Positions 1 through 64,000 of a DNA stretch of 64,000 nt are shown piece by piece. The position numbers and the translations under genes were made by a program. The stretch lies in contig CBDFLQ010000007.1 in the NCBI GenBank assembly GCA_965249275.1, forward strand, positions 928,001 to 992,000, given 5' to 3'. This DNA is from Dehalococcoidia bacterium (GTDB taxonomy: Bacteria > Chloroflexota > Dehalococcoidia > Plut-88900). Below the pieces are notes generated by a model, which was given only the letters and a program-made list of their open reading frames with translations, ran no database searches and was not told the DNA's origin. How positions within the stretch are numbered: position 1 is the first letter of the stretch; every line of letters starts with the position of its first letter.

Positions 1-216
1 CTCCTCCAGCAGCTTATCCAAGGCCTGGGCCATGTGGTCCGTGATCCGGCCCGATTCCTCGGCCCTCACCACGGTCTTGTAGTTGACGCCCAGCAGCCTG
101 GCCGCCCCCATGCGTCCCTTCTGTTTCACCAAGTCCCCCAGCAGGGCGCCTAGTCGTCGATGCCTCTCGCCATCTTCCAGGGCCTCTTCATTCTCATTCA
201 CCGGCTTATCCGTCAT
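1..216 (-). CDS. HTH-domain protein of integrative element (runs off window edge)
   Basis: ATG at 216 with AGGAGG RBS upstream; translates MTDKPVNE...KGRMGAARLLGVNYKTVVRAEESG, an HTH-like motif; not in the ORF track. Confidence 0.6.
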   Translation of the reverse strand, partial: MTDKPVNENEEALEDGERHRRLGALLGDLVKQKGRMGAARLLGVNYKTVVRAEESGRITDHMAQALDKLLEE

Positions 217-643
217 AACCCGATCCTCCTTCATTGACGTCCTGTAGGGGGCCTTCCGGCAGGGTTCTTGGCTCCCCTGTCACCGCTTCGCTTGCTCGCC
301 TGCATGCACCCAATCCCGCTTCGCATCACAAAACCGGGTTCCCACACGGGAACTTTTGACCCAAAACCGTGGAACAGACCCGCACCAAAAACCGCTTGCT
401 GCGTTGCCCCGGAGTTCCCTTTATTTCGCCGTTTTCAGCCACGGAAAGACCCGTTTCTTCCCTTGCGGGAACTCAATCAAATCCCTGTACACCCCAATGA
501 CATCACAGAACGCCCATTTGAGGTCAGGGCCCGTGGGGCGGGCTCGTCCGAAGGCCCCCCTCACGGACCATTCCTTAACGAGGCCTGAGTTCCCAGACTC
601 GACGGTACACATTCGACCCCTTCGACGATGAGGAGACGACGGT

Positions 644-1237
644 TTGTCACCCCGGTCAAAACTGAAGTGCTTTGGACAGTTAGCGGCCCTGACGGGGATG
701 CTGATGGCAGCAACCATCCTCGTGATCGCCGCAATCGCCCCCGCCCTGGCCCAGGACACGGGCCTCACCCTGGTTAACGCCGACCGGGACCTGGTTGAGA
801 GAAAGAAGGACGGGAGGTTCATAGCCCGCCCAGTCTTCAGCCGGGAACTGGATGCTCTCTATTACGCAATCCGCGACGCCGACAACGGAGACTGGGTGAC
901 CCTGATGTACAGGGTGCAGGGCGGCGAGAAGAAGCTGAAGGACGGCTGGGAGTATTCCTGGGAGTACCCGGCCCTGTCCGAGCAGCCCGACCTGGACCCC
1001 GGGAAGGCCTACCTGCTGGTGATCGGCGTGCCCGCCGACGCCCAGGGCGGCCCCTACGTCTTCCACGCCCTTGTACCCGTGTACCAGCCCAGCGGGATTT
1101 TCGACCGGATCCTGGCGGCCCTGAACCCCGCCAGGTGGGCAAAGGCCTTCGCCCGCTGGATGATAGAGGGCGTTCACGGCGGCCTGTGCGGCGTCGTGGA
1201 GCGGGCCACGAGAACCGACATCGACAACTGCGACTAA
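644..1237 (+). CDS. Secreted/membrane hypothetical protein of ICE transfer region
   Basis: GAGGAG RBS, hydrophobic N-terminal segment ending ALA-Q, directly upstream of a TrbL-like start. Confidence 0.6.
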   Translation: MSPRSKLKCFGQLAALTGMLMAATILVIAAIAPALAQDTGLTLVNADRDLVERKKDGRFIARPVFSRELDALYYAIRDADNGDWVTLMYRVQGGEKKLKDGWEYSWEYPALSEQPDLDPGKAYLLVIGVPADAQGGPYVFHALVPVYQPSGIFDRILAALNPARWAKAFARWMIEGVHGGLCGVVERATRTDIDNCD

Positions 1238-1249
1238 GGACTCTATGCC

Positions 1250-2023
1250 ATGAACGACATCCTCACCGGAACTCCCCCCGAGCTGACCTGCCTGCACCCT
1301 ATGGTGCGGGAGGCCTGGATGGTTGTATGGGGCATCGCATCGGGGGCGTTGATAGTCATCCTGGGATGGATGGGCCTGAGCCTCATCATGCAGAACCTCC
1401 TGGGCCATACCAGCACCAGGCGGGAGACGGTCCCCCGCCTGGTGCTGGGCCTTGTCGCCGCCGCCGCTTTGATGCAGCCCAGGTTCTTCGCCCTCTTCGC
1501 CGAGACCACGGGCCTGGACGTGATGGCCCTGCAGCGCACCTATGGCCGCGCTTACTCCTCCCTGACCATCAGGCTGGCCGAGGTGATGCGTCACCAGCCC
1601 CTCCTGGCGGTACTCTACGAACGCCGGGGCGGGAACGACCCGCACATGTGGGCTGAACGCCCTTCGCCGGAGGAATTCACGGGCACCGTCGTGGCGAGGA
1701 CGCCCGGGTTCAGGTTGAGAACAGTCAAGAGGCCCCTATCGACCCTCCGAGGGATGCTGCCCCGTCGCGGCTATCCACCTGCCCAGTACTCGGTGGCGGA
1801 GCGGGTCATTCTCACGGGCGAACCCGTATACGTGGAACGGGTCACCGGCTACGACCTGTGGAATGCTGACGACATCACCGTGGCCGCCCGACTGGTGAAC
1901 TGGCATGGTCGCCTGGCCAAGATCGCCGTCGTAGCCGTGCCCTACAGGGACCGAAAGGTCCTGGCTCCGCAGCTCAGCCGTGTTTCCTTCGAGCATATCT
2001 CCCATGCTCACCAGGTTATCTAG
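1250..2023 (+). pseudogene. Chimeric ORF: TrbL/VirB6-like N-terminus fused to ImmA/IrrE-like C-terminus
   Basis: First ~70 aa are TM-rich (WMVVWGIASGALIVILGWMGLSLI...VPRLVLGLVAAA); the rest starts AAALMQP, resembling the FAAALLMP motif of ImmA/IrrE, but has no HExxH. Confidence 0.55.
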
Positions 2024-2249
2024 CCGTGACATCCTCCAAAGCAACACGGAAGGTTCTACCGGTTCAGCACCCCGCCCCTAAAGGATTGCCTGTTACGCCG
2101 ACACAAGGAGCACTCAACGGGTGTGGCTTGGCTGTCCAGCCTTCCAGCCCTTGGGTGACCACCGAGTGACGGGACCCGGATGCACGACGACCTTCTGGAA
2201 AACCGACACTTCCCTGACACCAATTGATTTACATGAAGAGGTGATGACA

Positions 2250-2465
2250 ATGCAAGACAGACTATTGAGACGTCGACAGGTCGAGGAGATCACGGGCATG
2301 AGCCGCTCGACGATCTACAAGATGATGCAGAACGGTGAGTTCCCCAGGCCCGTAAGAATCGGCCCCGCAGCTGTCAGGTGGAGGTCCAGCGACATCACGG
2401 CCTGGGTGGAATCGCAGCCAGTGGCCAGGGGAGAATTCGACGCGCCCAGCGCCGCCTATTTGTAG
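2250..2465 (+). CDS. alpA: AlpA-family transcriptional regulator / excisionase
   Basis: RLLRRRQVEEITGMSRSTIYKMMQNGEFPRPVRIGPAAVRW is a canonical AlpA sequence; GAGG RBS before ATG 2250. Confidence 0.9.
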   Translation: MQDRLLRRRQVEEITGMSRSTIYKMMQNGEFPRPVRIGPAAVRWRSSDITAWVESQPVARGEFDAPSAAYL

Positions 2466-2468
2466 TGT

Positions 2469-3665
2469 TTACGACTGGAGCACCAGCTGGGAGTGGCCGT
2501 TCCGGCTCCGGTAAGAGTTGCCGCCCAGGTAGTCCGCCCACTGCTGCATGAGTGTACGGCGTCGCTCGAAGAGATCGGACCTCGCATAAGCCTGCTCCGT
2601 GGCATTGCCCAGGCTGTGGGCAAGGGCAGCCTCCGAGACTACCCAGGGGGTGTCCGTCTGCTCCAGTGTCCAGTTCTTGAAGCTGCTGCGGAACCCGTGG
2701 ACGGTGGCATGCTCCGCAAGGCCGACGGAACGGAGGACCTTGGTCAGTGTCATGTCGGACATCGGAGCCCCCTGTTTCAGCGGTGATGGGAACACCAAGC
2801 CTGAGTCCTCATGCAGGACAAATGCTTCGCCAAGAACTTCGACGGCCTGGTCACTAAGCGGCACCCGGTGTTCCACGCCCGCTTTCATCCGCCCAGAGGG
2901 AATCCTCCACAGCCGACCATCGAGGTCGATCTCGCCCCACGCAGCGCCCCTGGCTTCACCGGAGCGCGATGCCGTGAGCACCAGGAGTCGGAAGCACAAC
3001 TTGGCGGACATTGAGGCATGGGACGCTGCAACCGTCTCGAGTGCCGACCCGACTTCCTGATAGGGAAGCGCCCTGAAGTGGGCCTTCACCTTTGGCATAG
3101 GAGGCAAGGCGCCGTCGATGGCTTCGCCCGCCGGATTGGACTCCATGAAGCCGTGCGACATAGCCCATCGGAACACGGTTCTCATACGTTGACGCACCCG
3201 ACGGGCCGTCTCCGGCCGGGTCGTCCATATCGGCGTGAGGACCTGAAGCACGTCTCCTCGGCCTATCCGATCCAAGGATGTGTTGTTCAAGGACGGCATA
3301 GCGTGACGTTCCAAAGTCTGAATCCAGCCTGCAGCGTGCCTGGGATTGCGCCAGCGGGGCTTGTTGGCCTCATGGACGGTATAGGCGGCTTCCCTGAAGG
3401 TCGGCATGGCAGGCGCGTGCTTTTCCGCCACGGGATCCCGACCCTCAGAAATGGCGGCCCTGTTATCCGTCGCCTTCTCGCGGGCTCGAGCTAAGCTTAC
3501 GGACGGATATCCGCCCAGGCCAATATCGCGTCGGCGTCCGTCTACAGTAATGCGCAAGACCCAAGACTTTCGTCCCGCTTTGCTGATGTACAGGTGCAGG
3601 CCTCCGCCATCGGAGTAACGTCCCGGTGCGTTCAGTGCCCTGACCCGTGTCGCTGAAAGTGTCAC
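2469..3665 (-). CDS. int: P4-like tyrosine integrase with arm-binding domain
   Basis: N-terminal YSDGGGLHL...SW...RRDIGLGGYPSVSL; catalytic R(SGE), HGFR, AH and AY residues; adjacent to a tRNA 3' end. Confidence 0.95.
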   Translation of the reverse strand: MTLSATRVRALNAPGRYSDGGGLHLYISKAGRKSWVLRITVDGRRRDIGLGGYPSVSLARAREKATDNRAAISEGRDPVAEKHAPAMPTFREAAYTVHEANKPRWRNPRHAAGWIQTLERHAMPSLNNTSLDRIGRGDVLQVLTPIWTTRPETARRVRQRMRTVFRWAMSHGFMESNPAGEAIDGALPPMPKVKAHFRALPYQEVGSALETVAASHASMSAKLCFRLLVLTASRSGEARGAAWGEIDLDGRLWRIPSGRMKAGVEHRVPLSDQAVEVLGEAFVLHEDSGLVFPSPLKQGAPMSDMTLTKVLRSVGLAEHATVHGFRSSFKNWTLEQTDTPWVVSEAALAHSLGNATEQAYARSDLFERRRTLMQQWADYLGGNSYRSRNGHSQLVLQS

Positions 3666-3689
3666 AGATGTCCCCGTTCGTCACGAACT

Positions 3690-3724
3690 GTTCCCACAAA
3701 TATTACCACATTTGATGTGGGAAC
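3690..3724. promoter_or_regulatory. Putative integrase arm-type sites overlapping the int promoter
   Basis: GTTCCCACA, ATTACCACA (direct) and TGTGGGAAC (inverted) between int and the tRNA; TGTGGTAATAT extended -10-like element on the minus strand. Confidence 0.5.
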
Positions 3725-3824
3725 TCAAAGGATGCATGCGGCGTAACTAAGCACCAAAAGGGTGCCAATTAGCTACGAAGCAAGCGTGTAACAGGAAAAC
3801 TGGAGTTAAGGAAATAAGGGGTAG

Positions 3825-3915
<91 letters not shown>

Positions 3916-4029
3916 GTTAAGGAAAGCGCGGCGCAAGTTTACCGCAATGCCGACTATTGTAAAGAAGCCCGTCAACCGGGAGCGAGGTTACGGATTCGAG
4001 CCTACGTTCGGGTGTGCGAAACGGGCGCC

Positions 4030-5679
4030 CTAGCTATATACAGCCTCCATAACAGGCGCTGCCGATTCCTGGTCACCTTGAAGATCGGCGAGGACTGCCT
4101 GGCTGGTGTTCCGGCCCGGCACTCCAGTCACGAATCCTCCCGGCCAAACTCCACCACCCGTGAGATATAGCCCTTTCAGTGGTGTCCGGTAGTCATTGGC
4201 TAGTCTGTGGGGTCTCGGGCCGAACAGGTTGTGTGGCAGCATCTCCCCGTGGGTGATGTTGGAGCCTATGATTCCAAGCTCTGCCTCGCAGTCCACTGGG
4301 CTAAAGCTACAGTAGTCGATGATGTGGTCGGGCAGGTCGGGCATGTACCGGGACACGGTTTCTATGCACCGCTTGGCAAACTTGTCCTTCTCCTCGTCCC
4401 AACATCCCTCTGCAAGGTCGTAGGGCGCGTGCCAGATGTTCCAGCTCATTATGTGCTTCCCGGGAGGGGTCAGTTCTGGTGAAACCACGGATGGAATCAG
4501 ACCCCAGATTATCGGTGTTTCCGAGGGGTATCCTGCTATGGCCCCGACCGTCGACTCCTCTATGTGTTCCATCGAAGCGGCCACTCTGACCTGACAGGTA
4601 GAAGCCTGCTCCTGTGTGAGGTCATCGGGGAGGTTGGCATAGGTGGGAATTCCGTCCAGGGCCAAGGCCATCTTGAACGCCGCCCCGCGCATCGGGACCC
4701 GCTGCACTTCTTCACGCATCGTCGACCCGACAGCCTCATCGTCAAGCAGCTTACCGAACAGAGTCTTCGGGTTAATTGCTGATACGACGATAGGCGCCTT
4801 GTAGATCGCGCCATCTTCGCACTCGACTCCGCTGGTCCGGCCTCCGCTGTGAAGTATCCGGGCCACGCGTGTCTTCAGCTTGAGTGTGCCCCCGAAGCCC
4901 CGACACCGGGCCGTTATTGAGTCAATGATCGCGCCCATGCCCCCAATTGGGTGACCCGTAGACCCCCTCAAGGGCATCCGTCGGAAGTCGTCGCTGGGAA
5001 GGGAAGCTGCAGATGCCAAGGCCAAAGGACGAAGAATCAGGCCCGTCGCAGTACCGGGCGCGGACTGCGGAACCATTCCGGAGTTGGAGGCGAGCAGTCC
5101 GAGCAGTGTCCGGGCCTCGTTTGTCTTCAGGTGTCTATAGAGTATTTCGCTTAGGCTACCGTGAAAGACCTGCTCGAACGTGTCTTTGTCTTCTTCAGTG
5201 GTGAGGCCAGCGGCCATATAAGCCAGGCCGGGCGCAGGTTTGAATATCGATGTCCTGAGCCGGGTGGCGAAGTCCTCCAACTTGGCGACAAACCCTCGAT
5301 ATCGGTCTCCCTCGCCGGGGCGCAGTGCGTCCAGCTGAGCGCAGACGCGGGCCATGTCTCGCCATACTACAAAAGGATGTTCGGGGAAGAATTGAATAAC
5401 CGTTGGATCGGAGCGGAGGAATCGAAGGCCGGCGCCGGGCAGGTCCAATTCCTCAACAACCCTCGTCTCCAGAGAGCCGGGAGAGTTGGAAAAGCTGGCA
5501 GTGTAGCCGGGCATGAACTCGAAGCTGCCGCTGGGACCACCGAAGACCTCACGGGACTCGAGCACCAGGACTCGGAGGCCAGCCTTGCCCATATAGGCAG
5601 CGCAGACCAATCCGTTGTGTCCACCACCTACTACGATGGCGTCCCACTCACCCGTGCCATTTCCCCTATGGTTTGTCAT
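4030..5679 (-). CDS. Phytoene desaturase-family FAD-dependent oxidoreductase
   Basis: DAIVVGGGHNGLVCAAY Rossmann motif; C-terminal YRTPLKGLYLTGGGVWPGGFVTGVPGRN. Confidence 0.9.
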   Translation of the reverse strand: MTNHRGNGTGEWDAIVVGGGHNGLVCAAYMGKAGLRVLVLESREVFGGPSGSFEFMPGYTASFSNSPGSLETRVVEELDLPGAGLRFLRSDPTVIQFFPEHPFVVWRDMARVCAQLDALRPGEGDRYRGFVAKLEDFATRLRTSIFKPAPGLAYMAAGLTTEEDKDTFEQVFHGSLSEILYRHLKTNEARTLLGLLASNSGMVPQSAPGTATGLILRPLALASAASLPSDDFRRMPLRGSTGHPIGGMGAIIDSITARCRGFGGTLKLKTRVARILHSGGRTSGVECEDGAIYKAPIVVSAINPKTLFGKLLDDEAVGSTMREEVQRVPMRGAAFKMALALDGIPTYANLPDDLTQEQASTCQVRVAASMEHIEESTVGAIAGYPSETPIIWGLIPSVVSPELTPPGKHIMSWNIWHAPYDLAEGCWDEEKDKFAKRCIETVSRYMPDLPDHIIDYCSFSPVDCEAELGIIGSNITHGEMLPHNLFGPRPHRLANDYRTPLKGLYLTGGGVWPGGFVTGVPGRNTSQAVLADLQGDQESAAPVMEAVYS

Positions 5680-5721
5680 CCGCCCTCCAACACCCCTATT
5701 CCCTCTAGCCTGGGATTCCGC

Positions 5722-6852
5722 TTATATCCCGTATATCCTGGCCGTATTCCCGCCGACCAACTTGGCCCTCTCCTCTTCAGTGCAGTCCGCCAAAGTAGTT
5801 TCGATGAACTCTCGGGACTTGGGCCACGTTCCTTCAGAGTGAGGATAGTCGGAGCCCCAGAGGATGTTGTCGACTCCGATGATGTCCCGGTTCTGGATGC
5901 CGAGCGCATCCTCCTGGAAGTCCGCAAAGCAGTTGGTGTGGAACACATCGCTGGGCAGAAGGTCGCCGGGAATGCGATATCCGTCACGGCCGGCGGGCCT
6001 ATCGTTGTAGCTGAAGTCCATACGTTCCAGCCAATACGGTATCCAGCTTAGCTCGTGTTCGGCTACGCCTATCTTCAGTTTCGGGAACCGTTCAAATACG
6101 CCGCCAAGAATGACCTCGGTTAGGGAGACTCGAACCCAGAAGTCTGCGTTATGAAGAAGGAAGTTGGCAAAGTCGAAGGGGTCGAGCAGGTCCCTGTCCC
6201 AGCCTCGCCCCGCCTGAACCCTGGCAGTCGAGATGTGGAAGGTGAGTGGGATACCCAGGTCCTGGGCACACTCCCAGAGTGGGTCATAGTCACGGGAGCG
6301 ATAGCTTTTTGCGGCCATGTATTCGGGGATCGTTGCTCCGACAAATCCCTTCTTGACACATCGCTTGATCTCCTCGACTCCGTCCTCTACGTCATCTATG
6401 TTGATGACCGCCACACCCTTCAACCGGCGCGGGTTAGCCTGACAAAACTCCGCCGCAAAGTCGTTGTAGGACCTATCAATGGCCGTCAGCAGGTTGCTGT
6501 CCTCCACGAAGGGGTAGAGGAAAATGGTGAGGCTCGGGTAGACCAGACCCACGTCCAACCCGTCTATATCCATGTCCTTGACCGCTTCCTCCCCGATGTA
6601 CGCACCCGGTCTCACATCATCCCACTCCTCTACCTGGTTTAGTTCACCGCCGTCTTCCAGCCTGACCCCCGGCTGGGCGCCCATTGCAAATATGTTGAAG
6701 TGGGTCATGCCGTCTATGACCCAAAAGGGCCCGTCCGGCGTGTTATGTACAGCCGGCCCCCGCTCCTTCAAGTCGGCAGGAAGCCTTTCTGTCCAAAGGT
6801 CGGGGGGCTCCACGATGTGGTTGTCTGATGAAATAATTCTGTAGTCACTCAC
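5722..6852 (-). CDS. Amidohydrolase-2 family protein
   Basis: ISSDNHIVEP, FHI and LWGSDYPHSEGTWP motifs. Confidence 0.9.
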   Translation of the reverse strand: MSDYRIISSDNHIVEPPDLWTERLPADLKERGPAVHNTPDGPFWVIDGMTHFNIFAMGAQPGVRLEDGGELNQVEEWDDVRPGAYIGEEAVKDMDIDGLDVGLVYPSLTIFLYPFVEDSNLLTAIDRSYNDFAAEFCQANPRRLKGVAVINIDDVEDGVEEIKRCVKKGFVGATIPEYMAAKSYRSRDYDPLWECAQDLGIPLTFHISTARVQAGRGWDRDLLDPFDFANFLLHNADFWVRVSLTEVILGGVFERFPKLKIGVAEHELSWIPYWLERMDFSYNDRPAGRDGYRIPGDLLPSDVFHTNCFADFQEDALGIQNRDIIGVDNILWGSDYPHSEGTWPKSREFIETTLADCTEEERAKLVGGNTARIYGI

Positions 6853-6920
6853 TGCTTTGCCTCCTCCATAGTGTCGGCCTGCCTTAGGGCGGAGCGGGCT
6901 CTTCTATTCCAGTCCAAGCT

Positions 6921-7847
6921 TCAGGAAGACGAGGACGCGGGTTCAGCCCCGTTATTGGGGTCAGAAGCCTTGGTTATCTTTACCTTGCGTATTCGTCTTC
7001 CAGTAGTGGTAAGCACCGAGACCAGGAACCCATCCTCACGTATCTCGTCTCCGGGGATCGGTATCTTGCCCAGGCGGTCAAAGATGAATCCCCCCACCGT
7101 GTCGAAGTCCTCTCCTTGGATATCCAAAGACAGGGCTTCGTTCAGGTCATCTATGCTGACAGCGGCGTCCATTATAACTTCGCTGGGACTTACAGTCTCA
7201 ATCTGCGGTGCGCCGATATCGAACTCGTCCTCTATCTCACCCACGATCTCTTCCATCAGGTCTTCCAGGCTCACCAGCCCCGCTACTCCCCCGTATTCGT
7301 CAACCACAATGGCCATGTGGACACGCTTCTTCCTGAACTCCTGGAGAAGCTCGTCGACCCGTTTCGTCTCAGGGATGAAGTGGGGAGACCGGGCTATCTG
7401 TGTAAGGCTCAGTCCATCTCCAGCCTGCCCCCAGTAGCGCAGCACATCCTTGGCATACACAACCCCGACTACGTTGTCGATGGTGTTTTCATATATCGGG
7501 ATACGGCTCACACCCGCGTCTATCACCGTTCGTACCAACTCGGTAATGGAGGACGTTGCATCAAGCGCAACGATGTCAATGCGGGGGACCATAATCTCCC
7601 TGGCGAGGGTCTTGTCCAACTCCAGGATTGACCGGACCATCTGGGTCTCATCTTCCTCCAGGCTCTGGGCTTGGCCCTCCTCATCTACGAAGGTCGGAGC
7701 GGCATCCTCTCTCGATCTTCGAGACCGTCCGAAAAGGGACAGGAGCCAGCCCCAGAACCCGCCCTTAGACCCGTTGCCCGGTCTAGAGCGGCCGTTGCCC
7801 ACCTTCCTTTGCGCCTGTCCAGCCTCTTGCTGCGTCTCTTCTATCAT
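6921..7847 (-). CDS. CBS-domain hemolysin/CorC family protein
   Basis: REIMVPRIDI, SRIPIY, AIVVDEYGGVAGLVSLEDLMEEIVGEIEDE, C-terminal CorC_HlyC domain. Confidence 0.9.
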   Translation of the reverse strand: MIEETQQEAGQAQRKVGNGRSRPGNGSKGGFWGWLLSLFGRSRRSREDAAPTFVDEEGQAQSLEEDETQMVRSILELDKTLAREIMVPRIDIVALDATSSITELVRTVIDAGVSRIPIYENTIDNVVGVVYAKDVLRYWGQAGDGLSLTQIARSPHFIPETKRVDELLQEFRKKRVHMAIVVDEYGGVAGLVSLEDLMEEIVGEIEDEFDIGAPQIETVSPSEVIMDAAVSIDDLNEALSLDIQGEDFDTVGGFIFDRLGKIPIPGDEIREDGFLVSVLTTTGRRIRKVKITKASDPNNGAEPASSSS

Positions 7848-7862
7848 CTTTCTCCGTTCAGC

Positions 7863-9215
7863 CTAGCAGCCTTCTGTTCCCGGCTTTTCTCGCGCCGGAA
7901 CACCGAACGCAAACGCGCCCTCCGGCAGGTCCTTAGTCACCACGGACCCGGCACCAGTGACGGCTCGGGCCCCGATATGTACCGGGGCCACCAGCATAGA
8001 GTCCGACCCTATGAACGCCCCGTCTCCGATTACAGTCCGATGCTTTTCCGAACCATCGTAGTTGCAGGTAACAGTCCCTGCCCCGATGTTAACGCCTGCC
8101 CCAATTTCGGCGTCACCCAGGTAGCTGAAGTGCCCTACCTTAGTTCCCCGTCCCACGGTTGTCTTCTTCACCTCCACGTAGTTCCCGATGTGCACGTCCT
8201 CGTCCAGTCGGGTCCCGGGACGCAGATGGCAATACGGTCCTACCTGCACACGATGCGCAAGAGCACTGCCTTCAATTACTGATCCTTGAATACGGCATTC
8301 GTCTCCAATGACAGAGCCTTTTATTATTGCGTTGGGTCCTATGTCGCAGCCTTCGCCTATGCGGGTTTTGCCCTGGACGATGACCCCCGGTTGCAGAACG
8401 GTGTCCATGCCCACCTGCACCGTGGCGTCAACGAAGGTGCTTGGCGGGTTGATGAGGGTGACTCCACCCGTCATAAGATGTTGCCGGGTTCTCTCAAAGA
8501 CAACAGCAGTGACTCGCGCTAAGTCTGCGCGATCATTGACGCCCAATGCTTCGTAAGAATTAGTCGGTGCAACACTTTCCACGGGAAAGCCGTTGCGGGA
8601 AGCGCTATCAACCAGGGTGGTTATGTAGTATTCCCCGTTAGGTGCAGGTTGAAGACCTCGAAGAGCGGGCCAGACCCAGTCGGAGCGGAGGCAATAGGCC
8701 CCACAGCAGACCTCGTTCGAGGCTAAGGTTTCGGGCCCCGCGTCCCGCCACTCGACCACTCCCATAATTTCTTCATGCGCTCCTCGGACGACCCTGCCCA
8801 TCCGCCCAGGGTCTTCTACTTCGCAAGTAAGAAGGGTGAGCACAGCCTCGGTGCCCAGGTGCCGGTCCATCATGAGGTTTAGGGTATCGCTGCTGATGAG
8901 CGGCATGTCGCCGTTTAACACCAGCACATGGTCGGCGCGACCCTCCAGCAGGGCCTCGGTTTGGAGCAATGCATGACCCGTGCCCAGTCTCTCCCGTTGT
9001 ACGACATCTTTAGCACCGTTAGAAGACTCCCCACAGTTAACCGGGAATTCCGGCCCGACTACGGTTACTGTCAAACCAACCGGCGTCTCCGACACTGCAT
9101 GCCGGACCCAAGAGAGCATCTCCCTGCCCGCTATCCGGTGCAGAGGTTTGGGGGTGCGGCTCTTCATCCTGGAGCCTTTACCCGCTGCTAAAATTACCCC
9201 TGCCCATGTTGCCAT
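7863..9215 (-). CDS. glmU: Bifunctional UDP-GlcNAc pyrophosphorylase/glucosamine-1-P acetyltransferase
   Basis: ILAAGKGSRMKS..PK, GTGHA, hexapeptide repeats, GNYVEVKK, HFSYLGDA, TCNYDG. Confidence 0.97.
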   Translation of the reverse strand: MATWAGVILAAGKGSRMKSRTPKPLHRIAGREMLSWVRHAVSETPVGLTVTVVGPEFPVNCGESSNGAKDVVQRERLGTGHALLQTEALLEGRADHVLVLNGDMPLISSDTLNLMMDRHLGTEAVLTLLTCEVEDPGRMGRVVRGAHEEIMGVVEWRDAGPETLASNEVCCGAYCLRSDWVWPALRGLQPAPNGEYYITTLVDSASRNGFPVESVAPTNSYEALGVNDRADLARVTAVVFERTRQHLMTGGVTLINPPSTFVDATVQVGMDTVLQPGVIVQGKTRIGEGCDIGPNAIIKGSVIGDECRIQGSVIEGSALAHRVQVGPYCHLRPGTRLDEDVHIGNYVEVKKTTVGRGTKVGHFSYLGDAEIGAGVNIGAGTVTCNYDGSEKHRTVIGDGAFIGSDSMLVAPVHIGARAVTGAGSVVTKDLPEGAFAFGVPAREKPGTEGC

Positions 9216-9224
9216 TTTTGTATA

Positions 9225-9274
9225 AAATAAGCCCTCTCTCTTCCACGCCGAACGCGCGAGGGAGGAGAAAGGAC
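9225..9274 (-). terminator. Terminator-like hairpin in the glmU leader
   Basis: Minus strand GTCCTTTCTCCTCC..GCGC-GTTCG-GCGTGGAAGAGAGAGGGC followed by TTATTTT just before the ATG. Confidence 0.5.
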
Positions 9275-9358
9275 TGCTAGTCCAAGTATGTGGTTATTCG
9301 GGCTGTCGACCTACTATGTGGAGGGTCGTCGAGCTCAATCATCTCAATCTCTGAGCAA

Positions 9359-9387
9359 ATGATAAATAGCTCATATATGACTGTCAA
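9359..9387 (-). promoter_or_regulatory. Sigma70-type promoter upstream of glmU
   Basis: TTGACA-N17-TATCAT on the minus strand. Confidence 0.7.
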
Positions 9388-9562
9388 GTTAAGGAGGCCT
9401 ACCCATTAGCGTAGCCTACTGCGTGGTATACTCCGTGCCGATAACTGCCATCGCTATCTCACCTTGTTGAAATACCCTTGTTTTCCCGCCTATTCATACC
9501 CCTGAGACCCTCCGCAGACGGCAAGCCACATCAGCCAAGTTCCCGAACACTGAGGATATAAC

Positions 9563-10969
9563 TTGCTGTTTGCCGGTGGTGAGTCCAACGTCTTTGAGGC
9601 CGTAACTCACCTGGTCTTCCAACTCGGCGTAATCCTGATTATGGCCAAGCTTGGAGGCGAGGTATTCACACGTTTTCTGAAGCTCCCGGCCGTCATCGGG
9701 GAATTGCTGATAGGTGTGGCCATAGGCCCCTACGCCTTGGGCAACTACATAAACCTGGGCAAGATTATTCCCGGCTCGGGTCTTGGAACCCTTTTTCCCA
9801 AGCCTGATATTCCGACCGAGGCCATAAGCCTAGAGCTATTCTCCATATCGGAGATCGCGGTTATTGTCCTTCTCTTTTTCGTTGGGCTGGAAACGAACCT
9901 AGGGCAGTTCATGCGCTACGCGAAGCCGGGCTTGGTCATCGCCCTCGGCGGCGTCATAGTTCCTTTCATCTTGGGTGTTGTCGCGACCATCATGTTCGGC
10001 TATGCAGACGGAATAGGCAGCGCTGAGGCCCTCTTTATGGGCGCCGCCATGACCGCGACCTCTGTAGGCATCACCGCCCGCGTCCTGAGCGAAAGGAAGA
10101 AACTCGCTACGCCGGAGGGGGTCACCATCCTGGCGGCCGCCGTTATCGACGACATCCTCGGCATCCTTATCCTAACCTTGGCCGTGGGAGTAGCCGATAC
10201 AGGTGCAGTCTCCCTCACAGACATACTGATCGTGGGAGGGAAGGCAGCGGGTTTTCTGGTCGTCTGGTTCGGGGGAGGGTTGCTGGTATCCAAGTATTTA
10301 TCGAAGTTCATACTGTCGCTAAAGGTAACAGGAGCGGCGATCGTGATTGCGCTAGGTCTCGCGCTGCTATCCTCTGGACTTGCGGAGAGCTTTGGCCTGG
10401 CGTTTATCATCGGGGCATACGCCACCGGCCTTGCTCTTTCAGGCACCAAGCTTGCTGAGGTGCTCGTACATTCTCCGGAAGGGGCCGAAAGCGGGGAACG
10501 CAGATTGGACCCTCCTTTCGTGGTTTTGCACGATGCCCTAGTACCCATCTTCTTCGTAGTGCAGGGGATGCAGGTGGACGTGACTCTATTCGGAGGGGTA
10601 ATTGTGTTCGGCTTAGTTCTCTCGGCCTTAGCCATCGTCTCCAAAGTATTTGGCACCGGACTTCCGGCCATGGGTCTGGGATTCAATAGGCTGGGCGCCT
10701 CCAGGATAGGGTTTGGGATGCTTCCCAGGGGCGAAGTTGCGCTAATCATTGCCGGCATCGGCCTTAGCAAGGGGGTAATCGGGGGCGAGCTTTTCGGGGT
10801 CACAGTATTCATGACCATAGTGACCACCCTGCTGGCGCCCCTCGCGCTTCAACCGCTCTTCTCGGGCGACAAGGCCGGGATTCGAGCGAGCCTGGAAGGA
10901 CGAATCCTGCCTCATGCTCTCGCCACTCCGTCCGAGCAACAGGCTGAAGAGATTGAAAAAGAGGAGTGA
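9563..10969 (+). CDS. Cation:proton antiporter (CPA2)
   Basis: Many TM helices; LPAVIGELLIG, TATSVGIT, AAVIDDILG and GMLPRGEVALI motifs. Confidence 0.92.
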   Translation: MLFAGGESNVFEAVTHLVFQLGVILIMAKLGGEVFTRFLKLPAVIGELLIGVAIGPYALGNYINLGKIIPGSGLGTLFPKPDIPTEAISLELFSISEIAVIVLLFFVGLETNLGQFMRYAKPGLVIALGGVIVPFILGVVATIMFGYADGIGSAEALFMGAAMTATSVGITARVLSERKKLATPEGVTILAAAVIDDILGILILTLAVGVADTGAVSLTDILIVGGKAAGFLVVWFGGGLLVSKYLSKFILSLKVTGAAIVIALGLALLSSGLAESFGLAFIIGAYATGLALSGTKLAEVLVHSPEGAESGERRLDPPFVVLHDALVPIFFVVQGMQVDVTLFGGVIVFGLVLSALAIVSKVFGTGLPAMGLGFNRLGASRIGFGMLPRGEVALIIAGIGLSKGVIGGELFGVTVFMTIVTTLLAPLALQPLFSGDKAGIRASLEGRILPHALATPSEQQAEEIEKEE

Positions 10970-11097
10970 GCATCGGGAGTGGGTTCTCCGAAGGCTACGG
11001 CTCCCGAGGCGAAGGGTTGTTAGACCGTCCTGTAGTAGGACATCTATGCCTGTACCATCCTTGCGCCCACCCGTGAGCAGGACTATCCTTTAGGCGC

Positions 11098-11172
11098 GCC
11101 CCCGTAGCTCAGAGGATAGAGCGCCAGCCTCCGGAGCTGGAAGCGTGGGTTCGAGTCCCGCCGGGGGTACCA
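11098..11172 (+). tRNA. tRNA-Arg(CCG)
   Basis: GCCCCCG/CGGGGGT acceptor, CCAGC-CTCCGGA-GCTGG anticodon arm, TTCGAGT, CCA. Confidence 0.96.
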
Positions 11173-11274
11173 AAACGTACTGTACTAATAACTCGCCCGT
11201 TCAGGGCGACCTCAGCGTTGTCCACGCTCCCAATGAGACTGTCCCGCGACGTGGGCAATGAGTAGAGAATGACG

Positions 11275-11440
11275 GCCCTTCGAGCCATCGATAAGGGTCA
11301 ACGGCCTGTTTCGCACGCACCTACGACCTGATGGAGGTTCTGCGCCGGGATCGGGCCGAGCACAACTTGGACCGGCACATGCGGATCTACATATATCCCA
11401 AGGTGCTGGTGACGGATAGTTCGACGTTGGGCCTATGGCT
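11275..11440 (+). pseudogene. Degraded IS21 istB (helper ATPase) fragment
   Basis: Frame from 11307 reads CFARTYDLMEVLRRDRAEHNLDRHMRIYIYPKVLVTD, resembling the IstB segment ending in Walker B; frameshifted on both sides. Confidence 0.6.
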
Positions 11441-11586
11441 CGTCGCGGGCCGCTCCAGACGCAGGATCCAGCTAGGTTAGCGACCGGGCCAGTGGCCCGC
11501 TTACAACCCATCCAACACAGGGGGTCGTCTCCATCCGGGGCGGCCTAGGCAAAACTGTACTACAATTTCCAGTTGAAGAATGCTCT

Positions 11587-13449
11587 ATGACAGTCCCTGA
11601 GGAAATAAATTTGAGCGACCATCAGAACAGCGATATCCGTAATCTGGCCATCATAGCCCATGTCGACCACGGCAAAACTACCCTGGTCGACGCACTGTTA
11701 AAACAAGGCCAGGTCTTCCGCGCCCACCAGCAGGTAGGAACCTTGATCATGGACACCAACGAACTGGAGCGAGAGCGCGGCATCACGATTCTGGCTAAGA
11801 ATGCCTCGGTTTCATACGAGGGCATCAGGATCAACATCATCGACACGCCGGGCCACGCAGACTTCGGCGGCGAGGTGGAGCGTGTCATGAATATGGCCGA
11901 CGGCTGTCTGTTGCTCGTAGACGCCGTGGACGGACCCATGCCCCAGACCACTTACGTGCTTCGCCAAGCCCTTAAGCAAAACGTCACCCCAATGGTGGTT
12001 ATCAACAAAATAGACCGACCCGAGGCCCGGGCAGCCGAGGTGGTAGACATGGTCCAGGACCTGTTTTTGGAGGTGGCAACCAACGCCGAACAGCTGGATT
12101 TCCCCGTTCTCTATGCATCTGCACGGGACGGTTATGCCACAACGAGCCTGAACGAGCCTGGGTTGAACATGCAACCTCTCTTTGAAGCCATCCTCAATTC
12201 TGTGCCCCCGCCGACCGGCGACAGCTGCGCCCCACTGCAAATGCTTGTTGCGGCTCTCGATTACGACAGCTATCTCGGTCAAGTTGCTATCGGACGGATT
12301 ACCAACGGCACACTCAGACTGCGCGATCACGTGGTCCTGTTGGGACGCAACGCCGAGCCCACCTCCCACGTTGTGGAGCGCATATTCGTGTTTCGTGGAA
12401 TGGAGCGGGTTGAAGTTTCCGAATCCCATGCCGGCGACATCGTTGCGGTCACCGGCCCCGAAGGCGTGTCAATAGGCGACACCATCGCCTCTCTGGAACA
12501 CCCGCAGGCTCTACCTACCATAGACATCAACGAACCGACGGTACGCATGACCTTTGGCGTCAGCACCTCACCTTTCATGGGCATAGAGGGAGAACACTGT
12601 ACCTCCCGTCAACTCTACGCTCGGCTGATGAGAGAGCTGCGGACCAACGTAAGCATGCGGGTGGAAACCACCTCCAGCCCCGACGTGTTCGTGATCTCCG
12701 GACGTGGAGAGTTGCACCTGTCCATCCTGGTTGAGACCATGCGGCGTGAGCAGTTCGAATTCCAAGTGTCTCGTCCCGCTCCAGTCACCAAGATCATCGC
12801 TGGCAAGGTGCACGAACCTTGGGAGATTTTGAATATCACCACCCACGAAGAGCACGTGGGCGCACTGACCAAACACATTTCCGCCAACTTGGGCCAGCTC
12901 AGGGACATACGCTACGCCGAGGACGGCTACGTCTACCTCGAATACAAGATCCCCACCCGGGGACTCATCGGATTCAACGCTTTCTTTCTCCGCGCAACGC
13001 GGGGCGACGGGGTGATGAGCAGTATCTTTACCTCGTACGAACCGATGGAAGGGGAAATTCAGACGCAGCGCAGCGGCGTACTTGTCGCATCCGAGGGCGG
13101 CGTCGCCGTCACCTATGGTCTGCTCATCGCCCAGGGAAGGGGCGACACGTTCATCGACCCCGGCACCAAGGTCTACGCCGGCATGATCGTAGGCTCCAAT
13201 TCCCGCGGTGACGACATAGAGATTAACGTCTGCAAGGAGAAGAAGCTGACCAACATGCGTTCTTCAACGGCCGACATAACGAAGCGCCTGAAGGCCACCG
13301 TGAACATGAGTCTTGAGGAAGCGCTGGCGTTCACTGCAGATGACGAGTTCGTGGAGGTCACTCCCAAGAACTTGCGGCTACGCAAGATGGAACTCTCCTC
13401 CGTGGACCGTAAGCGCAAGCGCCGCGACGGAGCCCGGGCTCGAGACTAG
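11587..13449 (+). CDS. typA: Translational GTPase TypA/BipA
   Basis: [54 protein letters not shown]. Confidence 0.97.
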
Positions 13450-13654
13450 GCAGGCCCCGAAATGCCGGCGATTTGTGGCGGCGCAAGCCGCCCAGGAACC
13501 GGACACTGAATTTCTGTTACAATATGTCAACGCACGTGACCGGCGCACCCCGTCTTATTCGGAAGTGGGCTATCATCTGCCCCACTGTATTGTTTTCCCC
13601 AACCAGCGTCGGCTCATTATTTCAACCCACCAAGAAGAGGTACTTCATTTCCGC

Positions 13655-15043
13655 ATGCCATCCACATCCATGACTACCCGCGCCCGCAAACCCGACCATA
13701 CGATACGCTACCAAGCAGTTTGCACCGACTGTAACGCATCCACATCCGTCCCCTTCCAGCCTCGGCCCGACAGGCCGGTGTACTGCAATCCTTGCCTCCA
13801 ATTCCGTCGTCGCTCCCCACGGGCCGCGGCCAAGACGCGCGTGAACGAACCAGTGACGGAGTATGAATCCCGCGATGATATCGCTACCGCCGTGGATTCC
13901 GTATTTCCCGGAATGGCCCTGAAGGCCGCTACCAGGCGGGCGATTGCACGGATGGACATATCCGAACCCACGCCCATACAGGAGAAATCGATCCCGCACC
14001 TGCTTGAGGGACGCGACCTGATAGGCCAGGCACGCACCGGGTCCGGCAAGACTCTTGCGTTCGCAGTTCCTATGGTGGAGCAGTGCGACCCATCAGTCCG
14101 GCAGATTCAGGCGCTTGTGCTGGTTCCCACGCGAGAACTGGCGATTCAGGTGGCCGAAGTCACAGCAGCCCTGGCATCGACACAGCGCCTTCGTGTCACG
14201 TTACTGTACGGCGGCCGGTCGATAAGGCCGGAGCACGCAGCGTTGAAGAGCGGCGTCCACATAGTAATTGGCACGCCGGGCCGGACCCTCGACCATCTAC
14301 GCCAAGGCACCCTCGACCTGCGGTCCGTGCGATTCATGGTGTTGGATGAAGCCGACGAGATGCTGGACAGAGGCTTCGCCCGCGATGTCGAGGCAATCCT
14401 TGCAAAGACGCCCTCGGAACGCCAAACCGCGCTCATGTCTGCCACAATGCCAGAGTGGGTTGCCAAGACCGCTGCCAAGCACCTGAAACACCCCGTAACG
14501 GTCGAAGTAGACTCAGACTTGCAATCCCTGCCTACGGTGGACCACCTCGTGTACACCATCCGCAAGAGCGACAAGATCGAGGTTCTCCAAGATCTTCTGA
14601 ACGAGCGGCGCGGGGCCTTGGTCATTGTCTTCGGCAAGACCAAGCACGGCGTCAAGAAGCTGGCGAAACAACTCAACGGCTTGGGTTATCCGGTTGGAGC
14701 GCTGCAAGGCAACCTCAGCCAAAACGCCCGTGAGCGCGTGATGAAGGACTTCCGCTCCGGCGTCTCGCCAATCCTTGTTGCAACGAATGTAGCGGCCAGA
14801 GGGCTGGACGTTGAAGGCATCGAACAGGTTATCAACTATGACCTTCCGGACACAAAGCTGCTCTTCACACACCGGGTCGGCCGAACTGGCCGAATGGGCC
14901 GCTCCGGCGAGGCGGTGACGCTCATCACTTCGGATGAAGAGCGGAAGTGGCGGGAGATTGAGCGGGGCCTGGGTCGCCATTTCAAACGCATGCCCTGGAG
15001 TTTCACCCGTCAGCAAGCGCAGCCTCAAAAGAGCTACGCGTAG
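13655..15043 (+). CDS. DEAD-box RNA helicase with N-terminal CxxC-x17-CxxC zinc ribbon
   Basis: CTDC..VPFQPRPDRPVYCNPC; Q motif, TGSGKT, PTRELA, DEAD, SAT, HRVGRTGR; start moved from 13313 (which overlaps typA) to ATG 13655. Confidence 0.92.
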   Translation: MPSTSMTTRARKPDHTIRYQAVCTDCNASTSVPFQPRPDRPVYCNPCLQFRRRSPRAAAKTRVNEPVTEYESRDDIATAVDSVFPGMALKAATRRAIARMDISEPTPIQEKSIPHLLEGRDLIGQARTGSGKTLAFAVPMVEQCDPSVRQIQALVLVPTRELAIQVAEVTAALASTQRLRVTLLYGGRSIRPEHAALKSGVHIVIGTPGRTLDHLRQGTLDLRSVRFMVLDEADEMLDRGFARDVEAILAKTPSERQTALMSATMPEWVAKTAAKHLKHPVTVEVDSDLQSLPTVDHLVYTIRKSDKIEVLQDLLNERRGALVIVFGKTKHGVKKLAKQLNGLGYPVGALQGNLSQNARERVMKDFRSGVSPILVATNVAARGLDVEGIEQVINYDLPDTKLLFTHRVGRTGRMGRSGEAVTLITSDEERKWREIERGLGRHFKRMPWSFTRQQAQPQKSYA

Positions 15044-15079
15044 GGCATCCACACCTCGCCTCAAATCTCTCGGGTTTTT

Positions 15080-16141
15080 CTACCCCCTCTGGTGTCCCAT
15101 ATTCACTGACGGTCTGCAACCGGGATAGAATTGGGCAAAATAGGCGCGATAGGTCATGATTTCGCCGTCTGAATCGCAGAGGATCGGGTTGGATTGGTAC
15201 CGTTTACGGCTCCCGATAACCACATCCTGCATGACATCCTGCCTTTGCTGAGAAGCCATGAACTTGTTCATGATAGGCGCACGCAGCCTCAGTGGGAGAA
15301 ACCTCAGGCCTGCAATCCATCGTCTCGGGTTACGTGTCTCCCGCACCTGCGAGACCAGCGACAATTCGATTAGGTCGCCGTCGACAGGCGCAGCCAGTAC
15401 CCACAGACGCATATCCATGCCGATAGAGCACTCTCGTAACTCTACAAACGAGTAGTCCAACCCAAATACACGGGTGCTTGTGGAGAAGTCAAGTGTGAGG
15501 GTCGCAATTTTGACGATCTTCCGGGTTGTCCTGAAGTCGAAGCGGCTCTCGAGACACGGCCCGTACACCGATATTGGCTCGATGCGTTTCACATTGTCGT
15601 AGCCGTGGACGCGGCGCAGGTGGGCCAAATCCACTGAGTTCTCCGTTGTTTCCTGGGGATGGCCGGGAAAGCGAAATGTCCGGATCTCGAGGTTGCTCCA
15701 GCCGGCTTGGTCCGGCTGATCCGTCGGCAGTCTCCATTGCGGCGCCCGTCCCCGGAATCCCCACCAGGCGAATATCAGGCCGGAAATTTCCTGTGTTTCG
15801 AAGACTCGCAACCTGGCGGACCCCCGGTGGAGGGGCAAAGGGAGCGGCTACGCACTGGCCGGTTGCATCGAACTCAAAGCCGTGGAAGGGACAGACTAGC
15901 CGTCCACCACATATCCGTCCCTTGCGGCAGGTCCCAGGTCAGAACCCAGGTGCGGACAGACGGCCTCGGCGACACAGACTCGCCCATTTTCGTCGCACCA
16001 GACAACGATGTTCTCCCCCATCCAAGTCTTTTGGATGAGCTTGGCCTTCGGTACGTCGAGGCGACTTGCAATGAAGTACCAGCCCTCGGGAAACGGGGGA
16101 GGCAGACGTGCGTTCGCAGGCTCCCTACGCTGGGATGTCAT
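15080..16141 (-). pseudogene. Rieske oxygenase (KshA/Neverland-like), frameshifted
   Basis: FPEGWY, CPHLG..CPFHG and ENSVDLAHLRRVH motifs split over different frames; shifts near 15920 and at the G-run 15821-15825. Confidence 0.85.
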
Positions 16142-16599
16142 CGTTCGACACTCCTGACACAGAATCTCGGTGCGACGGCTTCCTTGCCGGCCAAGATCCC
16201 CGCCTAGGGTGCGAAAGCCGTTTGTCCATCCCACCCTGGGTACGCATGCGTTGTTTCAGAGATGTGACGATACATCGTTCCGGTCAAGGCGCCTATATCT
16301 TAGCCTTGCCGATGACACCTTCCGGGGTACGTGCGCGGGTCATCTACCTGCGTGACCACGAATGACGTTGTAGCAGAGGACGATCAACCGATCCACACAT
16401 CAAGCAGCTCAACGACCGTTCCTGTCCGTCGGAGCCGCTTCAGCCCGGAGGCGTTTCTTAGCATCCTGCCAATGTGCGCCGCACATCCGCTTCTGATCGG
16501 ACATTTGGCCCTCTCCTTGGTCGGAATGTATGCTGATCTTAGTTGCAGGAATCCTAAGCGGGATTTGGGTATAGAGATTATGCACGGAGACCGAAAGCT

Positions 16600-18452
16600 A
16601 TGACTCTTCCCAAAGAGGATGTGGCCACCCAACCGCTAACCTTGACCCAAGATCTCATCCTGATGCTCCTCAACGAGGAGAGCGGCTATTTTCATCAAGT
16701 ACCCGGCTGGGACTTGAACTGTGCCGTCGTCGGTGCCGTACTCGCAGAGCTTTCACTCAGGTCTCGCATTGACACGGATCAGGAATCACTGTTCCTCGTG
16801 GACCAGACAGAAACGAGCAACTCCGTTCTGCACCTCATCCTGAAGGAAATTGCATCCGAACCAGTGCAAAGGAACGCACAATACTGGATAGAACGGCTCG
16901 CCCCTCGCGCGGAGTTGATCATTGATTTGACGCTGGATCGCCTGGTTGGCCTCAAGGTTCTGGAACACCACGATGGCGAATTCTGGACGCTATCTCGTAC
17001 TGCATGGCAGACGGGAATGTTCAGCGACTCCCCTGAAGGAACTGCGGTACAGTTCGTCAAAACCCGTATCAGCAATGCGATCTTCAACAAGGAGATTCCC
17101 GACCCGAGAGATGCCATTATTATCTGTCTCATTAACACATGCGACGTGTTTCGCTTCATGTTTCAACTTGATGACGAGTCAGAGCAACGTATTCAGTTCG
17201 TCTGTAAGATGGATCTGATAGGTCGTTCCATCGCTGCCGCAGTCTCCCATAATCTCGCCGGGCCGCTGCTTCGACGTTCGGCTCTGACCAAGAAAATTCC
17301 GACTGGTTCCCTCCGCAAGCTGCTGTTAAATCCACACCTTCGCAAAGGCAACATCCCTGCTCTCTTTGCCGACCTTACAGAAGAGTATGGCCCGGTGTTT
17401 CAGATCAGCCCTCCCTTTGCCAAACCCATGATATTCCTGGGCGGCCCGGAGACAAACCAATGGGTGCATCGGCGTGGGCGCATGTACCTGAGGGCCAGGG
17501 ACTATTTTGCCGACTTTGAGAAAGTATATGGCGCAGCGGGAGTATTACCTGCCCTGGATGGCGCAGATCATTTCCGGCTCCGCAAGTCCTTGTCAGCGGC
17601 TTATTCCCGTAAAAGACTAGCGGGGCAGATGGACGCACTCTATGACCATGCGCGGAAATATATGGCGAATTGGAAGGTTGGAGACTCCTATCCTGCGACG
17701 AGCATGAGCCGGCGAATGATAAACGCTCAAATCTCACCCCTCATGGTCGGCGTTGAAACTCAGGACATCATCGACGACCTGTTGAAGTTCAAGGAGTGGG
17801 CGCTCAGCGTTCACATAATGAAAGTGCTGCCAAAGTTCATGCTGAAAAACCCCGGCATGAGGCGCCGTGCCAAAAACATCGCAACGCTGCTTGAACGAAT
17901 CCAGAGCGTACATACTCCCGCCCAGCGAGCGGGAGCACACCGAAACCTGGTGGACGACTATCTAAGCCTGCACGCGAGTGACCCGCAATTCGTACCCGAA
18001 TCGAACCTGAGCTTCGCTTTTACTGCGGCGCTGGAAGCCTGCGCATATACCCCATCGTCCCGATGTCCATGCGGCACGTGATGAATTCGTGTGTGGTCGA
18101 AGACTACGCGTTGCCGGTAGGATCAAAGGTTATCATTGCCCAGACGGCCTCGCATTACATGAAGGATATCTTTCCTGACCCATTCAAATTCGATATTGAC
18201 CGCTATCTGCCTCCGCGTAATGAGCACCGCAGTCCCGGGTACGCGCCGTACGGGCTGGGCACGCACACTCGTCTGGGCTCCCGTTGGATGGAACTGCAGC
18301 TGGCGGTTAATGTGCTGATGGCCGCACATTACTTCAGCCTTAAGGTGTCCCCGGAAAACTACAAGCTCCGGTTCAACCCATTGCCGTCCATGAAGTCGAG
18401 CAAAAAGCTGAAGTTCCTCATCGCTGAGCAAAGGCACCATCTGCACGCCTGA
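16600..18452 (+). pseudogene. GPP34(GOLPH3)-cytochrome P450 fusion, inactivated
   Basis: N-terminal LTLTQDLILMLLNEESG..GAVLAELSL is GPP34-like; P450 body lacks the I-helix region, is frameshifted at ~18036 inside ExxR, and its heme motif reads YGLGTHTRLG (CGT in place of Cys at 18270). Confidence 0.85.
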
Positions 18453-18484
18453 TCCCGGCCGGGTCTTAACGGTTGACGATCTAG

Positions 18485-19680
18485 GAAACCTCTGAACAAG
18501 TCTAAGGGCATAGGTAATAGGTAAGATAAGGAGAGTAAGGCCAAAGCTGAGGTGAGATTTGATGGAGCAGCCGACATTTGCAGACTTGGAATACGAGGGC
18601 AAGAAGCGAAAGACCCGCCGGGAGATATTTCTGGAGCGGATGGAGGACCTGGTTCCATGGGGAAAGTTAGAGGAGCGAATCCGGCCCTACTATTCCAGGG
18701 CGGGCCGTGGACGGAGGCCCTACGAGTTGTCGGTGATGCTGCGGATACACTGCGTGCAGCTGTTCTACAACCTGAGCGATCCGGGCATGGAGGACATGCT
18801 CTACGAGGTGGAGTCGGTGAGGCGGTTCGCAGGTCTGAGGCTGTCCGGCCCCTTGCCTGACGAGACTACGATACTGAACTTCCGCCATCTGCTGGAAGAG
18901 CAGGAGTTGGGTCGGGGGCTGTTCGAGGAGATCAACCGTCATCTGGAGTCTCGGGGACTGAGGCTCAGGGAGGGTACGATTGTGGATGCGAGCATCATCG
19001 AGGCGCCGGCGTCTACGAAGAACCGTGCTGGAGAGCGAGACCCCGATATGCACCAGGTGAAGAAGGGGAAGGAGTGGCACTTCGGTATGAAAGTGCACAT
19101 TGGTGCAGACGCTGACACGGGGGTGGTGCACAGTATGAGTACGACAGCTGCGAACGTGCATGACATGACGGAGGCGCACCGGCTGCTGCATGGAGGGGAG
19201 AGGCGAGTGTGGGGAGATGCGGGATATCAGGGAGTGGAGAAGCGGGCGGAGAATCGGGATATGGATGTGGAGTGGCGGGTGGCGATGAGACCTGGACGGC
19301 GTCGGAAACTGAGGGCGGGGAGCTGCGAGGCCTTGGCGGAGAAGAGCAAATCATCCATCAGGGCTAAGGTGGAGCATCCGTTCCTGTACGTGAAACGGCA
19401 CTTCGGCTACGCCAAGGTCCGCTACAGGGGCTTGTACAAGAACACGCAACGGGTGGCGATGCTGCTGGGGCTGGCCAACTTGGTAAGGGCCGAGCGCCAC
19501 TTAGCGGTGTGACGGAGGAGCAGTGTGGTCAAATCCGGGTCGATGGTGACTGGATGCCCTGACAGGCCAGAACATAGGATGCAAATAAGCCACCGAGACG
19601 CAACATTACGACCCAACCTCTCCCCAAAACTCCATGCAAGACAACCTAAGCTGGTTTACAGTGAGTTGTTCAGAGCTTCC
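18485..19680 (+). mobile_element. IS5-family insertion sequence (1196 bp)
   Basis: TIRs GAAACCTCTGAACAAGTC / GGAAGCTCTGAACAACTC (15/18 match), flanked by CTAG duplication at 18481-18484 and 19681-19684. Confidence 0.95.
18559..19512 (+). CDS. IS5-family DDE transposase
   Basis: TRREIFL, PDETTILNFRHLLE, IVDASII, WHFGMKVHIG, GDAGY, RAKVEHPF. Confidence 0.95.
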   Translation: MMEQPTFADLEYEGKKRKTRREIFLERMEDLVPWGKLEERIRPYYSRAGRGRRPYELSVMLRIHCVQLFYNLSDPGMEDMLYEVESVRRFAGLRLSGPLPDETTILNFRHLLEEQELGRGLFEEINRHLESRGLRLREGTIVDASIIEAPASTKNRAGERDPDMHQVKKGKEWHFGMKVHIGADADTGVVHSMSTTAANVHDMTEAHRLLHGGERRVWGDAGYQGVEKRAENRDMDVEWRVAMRPGRRRKLRAGSCEALAEKSKSSIRAKVEHPFLYVKRHFGYAKVRYRGLYKNTQRVAMLLGLANLVRAERHLAV

Positions 19681-19705
19681 CTAGAACACCCCTGCACCCT
19701 TTAGG

Positions 19706-20245
19706 CTACGACGAGTCCTGTTCCTCCCCGTGGCGCCGATGCACGGCGTCGATCGAGACCGGAGTGCCGTCCGTGTCATTGCCAGTCAACGCCGAAAGCA
19801 CCGCCTTGATCTCCGGAGGCCCGGGAGTTGAGTCGATTTTCGCCTGTGTGACTGACTCGAAGGAGTCCACTTGGAGCAGGGCTTTAATGATAGAAGTGGG
19901 CGCGATGACCGGATCTGACCGGACAAGCAGCACTCCAACCTCCGGGTCGCTGACAATGTCATTTATCAGAGCGTCCATCTGGGAAAGCCCTTCGGGAGTG
20001 ATCACCTCCCCGCGGAAGAGCAGTGTTACAACGCTAGTTTCCCCGGAGTCCCCGAATAGGTCATCTATTTCGGCCATCGCCTCGGTGATGGCACTCCCCT
20101 CGGGAAGCGTCGCCGCGGTCTACGGCGGCGGTGCGCGCTGCGTCGCGCCCGCGGCTAGCAGAACGGTGATGATTAGGATAAACAGGACCGTGATGTATGG
20201 ACGGGCGGTGACCAGCCAGCTCATCTTTTCGGGTATATTGCTCAT
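19706..20245 (-). pseudogene. Truncated MMPL/RND-family membrane protein
   Basis: ATG 20245 MSNIPEKMSWLVTARPYITVLFILIITVLLAAGA, in-frame TAG at codon 42, then LPEGS..AMAEIDDLFG; stops after ~180 codons. Confidence 0.65.
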
Positions 20246-21382
20246 TGTGTACCCTTCAATCTTAGGCTGCCCCGGGCGACGGAGCGAGAAGCTCCGTCGG
20301 TATGATTCGTTGCTAGTGCGTCGCTCCGCGTCATCGCCGCTTTCCTTCCTCCAATTGTTCTTGAAGTTGGGCCAACGTACGCATAATAATTTAGCGAGAG
20401 AGTTGTCAGGCTAGATAGTCCTGTTACAGACGGTAGGCTCCGTGCAGGATTGATCGTATGGCCAGTTTTCTTCAGCCTTTTATCCTTCCAGCCCGCTGTA
20501 TTGCCCTTGACTGGCGCCCAGCTGATCGGCCAATCTCAATCCTCTAAGCTAAGCTGCCTTTGTGCACAGCGTAGATAACCTAAGGCGAAGGTCGCGGGAA
20601 TTGAGGGTGGGGATGTGGGGGGCGCTAGCACTGTGACGAAATACGTTTGGGGAGAAGCAGGATGATTTCGGCTTGCTGGCCGTGGGAGCAGCCAGCACAA
20701 CCCTCATGGTTATGCCGTCTGTGGTCATCGTGCATTCCCTAGAATTACTGCACTCCGTGTCCCATTCCAAGCCCACCCAAACATGCCCAGTATAGTTGGT
20801 CGGCAACGAAGACCTGCCCCAGAATGCTGGAGCTTGATGTAGTCGTGGGTCAGTCTACATCGCCAAGAGGATGTGCCGCAAGCTGATGTATTCGTTCGAT
20901 AGATTAGTGACACACTGGCCTTTTCTTCAGTCCTCCAGAGGCGGATCTTCGATTGTGGGGTTTCGGTTTCAGTTCTGTCTGTTAGGTTTTGGGAAGGCGA
21001 TGAAAGACGCTTGCTGGATTCGGCTCCCTACATTTAGATAATGCGGGCTAGGAGGCGTCCCGGGAGCGTGGGACGGGGCTCCGCCGCCGCCTAGACCTGG
21101 AAGTATGGTCGGACGTACGGGTCCGTCATCCGTCATAGGCTCCGATGCAGGGTTGGCTGCGCTGTCCGCCTGAGGCGGGTGCAGGAAGGGGAAAGTCCAG
21201 GGTCAGTTCCCCTCGCAGGAGTACGGGGTATCCAGTTAGCCGACGATGTCCCGGAGCCGGGAGACGGCGGCAGCCCAGTTTATTTGAGGAAGCGGACGGA
21301 GAGCCGAGCGGGCCTCGGCTACGGGCTGCCCCGTTCCGCTCCGTAGGACGGGTTGCTCCGTGAGGAGACTTTTAAGTACGAT

Positions 21383-21636
21383 CCAGGGCGTCTTCCATCG
21401 CCTGGGGGTCAGGGAAGGGGGCACGGGACCCGGTGGGGATGAGGAGATGGCGACTTTCGCTTGTGCCGCGGGCCTGCGCGGGGGCCGTTGGGATGGGCTT
21501 AGGCGTTGAGTCCTCGGGCGGGTCGGGTGGGCTCCCCTGGGTGTTGGGTTCCTCCTTAAGGTAGTTGGGTTAGGTGGTCTAGACCTGGCTACAATATAGA
21601 ACATAAGTACTTATAATGTCAAGAGGGTGATGCCAC
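21383..21636 (-). repeat. ~250-bp dispersed repeat, copy A (promoter + LexA-like box + AAGGAGG)
   Basis: Co-linear similarity to 52838-53089 (shared ccagggcgtctt.ccatcgcctggg, gatgaggagatggcg.ctttcgcttg, ttgggatgggctt, gttgagtcctcggg, ggttcctccttaaggtagtt). Confidence 0.9.
21593..21622 (-). promoter_or_regulatory. Promoter with overlapping LexA (Cheo-type) box
   Basis: TTGACA-N18-TATATT; AGAACATAAGTACT at 21598-21611 lies in the spacer. Confidence 0.65.
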
Positions 21637-21961
21637 CCCTCTATGTGAACGGGATCAGCTGATGTATATCCTTAACAATAGGGTGTCGCTGCTAGCTCAA
21701 ACTAAAAGCATCATAGATTTATGATGATATAATCAACGACCAGATGGCCCCACCACTGGTCGAGAGATGTTCGGCTGGCAATCGTCAGGTCAAAAAATGG
21801 CGGACCCGGCTTACTTTGAGGTCACCTCAATTAAGCTGGGAGCATTTTGGACTGGATCTTCGGACCACGGAAACCTCGTGCGGGCGATTAGAGTGTCATA
21901 AGGACCTGCCCGCGTGAGATTGCGACTGTTCCTCTCGTCGCAGGGTGTTGGAGATTAGCAG

Positions 21962-22744
21962 ATGAACCTGACCAAGATACTACGGCGCAGGTTGTCAATC
22001 ACAGTGTTGGTGATGGGCTTGATGTTGCTGGCAGCGGCATGTGGATCAGAACCGGCACCCACTGTTGCGCCGACCTCCGCACCCACCGCTGCGCCGACTC
22101 CCACACCAACCCCTGAGCTGACGCTGGATAGTGTCCTTTCGAGCGCGGGCCAAGGGTTGGCCGAAATGTCCACGGCAAAGTTTCAAATGATCGACGAATT
22201 GGAATCGGGGTCCCAGTTCTTTGGAATGACTTTGAAGAACGTGGAAGGAGAAATAAAATCTCCGGACAGTTTCAGGATGCTGGTGAACGTGGAGACTCCA
22301 AATTTCGGATTTGTGGCAATCGAAATGATGGCGGTCGGGGAACAGGCATACATGAAGTTCTCCAGAGACGCGCCTTGGGCCCCACTGCCTTTAGACCAGG
22401 TGCCCTTTAATTTCGGGGGTATGGGCGTAACTCTGAGTGAATTGCTGCCCATCCTCAAGGATGTATCTGTTGCTGGCCGGGAGTCTGTAGACGGTATCCA
22501 AACCGTCCGCTTAGATGGAAATGTTGTGTCTGAGGAGATGTCGAAGCTCATCACGTCCGTAGACTCAGGCCATCCAATCCAGCTGACCTTTTGGTTTGAC
22601 GAGGCTGGATATACTTTGCGGCAGTTCAGAATGATCGGCAAACTTTTCAATGATGACGCTCCGGAAACCAGCCGCCTAGTGGGGATCATGAATGTCAATG
22701 CTCCAGTCGACATCCAACTCCCAGATATCGCCTCCGGACAGTGA
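21962..22744 (+). CDS. LppX/LprAFG-family lipoprotein
   Basis: Lipobox LAAAC, Pro/Thr linker, beta-rich LolA-like body ending NAPVDIQLP; GTGA overlap with the downstream MFS gene. Confidence 0.8.
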   Translation: MNLTKILRRRLSITVLVMGLMLLAAACGSEPAPTVAPTSAPTAAPTPTPTPELTLDSVLSSAGQGLAEMSTAKFQMIDELESGSQFFGMTLKNVEGEIKSPDSFRMLVNVETPNFGFVAIEMMAVGEQAYMKFSRDAPWAPLPLDQVPFNFGGMGVTLSELLPILKDVSVAGRESVDGIQTVRLDGNVVSEEMSKLITSVDSGHPIQLTFWFDEAGYTLRQFRMIGKLFNDDAPETSRLVGIMNVNAPVDIQLPDIASGQ

Positions 22745-24228
22745 AAGCAGTTAGGTCTCGCCTCACGTCCCTGGGTTCTTCCCAGTCGGTTGTCCTAGGA
22801 ATTCTTTGCCTGGGGGTATTCTCGACTGCCCTGGACCAGACTGTGGTAGTTGCCGCGCTGCCAAGCGTAATGGTGGATTTGGAAATCCCCCTTACGGACT
22901 TAGACAGAGCGTCCTGGATCGTAACCGGGTATCTGGTCAGCTACACAGTGGCCATGCCGTTGGCGGGGCGCCTGTCCGATGTCCACGGCCGCGTCAGGAT
23001 GTTCCAGCTGGCGCTTCTTCTGTTCTCCATCGGGTCTGCGTTTGTTGCGGTAGCTCCGAACTTCCCTTGGGTGGTGTCAGCCAGGGTGCTTCAAGCCGTC
23101 GGGGGAGGGGCCACGGTCCCCATAGGGCTGGCTATGGCAGTGGGAGCTGTAGCACCGCAGCAAAGGGGAATTGCCCTGGGACTCGTGGCTGCCTCAGCAG
23201 AAGCCGGGTCTGTATTGGGCCCCCTCTATGGAGGCGCCATAATCGAATGGATTGGCTGGCGGTGGATATTTTGGCTGGACATACCCCAGAGCTTCTTTTT
23301 AATAGCGCTTTTGTCCATCTTGCCGAATCGCGCCAACCCTGCGGCTAAAATGGACTACTTTGGGGCGCTGGCGCTGGGAGGAGCCCTCACCATTCTAACC
23401 ATTGCGCTGTCTCAAAGAAGCATCTTTTCAGTAGAGTCCATTGTCCCCTATCTTATGGTAGGGGTCGGAATCATACTGGTCTTGGTCTTGATCCTGGTGG
23501 AGAGACGTGCGGTCCAGCCCCTGCTTGCATCTTTCCTGTACAGCTCGAGAGCGTTCTTGTCCTCCAACATTGCTCAGTTTCTGGTTGGGGTCGCTTTGAT
23601 CATCTCTTTAGTAGCCGTCCCTCTTATGGCCGCCACCGTCATGGAGAAGTCGGCATGGGAGAGTGCCCTCCACTTAGTCCGTCTTACGGCGGCCATTCCG
23701 GTGGGAGCAGTGATAGGAGGCTACATTCTGCGCTGGACTGGAGTCAGGGCGGTGTGCATCACTGGCCTAGCGTTTATAGGAACGGGCCTGCTGTTCATGA
23801 GCGGATGGGAGACGGAGGTGGAGGAACTCAGGCTATCTGTGCCCTTGGCAATGACGGGTTTGGGATTCGGGCTGGTGATCCCTGCCATAAACACCAGTGC
23901 TTTGAGCGCGGCTCCTAGTCACTATTGGGGCGCCGCGGCCTCATTGGTAACTGCGTCACGAATGGTGGGGATGGCATTGGGACTATCAGCGTTGTCCGCC
24001 TGGGGTATAGAACGCTTCTACAGCTTGACCTCCCACGTGACGATTGGAGAGACTTTCGAGGAGACCGAGGCCCCATTGATAGAAGCTGGGGTGACCGTCT
24101 TCCAGAACCTTTTTATGATCGCGGGGTTCCTGGCCTTGGTTGCCATCTTGCCGGCACTGCTGATGAAAATGGAAGATGGCGAAGAAGCGGAGTCCTTGAC
24201 CATAGCCACCAGCCATATGGATGGCTGA
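22741..24228 (+). CDS. 14-TM MFS transporter, P55/Rv1410c-like
   Basis: ALDQTVVV, WIVTGYLVSYTVAMPLAGRLSD, EAGSVLGPLYG, RMVGMALGLSALSAWG. Confidence 0.88.
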   Translation: MKAVRSRLTSLGSSQSVVLGILCLGVFSTALDQTVVVAALPSVMVDLEIPLTDLDRASWIVTGYLVSYTVAMPLAGRLSDVHGRVRMFQLALLLFSIGSAFVAVAPNFPWVVSARVLQAVGGGATVPIGLAMAVGAVAPQQRGIALGLVAASAEAGSVLGPLYGGAIIEWIGWRWIFWLDIPQSFFLIALLSILPNRANPAAKMDYFGALALGGALTILTIALSQRSIFSVESIVPYLMVGVGIILVLVLILVERRAVQPLLASFLYSSRAFLSSNIAQFLVGVALIISLVAVPLMAATVMEKSAWESALHLVRLTAAIPVGAVIGGYILRWTGVRAVCITGLAFIGTGLLFMSGWETEVEELRLSVPLAMTGLGFGLVIPAINTSALSAAPSHYWGAAASLVTASRMVGMALGLSALSAWGIERFYSLTSHVTIGETFEETEAPLIEAGVTVFQNLFMIAGFLALVAILPALLMKMEDGEEAESLTIATSHMDG

Positions 24229-25159
24229 GCTGATGCCCGGTCGGGCAAGAGGCTGCTAGGCCTGAAACGCGTGGCCTGTTCGCTCCCCATTTGCCCAAAG
24301 TAAGACGTCCCGGGTTATAGTGCGCTCGGCCGTACCTTTCCCTTCCTTTTCATCTAACCCTCCCCTCCATGTGCCGAAGGGCCAATCATGCCTTTGACGG
24401 TAGTTAGCTAGAACGTGCATTAGGCTAGCTCCCGCTCACCCCGTAGCAGCGAGATTCCTAGAAGGTCCCTAACCCACAGCCCAGAAATCATTTGCTTCAC
24501 CGAGGCCAGCACCAGCCTCCTGGCTGAGGGTAGCCATGTCATCTCCTCTGAGCCCGACTACGGATACCCCATCTTGGAGTAGTCGCCTCCCTGTCAACTG
24601 CTCCAACCCACCTTTCCAGACCCTAGCGAAGGACCACTCCTCTGTCCTCGCAGTGAGAGCTGTAACCCAGTCCCACGTGTTGGTCAATAAGTCTGCGAGG
24701 AGCGTTCCAGCACCTGGGCTACCCTCCAATTTTAGTTCGTACGCGGGCTTGACCTCAACGTAAGTAGATGATAGTTATGTATGATGCGTTAGTATTAACT
24801 GGCGATATGTTCGTAGTACACTATCTATTGGGATCGAATGCATGAAGTCATACTTAGTGCTTGTTGTTCTCCTTTGTCCCTGCGGGTTTGGCACTCCGAG
24901 CGGATCCCGAATGGTTGACAAAGCCCTTCTAAATGATCCCTCTCCATCTGTGTTTTGCAGTGGTCTCGATGAGTGTCTTTATGGGCAATGGTTCGAGCAT
25001 AGCTAGGACACCGATGCGATTCCAAAAGGCTAATCCTCAGCACAAGGTCCGAAGTCAGGCGTTGGCAATGGTCGTCTGCGAATAGGACGTCCGTGGTGGA
25101 AGTGGCGCGCCTGGGGTGATCGCGGTTGGAGTCATCCGTCAGCTCTCAACGCCATAGGG

Positions 25160-28100
25160 ATGACGGTGGGGGCGTTGCTTTTGGGGACTGCAGCGGTAGT
25201 TGTACCTGATATGGGTCCAGATGCGCGGCACTCCTTAGCACTCGAGTCGCCAACGCTGCACATCGAATGGAGAGACCATTCCATCGATACCCACAGGGAT
25301 AACCCCATCCGATTTAACGATGCCTCTATATCGTCCACCGGATCTGAGGTCAACCCTGCAGGCATAAGGGATGCATGGAACTACTATCGTGACCTCGACC
25401 CAGCTCAGACCAGTGACGGCACTCTATTTAATCTCCGTTTCAGCCCAGTGGAACACTGGAACGGGGACAGTGCAGATCCCAGCAATCTAAGCAAAACTTG
25501 CCCTAGCGGCCCTATGCTTACTTCCCTCACCGTGAGCGCTGGCACTCTCTCCCCCACTTTCAGCGGTGACGATGTGGAGTACACCGTACCAGACGTCCCA
25601 TATTCCACTCGAACCCTCACTATCACCGCCACCGCGGGGCCCGGCATCGATGGCCCCTACTTTTATGACGTTTCGTGGAAACCGCTGGAAGACCTGGACG
25701 AAATGACCCCAGGCCACCAGATATCCCTCGCCGTAGGGGAGACGACGGTCAATGTAAGCGTGTACAAGGGAGATCCTTACCGAGACTACACCCTAGTCAT
25801 AACCAGATCCAAACCCACGGTCAGCATCCGGGCCTTAACCACGGGACCTGCTATCGAGGGCGACACGCTGCAGTTCGAAATAAGTAGATCCTCCGCTGCG
25901 GCCGACGCCTTGGCTGTACGGGTGGCCGCGGATGAACTCGACGCGATCCCAGGCGAAGTCCACGATGACATTCTGCCTGACTCTGCGGAAGATAAGTCGC
26001 CCCTGTACTACATCGAGGCTGGTGATTCAACTGCAATATTGGAGGTTGAGACGACTGGAGACGAGATATGGGAGAACCACTCAAAAATCGAGATGAAGAT
26101 AGTGAGCGACGACTTGTACATCATTGACACGGAAAGCAGTCGGGCCTCGGTTGTCGTGAAGGATGATGAATTCGTGGAGTCGGAGGCCGTGCTCAGCGTC
26201 TCTCCCAATCCCATCGGCGAGGGCATGGGTGAGACGATAGCCACCATCACAGTGACTACGAAAGGGGACAAAAGGCCCCACGGCAAGGTCACTATTCCCC
26301 TAACCACCTCCGATGGCACGGCCACCTCGGGGGAAGATTATACGGAACTGGACACGACTCTAACTTTCGCCGAGTCGGACTTCGCCCAAGTCGACCTGGA
26401 TGGCAATACTCGATACCGAGCCATCAAAACCGCTGACATCTCCATCACGCAGGACAGCGTTGACGAAGACATTGAGTCCTTCAGTGTCGGCATGGGCACC
26501 CCCTCCAATACGCTAGTCACTTTAGAGTCAGGCTCCGCCGATACATCTGTCACGATTACTGACGATGACGTGACTGTAACGCCTCCAGTCCTCACTGGCT
26601 TGATCATCAACCCTGGCACGCTAACTCCAATGTTCTCCTCCGGCCATCTCTCCTATAACGTCCCCGACGTTGGGTATGGGACTCATCTTATAACCATTAC
26701 CGCCACACCCGAGTCAGGTGCCGAAGTCTCTTTTCTGGACTCTTCCAATAGCGTCCTCGTCGATCTCAACGATATGACCGAAGGTCAGCAGGTATCCCTC
26801 AAGATAGGGCAAACCTCCGTCAAGGTGAGAGTAGCCAAGGGAGGAGTCACTCAAGACTATACCCTCGTTATGACAAGGGCAAAGCCCACTATCAGCATTA
26901 GTTCCTTGACCACCGGGCCCGGCACCGAAGGCGACACCCTCAGCTTCGAGTTGAAGAGGTCTATAGCTGCAGGTGACGTCTTAGCCGTTAGTGTGGCCAT
27001 CAGCGAACTAGGAGTTGACGCTGACTCCGACCCAGGCGATCTCTTCCCTGACTCCGAAGAAGGGGGTTCACTGTCATACGAAATCGCAAGTAACGAGACC
27101 ACGGTCACTGTAGAAGTGGAAACCACAAGGGATAACGCTTGGGAGAACCACTCCAAGATTCAGGTTAAGGTCGTAGCGGACGACCTTTATGCCATTGATT
27201 TAGAAAGTGGCACTGCCTCGGTTGTCGTGAAGGATGATGATTTCGTGGAGTTGGAGGCGGTGCTTATCGTTTCTCCCAATCCCATCGGCGAGGGCATGGG
27301 TGAGACGATAGCCACTGTGACCATGACTACAAAAGATGACAAGAAGCCCCACGGCAAGGTCACTATTCCCCTAACCACCTCCGATGGCACGGCCACCTCG
27401 GGGGAAGATTATACGGGGACTGACACCACGTTAACTTTCTCCGAGTCGGACTTCGCCCAGATCGACCTGGATGGTAATACTCGATACCAAGCCATCAAAA
27501 CCGCTAACATCTCCATCACGCAGGACAGCGTAGACGAAGACGATGAGTCCTTTAATGTCGGTATGGGAACCCCCTCCGATACGCTAGTTATTTTAGAGTC
27601 AGGCTCCGCCGATACATCTGTCACGATTACTGACGATGACGATCCACCTATCCTTACTTCCCTATCCCTCAGCGCCGGAACACTCACCCCTACCTTCTCC
27701 TCCAGCCATCTCTCTTATAACGTCCCCGACGTTGGGTATGGGACTCATCTTATGACTATTGTCGTCGCCTCTGAGTCAGGCACTTCGGTGTCCTTCCTTA
27801 ACTCTTCCAATAGCGACCTCGTCGATCTCGACGATATGACCGAAGGTCAACAGGTATCCCTCAAGATAGGGAATACTACCGTCAAGGTGAGGGTAGCCAA
27901 GGGAGGAGTTACTCAGGACTACACCCTCGCCATTACAAGGGCAAAGCCCACAGTCAGCATTAGTTCCTTGACCACCGGACCCGGCACCGAAGGCGACACC
28001 CTCAGCTTCGAGTTGAAGAGATCTATAGCCGCAGGTGACGTCTTAGCCGTTAGTGTCGCTATCGGCGAGCTAGGTGTTGAAGCCGACTCCGACCCAGGCG

Positions 28101-31100
28101 ATCTCTTTCCCAACTCCGAAGAAGGGGTGTCACTATCATATGAAATCGCAAAGAACGAGACCACGGTCACTGTAGAGGTGGAAACAACAGGGGATAACAG
28201 CTGGGAGAATCACTCCAAGATTGAGGTTAAGGTAGTGGCGGGCGATTCCTACACTATCGACTCAGAAAGTGGCACTGCCTCGGTTGTCGTGAAGGATGAT
28301 GATTTCGTGGAGTCGGAGGCAGTGCTTAGCGTCTCTCCTAATCCCATCGGCGAGGGCATGGGTGAGACGATAGCCACCATCACAGTGACGACGAAAGGGG
28401 ACGAAAGGCCCCACGGCAAGGTCGCGATTCCCCTAACCACTTCCGACGGCACGGCCACTTCGGGGGAAGATTATACGGAACTGGACACGACTCTAACTTT
28501 CGCCGAGTCGGACTTCGCCCAGATCGACCTGGATGGTAATACTCGATACCGAGCCATCAAGACCGCTGACATCTCCATCACGCAGGACAGCGTTGACGAA
28601 GACGATGAGTCCTTTAGTGTCGACATGGGTACACCATCCGATACTCTAGCCATCTTAGACTCGCGATCAGCCAACATATCCGTCACGATTACCGACAATG
28701 ACGATCCACCTGTCCTTACTTCCCTATCCATCAGCGTCGGCACACTCACCCCTACCTTCTCTTCCAACCAGCTCTCCTATGACGTCCCCAATGTAGCGTA
28801 TGGGACTCATTTGATAACCATTACCGCCACACCAGAGTCCAGTGCCGAAGTCTCTTTTCTGGACTCTTCCAATAACCCTTATGAGGATCTCGACGATATG
28901 GCCGACGGCCACCAAGCCTACCTGGAGATTGGCAAGACTACATTGAAAGTTCGGGTTGTCAGGGGAGACTCGGCGCAAGACTACAGCATGGCTATAACAA
29001 GGGCCAAACCCTCGGTCAGTATAAGAACGTTGACTGACAATCCCGCCACAGAGGGCAACTTGCTGCGCTTCGAGATAGAACGGTCCGAGGCGGCTGGGGA
29101 CGTACTTGAAGTGCGGGTGGGAATGGACGAACTGGATGTGATTGACGAACAAGGGCACGGGGACATTCTCGCAGACGCCATCGAAGACACCTCCCCGTTC
29201 CGGGAGATCGCGCCGAATCAGGCTACGGCAGTGTTCACCGTGGAGACTGCCGGCGACATCGTCTGGGAGGAACATTCCTTGATCGAGATGAAGATCAAGC
29301 CCGAGGATTGGTACAGCATAGATGCTGCCGCGGGAACAGCCACTATAGTTGTGGAGGACGATGATTTACCGGAGTCTGAGGCTGTGCTATCTGTATCACC
29401 TAATCCTGTTAACGAGGGTAAAGGCCAGGCAACTGCGACCATCACCGTAACCACGGAATACGACCAAATGCCTCATGGCCAAGTCTCGATTCCCATCACA
29501 ACCTCGGACGGATCTGCAAAGGCTGGCGAAGACTACGCGGAGTTAAGCGACAGCCTAGTCTTTGCTGGACGGGACTTCTCTGCAATTCAGATAAATGGCG
29601 ACACTTTCTATCGAGCAGCCAAAAACGTGGGCATTGCGATAGTCCACGATAATGTAGACGAGGAAGCGGAGACCTTTAATGTGATGATGGGCTTGCCCAG
29701 CCAAAGCATCGTCGGTGTAGACTCGGATACCAGGATTGTCTCAGTAACCATTGACGATGACGATAACAGCAAGCCAACAGTCACAGTTACCACTTTACCT
29801 TCCCCGGCGAGCGTGTTCGGGCGTGGAGTTGTCACTCTCGACGGCGAGTCTAGCGACTCCAACGAGGCTACGCTCACTTACCTCTGGACCACGACTCCAG
29901 CGGAAATTGGCGAGTTTGGCGACGACAAGATGGAGGACACTACATGGACGGCTCCCGCCCCCCTTGCTGAGGTCCAGACCGTGATCTTGATCCTCACCGT
30001 GACTGACAGTGGCACACCGCAAGAGCAGGGGACAGCTACCGCTTTCGTGACGGTGCAGGCCAATCAGGGTCCGTTTGCTAAAGCTTCCGCATCGAGCGAC
30101 ACCGTCCAAGGTGATGGGATAATCGCACTTACCGGCAGTGGGGCTGACCCTGAGCAAGGCCCCATCACCTATACATGGTCAGGTGACGGAACCTTCAATA
30201 ACGCCGATGCCAAGGACACCACATGGACTGCTCCTCGAGCCACCAACCGGGAGCGGCCCATCACCCTGACCTTGACCGTCACCGATGAGTTAGAGGTGAG
30301 TGATACGAGCGTAGTACAAATCATCGTGGCTGCGGTGAACAGCACGCCTTCGTTTCCCGTGGCCGAAACGGGTGAGCGCTACGTGGATGAAGGAAGCGGG
30401 GCAGGAGACAACGTGGGCGAGCCGGTAGAGGCTGTAGACGAAGAAGGTGATAGCCTCACCTATATACTGAGTGGGATGGATGCTTCGTATTTCGTGATCG
30501 ACGGCACAGGGCAGATAGGGGTGGGGAGCACCACAACGCTGGACTATGAAATCAAGGTTTTATATGCGGTGACTGTATCAGTGTCAGATGGCAAGGATGC
30601 GCACGGAAACACTGACTTAAGTGTGGACGACGCTATAGGAGTTACCATCAGAGTGGTCGATGTTGAGGAGGACGGTAACGTATTGCTCTCACCGTTACCG
30701 CCGCAGGTGGGCGAGGTAATGACTGCTAGGGTGATGGACTCAGACAACTACATTCCGCCCGATAACTTGGGGCTCATTCCCGCCAGCGCTGTCGAGTCCT
30801 GGTTATGGGAGCGTTCTAACGATTCCGACGAGCCTTGGGTGACCATAGCCAACACGACAACAGACAGTTATGCATTGGTGGTTGCCGATATGGGTAACTA
30901 TCTACGGGCTACGGCTACGTATACCGACCGCAGGGGTCCGGATAAGACCGCAAGCGGGGTGTCGGGGGAGGTGGCGCCAGGCATACCTTCCGCTCCAATT
31001 GCGCCGATGGCTGCTTATCACCATGCCGTCATGGGTTTGGAGGTGAGCTGGTCCCCGCCTTTAAGTGATGGAGGTGACCCAGTTATTGAATATTTGGTGC

Positions 31101-31942
31101 AATGGAGGTCCACACCCGCACCGGGTTGTCCCGAGAATGGGGGCTGGGAGAACGTAAGTGGTTCCGGAAACAACGAGGGAAGTGATGAATGCGTCACCGT
31201 GATTGATCAACGGACCGTGACTAGCACGACATATACAATCACTACTCTCGACTCAGCTGTCCTTGTTGCGGGGACCACCTATGACGTGCGAGTGTCCGCC
31301 GGAAACGCAGTGGGAATCGGGGATTGGTCTGAAGTGGTGAGCGCTCGGGTGCCTTCGACAGACGCATCCCTAAACTCCCTAACCGTAGACCCTGTGGACA
31401 TTAGCGAGTTCAGGGCTGAGGCCACCTCATATAGCTTAACGGTCGGTAGTACGGTGACCCAGGCAACGGTCTCCGCCACAACCGCCGATACCAACGCTAC
31501 GGTGGCATTCGGTCCTCTTGTCGACTCCGATATGCTAAGAGCAGGCCATCAGATAGCACTGCATCCTGGCGATACCATCATTGCGGTGACAGTCACCGCC
31601 GAGGATGGGGCCACTACACGGACGTATACGATCATTATTACGCAGGTAACGGGTAACAGCGCGCCCAAGGTTTCCGTTACGCCCGATTTGGCTACCGTGA
31701 ACGGCTGCAATGCAGTCTCGCTAAACGGCACGTCTAGCGACCCGGAGAACGATACGCTTTCCTACTTCTGGACTGCCAGCGCCGATATCGGGCACTTCGC
31801 CGACGAAAGTTCGGAGGACACCGTATGGACGGCTCCCGCGCCTGGGGCAGTACCTCAGACAGTCATATTAACTTTAACGGTCACGGACGGCGGAGGCGAG
31901 TCGGCGACCGATAGGGTGATAGTAACCGTGAGGGCCCATTAA
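25160..31942 (+). CDS. Giant surface protein/adhesin: 4x(cadherin-like beta-sandwich + 2 Calx-beta-like), PKD-like, cadherin, FN3
   Basis: 2260-aa acidic Thr/Ser-rich ORF; TSDGTATSGEDY..TLTF, D..DE..E.F, LDYE....Y.VTVSVSDG and SDGG.PVIEY.VQW motifs. Confidence 0.9.
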   Translation: MTVGALLLGTAAVVVPDMGPDARHSLALESPTLHIEWRDHSIDTHRDNPIRFNDASISSTGSEVNPAGIRDAWNYYRDLDPAQTSDGTLFNLRFSPVEHWNGDSADPSNLSKTCPSGPMLTSLTVSAGTLSPTFSGDDVEYTVPDVPYSTRTLTITATAGPGIDGPYFYDVSWKPLEDLDEMTPGHQISLAVGETTVNVSVYKGDPYRDYTLVITRSKPTVSIRALTTGPAIEGDTLQFEISRSSAAADALAVRVAADELDAIPGEVHDDILPDSAEDKSPLYYIEAGDSTAILEVETTGDEIWENHSKIEMKIVSDDLYIIDTESSRASVVVKDDEFVESEAVLSVSPNPIGEGMGETIATITVTTKGDKRPHGKVTIPLTTSDGTATSGEDYTELDTTLTFAESDFAQVDLDGNTRYRAIKTADISITQDSVDEDIESFSVGMGTPSNTLVTLESGSADTSVTITDDDVTVTPPVLTGLIINPGTLTPMFSSGHLSYNVPDVGYGTHLITITATPESGAEVSFLDSSNSVLVDLNDMTEGQQVSLKIGQTSVKVRVAKGGVTQDYTLVMTRAKPTISISSLTTGPGTEGDTLSFELKRSIAAGDVLAVSVAISELGVDADSDPGDLFPDSEEGGSLSYEIASNETTVTVEVETTRDNAWENHSKIQVKVVADDLYAIDLESGTASVVVKDDDFVELEAVLIVSPNPIGEGMGETIATVTMTTKDDKKPHGKVTIPLTTSDGTATSGEDYTGTDTTLTFSESDFAQIDLDGNTRYQAIKTANISITQDSVDEDDESFNVGMGTPSDTLVILESGSADTSVTITDDDDPPILTSLSLSAGTLTPTFSSSHLSYNVPDVGYGTHLMTIVVASESGTSVSFLNSSNSDLVDLDDMTEGQQVSLKIGNTTVKVRVAKGGVTQDYTLAITRAKPTVSISSLTTGPGTEGDTLSFELKRSIAAGDVLAVSVAIGELGVEADSDPGDLFPNSEEGVSLSYEIAKNETTVTVEVETTGDNSWENHSKIEVKVVAGDSYTIDSESGTASVVVKDDDFVESEAVLSVSPNPIGEGMGETIATITVTTKGDERPHGKVAIPLTTSDGTATSGEDYTELDTTLTFAESDFAQIDLDGNTRYRAIKTADISITQDSVDEDDESFSVDMGTPSDTLAILDSRSANISVTITDNDDPPVLTSLSISVGTLTPTFSSNQLSYDVPNVAYGTHLITITATPESSAEVSFLDSSNNPYEDLDDMADGHQAYLEIGKTTLKVRVVRGDSAQDYSMAITRAKPSVSIRTLTDNPATEGNLLRFEIERSEAAGDVLEVRVGMDELDVIDEQGHGDILADAIEDTSPFREIAPNQATAVFTVETAGDIVWEEHSLIEMKIKPEDWYSIDAAAGTATIVVEDDDLPESEAVLSVSPNPVNEGKGQATATITVTTEYDQMPHGQVSIPITTSDGSAKAGEDYAELSDSLVFAGRDFSAIQINGDTFYRAAKNVGIAIVHDNVDEEAETFNVMMGLPSQSIVGVDSDTRIVSVTIDDDDNSKPTVTVTTLPSPASVFGRGVVTLDGESSDSNEATLTYLWTTTPAEIGEFGDDKMEDTTWTAPAPLAEVQTVILILTVTDSGTPQEQGTATAFVTVQANQGPFAKASASSDTVQGDGIIALTGSGADPEQGPITYTWSGDGTFNNADAKDTTWTAPRATNRERPITLTLTVTDELEVSDTSVVQIIVAAVNSTPSFPVAETGERYVDEGSGAGDNVGEPVEAVDEEGDSLTYILSGMDASYFVIDGTGQIGVGSTTTLDYEIKVLYAVTVSVSDGKDAHGNTDLSVDDAIGVTIRVVDVEEDGNVLLSPLPPQVGEVMTARVMDSDNYIPPDNLGLIPASAVESWLWERSNDSDEPWVTIANTTTDSYALVVADMGNYLRATATYTDRRGPDKTASGVSGEVAPGIPSAPIAPMAAYHHAVMGLEVSWSPPLSDGGDPVIEYLVQWRSTPAPGCPENGGWENVSGSGNNEGSDECVTVIDQRTVTSTTYTITTLDSAVLVAGTTYDVRVSAGNAVGIGDWSEVVSARVPSTDASLNSLTVDPVDISEFRAEATSYSLTVGSTVTQATVSATTADTNATVAFGPLVDSDMLRAGHQIALHPGDTIIAVTVTAEDGATTRTYTIIITQVTGNSAPKVSVTPDLATVNGCNAVSLNGTSSDPENDTLSYFWTASADIGHFADESSEDTVWTAPAPGAVPQTVILTLTVTDGGGESATDRVIVTVRAH
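25508..29765 (+). repeat. Four intragenic ~1062-bp tandem units
   Basis: Unit starts at ~25508, 26582, 27644 and 28706 (exact 1062-bp spacing for units 2-4). Confidence 0.92.
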
Positions 31943-31996
31943 ACCATATGGCGCTCGTTGATTATGCGCCGGGAGCAATATCAGGAGGACCCTCGG

Positions 31997-33157
31997 CTAT
32001 TGGGCTTCAAATGCCTTGGCGGTTTCCGAGTTTACGCTCACCGTATATTCGAGGCCCGGTTCTAAATCTGAGCCAAAAGGAACTACGCTATCTACCGTAG
32101 GGTAGTCATCGGTGCAGGCTACAAAGGGGTCAGCAACTTCATGGTGGGTTATTGCTACCTCAATCCTATCTGACCTTTCTCGCCGGATTTCGTAGCCATT
32201 GAACTGGGAGCAGCTGCCACCCTTGGGCAGGCCGGAGACGATCCGCAGTTGGTATTGAGGCGGATCGCTTTCCAATATCTCCACATCCCAACTTTCGATC
32301 GGGGATTCGGTGATGAAAGTGTGCCCAAGGCCGGGGTCCGGCAAAGTGAATGTAGTGGTCACTGTACCGTTGACAATTACCCGATAGGTCTTCCTAGATT
32401 CGAGTGCCGATCCCGCAAGCTCTACCGTGTCGAGTTCCACGACCTGCTCGTGACAGGGGATAGACCAAGCGGTGAACGGCGGCTGCATCAGGGTGACACT
32501 CACAACAATATCGTTGCCGTCCAGTTGCAGACTTTGGCTGCCGGGACGGGCGCAACCTTCTATGGCGGACTGGTAGTAGGCGATACGGAGGAAGTGTTCA
32601 GGCTCGTTGGGGATTAGGTTAGCGGAAATCACCGTAACAGGGACTTCCACCCATGTCCGCCAGTCTGGGTTGAGGTCATCGACTAGGTCGGGTGGAGGTT
32701 CTACCAACACCAGGAGTATATCTACACTGTCTGGGTTGCCGCGAGTGATCACCTCATAAGCCGTATCGTTGGTAAAGGCAAGACGGCCGTCCGATTCAAT
32801 GATCCTGGCGCTTATTGAATACCTGTTGCGGGAGTCGATGTCTTCACGGCTGTATTCAACCTTGAACTTGATGGGCACTTGTCCCGGGTCTGAGATGGTC
32901 TGCCGAGCAATGAGCCGAGCAGGGGCGTCGGCATAGGAGACGTCTCGCAGCTCCATTACTACTGAAGCACCCGGGCTGAGGTTTAGCCGCTCCCGATAGG
33001 TGACGGTGCCGTTTATCGATGCGTTAGGGGTCTTGCCTGACGGCACTTCCCACGTTGCGTTGGATGAGTCTGAAGCGCTTTGGCAGGCAGCCATAGACAA
33101 CAGGACAAGACTGACTCCTAAGGCCAGGAACAGTGCAGACTTTAATTTAAATTTCAT
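31997..33157 (-). CDS. YbaY-family lipoprotein with two extra Cys-containing beta domains
   Basis: Lipobox MAAC; GTVTYRER..L...ELRDVSYADAPA..IA...GQVPIKF is the YbaY signature. Confidence 0.85.
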   Translation of the reverse strand: MKFKLKSALFLALGVSLVLLSMAACQSASDSSNATWEVPSGKTPNASINGTVTYRERLNLSPGASVVMELRDVSYADAPARLIARQTISDPGQVPIKFKVEYSREDIDSRNRYSISARIIESDGRLAFTNDTAYEVITRGNPDSVDILLVLVEPPPDLVDDLNPDWRTWVEVPVTVISANLIPNEPEHFLRIAYYQSAIEGCARPGSQSLQLDGNDIVVSVTLMQPPFTAWSIPCHEQVVELDTVELAGSALESRKTYRVIVNGTVTTTFTLPDPGLGHTFITESPIESWDVEILESDPPQYQLRIVSGLPKGGSCSQFNGYEIRRERSDRIEVAITHHEVADPFVACTDDYPTVDSVVPFGSDLEPGLEYTVSVNSETAKAFEAQ

Positions 33158-33277
33158 GTCGTCAACCTCGGTAACCAGGATGAATTAGGATTACATTTGT
33201 ATAGACGCACCACGGTGCATATTTGTTCCCAAATTCATCCAGGAAACCGACGCACATACTCACTCGTGCCGTTGACT

Positions 33278-33796
33278 TCAGTGGGGGTGGGGCTCCGAGA
33301 GGGGAGGGGGGCCGTCCATTCGCAGCATGGGAGAGCCGGTGAAGGTAACTACCACACACGGCATGTTGTCGAGGACCTTGCGAGCGAACCAGAACGGGCC
33401 CCACCACGGCAATCGCAGCCTTCGATTCAACTGGATTGCGGCCAGGGCAAGTGCAAAGCGGCGGCGGGGAAAGCCCGGCCTTTCGGCCCACCGCCCGATG
33501 AAGTTGAAAATGTGAGGAAGCCGGTCGTTGGTATTCCAGAGAACACGCGCTCGGCCCGGGATTTCAAACCAGGGCTCGAACTCCACCGTATTCAATGTGA
33601 CGACCGGATTTGCTGCAATGTTGGCTACCCAATCACGACGCCCAGGGTACCCCGACAAGACCACCTGGTCCGCGCCATTCCAATAGTAGGTGGTCTCTAC
33701 AGTACGCCCGCCGCCTGACCTGCGTCGGGTCATGGTAGTGCGGATACGGAAACTGTTTCTTAGGATGTCGGGAAGGGGGTGTGGGAGGTTGGTCAT
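33278..33796 (-). CDS. Deazaflavin-dependent nitroreductase-like (split-barrel) protein
   Basis: T.RRSG..RTVE...SGYPGRRDWVANIAANPVVT. Confidence 0.7.
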   Translation of the reverse strand: MTNLPHPLPDILRNSFRIRTTMTRRRSGGGRTVETTYYWNGADQVVLSGYPGRRDWVANIAANPVVTLNTVEFEPWFEIPGRARVLWNTNDRLPHIFNFIGRWAERPGFPRRRFALALAAIQLNRRLRLPWWGPFWFARKVLDNMPCVVVTFTGSPMLRMDGPPPLSEPHPH

Positions 33797-33933
33797 GGGC
33801 AGGTGTGTGGATGGTAACAACACGAGGAGCAGCTAGCTCTTTGATGGCAATCTAAGGAGATCGGGAGTGCTAGCATTGTTTGGCCACGCGGCGGCACTGT
33901 GTTCTACGAGCCGTGAAACAGGCTCGGGCAGTC

Positions 33934-34173
33934 CTAGTGGGAAGTTCCTAAAATAGCTGCCAAATCACGGCCTGACGTTGCCGGGGGCAACGGTTTGCGG
34001 TCAACTCGATACAAGGCGACTGCTTCTTCCACAATCCGGCAAAGTTCTTCAAATACTAACCGCTCGTCGTCGCCATGACATCCGCCATAGACCAACCCGG
34101 GAGCGCTTCCTACGTAGCACTGGTCAGCTTCGGACCACTCGACCACCTTAACGTACCGGGCGCTGTCATTCAT
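33934..34173 (-). CDS. hicB: HicB-family antitoxin
   Basis: YVKVVEWSEADQCYVGSAPGL..GCHGD...LP; overlaps the hicA stop. Confidence 0.8.
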   Translation of the reverse strand: MNDSARYVKVVEWSEADQCYVGSAPGLVYGGCHGDDERLVFEELCRIVEEAVALYRVDRKPLPPATSGRDLAAILGTSH

Positions 34174-34367
34174 GTCATTGAATCCTCAATGGCGGTTCTT
34201 ACTGCACGTCTTTGGTAGTTCTTTGCATCATCCCCTAGGTTACCGGAAATTGTAACAGGTCGAGGAACGTTAGGATGTACAAAGTTACGATGGTTGCCCC
34301 GTCCACCTCGATTAAAGAAGCCCGCCCGTTCCAAGTCGAGTACCAATGCGCGGATCTTTGGTGGCAA
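34170..34367 (-). CDS. hicA: HicA-family toxin
   Basis: LERAGF..RGGRGNHRNFVHP..VTISG; 65 aa, basic. Confidence 0.85.
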   Translation of the reverse strand: MPPKIRALVLDLERAGFFNRGGRGNHRNFVHPNVPRPVTISGNLGDDAKNYQRRAVRTAIEDSMT

Positions 34368-34517
34368 GGTTAATCGACGTCTGCCGACAGGCTTATGGTC
34401 TTTAAGCCAGCCTTAACAAAGAAGACAACTTTGACTCGCTGGTTTGTAGATAGGGATATAGTGGTCAAGTCTAGAAAGGCCGATGCGGACCCATAGGATC
34501 AAGGATTTCCAGGAAAT

Positions 34518-34591
34518 TGGCTGGGGAACCAGGATTCGAACCTGGGCTTACGGATCCAGAGTCCGCCGTCCTACCGCTAGACGATTCCCCA
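34518..34591 (-). tRNA. tRNA-Gln(CTG)
   Basis: TGGGGAA/TTCCCCA acceptor, GCGGA-CTCTGGA-TCCGT anticodon arm, TTCGAAT, CCA. Confidence 0.96.
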
Positions 34592-34661
34592 TCGGGCATC
34601 CCATTTTAGCAGACTGGACCGGGCTAGTCGAAGAGTGAAATCAGCCTTCTACCCCGGCCGC

Positions 34662-36128
34662 CTACTCCAGCGCCTCCAGTGCTGCCCTAAGCCGTCCTAT
34701 GCACCGTTTTCTCCCCAGAACCGACATGGTCTGGAACAACGGTGGTGCCGCCGTACGGCCCGTCACCCCAACTCGAAGAGCACCGAATAGCTGGCCTGTC
34801 TTGATGCCCAAAGTCGGGGCCAAGGGTCTCAATGCCCCTTCCAAGGTCTCCACATCCCAGTCTCGCAACTCCGTCAGCACAGCAAGAGCCGATTTCAGTG
34901 CGGTAACAGCCCCCTCGTGGTCCATCTTCTTAGGTACCAGGGCCTCAGGGTCGTGAGACAGATCTTCCACAAAGAAGAATTCTGACAGTTCAGGTAACTC
35001 TTCCAAAGTCTTGGTACGCTCCTGGAGCAGCTCAAGAACTTGTCCTAAGTAGTCTTGATCCAAGGGACGGGGGATGTCTTGCGGCAGACCGGACTCCAAG
35101 GACTGCAGGGCCACTTCCATAAATCGATCAGCGGACAATTCCCGCAGGTAGACGCCGTTCATCCAAGCCAGTTTTGTGATATCGAATATGGCGCCGCTTT
35201 TCCCCACCCTCTCCAAAGTGAAGTGTTTGACGAGCATCTCACGGGTGAAAAGCTCGGTGTGGTCGTCGAGGGCCCAGCCCATCAGGGCGAGGTAGTTGAC
35301 CATAACATCGGGCAGGAAACCCAGGTCTCTATAGTCGAGAAGTGCAGCGGCGCCGTGGCGTTTGCTCAGCTTGGACCGGTCGGGGCCGAGGATGATGGGC
35401 AGATGTCCGTATTCGGGAGGAGTCATGCCGAGGGCCTCGTAGAGGAGCAGGTGCCTGGGTGTACTCGAAAGCCACTCCTCCGCCCTCAGCACATGGGATA
35501 TTTCCATCAGGTGGTCATCGACCACGTTGGCCATGTGGTAGGTCGGGAACCGGTCTGTCTTGATGAGCACGAAATCTCCGAGTTGGTCCGACTCGAAGGA
35601 GACTTCGTCACGTACGCGGTCGTTGAAGGATATGGTCTGGGCCTCGGGGACGCGGAACCTGACGACAGGAACGTCGGCATCTCCCCCGGCCTTGGCCTGC
35701 TGCTCAGATACGTCCCGGCACCTACCATCGTAGCGCGGGTTCTGTTTATGCTTGGACTGCTCGTCCCGTACGGCTTTCAGGCGCTCCGCCGAGCAATAGC
35801 AATGGAAGGCTGCACCACTGTCAAGCAGCTGTCGTGCGTAGCGGTCGTAGATGTCTAGTCGCTCAGACTGGAGGTAAGGCCCGAAGTCACCTCCGACCTC
35901 GGGGCCCTCGTCCCAGTCCAGGTCAAGCCATCTGAGACTTTCCAGTATGGCCTCAATGGCGCCTGTTTGGGTACGGGCCTGGTCGGTGTCTTCGATCCGA
36001 ACGATCATCCGACCGCCGTTGTGCCGGGCAAACAGCCAGTTAAACAGTGCAGTACGGATATTCCCGACGTGAGGTATCCCCGTTGGGCTGGGGGCGTATC
36101 TAACTCTAACTTTTTTGTCTTGTATCAT
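34662..36128 (-). CDS. gltX: Glutamate--tRNA ligase
   Basis: RYAPSPTGIPHVGN (HIGH), RIEDTD, KLSKR. Confidence 0.97.
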   Translation of the reverse strand: MIQDKKVRVRYAPSPTGIPHVGNIRTALFNWLFARHNGGRMIVRIEDTDQARTQTGAIEAILESLRWLDLDWDEGPEVGGDFGPYLQSERLDIYDRYARQLLDSGAAFHCYCSAERLKAVRDEQSKHKQNPRYDGRCRDVSEQQAKAGGDADVPVVRFRVPEAQTISFNDRVRDEVSFESDQLGDFVLIKTDRFPTYHMANVVDDHLMEISHVLRAEEWLSSTPRHLLLYEALGMTPPEYGHLPIILGPDRSKLSKRHGAAALLDYRDLGFLPDVMVNYLALMGWALDDHTELFTREMLVKHFTLERVGKSGAIFDITKLAWMNGVYLRELSADRFMEVALQSLESGLPQDIPRPLDQDYLGQVLELLQERTKTLEELPELSEFFFVEDLSHDPEALVPKKMDHEGAVTALKSALAVLTELRDWDVETLEGALRPLAPTLGIKTGQLFGALRVGVTGRTAAPPLFQTMSVLGRKRCIGRLRAALEALE

Positions 36129-36140
36129 CAGGCGTCAATT

Positions 36141-37070
36141 CTAGCATCCCGTGTCGCTTAGCGAATTCAGAAAGCCTGAAAGCTCTCCCGGCAACTGCGA
36201 ATTCACTTCGATTTCATCCATAGATACGGGATGCCGAAACCTGAGGTAGGCCGCGTGGAGAAAGTGTCTGGCAAGGCGCTTGTTTCTCTTCCCGTACACG
36301 CTGTCTCCGACCACCGGATACCCTATTGCCGCCATATGCACCCTGACCTGGTGTGTCCGTCCCGTCTTCGGGGTGACCCTTAGAAGCGTATCTCCCCCGA
36401 ATATCCCGACGGTCTCGTACCTAGTCGTTGACTGCCGGCCATCCTGTACGACTGCCATCTCCTTCCGACGTTTGAGATGCCTACCGAGGGGGGCCTCGAT
36501 CACACCTTCCGGGGGCACGACCAAGCCCTCGACCAATGCCATGTACATCTTGGAGACCGTTCTCTGCTTGAACTGTGCCGAAAGGTCTTGATGAGCATCT
36601 GCGGTCTTGGCGACTATAAGCAGACCAGAGGTATCCTTGTCGAGGCGGTGCACAATCCCGGGTCTGGCCGGGTCACCCACCTCGGCCAAGTCAGGCAGAT
36701 AGGCAAGCAGGGCGTTGGACAGGGTCCCACCCCCATGACCGGGGCCCGGATGGGTCGGCACTCCGGCGGGCTTATCTACCACCAACACTTCGGTATCTTC
36801 GTATAGGATGGCTAAGTCGAATGGTCGGGGGTCTGGAATCTCGGGTTGTTCGGCCTGCGGATCCATCACCACCATGTCCGACGCCTTCATCCTGTACCCT
36901 GCGCGGACTGACCGACCGTTCACTCGCACTCTTCCTTCGGCGATCATTTTTTGGATGAAAGAGCGGGATAGATCGGGGCATAAGTCGGCAAGGTGCTTGT
37001 CGAGTCTAGCGTCCGGCTTTGCAGGAAGGGTGCGGTCCTCCGGCCTCGGGTCAGGGAGGGGCGCCATCAC
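36141..37070 (-). CDS. rluD: RluA/RluD-family pseudouridine synthase
   Basis: S4 domain, VVDKPAG, HRLDKDTSG, TGRTHQVRVH, LHA. Confidence 0.9.
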   Translation of the reverse strand: MMAPLPDPRPEDRTLPAKPDARLDKHLADLCPDLSRSFIQKMIAEGRVRVNGRSVRAGYRMKASDMVVMDPQAEQPEIPDPRPFDLAILYEDTEVLVVDKPAGVPTHPGPGHGGGTLSNALLAYLPDLAEVGDPARPGIVHRLDKDTSGLLIVAKTADAHQDLSAQFKQRTVSKMYMALVEGLVVPPEGVIEAPLGRHLKRRKEMAVVQDGRQSTTRYETVGIFGGDTLLRVTPKTGRTHQVRVHMAAIGYPVVGDSVYGKRNKRLARHFLHAAYLRFRHPVSMDEIEVNSQLPGELSGFLNSLSDTGC

Positions 37071-37557
37071 TCGCCTTATCCTTGGAGTCCTTGCCGAAGA
37101 GCAGGGCTACGGCGAGGACCACAAACCCGACAGTGATTGAAGAGTCGGCGACATTGAACACGGGCCAAAACCGGAAGTCCACGAAGTCGACCACGTACCC
37201 GTAGGCTATTCTATCTATCAAATTCCCGATGGCCCCACCCAACTGCATGGTCAAACTTATTGCCAACAGGTTGCTTGTTCCCCCGCTCCTGAAGAAGACG
37301 AAGGCTATGACCACAACCCCGACGACCGCCGCTATTGTGAGGGCAAAGGTCTGATTAGGGAAAAGTCCGAAGGCGCTACCCGTGTTCTGGACGTAGGTGA
37401 GACGGACGGGGGTGTCCGCCGGAATGGACTCCCCAACGCTCATCAGATTTTTCACAAGGGCCTTGGTGGCCTGGTCCATCCCGAGAATCGACAGCCACAA
37501 TGCAAGGAGATACAGGTTGCGCCGCTCTCTGAATATCCCTGCAAGACGTGCCTTCAT
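37051..37557 (-). CDS. lspA: Lipoprotein signal peptidase II
   Basis: DQATK, NTGSAFG, GGAIGNLIDR, VVDF, WPVFNVADS. Confidence 0.96.
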   Translation of the reverse strand: MKARLAGIFRERRNLYLLALWLSILGMDQATKALVKNLMSVGESIPADTPVRLTYVQNTGSAFGLFPNQTFALTIAAVVGVVVIAFVFFRSGGTSNLLAISLTMQLGGAIGNLIDRIAYGYVVDFVDFRFWPVFNVADSSITVGFVVLAVALLFGKDSKDKASDGAPP

Positions 37558-37575
37558 AGGTAATTCCCGGACTTC
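37436..37575. repeat. 140-bp direct repeat copy 1 (lspA 5' end)
   Basis: 134/140 identical to 39985-40124. Confidence 0.95.
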
Positions 37576-38020
37576 ACGATTTTACCACGGCGGCCCCGAG
37601 GCCAATAGATGAACACCGGCGTCTAGAAGCTAACCATCTTTCCAGCCTCATATGGTCAAGACAGTTTCGCAAAGTCCGTTCTTAGAGTTTTTGCCGGGCG
37701 CGCGGGCAGTCCCAGCAGTGGGCAGCCTGAAGCTCAAGGAGACTAGCTTGAAAAAACTCGATACTCTTGATATGCTCAAGCCTCGCGTGGGAGGTGATCC
37801 TTCACGCAAAGGGTGCAAAGGGCTTTGCAGTTACATTGTGGGCATTAGCTACCCAAGTGTAGGTGGAGCCTTAGAGCTACAGGGACAGTAGGCCGGTCGT
37901 TTCATCAGGTGAAAAGGCCGCCGAACTATGCCCACTTTTCGGCAGACCATTTGGATGTGCTACCAGCATGTTTTCTGCCGTCAAGACCCCATTAAGTGAA
38001 GAAAGGAAGAGAAGAACAAA

Positions 38021-38761
38021 GTGCCTTTGAAAGGTGTCATCCTAGCCGCTGGGGACGGAGGACGTTTACTGCCTATAACGTTGAAAACACCGAAGGTGTT
38101 ATTGGAGGTAGCGGGCCGTCCCATTATCCAATATCCCCTAGAAGCACTACATGCTTCCGGCGTCGACAATATCGCAGTTGTGGTGGGATATAAATCTGAA
38201 GCGATAATAGATCATCTAGAACGTGGTAGTAGCGAAGTCCCTACACCAACTTTTGTCATGAACCCCCATTATCAGGGTGAAAACGCCCTATCGCTATGGG
38301 CAGCACGAGAGTTTGTGGGGGACGACCCCTTCATTCTCTGCATGGGTGACCATATCATCCACCCTGGGGTCATCTCTCGACTATTGAATGTCCCATTAGG
38401 CACTTGTGTTCTGGGAGTCGATTCAGCAGCTCAGCACTCTTTCCAGATAAACGACGCTACTTTCGTATTCACGAATCCGTCGGGTAACGTTGTAGAAATC
38501 GGCAAGGACCTGAAGACCTGGAACGCCATAGACATGGGTGTTTTCATGCTCAACGACCAAGTCTTCGATTCGATCGATTATCTGCGGCATATCCATGGAC
38601 TGGGTGTGCAGTTAAGCCACGTAGTAAGATTGGCGACCGACACAAGCAACCCCTTCGCTACGTGCGACATGTCCGGTCTGTTCTGGGGCGACGTCGACAC
38701 CCGGGACGATTACGAACTGATCAACCGTGTTATTAGCCGCGGCGGTGGGCTGGACCTATAA
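38021..38761 (+). CDS. NTP-transferase, phosphocholine/inositol-1-P cytidylyltransferase-like
   Basis: GVILAAGDGGRL...PK, VVGYK, N..Y..EN..SL, MGDH, W.DVDT.DD. Confidence 0.8.
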   Translation: MPLKGVILAAGDGGRLLPITLKTPKVLLEVAGRPIIQYPLEALHASGVDNIAVVVGYKSEAIIDHLERGSSEVPTPTFVMNPHYQGENALSLWAAREFVGDDPFILCMGDHIIHPGVISRLLNVPLGTCVLGVDSAAQHSFQINDATFVFTNPSGNVVEIGKDLKTWNAIDMGVFMLNDQVFDSIDYLRHIHGLGVQLSHVVRLATDTSNPFATCDMSGLFWGDVDTRDDYELINRVISRGGGLDL

Positions 38762-38891
38762 CGCTGCCCGCTTTCCCGTACCTGCATCATCACCTCTCCG
38801 GGTCCACTGCGATGCCTATTCAGCACGTCCGGAGACTGTATTCCGACCGCCGATGACCGCGCCCGGGTTGTATGCAAGAAAGGATAGAACA

Positions 38892-39821
38892 TTGACAACG
38901 CTCGCCGAGCTGGGAGAGGCCGCTTACGATAAGACGATCAAGTCCCCGGAACCGATGGATCCCGCTGTGGCCGCAGAACGCCTGAGGGACGTCAAACGAA
39001 TCTTCGATCAGATGGGAATAGTGTTCTTCCTAGGATCTGGAACATGCCTAGGCGCTATCCGGGAGAACGGGTTCATCCCATGGGACGATGAAATGGATAC
39101 GGCCTCCGTCATCGGGCTTCACGGCCTGACCGAGGAGACCATCGACCAGGGCATCGCAGCCTTCACTGATAACGGGTACTACGTGCACGTCGGACGCAGC
39201 CCGCTTTATGTCGGATTATCCATGGTGAAGTCGGGAATCCGGGTGGACTGGACCTGCCACCGGATCATTGGCGACAACATCTGCCAGTACCCCGCCGTCA
39301 ACACCCCCTTGAAGCTATTTACTAATTTGAAAGAGATCTGTTTCATCGGGGAGAAATTCCTAGTTCCTAATCCGCCCGAAGAATACCTTCGCATAAAGTA
39401 TGGTCGGGACTGGAAAGTCCCAAAGGGGCCCGGGTTTGAGAAGGACGTTGTGGAGAAGATCCCGGACGGCGACCTGCTCAGCCGCCTCCGTAGGATCGAT
39501 CAGTTCCTGGCCAAGCACGTCCTCCCCTGGCGTTCAGGCAGAATAAGAGTATTCAACCGCGAGGGCAAACCGGTCCATGGCGCGGAGGTCGTAGTTGCGG
39601 GAGTGGGCCGCTCCAAGACCAACAAGGAAGGATATGCGAAGCTCTACGTGCCCAATGAGTACTACTATGCAGTGACCGTCAAATATGACGATCACGAAGA
39701 GATACTCTACGAAGAGGTGCTGGTTCCGCGTGTACCGTACGTCTACAAACCGGGCCCCGACCCCAGCACGATTAAGCACTATAAGGCCGGGGTGCGGGCT
39801 ATGGCCCTGACTCGGGAGTAA
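38892..39821 (+). CDS. LicD/fukutin-family nucleotidyltransferase-fold protein with C-terminal beta-sandwich
   Basis: FLGSGTCLGAIRENGFIPWDDEMD, VPNPPEEYLRIKYGRDWKVP; TTG start with AAGGA RBS. Confidence 0.85.
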   Translation: MTTLAELGEAAYDKTIKSPEPMDPAVAAERLRDVKRIFDQMGIVFFLGSGTCLGAIRENGFIPWDDEMDTASVIGLHGLTEETIDQGIAAFTDNGYYVHVGRSPLYVGLSMVKSGIRVDWTCHRIIGDNICQYPAVNTPLKLFTNLKEICFIGEKFLVPNPPEEYLRIKYGRDWKVPKGPGFEKDVVEKIPDGDLLSRLRRIDQFLAKHVLPWRSGRIRVFNREGKPVHGAEVVVAGVGRSKTNKEGYAKLYVPNEYYYAVTVKYDDHEEILYEEVLVPRVPYVYKPGPDPSTIKHYKAGVRAMALTRE

Positions 39822-39984
39822 GCCCGCCAAATCGGGGAGCCCACCATTAGAGCTTGGGTCTTACATCGGCCTACACCGTATTCACTCTCGTTCTATCATA
39901 TCCCGCGGAAATTAAAACGCAGAATCGCAATGCCCAGCCCAGCCAGTCTGTCCGTTATAGCCAGGACCACTCCGCTCTTCATGC

Positions 39985-40124
39985 ACGCTCATGAGGTTTT
40001 TCACTAGGGCCTTCGTGACCTGGTCCATCCCGAGAATCGACAGCCACAATGCAAGGAGATACAGGTTGCGTCGCTCTCTGAATATCCCTGCAAGACGTGC
40101 CTTCATAGGTAATTCCCGGACTTC
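39985..40124 (-). pseudogene. Duplicated, truncated lspA 5' end (direct repeat copy 2)
   Basis: Encodes MKARLAGIFRERRNLYLLALWLSILGMDQVTKALVKNLMSV, then diverges. Confidence 0.93.
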
Positions 40125-40156
40125 CAAATCTTAACACGGAGGATTGTAAGCGCTTG

Positions 40157-40819
40157 CTATTTCTTCCCGTCTCCACCCAGGGAAGTAAGGTCAAATGCCT
40201 TCAAGAAAAACTCTCCGGAGGCATTGGCCATTTCGTCCGTTTTGCGCGTCCAGAAGTGGTCCTCGCCATCGATGATGAAGTGCTCTTCTTCCAGGGTGCC
40301 GGCCCTTAGCCTCTCTGCGGGCAAGAAAGCGTCTGAGTCACCGCAGACCACGAATTTCGGGCCGGGGGTGATGTTCCAGCGCCTACCGGTAATGCTGGAA
40401 ACTATGGGAGACACCGCCAAAACGGGCCTTCGGGCGCTGCTTTCGACGGCCAGCCGCATGACTATCTCCGCCCCGAAAGAATAGCCGGCCAAGCCGATCT
40501 TGACAGGGTCTATGCCTTCTTCCTTGCCGAGAAACGATACGGCAGCCTTCAGGTCGTCAAGCTCGCCACGGCCGTCATCGTACTTGCCCTCGCTGCGGCC
40601 CACGCCCCGAAAGTTGAATCTAAGGCTCGGAATGCCCAGCGTAGCCAGTTTATTCGCTATCGCCAAGACTACTCCGCTTTCCATGTCGCCTCCGTGCAGC
40701 GGGTGGGGATGGGCTATGGCTACGGCAGCGCGATGCTCTGCCTTACCTTCCGGTGAACTCGTAATCACTCCTTCGATCTTCAATGAGCCAGAGGCAAACG
40801 TAACGCTTCTGCTTTTCAA
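40157..40819 (-). CDS. Alpha/beta hydrolase
   Basis: HPHPLHGGDM, LRFNFRGVGRSEG, GYSFG nucleophile elbow, DHF. Confidence 0.92.
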   Translation of the reverse strand: MKSRSVTFASGSLKIEGVITSSPEGKAEHRAAVAIAHPHPLHGGDMESGVVLAIANKLATLGIPSLRFNFRGVGRSEGKYDDGRGELDDLKAAVSFLGKEEGIDPVKIGLAGYSFGAEIVMRLAVESSARRPVLAVSPIVSSITGRRWNITPGPKFVVCGDSDAFLPAERLRAGTLEEEHFIIDGEDHFWTRKTDEMANASGEFFLKAFDLTSLGGDGKK

Positions 40820-40943
40820 CTTGTATTCTCCGTTCTATCCGATATATTCGATTTAAGGTCAGGGGGTGACATGTTATGGCCTGCACTGGTAAGCCTCAAC
40901 ACCCGATGCTAGAATGGGCCATCTCCTGCGGAGGCCCATCCCT

Positions 40944-41975
40944 ATGAAAATCGTTGATCTTCGGAGCGACACGGTAACACAGCCCACCCCGGAAATGCGG
41001 GAAGCAATAGCGAACTCCACCCTCGGAGACGACGTATTCGGGGAAGACCCGACCGTCAACCGGCTGGAGACCATGGCCGCCGAGCGGTTAGGCAAAGAGG
41101 CCGCCGTACTGGTGTCCAGCGGGACTCAGGGCAACCTCACCGCCATACTCTCCCACTGCCAACGGGGAGACGAGGTCATCCTCGGGAACAAGTCCCACAG
41201 CTATCTATACGAGGCCGGAGGGGTCTCGGCGTTCGGGGGCGTCCACGTCTTCTCTATTCCCACTACCAAGCGCGGCGGGTTAGATCCAGTCGACATTGAG
41301 GACGCCATCCGTCCCGAAAACCAGCATTTTCCTCACACGGCCCTGGTCTGCATGGAGAACACTCACAACTTGTCGGGGGGGACGGCGCTCGGGCCGGGCG
41401 AACTCGGGCCCGTTGCCAAGGTTGCCCAGAGCCACGATATCCCACTACACCTGGACGGGGCACGGCTTTTCAACGCCTCCGTAGCTCTAGGGGTGGACGT
41501 GCAGGAACTCACGGGCCCTTTTGATACGGTCACCTTCTGCCTCTCCAAGGGACTGTCATGCCCCGTGGGGTCGGTCCTGTGCGGCTCGGAGGAGTTTATT
41601 CACAAGGCCCGCAAGATCCGCAAAGCCCTGGGCGGAGGCATGAGGCAGGCCGGCATCATAGCCGCGGCGGGAATCATTGCCCTGGAAACGATGGTTGACA
41701 GACTGGCGGAAGACCACTCCAACGCCCGGGCCATCGCGGAGGGGCTTGCCGAGATTCCGGGGCTCAGCCTTGACCTCGAGCGGGTGCAGACCAACATGAT
41801 TATGGTGGACGTCGAGAAGGAGTTTCCCAACGGGGGAGTTACCGCTGCCCTAGGAGAACACGGCGTAATGGCCCTGGACCGCGGGGGCGGCAAGCTTCGG
41901 CTAGTGACCCACTACGGTATCGATGAGGCCGACGTTGGTCAGACCGTCGAAGCGTTCCGGGCGGTGATGAACTAG
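40944..41975 (+). CDS. ltaE: Low-specificity L-threonine aldolase
   Basis: DLRSDTVT, GDDVFGEDPT, ENTHN, HLDGARLFNA, CLSKGL. Confidence 0.95.
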   Translation: MKIVDLRSDTVTQPTPEMREAIANSTLGDDVFGEDPTVNRLETMAAERLGKEAAVLVSSGTQGNLTAILSHCQRGDEVILGNKSHSYLYEAGGVSAFGGVHVFSIPTTKRGGLDPVDIEDAIRPENQHFPHTALVCMENTHNLSGGTALGPGELGPVAKVAQSHDIPLHLDGARLFNASVALGVDVQELTGPFDTVTFCLSKGLSCPVGSVLCGSEEFIHKARKIRKALGGGMRQAGIIAAAGIIALETMVDRLAEDHSNARAIAEGLAEIPGLSLDLERVQTNMIMVDVEKEFPNGGVTAALGEHGVMALDRGGGKLRLVTHYGIDEADVGQTVEAFRAVMN

Positions 41976-41977
41976 CC

Positions 41978-42937
41978 ATGGTTAACATTGGAATAATGCT
42001 AGAGGGCCAGGAAGACCTAACATGGGAGAAGTGGCACGACTTCGTAGACCGGACCGAAGGCCTGGGCTTCGAGTCCATGTGGCGCTCGGACCACCTACAC
42101 CCCCTGGTGCTCGGGCCTGACAAGGAAGTCTTGGAGGCCTGGATATCCTTCGCTACCCTCGCTGCCAGGACCGAACGCATACGCTTCGGGGCGATGGTTA
42201 CGCCTATGACGTTCCGGCATCCGAGCGTTCTTGCCAAGATGGCGGCGTCTATTGACGTGCTGTCCAGCGGGAGGCTGGAGATGGGGCTGGGGGCGGGGTG
42301 GTGTGTGCCGGAGCACACCGCATTCGGCATCCCGTTCTATGACTGGAAAACTCGTTACGGAATGCTCGAAGAGGGGCTGGAAGTAATCAAGGCGCTGTGG
42401 ACGGAGGACAACGTTACCTTTAAGGGTCAGCACTACACCCTGGAAGGGGCAACGTCTTATCCCAAGCCCCATCAGTCACCTCATCCGCCTTTCGTCATAG
42501 GTGGAAACGGTGAGAAGCGCACCCTACCGATCACGGCGAAATACGCCCAGGAGTGGAATGGCATAAGCCTCACCGTAGATGGGTTTGTTGCGAAGCGGGC
42601 CTTGCTGCACAGGCTGTGCCGGGAGATAAATCGGGACCCGGACGAGATATCGATCTCTCTAACCGGGACGGCGATTATCGGGCGGGACGACCAGGACTAC
42701 GCGCGGCGACTGGCCCGGGTTGCCAACATCCTTGGTCCGGAGAAGGGCGTCGGCGACGCTACTACAGATGAACTGATGGACAAGGGGTGGATAGTCGGGA
42801 CGCCGGACCGGGTGGTAGAGCGGATCCTCGCTTACTCGGAGGCGGGCGCATCACGGGTAATATTCCAGCTTTACGACTACGAAGACACGGAATTGCTGGA
42901 CGTCATCGCCGAAAAGGTGCTCCCTCGCGTATCGTAG
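41978..42937 (+). CDS. LLM-class F420-dependent oxidoreductase
   Basis: EGQEDLTW, WRSDH, FRHPSVLAK, SSGRLEMGLGAGW, IGGNGEKRTL. Confidence 0.9.
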   Translation: MVNIGIMLEGQEDLTWEKWHDFVDRTEGLGFESMWRSDHLHPLVLGPDKEVLEAWISFATLAARTERIRFGAMVTPMTFRHPSVLAKMAASIDVLSSGRLEMGLGAGWCVPEHTAFGIPFYDWKTRYGMLEEGLEVIKALWTEDNVTFKGQHYTLEGATSYPKPHQSPHPPFVIGGNGEKRTLPITAKYAQEWNGISLTVDGFVAKRALLHRLCREINRDPDEISISLTGTAIIGRDDQDYARRLARVANILGPEKGVGDATTDELMDKGWIVGTPDRVVERILAYSEAGASRVIFQLYDYEDTELLDVIAEKVLPRVS

Positions 42938-42956
42938 AGCCCTGAGCAAGAAGGGG

Positions 42957-44300
42957 TTATTTGTCGGGGTGGGGTGGGGGGCGCCTTTCCTTGATCCTCT
43001 TCTCTATCTCCAGCTCAAAACCCTGGCCCGACGGCTCATAGTAGTTTCGCCCCGAAAGCTCCTCCGGCAGGTGCGTCTGCTCCACGTAATTCCCATCGTA
43101 GTCATGGGCGTACTTGTAGCCTTTGCCGTACCCCGAGGCACGCATCAGTCCGGTGGGCGCGTTCCTCAGGTGCAGCGGCACGGGGAGGTGATGAGTCTTC
43201 TCGACATCTTCCTTGGCTTTGAGGTAGGCCGCATACGCCGAGTTGCTCTTGGGCGCCGTGGCAAGGTATACGGCGGCTTCGGCCATGGGGATGAATCCCT
43301 CCGGCATTCCGACGAAGTGGACCGCCTGCTGTGCCGCAACTGCCACCACCAGAGCCTGTGGGTCCGCAAGCCCCACGTCCTCCGCCGCCAATATCACCAT
43401 CCTCCGCACGATGAACAGCGGGTCTTCTCCGGCCTCGATCATGCGAGACATCCAGTATAGGGCCGCGTCAGGGTCCGAGCCTCGCAAGGACTTTATGAAG
43501 GCCGAAATGATGTCGTAGTGCTGGTCGCCGCTCTTGTCGTACCGAGGCGTACGGCGCTGCAAGGCGTCTTCTATCGCATCGACACTGATGACACGGGCCC
43601 CGGACGACGACGCCACCCAGACAGCGAGCTCCAGCGTGTTGAGGGCTATACGGGCGTCGTTGCCGCTCAAGTTGACCAGGCGGTCAAGGGCCTCGGGGTC
43701 CAGGGACATGCCCTCTCGACCGAGTCCCTTTTCCGGGTCTGTCAGAGCACGCTCGATAATGTTCCTGATCTGAGCTTCTTCAAGGGGCTTTAGGGTGAAG
43801 ACCCGGCAGCGGGAGAGAAGGGGCGCTATGACCTCGAATGAGGGATTTTCGGTGGTAGCGCCGATTAGGGTGACGGTCCCATCCTCGACATGGGGCAGTA
43901 CCACGTCCTGCTGAGCCTTGTTGAAGCGGTGGATTTCGTCGATGAACAGTATGGTGCTGCGGCGATGCATGCCGCGGATGTCTTTGGCTTCCTTGATCAC
44001 CTGTCTTAGCTCGGCGACGCCGGAGGCCACGGCGCTGACCTGTTTGAAGCTGGCCTGGGTCTGGGAGGCGATGATCCGGGCCAGGGTGGTCTTGCCACTC
44101 CCCGGCGGTCCCCAGAGAACCATTGAGGGGAGTCGGTCCGCCTCGATACTGGTCCTAAGGGCTCTTCCCTTGCCAATCAGGTGCTCTTGACCAACATATT
44201 CGTCGAAGTTGAGGGGGCGCATGCGCGCGGCTAAGGGCGCGTCCTGTCTCAGCTGAGCCTCGGTCGAGACTTCGAACAGATCCTTGCCCTGCTTTGCCAT
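42957..44300 (-). CDS. rarA: Replication-associated recombination protein A (MgsA)
   Basis: PLAARMRP, GPPGSGKTT, DEIHRFNKAQQD, ISAFIKSLRGSDPDAA, GYKYAHD. Confidence 0.96.
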   Translation of the reverse strand: MAKQGKDLFEVSTEAQLRQDAPLAARMRPLNFDEYVGQEHLIGKGRALRTSIEADRLPSMVLWGPPGSGKTTLARIIASQTQASFKQVSAVASGVAELRQVIKEAKDIRGMHRRSTILFIDEIHRFNKAQQDVVLPHVEDGTVTLIGATTENPSFEVIAPLLSRCRVFTLKPLEEAQIRNIIERALTDPEKGLGREGMSLDPEALDRLVNLSGNDARIALNTLELAVWVASSSGARVISVDAIEDALQRRTPRYDKSGDQHYDIISAFIKSLRGSDPDAALYWMSRMIEAGEDPLFIVRRMVILAAEDVGLADPQALVVAVAAQQAVHFVGMPEGFIPMAEAAVYLATAPKSNSAYAAYLKAKEDVEKTHHLPVPLHLRNAPTGLMRASGYGKGYKYAHDYDGNYVEQTHLPEELSGRNYYEPSGQGFELEIEKRIKERRPPPHPDK

Positions 44301-44320
44301 ATAACCCCTACCTTAACCCT

Positions 44321-44698
44321 TCATCGAGCCATCGTGACCACCGTGACGCCCCAGCCGCCTTCCTCAAGAGCCGCGCCCCGGAAGGAGCTTACCAGCTGAT
44401 GTCCGGCAACCCACTCGAGGACGGCACTGCGCACCTTGCCCTGACCCTTGCCGTGCACTATCCGGACCTGGTGCAGGCCCGACAGGAAAGCCGTATCCAG
44501 GTATTTGTCCAGCTTTATCAGAGCCTCCTCCACCCTCATGTGCCGAAGGTGCACTTGCAAGGGCGGCGGGTCCAATGTCCCGACCAAGAACGCCGAGCCT
44601 CCACACACACCGCACTCGGAGTGTCTTTCTCCCCACCCCACACCTTCCACGCGGGAAGCGCGGCAGGCGAGGCAGCGGTAGGTCTCAGTCTGTCTCAC
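44321..44698 (-). CDS. Stand-alone Smr domain protein with N-terminal Zn ribbon
   Basis: CLAC..CGVC, then HLRHMRVEEA...IVHGKGQG...GGWGVTVV. Confidence 0.85.
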   Translation of the reverse strand: MRQTETYRCLACRASRVEGVGWGERHSECGVCGGSAFLVGTLDPPPLQVHLRHMRVEEALIKLDKYLDTAFLSGLHQVRIVHGKGQGKVRSAVLEWVAGHQLVSSFRGAALEEGGWGVTVVTMAR

Positions 44699-46100
44699 GA
44701 CCAGAGTTGGACGTCGACCCGGGGCCCGCGTCCAGGGCCTCTATCACTGCGTCCTTCAGAGCCGCTTCCTGCTCCGGGAGAACGGTGCGAGGGTCCAGTA
44801 GCAGGGCGTTGTCGTCGATGCGGCCTAAGACGGGAGTGGGGCCAGTGCGGAGGGATTTGGCGAGGAAGTCGACCGTGACACCGTTCGGGGGGCGCACCTG
44901 CAAAGCCCAGGTTGGAAGAGTGTCGCCGGGGAGGCTGCCTCCGCCTATGGTCGACGTAGTCTCGACAACGTCGACGCCATTTCCAATAGCGTCGCGCCAC
45001 GCGAGGGCCCTCAGCTTGATGGTCTCCAGAGGCATCGATATCATGCGCCAGACGGGCACCTTGTCCAGATGTTCTTCCTTAAGGTAGTGGAGGAGGGTGG
45101 CGGTGAGGGCTGCCATCGTCATCTTGTCGATTCTGGCGGCCCGGGCCAAGGGGTGACGAGCCAGCTCGGAGACGAGATCCCGGCGACCTACGATAATGCC
45201 GGCCTGCGGCCCTCCAAGCAGCTTGTCTCCCGAAAAGGCCACCAGGTCCATTCCTGCGGCGATGCTGTCCTGGGGTCTCGGCTCATCTGACAGCCCGAAG
45301 TCTCGGGTGTCCACTAGGCAACCGCTACCGACGTCGTGGACCACAGGAATCCCTGCCTCTCGGCCCAAAGCAGCGAGTGCACCAGTGTCAGGGGCCTCCG
45401 TGAAGCCGATGACCTTGAAGTTGCTGGAGTGAACTTTCAGGAACAGGGCAGTGTTTTCGGTAATGGCGTTGCGGTAGTCGGACAGGTAGGTGCGGTTGGT
45501 GGTACCGACCTCAACCAGCCTAGCCCCACTCGCACTCAATATCTCGGGGACCCGGACGCCGCCGCCGATCTCCACGGCCTCTCCCCGGCTCACGATGACA
45601 TCCCGACCCAAGGCGAGAACGCTCAGGATGAGATGTAGGGCCGCGGCGTTGTTGTTAACCGCCAGGGCGGACTCGGCGCCAGTGAGCCGGCTGACGAGGG
45701 ACTTGAGGGTCGCGTCCCGGCCACCCCGCTCGCCCTTCTCCAGGTCGATCTCTAGGTCGGAGTAACCGGCGCCCGCTTCCATCGCCGCCTTTGCCGCCTC
45801 CTCGCTGAGCGGGGCCCGGCCGAGGTTGGTGTGGATAACGACGCCGGTGGCATTGATCACGCGTCGGGGGGAGGGCTTCCACAGAGTCTTGGCTTTCCGG
45901 GCAATCTCCCCGACAAGGACATCCAGGGAGGGCACAGCACCTCCGTCCGATATGCACTGTCGCGCCGCCTGTAGCGAGTCCCGGGCGAGGGTGACCAAGG
46001 CGCCGTGGGAGTAGGTCTCCACCAGTGCCTTAGTTTCATCGGTCGCGAGGAGTCTATCGACGCTCGGGAGATCCCGGAATTTGTTCTCAATTGTAGTCAC
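44685..46100 (-). CDS. selA: L-seryl-tRNA(Sec) selenium transferase
   Basis: VINATGVVIHTNLGRAPL, VNNNAAA, EVGTTNRT, FSGDKLLGGPQAG. Confidence 0.96.
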   Translation of the reverse strand: MTTIENKFRDLPSVDRLLATDETKALVETYSHGALVTLARDSLQAARQCISDGGAVPSLDVLVGEIARKAKTLWKPSPRRVINATGVVIHTNLGRAPLSEEAAKAAMEAGAGYSDLEIDLEKGERGGRDATLKSLVSRLTGAESALAVNNNAAALHLILSVLALGRDVIVSRGEAVEIGGGVRVPEILSASGARLVEVGTTNRTYLSDYRNAITENTALFLKVHSSNFKVIGFTEAPDTGALAALGREAGIPVVHDVGSGCLVDTRDFGLSDEPRPQDSIAAGMDLVAFSGDKLLGGPQAGIIVGRRDLVSELARHPLARAARIDKMTMAALTATLLHYLKEEHLDKVPVWRMISMPLETIKLRALAWRDAIGNGVDVVETTSTIGGGSLPGDTLPTWALQVRPPNGVTVDFLAKSLRTGPTPVLGRIDDNALLLDPRTVLPEQEAALKDAVIEALDAGPGSTSNSGRETD

Positions 46101-46206
46101 GGAAGTTGCTCCACACGGCGATTTTAGCACGTTGGGTTTGCGGGCTGGTACAATCGGCGTAGGCTAGGGTGTGGTCGATGGATGCACGGAGGAAGGAGTG
46201 GGCGAC

Positions 46207-47340
46207 ATGGCGGACTACATGGTTATATCGGCGGACTCTCACGCAAACGAGCCTGTCGAGCTATATGAGCGTCTCCCGGAGGAGTACCAGCCTCGGGCAC
46301 CGCGGGAGATCACTAAGGACGGGCATCGCTACCTGAGGATAGAGGGTGCCGGGGATATGCCCCTCGACGCTCCGAATCCTCTCTCGGAAGAGGACATGCG
46401 CAGGTTTTTCCGGGATGCAGAGAAGGGCCAGGAACTGATCGCCAGCAACCCGAGCGACCTGGCGGGCGGGGTAGACATCCCAGTCCGGCTTTCGGACCTG
46501 GAGGTTGACGGAGTTTCGGGGGAGGTGATTTACCCGCAGGGCATTTTCAAGTCCTTCGCATCGCCGGACCCCGGCTACCAGGCAGCGCTTACCGGGGTGT
46601 ATAACGACTGGTACCACGAGATATTCGGGGAGCATCCGGACAAGTTTGTCGCGTCGGCGTTGCTGCCGATGGTAGACATCCCCTCGGCGGTAGAGGAGGC
46701 GAGACGGGTATCGAGGCTCGGGGGGAGGTCGTTTTCCGTGCCCATCAGCATGCCGACGCTTCCTTACAATTTCCCGGAATATGACCCGTTCTGGGACATC
46801 GCAGAGAGTACCGAGACACCCGTGGCGTTTCACGTTTTTACAGTGGGCCCGACGGGCCAACCTCCATCGGGGCCACACCGGGACGGCCCGGGACAGGACC
46901 TAGCCAGCGAGATAGTAGACATGGCGCACGCGATGAACCCGCTTACCTTGCTGGTTGCCTCCGGGGCGCTGAAGCGTCACCCGGGCTTGAAGTTTGTGTT
47001 GGTGGAGGGAGGGGTGGGGTGGCTTGCGTGGGTGCTGCAGACACTTGACGAGATGCAGGTGAAACGGCACATGTGGGCCGAGCCGAAGCTGAACATGAAG
47101 CCCAGCGAGTACTTTCATCGGCAGGGATACGCCACCTTCGGAGACGATCGGGTAGGGCTTATGACCCGATACGTGATTGGTGTGGAAAACCTGATGTGGG
47201 GCAGCGATTACCCACACGACGAAGGTACTTTCCCTCACTCACGGGAGGTGATAGAGCGGACGTTCGAAGGAATACCGGAGGATGAGAAGCGTAAAATGGT
47301 CGGAGAGAATGCGGCCAAGCTGTACGGGTTTTTCCAGTAA
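46207..47340 (+). CDS. Amidohydrolase-2 family protein
   Basis: ISADSH, FHV, MWGSDYPHDEGTFP. Confidence 0.9.
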   Translation: MADYMVISADSHANEPVELYERLPEEYQPRAPREITKDGHRYLRIEGAGDMPLDAPNPLSEEDMRRFFRDAEKGQELIASNPSDLAGGVDIPVRLSDLEVDGVSGEVIYPQGIFKSFASPDPGYQAALTGVYNDWYHEIFGEHPDKFVASALLPMVDIPSAVEEARRVSRLGGRSFSVPISMPTLPYNFPEYDPFWDIAESTETPVAFHVFTVGPTGQPPSGPHRDGPGQDLASEIVDMAHAMNPLTLLVASGALKRHPGLKFVLVEGGVGWLAWVLQTLDEMQVKRHMWAEPKLNMKPSEYFHRQGYATFGDDRVGLMTRYVIGVENLMWGSDYPHDEGTFPHSREVIERTFEGIPEDEKRKMVGENAAKLYGFFQ

Positions 47341-47368
47341 CCAGGGATCCAGGTATTTGGGAGGTGAA

Positions 47369-48502
47369 ATGTCGGATTACAAGGTCATCTCGGCGGACTC
47401 ACATTGCAATGAACCGGCAGAGATATATGAAAGGCTCCCTGTCCAATATAGGGCGAGGGCGCCCCACGAGGAGAGCATAAACGGTGAGAGATTCATGGTC
47501 TTCGAGGGGCAGGCACCGATGCCCGTCATTGCCCCCAACCCGTTGAATGAAGACGACATGCAGAGGTACTGGCGGGACGGGGAGGACTTAGGACGTCAAC
47601 AACATAGGGCAGGGGGAGTAGACATACCTCTGCGCTTGGCAGACCTGGAAAAAGATGGCGTCAGCGCCGAGGTGATCTACCCGCAGGCCGTTTTCAAGAC
47701 TTTCGCATCCCCGGACCCCGGGTACCAGCTAGCCCTGTCGGGGCTGTACAACGACTGGCACCACGAGATATTCGGCGCCCGACAGGATGTCTTCGCGGTA
47801 ACGGCCGAGATTCCCATGCTCAACGTGCAGGATGCAATTGGCGAGGCGAAGCGGGTGGCGAAGATGGGCTACAAGAGTCTATCGCTGCCGTGTGCAATGC
47901 CGACTAAACCGTACAATCACCCGGACTACGAGCCGTTTTGGGATGCCGCCGAAGAGCTAGACATCCCGTTGGCTTTTCACGTATTCACCACGGGGCCCGA
48001 CCCGGCAGCCACTGCGGCAGCGCACGAATACGAACGGGCCACGGGCGTGGGGGAGGACCACCTTGGGAGCATAACCGGCATGGCGGCAGCCATGGGTCCG
48101 ACGATCATGCTTATCGCTTCCAACACGCTGGGACGACACCCGAACATGAAATTCGTGCTGGTGGAGTCGGGGGTGGGGTGGCTGGCGTGGGTGCTTCAAT
48201 GCCTGGATGAACTGCATGCCAAGCGTCACATGTGGGCGGTCCCTCACCTTGAACTGCCGCCCAGCGAATACTTCAAGCGCCAGGGATTCGCCACCTTCGG
48301 GGACGACCTGGCGGGTCTGCTTACGCGTGAGCTCACCGGTACAGATTGCCTGATGTGGGGCAGTGACTATCCCCACGACGAGGGCACGTTCCCTCACTCT
48401 CAAGAGGTGATAGATCGGATTTTCAAGGACATACCTGAGGATGAGAAGAGGAAAATCGTCGCGGGGAATGCGGCCAGACTGTATGGCTTTTCCATGTCTT
48501 GA
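47369..48502 (+). CDS. Amidohydrolase-2 family protein (tandem paralog)
   Basis: Same motifs; co-linear with the upstream gene. Confidence 0.9.
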   Translation: MSDYKVISADSHCNEPAEIYERLPVQYRARAPHEESINGERFMVFEGQAPMPVIAPNPLNEDDMQRYWRDGEDLGRQQHRAGGVDIPLRLADLEKDGVSAEVIYPQAVFKTFASPDPGYQLALSGLYNDWHHEIFGARQDVFAVTAEIPMLNVQDAIGEAKRVAKMGYKSLSLPCAMPTKPYNHPDYEPFWDAAEELDIPLAFHVFTTGPDPAATAAAHEYERATGVGEDHLGSITGMAAAMGPTIMLIASNTLGRHPNMKFVLVESGVGWLAWVLQCLDELHAKRHMWAVPHLELPPSEYFKRQGFATFGDDLAGLLTRELTGTDCLMWGSDYPHDEGTFPHSQEVIDRIFKDIPEDEKRKIVAGNAARLYGFSMS

Positions 48503-48566
48503 CCAATTTAACTTCCCAATCGTAAGGTAGCTCTCATCCCCAGCATCTCGATTGGAGCGTATACAC

Positions 48567-48983
48567 ATGCAAGTCCCGGAGCAGATAGAAGAGTTTTTGA
48601 AGAAGGTGCAAGTCGGAGTCCTTTCGACGGTGGACTCCCAGGGCAGGCCTCACGCCATTCCGATGTGGTGCATATACGAAGACGGCGAGTTCGTGATGTC
48701 GACGGGGTTAGGGTCCCAGAAGCACAAAAACATCCAGAACAACGAAAACGTGATGCTGGTCTTTGACCAGCGGGAGACTCCCTACTACGCCGTGATGGTG
48801 CGTGGCATCGCCCGCCTGGAGACAGTGCGTTCGACAGAAACCATTCAGCGCATTGCCCAGGCGTACCTGGGAGAAGAGGGCGCAAACAGATACCTGGGAG
48901 GGCGCCCGGCTGATGCAGAGTCGGCGACGATACGCGTAACACCTACGAAGTTCATCGAATACCACGGCCTGAGCGGAAGGTAA
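48567..48983 (+). CDS. Pyridoxamine 5'-phosphate oxidase-like (PPOX, F420/FMN) protein
   Basis: VLSTVDSQGRPHAIPMW, KHKNIQNN. Confidence 0.85.
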   Translation: MQVPEQIEEFLKKVQVGVLSTVDSQGRPHAIPMWCIYEDGEFVMSTGLGSQKHKNIQNNENVMLVFDQRETPYYAVMVRGIARLETVRSTETIQRIAQAYLGEEGANRYLGGRPADAESATIRVTPTKFIEYHGLSGR

Positions 48984-49023
48984 GGTACCCAACCCGACCT
49001 TTCGAGAACCGGGAGGCGCCCAA

Positions 49024-50637
49024 ATGGACCTGGTCTTCCTAGGCGGAAACGTCATAACTATGACCTCCCTGGACAAGCGCGCGGAAGCGGTCGCGGTTCG
49101 GGACGGGAAGATAGCTGCGGTCGGGGCGAGCGCGGAGATCTCGGCGATGGTGTCGGAGGGGACGGAGGTCGTGCCTCTTGCAGGGCGCACCCTGATCCCG
49201 GGCTTCGTCGATCCTCATAACCATTTCTCGGCCACGGTGTTCGACCCGGTAGCGGTGGATTGCTGGACGCCGCCACACGAAAGCATCGCCGGTATAAAGG
49301 ATGCGATAGCTCGGGCGGCGAGTGCAGCTCTCCCGGGACAGTGGATATTCGGTTGGGGCTTCGCCGGGGACTACGTCCGGGAGGGGCGGAACCTGACGCG
49401 TCGGGACCTGGATGATGCGGCGCCTGACAACCCGGTCTGCATCATGGACGGGTCTCACCACAGCTGCTATGCGAACTCATTAGCCATGCAGCTAGGGGGG
49501 ATAGACTCAAGAACTTCCGACCCGCGTGGAGGTCAAATCCTCAAGGATGACCAGGGAGAGCCGTCCGGCGAGCTTTGGGAAAGGGCGATGGACCCCGTAC
49601 ACTCGCTGTGTCTGAAAGCCCACGTGGACCACTACGGCGACGGGGCCGCGGAGTTTGTCTACCGGAACTCGATGAAGCACCTGTCGGTGGGGATTACGTC
49701 TGTGGGGGAGGCGTTGGTTACGCCCGATGCGGCCCGGCTGTACAAGATGGCCGACGAGCAAGGCAAGATACCAATCGCTCTCAGGCAGCAGCTTGGGGGG
49801 CTGACGTTCTTCAGAGCACCGGAGGAAGCCTCACGGGGCGAACTAGGGATAGAGGACACGTCCGACCGGCTGCGGGGTGGGACGCTGAAGATGTTCATGG
49901 ACCCGGTGTTCCCCGACTCGGCCAATTTCAAGTGCCACGATAATGGGGAGATCGAGCGGGTTGGGACACAGTACTACTCGCAGGAGGAGGCGGACGAGCT
50001 TGTGCTATCAGCGCACAAGCTAGGGATGCAGGTGATCATCCACTGTCTCGGGCCGTGGGCGATCGAGCAGGCGCTCAACTCCTTCGAGCGGGCCTTGCGG
50101 GAGAGGCCTGTATCGGACCCTCGGTTCCGCATTGAGCACTTCACAATGCCGACCCGGGAGCAGATAGAGAAGGCACGTTCGCTGGACGTGATAGCCTCTG
50201 TGCAGCCGCCTTTCATTTACACCTGGGCAGACCGGCAGCAGGTGCGAGCTCGGGAGCTGGGCCGCACCTTCGGGATAGAACCATTTCGGAGCATGATCGA
50301 TGCTGGCCTGACGGTGGCGGCGGGGTCGGACAACCCGTGTGCTCCACTGGACCCGCTCATCGGGATCCGGGCGGCGGTGAACAGGGTGGCCCGCGGGACA
50401 GGAGATGCCGTCTCCCCCGAAGAGGCTATCACTCCAATCGAGGCGCTGAGGATGTACACGATAAACTCTGCGGCGGCCTTGAGGAGAGAGACTGAGGTGG
50501 GGTCAATTGAGGTTGGGAAACGGGCAGACCTGGTTGTCCTGGGGCATGATCCGACGCAGGCGAACCCGGACTTCATTACCGACATAGCCGTAGAAAGCAC
50601 GTATGTCGACGGGCAATGCCTGTACAGCAGGTACTAG
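49024..50637 (+). CDS. Amidohydrolase-3 (YtcJ-like)
   Basis: AVAVRDGKI, PGFVDPHNH, RIEH, GSDNP, YTINSA, GSIEVGKRADLVVL. Confidence 0.9.
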   Translation: MDLVFLGGNVITMTSLDKRAEAVAVRDGKIAAVGASAEISAMVSEGTEVVPLAGRTLIPGFVDPHNHFSATVFDPVAVDCWTPPHESIAGIKDAIARAASAALPGQWIFGWGFAGDYVREGRNLTRRDLDDAAPDNPVCIMDGSHHSCYANSLAMQLGGIDSRTSDPRGGQILKDDQGEPSGELWERAMDPVHSLCLKAHVDHYGDGAAEFVYRNSMKHLSVGITSVGEALVTPDAARLYKMADEQGKIPIALRQQLGGLTFFRAPEEASRGELGIEDTSDRLRGGTLKMFMDPVFPDSANFKCHDNGEIERVGTQYYSQEEADELVLSAHKLGMQVIIHCLGPWAIEQALNSFERALRERPVSDPRFRIEHFTMPTREQIEKARSLDVIASVQPPFIYTWADRQQVRARELGRTFGIEPFRSMIDAGLTVAAGSDNPCAPLDPLIGIRAAVNRVARGTGDAVSPEEAITPIEALRMYTINSAAALRRETEVGSIEVGKRADLVVLGHDPTQANPDFITDIAVESTYVDGQCLYSRY

Positions 50638-50661
50638 TCGAGCAGAGATAGGGAGCAAGCA

Positions 50662-52239
50662 ATGACTCAACAGGAAGAGTATGACATCATCATAGTCGGG
50701 GGCGGGCACAATGGGCTGACGGCCGCGGCCTACCTGGCTGACGCAGGCATAAACGTACTGGTACTGGAACGTCGGGACGTGGTGGGTGGGGCGGCGGTGA
50801 CGGAGGAGCTGATACCAGGGTTCCGGTTTTCTACGGCGTCGATGTTCTGCGGGATGGTGCAGTCCAAGGTTGTCGAGGACCTGAAGCTGCAGGACTACGG
50901 ATACGATGCCTACGGAGTCGATCCTCCATACACATTCATGTTCCCGGACAACTCCTACCTGTGCGCCTGGAATGACCCAGACATGTTCAGGCGTGAGATT
51001 GGGAAGTTCTCCTCAAAGGACGCTGACGCCTTTTTCGAGCAGCAGCGTTTCATGCAGCGATACCAGGAATACATCCGACCTTATTTTCTGAGGAAACCGC
51101 CATCCGTTGCGGAGTTTGCGGCCCAGTTCAAGACGCAAGAGGAGGAAGAAGCATACCGGGCGATCATGTTCGGGTCGGCGGGGCACTATGCACTGGACAA
51201 CTACGAGTCGGACGCGGTCAGGGTAATGGCCACTGGGCTGGCGGCCTCGGGTAACGATGTATCACTTTTCAGTAAGGGCAACATGTTCAAGGCGCTGTGG
51301 GCCAACATGGCAGAAGCGACGGGAGTGGCGGGAGTTTGGGGATTCAGCCGGGGCGGCATGGGGGCCATCACCCAGGCCATGGCGGCATCTGCCGAGGCGA
51401 AGGGTGCAACGATCAGGACGGGTGCGGAAATCGAGGAGATCCTGGTAGAGGATGACCGTGCGACGGGCGTGGTACTAACGTCCGGCGAGACAATCCGGGC
51501 GCGTGCGGTAGCCTCCAACGCCGATCCCAAACGGACATTCCTCAAACTCGTTCCGGGCGGGCATCTGGAACCCAGTATCGAGCGTGACGTGAATAATTTG
51601 AAGCTCAGGGGAAACCTGGCCAAGGTGTTCATAGCATTGGACGCTCGGCCGGAGTGGGCCTGTTTCAACGGCGAGGACCCAGGGACACGGGACCAGGGAT
51701 TCATCGGCCTGGTGCCATCCATCGAATTCGTTGAGGAGTCTCGGGTGCAGGCGCTCAGGGGCGAGATGCCGGACAAGATATGGACGTTTCTGCATGTCCA
51801 ATCGATAACCGACGACTCCCTGGCCCCACCAGGGAAGCACGCCATGACGTGCTACTTCCAGCACGTGCCCTACGAGTTGGCAGAGGGAAGCTGGGACGAC
51901 GAGTCCACCAAGCGCGAACTCTCAAACCGGTGCCTTAACCACCTGCGGGAGTACATTACAAACCTGGACGACATCATGATTGATAACGTTGTGTTCGGGC
52001 CAAGGGACATTGAGGACCGTTTCTATTTGACCGAGGCCACGATGCACCACGGCGACATTACCCCCGACCAGATGTTTTCCCTTCGACCGTTCGCGGGTTA
52101 CTCGGACTACCGGACGCCGGTGAAGAACCTGTACTTATGTGGGTCGGGGGCGTTTCCGGGGGGGTCGGTGTCTGGGGCGCCGGGGCACAATGCGGCGCAC
52201 GAGATTATCAAGGACTGGCGCGAGGGGTTGATCGCGTAG
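50662..52239 (+). CDS. Phytoene desaturase-family FAD-dependent oxidoreductase
   Basis: IVGGGHNGLTAAAY, GGMGAIT, YRTPVKNLYLCGSGAFPGGSVSGAPGHNAA. Confidence 0.9.
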   Translation: MTQQEEYDIIIVGGGHNGLTAAAYLADAGINVLVLERRDVVGGAAVTEELIPGFRFSTASMFCGMVQSKVVEDLKLQDYGYDAYGVDPPYTFMFPDNSYLCAWNDPDMFRREIGKFSSKDADAFFEQQRFMQRYQEYIRPYFLRKPPSVAEFAAQFKTQEEEEAYRAIMFGSAGHYALDNYESDAVRVMATGLAASGNDVSLFSKGNMFKALWANMAEATGVAGVWGFSRGGMGAITQAMAASAEAKGATIRTGAEIEEILVEDDRATGVVLTSGETIRARAVASNADPKRTFLKLVPGGHLEPSIERDVNNLKLRGNLAKVFIALDARPEWACFNGEDPGTRDQGFIGLVPSIEFVEESRVQALRGEMPDKIWTFLHVQSITDDSLAPPGKHAMTCYFQHVPYELAEGSWDDESTKRELSNRCLNHLREYITNLDDIMIDNVVFGPRDIEDRFYLTEATMHHGDITPDQMFSLRPFAGYSDYRTPVKNLYLCGSGAFPGGSVSGAPGHNAAHEIIKDWREGLIA

Positions 52240-52251
52240 CGGAGCGGGGGA

Positions 52252-52339
52252 GGGCGGTTCTCGAAACGCCCCTACGATGGCAGGTCAATCCGGGGTGAGG
52301 GGAGCGCCCCACCCCAGGCGACCGGCCGGTCGCCCCTAC
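52252..52339 (-). repeat. Two GTAG-type REP palindromes
   Basis: GGGCG-GTTCTCGAAA-CGCCC-CTAC and GGCG-ACCGGCCGGT-CGCCC-CTAC. Confidence 0.75.
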
Positions 52340-52837
52340 GGGAGGGGATGGATTCCGGGTCGGGGGGGAGGGGTTATTCAGTTGGGTCTCGGGGGTTTCG
52401 GTTTTGGTGGGGAGGGGTGGCGATGGAAGACGCCCGTTTGGCAGAGCTGCTTGTTCGTGGACTTGCAGCCATTATGCCCTGATGCTAGATGGTATACACG
52501 GACAATTCTCGGGCCAGACGTCCGGCAGAGGCTCCTTATGGGGGCTGTATGCCCGTGGGGGGCTTGTGGGGGCCAGGGATCCAGCTGTGCGAAGCCCCAC
52601 AGCCTAACTGATAGTGTCCAAGTTCGCCGGAAAAGGACAGGAGCGAATATCCTCCGGGCACCCCCGCGCCTTAGCGCCAAACTCCAGCAATGCGGGCCGA
52701 CGTTCGAGACGATTCTCCATGGGGGTCATGCGGTCCGCGGAGTGTATGCTCCGGTCACCCTTGATACAATCTCCCTGTGCCCCCTGAATTCCCGACTTCT
52801 CGGGAATGACAGAGGGGGAATGGAGGGAGCGTGAAGG

Positions 52838-53089
52838 CCAGGGCGTCTTTCCATCGCCTGGGTGGTGGGGAAGGGTGAGCCGGAACCTATGGATGAGGAG
52901 ATGGCGGCTTTCGCTTGAGCCGTGGGGCAGCGCGTGGGCTGCCCTTTGGGATGGGCTTGGACGTTGAGTCCTCGGGGGGTCCGGTGGGCTTCCCTAGTTT
53001 TTGGTTCCTCCTTAAGGTAGTTAGGTACGTGTTCGAACGGTGGGAAGATTAGCACGAGTGTTCAGGTAGGGTCAAGGGGTTGATGTCAC
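52838..53089 (-). repeat. ~250-bp dispersed repeat, copy B
   Basis: Similar to 21383-21636; TTGACC-N18-TAATCT promoter with AGCACGAGTGTTCA box at 53051-53064. Confidence 0.9.
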
Positions 53090-53138
53090 ACTTGGGGAGA
53101 CACCGCCCAGCCCCACCGGGGAACCCTCACCCCCTTTG

Positions 53139-53224
53139 TCCCCCTCTCCCTTAGGGCCTTCAAGGGAGAGGGGGAGATAAGAATAGAGGCCCACGTGCGT
53201 GCTCTGCACGCACGTGGGCCTCTA
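53139..53224. repeat. Two adjacent perfect hairpins (14-bp and 19-bp stems)
   Basis: TCCCCCTCTCCCTT..AAGGGAGAGGGGGA and TAGAGGCCCACGTGCGTGC-TCT-GCACGCACGTGGGCCTCTA. Confidence 0.85.
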
Positions 53225-53291
53225 ATTCAGTACTGGTGGGAGGGGGACAAGGATGGTCGGATAGGCATCTGTGTTGTACAAGCAAGCGCTT

Positions 53292-53765
53292 TAGATCCCT
53301 AGCGGGGCCTCGGGATGGGAGGGGGCTGGGGTGGAGGTGCAGGGTGAGCGCGATTTATTGGCAGAACTGGGCCTCCCCCCGCTCGACCCTTCGACTTTGC
53401 TCAGGGTGAGCGACCCCTCCCCGGGGATGGATTCCGGCTCTCGGCGGCCGGAATGACGGATGGGGGCTAGGAATGGTGTGATGGGGCAAGTCCTAGATCC
53501 CTCGCGGAGCCTCGGGATGACATGGCAAATGGGGGCGGAGGGGAGAGGACGTGACGAATTGGCGGTTCTGGGCCGCCCCCGCTCGACCCTTCGACTCTGC
53601 TCAGGATGAGCGGCCCCTCCTAGGGATGGATTCCGGCACTCGGGGGGCGGAATGATGGAAGGCACGCTTCCCCCCATATTCCTCGCGGGGCCTCGGAATT
53701 GTGGATGACAGGGTTGCATACGTCGGCAGGGTGAGGGAAATTGATTCCGGCTTGGGGGGCGGAGA
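53292..53765. repeat. Tandem ~200-bp composite palindromic units (2 full + 1 partial)
   Basis: Units at 53292, 53494 and ~53676: AGATCCCT..CCTCGGGATG + CGCTCGACCCTTCGACT.TGCTCAGG.TGAGCG + ATGGATTCCGGC..CGGAATGA. Confidence 0.85.
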
Positions 53766-53907
53766 AATTGAGAAGGATGGGAGCGGATTCGGGAGTGGGA
53801 CTCGACGCACTTTGGGAATGCATCGCTGTAGAATAGGTCGCCATCTGATGCCACGTTTGTGTTAATAGTCGAAAATGCACAGGAAATAGCTAACTAAGGA
53901 GAACAAG

Positions 53908-54267
53908 ATGGGCAATCCGGTCTTACATTTTGAAATAACCTGCAAGGATGCGGGAGCAGGTCAGGGCTTCTATAGAGACCTGTTCGATTGGAAGATAGCG
54001 TCAGACAATCCTTGGAATTATGGGCTGGTGGAGAAGGGGTCCGAGGAGGGGATCGGGGGAGGGATCACTGGTACGAACCCCGAAATGAGCCATCCCGGGG
54101 TGATGATCTACGTGGAGGTGGAGGACCTGCAGGCGACGCTGGACAAGGCTGAGGGCCTGGGCGGCAAGACCACGATGCCAATTATGGAGATTCCCGGAAT
54201 GGTTACCCTGGCCCATTTTTCCGATCCTGATGGGAATGTAATCGGGATCGTGAAGTCTGCAGAGTAG
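53908..54267 (+). CDS. VOC/glyoxalase family protein
   Basis: NPVLHFEI, FYRDLFDW, GIGGGI, F.DPDGN. Confidence 0.92.
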   Translation: MGNPVLHFEITCKDAGAGQGFYRDLFDWKIASDNPWNYGLVEKGSEEGIGGGITGTNPEMSHPGVMIYVEVEDLQATLDKAEGLGGKTTMPIMEIPGMVTLAHFSDPDGNVIGIVKSAE

Positions 54268-54294
54268 GTGTTCAAGCAGTCCTGAGTAACCTCC

Positions 54295-54322
54295 GGCAGC
54301 CGGGCCGCGCGGCCCGGCTGCC
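54295..54322. terminator. GC hairpin between convergent genes
   Basis: GGCAGCCGGGCCGC-GCGGCCCGGCTGCC perfect palindrome. Confidence 0.65.
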
Positions 54323-54328
54323 AAAGGT

Positions 54329-54523
54329 TTAGGCGGCTGGCTTCATTCGCTCCGTGTTAACCGGTCTGTTTTGGACCTTCACCGTGCGGCGGGAGACCAT
54401 GGCTGCGACATCGGCCTCGTTGAGGTCTCGGCTGCACTGGAAACAGGTGATGTAGTGGCCGAACAAATCGGTGCCGGAGAACAGATCGCCTCCGCACCAG
54501 GGGCAACCCTTTAACCAGAACAT
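54329..54523 (-). CDS. Small Zn-ribbon protein
   Basis: AAGGAG RBS; MFWLKGCPWCGGDL...ITCFQCSR. Confidence 0.75.
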   Translation of the reverse strand: MFWLKGCPWCGGDLFSGTDLFGHYITCFQCSRDLNEADVAAMVSRRTVKVQNRPVNTERMKPAA

Positions 54524-54781
54524 TGTTTCAATCTCCTTCCTCACCGGTCTGCGGTACACATTCTCCCGAACCCTGTGAAGGCCCGAGACATTTAACGTCC
54601 CTACATTTTCTATAACGAAAGATCGGCGATTTGGTTCCTTCTCGGGGGCCGGGAATTTCCAGAAGGCGTTACAAGCTAGTATTTGCGGCGTGGGTAGAGC
54701 CTTATCCAACGCTGAGCCAAGGCGCGAGCCAGTTGACTACGATTAGAGAGTCGTTTTAGTATTGGATGTCACGAATCTCGG

Positions 54782-54858
54782 GGCGCATTCGTCTAGCGGC
54801 CTAGGACACCGCCCTCTCAAGGCGGAGACCACGGGTTCGAATCCCGTATGCGCTACCA
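54782..54858 (+). tRNA. tRNA-Glu(CTC)
   Basis: GGCGCAT/ATGCGCT acceptor, CCGCC-CTCTCAA-GGCGG anticodon arm, TTCGAAT, CCA. Confidence 0.96.
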
Positions 54859-54925
54859 CTATATGTACGTGCTAGCTATAGAACGCCTTGATGGTCAGTA
54901 CGGTCACCACTTAAGACACCACCTG

Positions 54926-55075
54926 ATGGCTACCCCAAAACGCCCCAATCCTCCACAGAAACCTTCACCATCGCCTCCATCTCAGCCACGTCCCAAGCCA
55001 ACCATTGAAACCTTTAACCCTCAGCCAAGACGCCCGCTTATCTCAGGAATGGAAGATACTCATGGCTGCCTCTAA
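54926..55075 (+). CDS. Pro-rich micro-peptide 1 (49 aa)
   Basis: MATPKRPNPPQKPSPSPPSQPRPKPTIET...; paralog of the next ORF; weak RBS. Confidence 0.5.
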   Translation: MATPKRPNPPQKPSPSPPSQPRPKPTIETFNPQPRRPLISGMEDTHGCL

Positions 55076-55166
55076 TCCGTCAAAGCCTCAACAGAAGCCA
55101 CCCTCGCCTTCCCCTTCACAGACACGCCCCAAGCCCACGAGGGAGACCCGCAGCTTACCTTTATAA
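55062..55166 (+). CDS. Pro-rich micro-peptide 2 (34 aa)
   Basis: MAASNPSKPQQKPPSPSPSQTRPKPTRETRSLPL; purine-rich AGGAATGGAAG upstream; below the ORF-track cutoff. Confidence 0.55.
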   Translation: MAASNPSKPQQKPPSPSPSQTRPKPTRETRSLPL

Positions 55167-55688
55167 GGTCAGGCTGATCACTCCCCAAGTGGCACCTGTC
55201 ACCATCTCTACGATTAGCAGGTGCCCCATCCAATCTGCCCTTCCCGCCATTTTGTCGAGGAATTCACTGTTGTCGCGCATGTGCTCGCCAGCAGTCTCGA
55301 TCAAATGCCTTTTGAATTCGGTGGGGTCAAGTTCAACATCTGACTGAGGGTCGAATCCCTCGCGATCGACAATTAGTAATCCCGGGTCTATTGTCGCGAG
55401 CTTGCCAATTTTGAGTGTTCGAACGGCGCCGATTCTAATGGCAAAAAAGGCAGCCAAGGCTAGGATTCCAGGTATCGCAGCCCAAAGGGTCCAAGAAATC
55501 TTGCCACCGTTTATTGCGCCTACAATTGCCGGAATGCCGATTAAAGCAATCGTTGATTGTGCAAGCTGGCTCTGTATCCGCTCTTCTACTGCGGATATGC
55601 GCCTCAACATCCACTCATAGGATGAGGGAATGTATTCGTAAGCAAGGTCAAGGGACGGATATTTTTGATCCGGCGTCGCTTTACTCAT
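55161..55688 (-). CDS. Hypothetical 3-TM membrane protein
   Basis: Amphipathic helix, two TMs, soluble loop/helix, C-terminal TM; AAGG RBS. Confidence 0.75.
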   Translation of the reverse strand: MSKATPDQKYPSLDLAYEYIPSSYEWMLRRISAVEERIQSQLAQSTIALIGIPAIVGAINGGKISWTLWAAIPGILALAAFFAIRIGAVRTLKIGKLATIDPGLLIVDREGFDPQSDVELDPTEFKRHLIETAGEHMRDNSEFLDKMAGRADWMGHLLIVEMVTGATWGVISLTL

Positions 55689-56026
55689 TGGACCTTAAAA
55701 TGTAAGGCCATGCATTCAGACCGTCAACTAACATTCAATAGACCTGCGGAAATCACTGCAAAGACAAGACCCACGCCCCCGGCGCAGAATGTGCGATCCT
55801 CAGTTAGGGAATACGGGTGGGTGAGACGTGGTCCGCTCTGATGCTATAACGTCCGCGCCATGAATGGCTGAAGGGCGTCGAGCGAGCAGGCCAGTTCGCA
55901 AGGTGAGATTGACCAATTCAGTTGATTGGCCAATCAATAATACGGGTTGCCAAGCTCTAGCTATTCTATTTGTCGACTCTCGGCAGCCTACGTCCAGCAT
56001 TCATTGCCTACAAGCAACTGATGGCG

Positions 56027-57268
56027 CTAGTAGGCTACTTTCGTATCAGTAGCTACCAGCTTGCCCTCTTTGACCTTGTTTACGATGTAAGAGAGATCAC
56101 TGATGTATTCTTCGACTACCGGCTTCTGGATTAACGATAGCATCATGTGTATGGCGTTGGGTTCCTGGATACGGCTGGTGTACCAGCCTGAGTCGCTCAT
56201 GCCGTCTGCGACGGCGAAAATATCGAATTCGCTGGAACCGTAAGTGAAAATGGTCAGTTGCGGGTCTCCGTATGTTTCCAGGCCATCGATGCGATTAACG
56301 CCGTCCATTAAGGCTTCCCTGATGTGGAGAACCTCTTGCGCAATCCTCATATACCCCTCTTCGCCCAGATAGTTCATTACCGCCCATGCGGAGGCTATGG
56401 CGCCACCGGGTCGGCTGCCGACGAATGTTTGGGTCGAGTAGAGGCCTTTCGACCATTGGTCGAAGACGAATCCCTGGTATTCCAGGTACTGGGCGTCGCT
56501 GTATAGGACCGTGGATGCGCCCTTTGCTGCATAACCGTTCTTGTGAATATCCGCGGAGATGGACCTGACGCCGGGAATGGCGAAATCGAAGTCGGGTATG
56601 GAGTAGCCCAGTTTCCTGACAAAGGGCGCGATAAATCCGCCTATGCAACAGTCGACGTGGAGCCAGAGGTCTCTGGACTGGGCCAGTTCTCCCAAGTCGC
56701 CGATGGGATCGACAACCCCATGCGGGTACTCCGGGGCCGAGCCGACCATCATGATCGTATTGTCGGTGATGGCGTCGGACATGGCATCAACATCGGCGCG
56801 GAAGTCAGGGCCCGGGTTTACCCTTACTACTTTCATGTCCAGGAGTTCGGCGGCACGGTCAAACGCAGGATGCGCCGTGCGGGAGGTCAATATCTCAGGA
56901 GCGCCCTGGATGGGTCTATTGGCTCGGGCCCAGTCTCGGGCGGACTTTATGGCGAGGAAGATGCTTTCGGTGCCTCCCGTTGTCATGCTGCCGGCGGCGT
57001 TCTCTCCGCCGTGAAGCAGCCCCAGGCTTAGGTCGATAACCTCTTCCTCCATGTTGGCTAGACTCGGGTAGACCTTTGGATAGACTGCGTTCTCGTTAAA
57101 GAACATAGCGTATGCGTCATGGGCGACCTGTATAACATCATCGCCGGCGTAATAGAGCAGGCCCGAGATTTTCCCGGTGCGCCAGTCGATATCACCCTGT
57201 CGCGCTTCGGTGAGACGGTCTTTTAGCTCGTCCCAGTTGGTGCCGGTTTTCGGAAAAGACTTGCCCAT
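56027..57268 (-). CDS. PLP-dependent group II decarboxylase, sphingosine-1-phosphate lyase-like
   Basis: TTGGTESI, TAHPAF, SAPEYPHGVVDPI, HVDCCIGG, SADIHK, GSRPGG. Confidence 0.88.
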   Translation of the reverse strand: MGKSFPKTGTNWDELKDRLTEARQGDIDWRTGKISGLLYYAGDDVIQVAHDAYAMFFNENAVYPKVYPSLANMEEEVIDLSLGLLHGGENAAGSMTTGGTESIFLAIKSARDWARANRPIQGAPEILTSRTAHPAFDRAAELLDMKVVRVNPGPDFRADVDAMSDAITDNTIMMVGSAPEYPHGVVDPIGDLGELAQSRDLWLHVDCCIGGFIAPFVRKLGYSIPDFDFAIPGVRSISADIHKNGYAAKGASTVLYSDAQYLEYQGFVFDQWSKGLYSTQTFVGSRPGGAIASAWAVMNYLGEEGYMRIAQEVLHIREALMDGVNRIDGLETYGDPQLTIFTYGSSEFDIFAVADGMSDSGWYTSRIQEPNAIHMMLSLIQKPVVEEYISDLSYIVNKVKEGKLVATDTKVAY

Positions 57269-57396
57269 AATTCATCTCCTGAATTGTTCTAAGGGATGTG
57301 GAGTATTCAGATTTCTTCCACAAAGGTAATGTCAAAAGAAGGTTGCGTCAACAGTTTTGCGAACGTTAAGAGTGCGACACCCTGCCTCTCAATAGC

Positions 57397-57425
57397 TTGA
57401 CGGGTTCACCTAGGGCCCATAGAAT
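57397..57425 (+). promoter_or_regulatory. Sigma70-type promoter
   Basis: TTGACG-N17-TAGAAT. Confidence 0.65.
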
Positions 57426-57474
57426 GCCGCATTGTGCCTACCGAAGAGCCGTTCATTATGATATGGGAGGAAAT

Positions 57475-58896
57475 ATGGTCAAGATCGGAAACACAACTAA
57501 GAAGATGACAAGAGGCCGCGTCATCTTGGGGGTTATGGGCATTCTGCTGGTAATCCTGCTGGTATCCGCGGCCTGTGCAGGACCTGCCGGCCCTCCAGGT
57601 CCTGCCGGTCCCTCCGGAGCTGCCGGCGCAGCCGGCGCCACAGGCGATGCGGGACCCGCCGGCCCGCAAGGCCCACAGGGCCCCGCCGCCGGTGAGGCAC
57701 CGTTGCCCACGGCGACACCTGTTCCCACGGCAATGCCCGAGCCCACCGCCATGCCGGAACCCACTGCGATGCCCGAGCCTGAGAGCCTTATAAGGCCGCC
57801 ATCCGAGTGGACAATAGAGAATCCAGCAACGCGCGAGGAGATAGAAGCGGAACTGGAAAACTACAGAGGCCAGACCATAACCTACGGAACTTGGGGTGGC
57901 GCCTACACCTCCGCAGAGCAAGTGGCATATTTCGATCCCATTGCTGAACAGTTTGGCATCGAAGTAATTGCGGACGGGACTACCAACCCGAATACGAAGC
58001 TGCGACTGATAGCCGAGACCGGCAACTTCGACTGGACCTTCGCCCTGGGGACTACTCCGGTCTTCGCCGAGCTTGGTGAGATCGGGCTCCTGGAACCCCT
58101 GGACAAGAGCGTGGTCGACAACCGGAGCTTTGCTGGGATCCTGAGGGACCACGCCTACTTCGCCGGCGTAGGAGGAATAGCCTCCGAACCGCTGGCATAC
58201 AGCACGAACACTTACACCGAAGAAACTCGGCCCAAGACCATGAAGGACTTCTTCGACGTGGAGAACTTCCCCGGTGTCCGCGCTCTGGACAGTCGTGGAT
58301 GGACGTGGTTGCGCTACGTGACGGCCGCCTACTGGAGCGAAAACCCCGAGCACATAGGCACAACCGATGGCACTCTTAGCCTCGAACAGATCGATGAGGC
58401 CTACACTTACCTGGACGAGCTGAAGCCCCACATCAACGTCTATGCCGCCGGTTCCTCCGACTGCCCCACCTTCCTGATCGTAGGCGAGGTGGACATGTGC
58501 CTCACCGGCAACGGCCGTTTCGGAGCAGCCATCCTAAACGGCGATCCACTGCAGATGTCCTGGGAGGCCGGGCACCTGATGACCACCTTCGCCCAGGTCA
58601 TTCCCATCGGCTTGAGGGATGCCGAGCCTGAGAAATTTGAGCTTACCCAGCTCATCATGGCATACCTCTCCTTCCCGGAGATAAACAACCAGATCTCCCG
58701 CTACATCCAGTACTCCCCCATCAACCAGGCATCTTGGGAGCTTCTTGCCGGTCCGGAATTCGACGAAGCGCGGCAGTTCCTGCCCACCTCACCCGCTAAC
58801 GCCCAATACGGCTGGCTAGTGGACGAAGTATGGCAGACCGGCGTCACCGCCGAGCAAACTGAGCGCTACGTCACCTGGCAAACTGAGGGTAGCTAA
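57475..58896 (+). CDS. Lipoprotein solute-binding protein (PotD-like) with collagen-like and PTAMPE stalk
   Basis: Lipobox SAAC, 12 Gly-X-Y triplets, 3x PTAMPE, then WGGAY..A..YFDP, DFFDVENFPG.R and NGR. Confidence 0.85.
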   Translation: MVKIGNTTKKMTRGRVILGVMGILLVILLVSAACAGPAGPPGPAGPSGAAGAAGATGDAGPAGPQGPQGPAAGEAPLPTATPVPTAMPEPTAMPEPTAMPEPESLIRPPSEWTIENPATREEIEAELENYRGQTITYGTWGGAYTSAEQVAYFDPIAEQFGIEVIADGTTNPNTKLRLIAETGNFDWTFALGTTPVFAELGEIGLLEPLDKSVVDNRSFAGILRDHAYFAGVGGIASEPLAYSTNTYTEETRPKTMKDFFDVENFPGVRALDSRGWTWLRYVTAAYWSENPEHIGTTDGTLSLEQIDEAYTYLDELKPHINVYAAGSSDCPTFLIVGEVDMCLTGNGRFGAAILNGDPLQMSWEAGHLMTTFAQVIPIGLRDAEPEKFELTQLIMAYLSFPEINNQISRYIQYSPINQASWELLAGPEFDEARQFLPTSPANAQYGWLVDEVWQTGVTAEQTERYVTWQTEGS

Positions 58897-58933
58897 AGCA
58901 TTAGAAAGCCAGTCTTAGGTCATAAGTAGAATT

Positions 58934-58984
58934 GGTGAGGTCGGGTGTCAGGAGAATGATGCCCGGCCTCACCGCTTTCTTTTT
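58934..58984 (+). terminator. Rho-independent terminator
   Basis: GGTGAGGTCGGGTGTCA-loop-TGATGCCCGGCCTCACC followed by a T-rich tract. Confidence 0.8.
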
Positions 58985-59248
58985 ATGGAGCATTGGCCAT
59001 GTAGGGTTCTTCTCTGTCCCAGCTTTGATCAACTTTGCCAGATGGAGAGCGACCCGAGTGTCGGGGCCCACACCGTTGTTCTCTGATCAACATCGGCCAC
59101 GTGGATGTCACCCAGTACAAGAACCGTATACCAGGATGGAAACTGCACAGTAGGGATACTACGAAAAGAGCCGAGCAAGACCGACCATTACCAGGGACGC
59201 GCGTTTAGTGGATAATTAGGCTAGCAAGGTAGCTGCAAAGGACGTTTT

Positions 59249-59650
59249 ATGGCAGAAAAGCTTAAATTGGAAGATGCGCAGGTGGGGGAGACGATAGGGC
59301 CGTATCGTTACAGGGTGACCCGGGAGATGGTGGCGTTCGCCGCCTCCAAGGAGATGTTGAGCAGTTCTCGGTATTCAGGGGATAGCACTATCGCACCGAG
59401 CGCCCTTACGGACAACGACTATTCCCTGGCATTCATGATCCAATACAACGTGGGGGACGCCATCCACACCAAGGCCGAAAATCATTACATCAACCCACCC
59501 ATGATCGGCAAGGATCTGATCGTAACCGGAGCGATATCCGACAGATTCAACAAGAGGGGCAAAGACTTCCGGGTATTTGAAACGACCACTTGCGACGAGG
59601 ACGGGCGGGAGATAGTCAAAAGCAAGAATACACTGCTCTTAAGCCTCTGA
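59249..59650 (+). CDS. MaoC/hot-dog fold dehydratase subunit
   Basis: GP..Y.VTREMV, IAP, HYINPP..G..L.VTG.I.D.F.KRGK. Confidence 0.75.
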   Translation: MAEKLKLEDAQVGETIGPYRYRVTREMVAFAASKEMLSSSRYSGDSTIAPSALTDNDYSLAFMIQYNVGDAIHTKAENHYINPPMIGKDLIVTGAISDRFNKRGKDFRVFETTTCDEDGREIVKSKNTLLLSL

Positions 59651-59714
59651 CGTATGCCACAAAAAGTGAGCGTTAATCTTATTGGAATGGGCGTCGAGAG
59701 GAAAGGAACATAGC

Positions 59715-60155
59715 ATGACAGTCGCAGCGGGGGAGCTGGTCCCGGGCTTTAGCCTCCCTTCATTGACCAGGAAGATTTCAGCCGAGGACATAATATCCAA
59801 CAGCAGGGGGAGGGAGTCGCTGTGGGGACAATCGTTCGCGGGAAAGAACATTCATAACGACACTGAAACCGCCCACTCGCTCGGGGCACGGGATGTCGTG
59901 GCCGGGGGCGTCGACACTATGAGGGTGGGCTGGGAAATGCTCTTTAATTCATTTGGTGAGCGTTGGCTCAAAGGCGGCAACTTATCTTGCACTTTCATCA
60001 ACTGGGTTTGCGGGGGAGATGAGCTAACGGCCAAGGGTGTCGTCAGAGAGCCGACGGAAGGGGATGCCGCCGATCACGTATATTTAGACATCTGGCTAGA
60101 AAATCAGGATGGGGACAAGGTGATAGTGGGCAAGGCCAGCGTCCCCGTTAACTGA
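59715..60155 (+). CDS. MaoC-family dehydratase (catalytic-type)
   Basis: NIHND...A..LG...VVAGG, V.GGDELTAKG. Confidence 0.8.
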   Translation: MTVAAGELVPGFSLPSLTRKISAEDIISNSRGRESLWGQSFAGKNIHNDTETAHSLGARDVVAGGVDTMRVGWEMLFNSFGERWLKGGNLSCTFINWVCGGDELTAKGVVREPTEGDAADHVYLDIWLENQDGDKVIVGKASVPVN

Positions 60156-60163
60156 GGTCAATT

Positions 60164-61375
60164 ATGACAAGTACCCAAGGGGCGCTGGACGGGATAAAGG
60201 TGCTGGAACTGGGTCAAGGGTTGGCCGCTCCCTATTGCACCAAGATGATGGCCTCATTCGGGGCGGAGGTGATCAAGATAGAGGACCCTTCCGGGGGCGA
60301 TAGCTTCAGAAGTACGGGCCCTTTCCTTGACCACATACCCCACCAGGAGACCAGCGCTCCCTTTTTGTACCTGAACACGGGCAAGAAAAGCATTACTCTC
60401 GACCTCAAAGCCGCCTCGGGTGTGGAGACTTTCAAGAAACTGATTGCAAAGGTAAACGTGCTAGTGGAGGACTTGGCACCTGGGTCGATGGCCGAGATGG
60501 GCCTGGGCTACGACACCCTGGAAGGCATCAACCCGGGTCTAGTGATGTCGTCTATCACGGGTTTCGGGCAGACGGGCCCTTATCGGGACTACAAAGCTAA
60601 CTCTATGATTAGCTACGCAGTCACGGGGCTGATGTACATGAACGGCGAGCCCGACAGGGAACCGTTAACGGGCAGCGGCCATATCCCGGAATACGAGACT
60701 GCGGTGCAAGCTTACAATGCAATTGCCGCGGCGCTTTACTGGCGGGAGGAGAGCGGGGAGGGGCAGTACATCGACGTTTCCGTGATGGAGGCAATGGCCT
60801 ATTTCCATGAATTCGCCATAGTGGTCTGGACTCATGTGGGTCTGCAGAACGAACGAACAGGCAACCGCCATCCGGTGGGGATACATCCCCTTGCTTTGTT
60901 TCCGTGCAAGGACGGATATGTTTCGATCAGCGTAGCCACACCCGACCAGTACGACAACCTGATGCTCTTGATAGAGAGGCCCGACCTGCTGGATGACCCC
61001 AGATATGCCGACCGTCACGATCGATGGAACATCGCGGATGAATTTGACGAGATCCTGTTGCCGTGGTTAGCGGAACACACTGCCGACGAAATAGTCCGGC
61101 GAGCCCAAGAGTTGAGGATACCGTCCGGGAGACTAAACAACTGTGAGCAATTGATGAGCGACGTCCAGCTGGCCGCAAGGGACTTCTGGGTAGACGTCGA
61201 ACATCCATACGCGGGGCGGCAGACTTATCCCGGCGCTCCGTTCAAGATGACAGATACGCCCTTTCAACTGAGTCGGGCTCCGCTTCTCGGAGAGCATAAT
61301 GAGGATATCTACGTGAACAACCTGGGCTTGAGTCCGAAGGAGATGGCTGAACTGAGGGAAGCGAAAGTAATTTAA
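60164..61375 (+). CDS. Class III CoA-transferase (CaiB/BaiF)
   Basis: GAEVIKIEDP.GGD, YLNTGKKSITLDL, ITGFGQTGPY, APLLGEHN. Confidence 0.92.
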   Translation: MTSTQGALDGIKVLELGQGLAAPYCTKMMASFGAEVIKIEDPSGGDSFRSTGPFLDHIPHQETSAPFLYLNTGKKSITLDLKAASGVETFKKLIAKVNVLVEDLAPGSMAEMGLGYDTLEGINPGLVMSSITGFGQTGPYRDYKANSMISYAVTGLMYMNGEPDREPLTGSGHIPEYETAVQAYNAIAAALYWREESGEGQYIDVSVMEAMAYFHEFAIVVWTHVGLQNERTGNRHPVGIHPLALFPCKDGYVSISVATPDQYDNLMLLIERPDLLDDPRYADRHDRWNIADEFDEILLPWLAEHTADEIVRRAQELRIPSGRLNNCEQLMSDVQLAARDFWVDVEHPYAGRQTYPGAPFKMTDTPFQLSRAPLLGEHNEDIYVNNLGLSPKEMAELREAKVI

Positions 61376-61406
61376 TCCGTCAGAGGCGGAAAGAGCCATA
61401 CCATAT

Positions 61407-62693
61407 ATGAAGGACGCATCAAAACAATCATCTCTAAAAGGTGTGCGGGTCCTGGACCTGACCCGGGGCTGGGCAGGCCCAATCGGGGGCCGTTTCCTGG
61501 CAGACTTCGGGGCTGAGGTAATCAAGATCGAGGCTCCGACGGGTCGGGGGCTGGCCAACGTGGACCCTCCCCAACCCTTGAAATACATGCGGGTAGTTCA
61601 TGCCCCTTATCCCAACAATGACCCCGGCGATGAACCTTACAATCGCTATGCGCCCTTCAACGAATACCACCGCAACAAACTGAGCCTGACCCTGGACCTG
61701 ACCGCGGAGGAGTGCAAGGAGATATTTCGCAACCTGGTTCTCATCTCTGACGTGGTCCTGGAGAACTACAGCGCGAGGGTAATGAGGAACTTCGGATTTG
61801 ACTATCCCTCCCTCAAGAAACTGAACCCGTCCATAATCATGGTCTCAATGCCGGGTTTCGGGACGTATGGGCCCCAGGGGCACTTCGTGAGCTACGGAAG
61901 CGATATAGAACCGAACGCAGGGATCACACACCTGATGGGGTACGCGGGCTCGGGGCCCATGCGGCATGGCGAGGCGTACGCCGATCCGAGCGCCGGCGTA
62001 CACGCGGCTTCGGCCATGGTAACCGCGCTCTTTCACCGGAGGCGCACAGGCAAAGGGCAATATGTAGACCTCTCTCAAAGCGAATCCATGATAGGGCTGA
62101 TAGGCGAGCACTTAATGGCCTACAGCATGAACCGGGAGGAGCCGGAGAGGATGGGAAACAGGCATCCCGTTTTTGCTCCAAACGGGTGCTACAGGTGCAG
62201 GGGAGACGACAAGTGGGTGGCAATCTCGGTGGCGAACGACGAGGAATGGACGTTATTTTGCGAAGTCCTAGGCAGTCCCGAGTGGATGCGAAACGAGAAG
62301 TTTGCGGACCAGGAAGGGCGTCGGGAAAACTGGGAGGAGCTGGATGCCAACATCTCCCGGTGGACAGCCGACAAGGACTATAAAGAAGTGATGCATTCCC
62401 TTCAGTCGAGGGGGATAGCTGCTGGAGCGGTGTTTACGAACCAGGACGTGGCGGAAGACCCTCATCTGAAGGAGCGGGGCTACATATGGGACGTACCCCA
62501 CGCCAAGGCAGGAACCATGCAATTCCTAGGGGCGCCAATCCTGCTATCCAGGACACCAATGGTGCTGCACAGGCCTGCACCCACGCTGGGCGAGCACAAC
62601 GAGTATGTGGTTACGGACCTGCTGGGCATGGAGGCGGCACATGCAGACCTGCTGGAGGAAGCGGGGTTGATGGTCACAAGGCCGCCGGTCTAG
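61407..62693 (+). CDS. Class III CoA-transferase (CaiB/BaiF)
   Basis: WAGP, GAEVIKIE, RNKLSLTLDL, YADP catalytic Asp, APTLGEHN. Confidence 0.92.
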   Translation: MKDASKQSSLKGVRVLDLTRGWAGPIGGRFLADFGAEVIKIEAPTGRGLANVDPPQPLKYMRVVHAPYPNNDPGDEPYNRYAPFNEYHRNKLSLTLDLTAEECKEIFRNLVLISDVVLENYSARVMRNFGFDYPSLKKLNPSIIMVSMPGFGTYGPQGHFVSYGSDIEPNAGITHLMGYAGSGPMRHGEAYADPSAGVHAASAMVTALFHRRRTGKGQYVDLSQSESMIGLIGEHLMAYSMNREEPERMGNRHPVFAPNGCYRCRGDDKWVAISVANDEEWTLFCEVLGSPEWMRNEKFADQEGRRENWEELDANISRWTADKDYKEVMHSLQSRGIAAGAVFTNQDVAEDPHLKERGYIWDVPHAKAGTMQFLGAPILLSRTPMVLHRPAPTLGEHNEYVVTDLLGMEAAHADLLEEAGLMVTRPPV

Positions 62694-62913
62694 TAACCCC
62701 GCGCCAAAAGGGTGAAGCCTCCACGGGTGTGGGAACGACAACCCGTTGCAGCGCATGAGTATCGGGGTTGGGGGAGTGAGGGTGGTCTCGGACCAGCGTG
62801 GGGTTAAGGGTCGGGGAAGGTCAGCATGAGACAGGCACGTTTGGAAGGTGGGGCATTCTCGCCAAGCACCGATTAGAAACTAATTTCGAGGCTCCCCAAA
62901 GGAGAAGGAACAG

Positions 62914-63990
62914 ATGGCTGTCGAAGTATCCATATCCCCTGACAAGTGGTCGTTAGAGCGCCAGTGTGATTTTATCTCGAGGCTGTACTGGCTTTGGGTC
63001 GGGGGGATGACGGTAGTTACGCTCTTTAAGCATGGGGAAGAGGCGGTTGTGAAGTGGCGTTTTACCATGCTAAACAGGCACTCGCAGGGCCACTTCATCG
63101 ACGGGCTGAAGAAGCTGGGAATCGACCCAGACAAGGAACCTGCAGCGGTAGTTGCAGCGAAATACCACTATTTCTCCAACGGTCTGGGAGGCATCGATCT
63201 GGAGATGGTAGTGGAGTCACCCAAGAAGGCGTGGATCCGGTATAACGGACCCTATGTGCCGGATGGGACAGGGTGGCTTGCCAATCCGCCAAGCGTGGGT
63301 CGGGCGCCCTTCGAAGGCTGGCATCCTTACAACGGAGTCCGGCTTAACAAACCCCGCCTGGGCTTCGTTCTGTGCAGGGGTTTCGCGGACGGTGAGCCCT
63401 ACGCCGAAGGCTACTTCCTGGAGTACGACCATGACCTCTCGAAGGAGGAGCGCTTCAGGTTCGACCCTTCTGAAACCATGCCGCCGTTTGACCCCGCGAC
63501 TGCACCGAAGCTCGATCCCAAGGTCTGGCCCCCTGACCGGATTGCCAAGTCCAAGCGCAATTTCGGGCGGGGATACGTGGAGGTGAGCATATTGTCCCTC
63601 GTCGAAGTTCTGGACGCCCCCACGGTTGTCGGGATTGTAGAGAAATCATATCGGGGGATTGCTATCCAGTACGGCAGACGGTTGCTAGATGAGCTGGGTG
63701 TCAAGGGCTCCGATGCCGGTGCACTGGCCACCTTCATGAAACATCTCACAGACATGGCGGGGGACGAGTCGGAGCTTACGTCTCCCTCTCCGCAGAAGCA
63801 CATCTTACGGACAACCCGCAGGCGTCTCTTCGAGGTAGACAAGGCATCCGTAGAGATACACAGGGCGATGTTCGGGTTCGTGGAGATGATGGCGAAGATC
63901 GTGGGTCGGGGGATACGAGTCTCTCTAACGGCGCTGAAGGAAGAGGGCTCACCCTATGACGAGGTGGTGTTCGAGGATGTCGGGGGCTAG
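62914..63990 (+). CDS. Conserved hypothetical protein
   Basis: Strong AGGAGAAGGA RBS; F..GLKKLG...AV.AAKYHY.SN..GG...ES.KKAWIRY pattern. Confidence 0.8.
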   Translation: MAVEVSISPDKWSLERQCDFISRLYWLWVGGMTVVTLFKHGEEAVVKWRFTMLNRHSQGHFIDGLKKLGIDPDKEPAAVVAAKYHYFSNGLGGIDLEMVVESPKKAWIRYNGPYVPDGTGWLANPPSVGRAPFEGWHPYNGVRLNKPRLGFVLCRGFADGEPYAEGYFLEYDHDLSKEERFRFDPSETMPPFDPATAPKLDPKVWPPDRIAKSKRNFGRGYVEVSILSLVEVLDAPTVVGIVEKSYRGIAIQYGRRLLDELGVKGSDAGALATFMKHLTDMAGDESELTSPSPQKHILRTTRRRLFEVDKASVEIHRAMFGFVEMMAKIVGRGIRVSLTALKEEGSPYDEVVFEDVGG

Positions 63991-64000
63991 GGATCAAGGG

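Follow-up and report, generated by a model that had tools for sequence, protein, structure and literature searches.

Downstream of a tRNA-Glu gene in a Dehalococcoidia genome, two very short, proline-rich open reading frames (ORFs) run head-on into a gene for a small membrane protein. The question raised by this locus is whether these micro-ORFs encode peptides at all and, if so, whether they belong with the gene that faces them. The window, i.e. the whole 64,000-nt stretch of DNA analysed, had received a first-pass annotation made from the sequence alone, which proposed a peptide/membrane-protein module acquired at a tRNA site and invisible to normal annotation. The evidence gathered here indicates that the micro-ORFs are probably a real, translated peptide gene pair that is functionally tied to the membrane gene. 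As the same pairing was found in distant relatives, the insert carries what looks like an undescribed two-gene module, which would consist of a gene for a membrane protein of ~165-175 aa and, converging on it, a micro-gene with an abutting or overlapping 3' end.

The insert downstream of tRNA-Glu

The features of the locus, in window coordinates, were the following:

54733-54762: promoter-like site near tRNA-Glu (consensus match)
54782..54858, + strand: tRNA-Glu (anticodon CUC), end of the conserved left flank
54860..56007: genome-specific insert of ~1.15 kb, bounded by tRNA-Glu and the PLP-dependent decarboxylase gene
54926..55075, + strand: micro-ORF 1, encoding a putative hydrophilic, basic, Pro-rich peptide of 49 aa; repeat core at 54926-55012
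55062..55166, + strand: micro-ORF 2, encoding a putative paralogous peptide of 34 aa; repeat core at 55062-55148
55161..55166: TTATAA, formed by abutting stop codons (membrane gene stop at 55161-55163 on the - strand, then the micro-ORF 2 stop on the + strand)
55161..55688, - strand: three-helix membrane protein of 175 aa, a divergent third paralog of a large family without Pfam match
55699..55727, - strand: promoter-like site TTGACG-17-TACATT immediately 5' of the membrane gene (consensus match only)
55770..55788, - strand: terminator-like hairpin downstream of the decarboxylase gene (consensus match only)
56027..57268, - strand: PLP-dependent decarboxylase gene, conserved right flank, outside the module

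Homology of the left flank to relatives stopped at positions 54858-54859, and the insert was matched in none of the eight same-genus genomes. Four of these eight carried unrelated fillers of 305-554 bp at the insertion spot, and in the other four the two flanks of the insert lay apart. The insert had a lower GC content (0.48-0.55), the membrane gene had a GC3 of 0.53 (genome mean = 0.74) and an atypical codon usage (1.5th percentile), and the codons of peptide 1 were rare (0.4th percentile of real-gene windows). Because the whole islet was atypical, codon adaptation was uninformative as a coding test. The absence of the block from all eight congeners and its foreign codon usage supported the acquisition at a tRNA site that had been proposed.

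No integrase-sized ORF was present within 54860-56007, phage and plasmid DNA searches with the insert returned no matches, and the far border of the insert carried no direct repeat matching the 3' end of the tRNA. The sole tRNA-end-like direct repeat (12 nt, 92% match) lay inside the membrane gene. The neighbours of the module were a glyoxalase-family gene, a zinc-ribbon ORF, tRNA-Glu and the PLP decarboxylase, with no defence genes adjoining it, and the hairpin at 55770..55788 would separate the decarboxylase gene from the membrane gene. The best explanation of the insert is horizontal acquisition of one copy of a two-gene module that is conserved elsewhere.

The two micro-ORFs of the window

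Micro-ORF 1 extends from an ATG at 54926 to a stop codon at 55073-55075, and micro-ORF 2 from an ATG at 55062 to a stop codon at 55164-55166. The two starts are 136 nt apart, and the end of the first ORF overlaps the start of the second by 14 nt, an arrangement that would allow translational coupling. A Shine-Dalgarno motif was not seen before micro-ORF 1, and a weak GGAAG was located 6 nt before the ATG of micro-ORF 2.

A recount reproduced the ungapped 29-codon alignment reported in the first-pass annotation, with 16 of 29 residues identical, eight of them encoded by the same codons and eight by synonymous codons. The two cores differed at 29 of 87 nt, with 8, 3 and 18 differences at codon positions 1, 2 and 3, respectively. 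Nei-Gojobori counts gave pS = 0.66, pN = 0.22 and dN/dS = 0.16 (Fisher p = 2.8e-4), for a small sample of 29 codons with synonymous sites near saturation and a pair that had been picked in the first-pass annotation because its members looked alike. In the +1 frame, pS and pN were about equal (0.35 and 0.34, respectively), and the other four frames each had an in-frame stop in at least one of the two copies. At least 16 identical residues without a stop were obtained in 1.3% of 20,000 neutral simulation trials. Beyond the 87-nt core there was no such similarity, and the 49 nt that follow the two copies were unrelated. The pattern of differences showed a signature of purifying selection on the reading frames of the putative peptides, in agreement with the selection on the peptide claimed at first sight, and the overlapping pair is best explained by tandem duplication of a single micro-gene.

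A reading in which the ORFs are not genes would make them a C-rich, G-poor post-tRNA spacer (e.g. a Rho loading site) or the decayed remnants of a duplicated fragment, open by chance. Such a spacer would fit the strong GC skew of the post-tRNA micro-ORF stretch (-0.39; C 39-41%, G 14-18%), the absence of a terminator-like site between the tRNA and the micro-ORFs in a consensus search, the rare codons, the lack of a clear Shine-Dalgarno motif before ORF 1 and the lack of homologs of the window peptides. It is nevertheless highly improbable, as the substitutions follow codon phase with the low dN/dS given above, the 87-nt core alone is conserved between randomised flanks, and analogous ORFs lie beside 24 other loci of the membrane-protein family (see next section). 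Moreover, no Rho RNA-binding domain was found in the 87%-complete assembly, and the Rfam search matched the tRNA and no other family.

The window peptides had no detectable sequence relative except each other in protein-database, six-frame and DNA-motif searches. Protein-database searches yielded one candidate of near length and 268 candidates among longer proteins, none of which scored. A six-frame search of 301 genomes of the class gave matches with E ≤ 1 in 116 genomes, all of them noise-like outside the peptides' own genome; the two best of these (in genomes G211 and G289) were rejected as wrong frames of GC-rich genes. A degenerate DNA motif for SQxRPKPTxET had no match in metagenome contigs and two chance matches in genome contigs, from unrelated phyla, neither of which was a short Pro-rich ORF.

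The membrane-protein family and the recurrence of convergent micro-ORFs

Micro-ORF 2 and the opposing 175-aa gene end in the one TTATAA palindrome, as had been described, and no terminator-like site was found between them in a consensus search. As the palindrome leaves no room for terminators, the two convergent transcripts are predicted from the gene layout to be forced to overlap. The micro-ORFs lie 3' of the membrane gene with no gene following on their own strand, and across the loci read the convergent stops abutted or overlapped by up to 38 nt (gene geometry).

The AlphaFold2 model of the 175-aa protein (mean pLDDT 73) comprised long helices at residues 11-59, 68-93 and 122-174, matching the helix-2TM-loop-helix-TM topology first assigned to it. 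The protein belongs to a family of 795 clusters (about 800 at 50% identity) without Pfam match, whose members, of ~165-175 aa, are best described as having an N-terminal amphipathic helix that continues into TM1, then TM2 and, after a loop, another amphipathic helix that continues into TM3. The closest relatives were P0002 (61% identity) and P0003 (77% identity, 98 aa); the latter, with the highest identity, lacked the N-terminal half, which would fit gene decay in another genome. Scans of genome, metagenome and viral contigs confirmed no relative for the DNA of either. One paralog of the family is conserved in the genus, next to rpsL, in a conserved housekeeping neighbourhood. A Foldseek search against the PDB, one of the checks put forward in the first-pass annotation, found no match at E ≤ 0.001, and Pfam, NCBIfam and PADLOC gave nothing above cut-offs for the membrane protein or its family members. 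None of the membrane protein, the two peptides and the zinc-ribbon ORF matched a PADLOC-DB 2.0 family at E ≤ 1.

The flanks of membrane-protein homologs, whose inspection had also been proposed, did contain adjacent Pro-rich micro-ORFs; their absence, named in the first-pass annotation as grounds for refutation, was not observed. A convergent, short, hydrophilic and Pro-rich ORF was present at 25 of the 49 family loci examined in two classes of the phylum (20/32 in the class of the window and 5/17 in other classes), these loci including related genomes and thus not being independent samples. At these positive loci, the micro-ORF stop lay about -40 to +90 nt from the membrane gene stop. The background in this genome was 48 of 3223 long frames (1.5%), or 121 (3.8%) with looser criteria, and with looser criteria 10 of 168 other frames in the same loci (6%) were positive. 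The predicted micro-ORF/membrane-gene pairing was thereby shown to recur far above background across two classes, which supports the proposed module. One of the positive loci is a second pair in the same genome, which lies on contig C5 and is conserved in five congeners; an 11-mer at the start of micro-ORF 1 recurs at the start region of this other family-linked micro-ORF. A conserved extended -10-like element was located 6 nt before the C5-type micro-ORF start, and strong, AGGAG-type ribosome-binding sites precede many family-linked micro-ORFs.

The other 24 family loci had no Pro-rich micro-ORF, including the eight loci of the genus-conserved paralog adjacent to rpsL, so that the membrane protein can exist without one. 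At two loci, an acidic convergent ORF was present instead. On a 41-row membrane-protein tree, the micro-ORF label needed only 5 changes, whereas shuffled labels needed 13.6 on average and none of 500 shuffles reached so low a number, and each membrane-protein clade had its own peptide type. The membrane gene was the only constant neighbour of the micro-ORFs, the other flanking genes varying between lineages.

The first-pass annotation had likened the membrane protein to Pycsar-type TM effectors, a likeness that held for the architecture and for one language-model lead but failed at the profile level. The window protein showed the N-terminal helix, TM hairpin and helical segment expected of a PycTM or SLATT protein of about 130-200 aa. 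By eye, the hydrophobic segments of 12 PycTM proteins of 173-230 aa from the same phylum followed the same order, and in a protein-language-model search the nearest ESM-Atlas clusters had PF18967 on 11-15% of their members (score 0.95). The PF18967 model (cut-off 27.2 bits) gave no match to the window protein at E ≤ 0.1 and none in the whole genome at E ≤ 10, and was unmatched in 10 aligned family members and in 64 sampled representatives (of 150 listed). Similarly, hhalign of the 78-row family alignment against the 12 PycTM proteins returned a probability of 4% (4.2%). SLATT_1 (NF033634) aligned with residues 31-83 only of the window protein (12.8 bits, E = 0.087, below its cut-off of 41 bits), and DUF4231 appeared in 2 of 10 family members (best E = 0.11). 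No pyrimidine cyclase (PycC) or other sensor was found among the neighbours of the module, consistent with the cyclase absence noted at the outset. The resemblance to Pycsar/SLATT effectors extends no further than architecture.

The shared layout and size, the PF18967-bearing clusters and the weak SLATT_1 match would all suit an orphan SLATT-/PycTM-type pore-forming defence effector on the islet, beside which the Pro-rich ORFs would be incidental. We consider this very improbable, in view of the failed PF18967 and hhalign comparisons, the lack of a nearby cyclase or sensor and of any PADLOC match, and the paralog located among housekeeping genes; it also leaves the micro-ORF recurrence unexplained.

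The partner peptides were 31-72 aa long, hydrophilic, mostly basic and Pro-rich, without signal sequence. Their sequence differed strongly between clades, and those of relatives contained runs of 4-13 consecutive prolines. A peptide of the type ...KP.RKPTPPPPP...DPGVVI[KR]GA was kept across families, with pS of 0.5-0.8 (saturated), pN of 0.2-0.3 and dN/dS of 0.1-0.4, showing that the predicted micro-ORF reading frames of other lineages also appear to be under purifying selection. Among the 14,022 micro-ORFs of this genome that were searched with a DPGVVIKGA-type profile, the window and C5 peptides fell outside the top 25; the link of the window peptides to the other types therefore rests on position, orientation and composition. 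Ten peptides had no match in family libraries (Pfam, NCBIfam), and a 36-aa peptide had no usable match in the ESM Atlas. A collection of 15 billion predicted proteins lacked nine of 10 partner peptides, in line with the claim that they escape normal annotation. Complex prediction for the membrane protein of one relative (G104) and its 33-aa peptide, both supplied as alignments, gave a score of 0.11 (mark 0.32), which speaks neither for nor against binding.

These peptide data bear on a reading in which the micro-ORFs are cis-acting regulatory devices whose peptides have no role of their own, slow EF-P-dependent translation or the convergent transcript tuning the membrane gene by antisense pairing or transcriptional interference. 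Its appeal lies in the convergent 3' ends, abutting or overlapping at every positive locus, in the long proline runs of relatives, in the strong divergence between clades, and in the precedent of SR7/SR7P, described in an excerpt of PMC7834092 as a dual-function antisense RNA that also encodes a small protein. We regard it as rather unlikely, since different families retain the non-proline motif DPGVVI[KR]GA although their synonymous sites are saturated, which argues for selection on the peptide itself, and since the window peptides contain PP pairs only and no long proline runs.

The roles might also be reversed, the Pro-rich basic peptide being the active agent (e.g. ribosome- or chaperone-targeting) and the membrane protein serving to export it or to give immunity to it. 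In bacteriocin loci, a small peptide is often accompanied by a small membrane immunity protein, and the lengths of 31-49 aa and the KP/RP/PRP-type motifs are reminiscent of animal proline-rich antimicrobial peptides. This arrangement seems very improbable, given that the peptides lack a leader or signal sequence, that no maturation or transporter genes adjoined the pair in any locus read, that the genes are convergent and do not form an operon, and that none of the 10 peptides had a family match.

Proposed mechanism and comparison with known systems

Under the preferred reading of a peptide gene pair tied to the membrane gene, the peptide would be made in the cytoplasm and may act on its membrane partner, itself a putative membrane-perturbing or channel-like protein, as a labile inhibitor or regulator; we put this forward tentatively. 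Mutual antisense control would come on top, through the forced overlap between the convergent transcripts, and the proline runs, up to 13 residues in relatives, would tie peptide supply to EF-P, which is present in the genome, and to ongoing translation. A more specific version, which we hold to be unlikely, is a translation-sensing 'dead-man switch', in which a short-lived polyproline micro-protein would keep a SLATT/PycTM-like pore-forming membrane protein closed. Peptide synthesis would need EF-P and uninterrupted host translation; if translation were hijacked or stalled (during phage takeover or when proline or EF-P runs short), the peptide and the antisense transcript would vanish and the freed membrane protein would depolarise the cell. 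If true, toxin-antidote or abortive-infection modules would gain a new class, one that relies on an unannotated micro-protein and travels on small islets such as the present insert.

Both parts of the module lie outside current annotation. It provides a bacterial micro-protein with a likely partner, a well-delimited case that can be tested, and might connect EF-P-dependent translation with membrane function. More hidden genes could be found by a simple recipe, inspecting the 3' ends of family members for convergent Pro-rich ORFs, and a toxin-antidote or defence role would imply a new kind of trigger logic. Full-text literature searches found no paper on a convergent membrane-protein/polyproline micro-protein module and, as far as these searches reach, the conserved pairing has not been described. 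A literature search on PycTM/SLATT brought up unrelated papers only.

Like tRNA-linked genomic islets, the insert is a strain-specific block of atypical composition placed directly after a tRNA, at a variable spot; it differs from them in having no integrase, no tRNA 3'-end direct repeat and no phage or plasmid similarity. The membrane protein resembles PycTM (PF18967)/SLATT proteins, small stand-alone proteins of ~170-200 aa in which an N-terminal helix and a TM hairpin are followed by a loop, a further helix and a C-terminal TM, but shows no significant sequence or profile similarity to them and comes without a cyclase or sensor domain. A Pro-rich micro-protein, the conserved partner in the present module, is not known as a feature of PycTM/SLATT systems.

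Type I toxin-antitoxin loci such as txpA/RatA and bsrG/SR4 of Bacillus subtilis consist of convergent genes overlapping at their 3' ends, with toxins that are hydrophobic peptides under ~60 aa and a non-coding RNA as antitoxin. The gene layout of the module is similar, a membrane-protein gene and a small convergent unit overlapping at their 3' ends, from which the two RNAs would be predicted to pair, but its membrane protein has 165-175 aa and three helices, where a type I toxin is a hydrophobic peptide of <60 aa, and its small partner appears to be a conserved, selected coding sequence. In this last respect it resembles SR7/SR7P of B. subtilis, whose antisense RNA also encodes a small protein according to the excerpt of PMC7834092, as the small transcript of the module would likewise encode a peptide. 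Type II systems are co-directional operons with a DNA-binding antitoxin, whereas here the genes converge and no domain family was matched by the peptides.

Finally, the micro-ORFs resemble proline-dependent leader and arrest peptides in being very short and rich in proline codons, so that their translation rate could report the translation state of the cell. MgtL and MgtP are proline-dependent regulatory leader peptides. Arrest peptides include the RAPP-type and Sec/YidC-related ones covered in excerpts of PMC12992588 and PMC10987492. Leader and arrest ORFs lie upstream of their target on the same strand, whereas the micro-ORF of the module lies downstream and convergent, and carries conserved non-proline residues.

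Layout and genomic setting of the locus

The 175-aa membrane protein is encoded convergently to two short ORFs (peptides 1 and 2), which lie downstream of tRNA-Glu on the same strand.

Features of the locus in the window
54782-54858, tRNA strand: tRNA-Glu(CUC), followed by the ORFs of peptides 1 and 2
54926 (ATG) to 55073-55075 (stop), same strand as tRNA-Glu: peptide 1 ORF, 49 aa
55062 (ATG) to 55164-55166 (stop), same strand as tRNA-Glu: peptide 2 ORF, 34 aa
55161-55688, strand opposite to the peptides: membrane gene, 175 aa
55161-55166: TTATAA, adjoining stops of the membrane gene and peptide 2
55727-55699: promoter-like site upstream of the membrane gene (consensus match only)
55788-55770: terminator-like hairpin between the membrane gene and the upstream decarboxylase gene (consensus match only)

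The peptide start codons are separated by 136 nt, with ORF 1 extending 14 nt into ORF 2, an overlap that would allow translational coupling. The stops of peptide 2 and the membrane gene abut at 55161-55166, in agreement with the shared TTATAA end described in the first-pass annotation. Consensus matching yielded no terminator-like site between the convergent genes or between tRNA-Glu and the peptides.

When a 3.4-kb regional query was compared with the eight same-genus genomes (G001-G008), matches of 72-93% nucleotide identity were obtained in all of them for the left flank, comprising the glyoxalase-family gene, the zinc-ribbon ORF and tRNA-Glu, and for the right flank with its PLP decarboxylase gene, whereas positions 54860-56007, hereafter the islet, were matched in none. 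The flanks were neighbouring in four genomes, with unrelated fillers between them (G003, 466 bp; G005, 554 bp; G001, 325 bp; G004, 305 bp), about 85 kb apart in G002, and located elsewhere in the genome in G006, G007 and G008. The GC3 of the membrane gene was 0.53, compared to a genome mean of 0.74 (sd 0.07), with a codon adaptation at the 1.5th percentile; that of the two peptides was 0.41 and 0.59. The absence of the islet from all congeners and the atypical GC3 and codon adaptation of its membrane gene support the earlier proposal of an acquisition at the tRNA site. Neither an integrase, nor a convincing att-like repeat, nor phage or plasmid similarity was found in the islet.

The flank separation in G002 may reflect a large island at tRNA-Glu. 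The 554-bp filler of G005 (locus L012) carried a different small ORF (about 105 aa) in which paired Cys motifs recall a zinc ribbon. Just upstream of tRNA-Glu, a 126-aa CxxC...CxxC zinc-ribbon ORF (54329-54709, minus strand) was kept in congeners and gave weak, sub-cut-off matches to Lar restriction-alleviation (E 0.005) and the ECs_2282 family (E 0.006). Further downstream, the N-terminal hydrophobic segment of a 499-aa protein (57397-58896, plus strand) was followed by a GPxGPxG run of collagen type and by three PTAMPEP repeats; the region beyond these resembles a solute-binding domain.

Coding signature of the peptide pair

Over their first 29 codons, peptides 1 and 2 aligned without gaps, with 16 identical residues, eight encoded by the same codon and eight by synonymous ones; this recount upheld the earlier description of the paralogous pair. 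The 29 differences over the 87 nt of the core were distributed 8/3/18 over codon positions 1/2/3, and the Nei-Gojobori estimates were pS = 0.66 and pN = 0.22 (dN/dS = 0.16; Fisher p = 2.8e-4), for a test covering only 29 codons, with synonymous sites near saturation and a pair preselected for its likeness. In the +1 frame pS and pN were about equal, and the four other frames each contained a stop in at least one copy. Under neutral simulation, 1.3% of 20,000 trials gave as much peptide identity without a stop. Similarity extended from about 2 nt 5' of the ATG to codon 29, the following 49 nt being unrelated. Such core-limited, codon-phased similarity marks an old duplication of which the coding core alone has been retained.

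No sequence relatives of the window peptides were found in protein, class-genome and contig-collection searches. The earlier statement that the module is invisible to normal annotation was supported: among ten module peptides, including both from the window, a single one was present by exact sequence in a collection of 15 billion proteins, as an unnamed entry, and none matched Pfam or NCBIfam.

The membrane protein family and recurrence of the pairing

The AlphaFold2 model of the membrane protein (10-row alignment, mean pLDDT 73) consisted of three long helices (11-59, 68-93 and 122-174). No match was obtained in Pfam or PADLOC, nor in the PDB by Foldseek at E<=0.001, and the SLATT_1 hit (E 0.087) was well under its cut-off (12.8 bits compared to 41). 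The only close relatives in a word-indexed search were P0002 (61% identity) and P0003 (77%). P0003, the most identical, has just 98 aa and begins within TM2 despite coming from contigs as long as 272 kb, and could represent a gene that is truncated or decaying in another genome. When 1.84 billion cluster representatives were searched with a family profile, 795 clusters were retrieved at E<=1e-3, of which 549 remained at E<=1e-10 and 32 at E<=1e-30, with lengths almost always of 150-190 aa; none of the 64 scanned among the 150 listed of these 795 clusters reached a Pfam family cut-off. One match, P0009 (4191 aa, E 3.9e-38), was hit in 28 separate stretches, which could indicate either an artefact of repetitive or low-complexity sequence or a giant repeat protein.

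The genome of the window (G000) possessed three paralogs: the islet copy, one on contig C6 and one on contig C5. The C6 paralog (C6:610894-611388; L031:2989-3483, minus strand) was conserved in seven of the eight congeners (L002-L008), between a PD-(D/E)XK-type nuclease gene (C-terminal Cys cluster) with rsmG on one side and rpsL-rpsG-fusA on the other, without a Pro-rich micro-ORF. The C5 paralog was also matched in four congeners.

Family loci were drawn from three sets of genomes, namely 301 from the window's class, 401 from the phylum and 98 from a second class, of which 25, 9 and 9, respectively, were matched. At each locus, the strand opposite the membrane gene was read just beyond its stop. 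A convergent ORF that was short, bounded, hydrophilic and Pro-rich was present at 25 of 49 loci, including 20 of 32 in the window's class, a count that leaves out one broken-gene locus (G075).

Loci with a convergent Pro-rich micro-ORF (g9, g77 and g79 are genera of the window's class)
Class: the window itself
Class: g9, 5/5 loci, 31-33 aa, ...DKP.RKPxPPxPP...DPGVVI[KR]GA
Class: g77, 6/7 loci, 34-38 aa, 10 consecutive prolines in one
Class: g79, 3/3 loci, 54-69 aa, PDPGREF.EGLRPP...
Class: C5-type loci of the window's genus, 5/5, 33 aa, ...PSPFVPMQKGFPPKKK
Other classes: L083, 13 consecutive prolines
Other classes: L085 and L096, unit present twice inside one ORF
Other classes: L084 and L103, acidic tail added

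The 12 class loci without a micro-ORF comprised the eight rpsL-adjacent copies, whose convergent neighbour is the nuclease gene, and L056, L067, L074 and L075. Of the 17 loci in other classes, five were positive, two (L098 and L099) had an acidic convergent ORF instead, and ten had none. The micro-ORF and membrane-gene stops ranged from a 38-nt overlap to an 86-nt gap, and AGGAG-like motifs preceded many micro-ORFs. The background rate under the same strict criteria was 48 of 3223 long open frames in G000 (1.5%), rising with loosened criteria to 121 of 3223 (3.8%), and to 10 of 168 (6%) among other long frames of the same foreign loci. A loosened automatic count over the family gene gave 20 of 45 frames, overlapping ones included, and the hand count of 25/49 is the better figure.

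As related genomes are non-independent samples, these counts are to be read alongside a tree of 41 membrane proteins, in which positive loci fell into at least six separate groups and the micro-ORF label required five changes, compared to a mean of 13.6 for shuffled labels (0 of 500 shuffles as low); the window copy sat on a long branch, its exact placement being unsure. The micro-ORFs of other lineages are also under selection, with pS of 0.43-0.78 against pN of 0.18-0.34 within g9, 0.5-0.9 against 0.26-0.34 between g9 and g77 (different families), and dN/dS of 0.08-0.47 within g79 and 0.05-0.49 among C5-type copies; one close pair (L062/L063) gave 0.77 on very few changes. We show the membrane gene and the micro-ORF to be a conserved gene pair with a peptide sequence under selection. 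The inspection of homolog flanks for Pro-rich short ORFs, suggested in the first-pass annotation and made here on the convergent strand, supports the putative peptide/membrane-protein module. That the intervening stretch would be a non-coding C-rich spacer is very improbable, given the codon-phased peptide divergence, the recurrence of micro-ORFs at family loci and a Rho RNA-binding domain not found in the 87%-complete assembly.

A DPGVVIKGA-type profile run against 14,022 micro-ORFs of G000 left the window and C5 peptides outside the top 25; assignment of the window peptides to the module rests on the partner family, orientation, stop-to-stop geometry, size and composition, and their own coding signature. 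The peptide unit is doubled as two ORFs in the window and within single ORFs in L070, L085 and L096.

In the latter (L070:1989-2195, minus; L085:1331-1477, minus; the 47-aa ORF of L096), the duplicated unit had a run of prolines ahead of a D/E-x-G-x-x-[IFT]-[KR]-G-like motif. The second pair of G000 (C5:405974-406072; L078:1474-1572, plus; copies L077, L079, L080 and L081) consisted of a 33-aa Pro-rich micro-ORF, kept in five genus genomes, overlapping the third paralog's stop by 14 nt. A TGnTAT(C/T)AT element, extended -10-like, was conserved in these five genomes; its position, 6 nt upstream of the ATG, would be compatible with leaderless transcription. The 11-mer ACCACCTGATG occurred seven times in G000, two copies being at the start regions of both family-linked micro-ORFs (window 54918-54928; C5:405950-405960), near TTAAGAC-like words in swapped order. 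In g79, a gene called by eye as a cyclophilin-type peptidyl-prolyl isomerase was divergent from the micro-ORF (L068:2289-2873 and L069:2084-2875, plus), which may be coincidence.

Possible working and comparison with known systems

In the loci compared, no neighbour was conserved besides the partner. The module peptides had neither a signal sequence nor a hydrophobic segment. We tentatively propose that the peptide would remain in the cytoplasm and target the membrane protein, two amphipathic helices of which would face the cytoplasm if its N-terminus is inside (topology judged by eye), acting as a labile inhibitor or regulator. Proline runs could couple peptide supply to EF-P, which is present in G000. 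The opposite assignment, in which the peptide would be the active agent and the membrane protein would export it or confer immunity, is quite improbable. Because the convergent 3' ends abut, the transcripts would be forced to overlap, and their antisense pairing could add a layer of control to the proposed peptide inhibition. That the ORF or an antisense RNA would have a regulatory role only is an unlikely alternative; SR7/SR7P is an analogue, an antisense RNA that is also coding (PMC7834092).

The topology had earlier been said to recall Pycsar TM effectors. This likeness held for build: the nearest ESM Atlas clusters carried PF18967 (PycTM) on 11-15% of members (score 0.95), and 12 PycTM proteins of the same phylum (173-230 aa) had the same helix order. 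Membership of PycTM was not supported, as PF18967 matched nothing in G000 even at E 10 and the 78-row family alignment, compared by hhalign with these 12 proteins, gave a probability of 4%. That the membrane protein is an orphan effector of SLATT/PycTM type and the ORFs are incidental, a reading that leaves the recurrent micro-ORFs unexplained, is very improbable.

The full-text literature search returned only unrelated papers for PycTM/SLATT and, as far as the openings of the abstracts show, no description of such a peptide/membrane-protein pair. The membrane protein resembles PycTM/SLATT proteins in build but is not supported as a family member. In the candidate module, sampled here within one phylum, both components fall outside described families, and their arrangement is unlike that of any described system.
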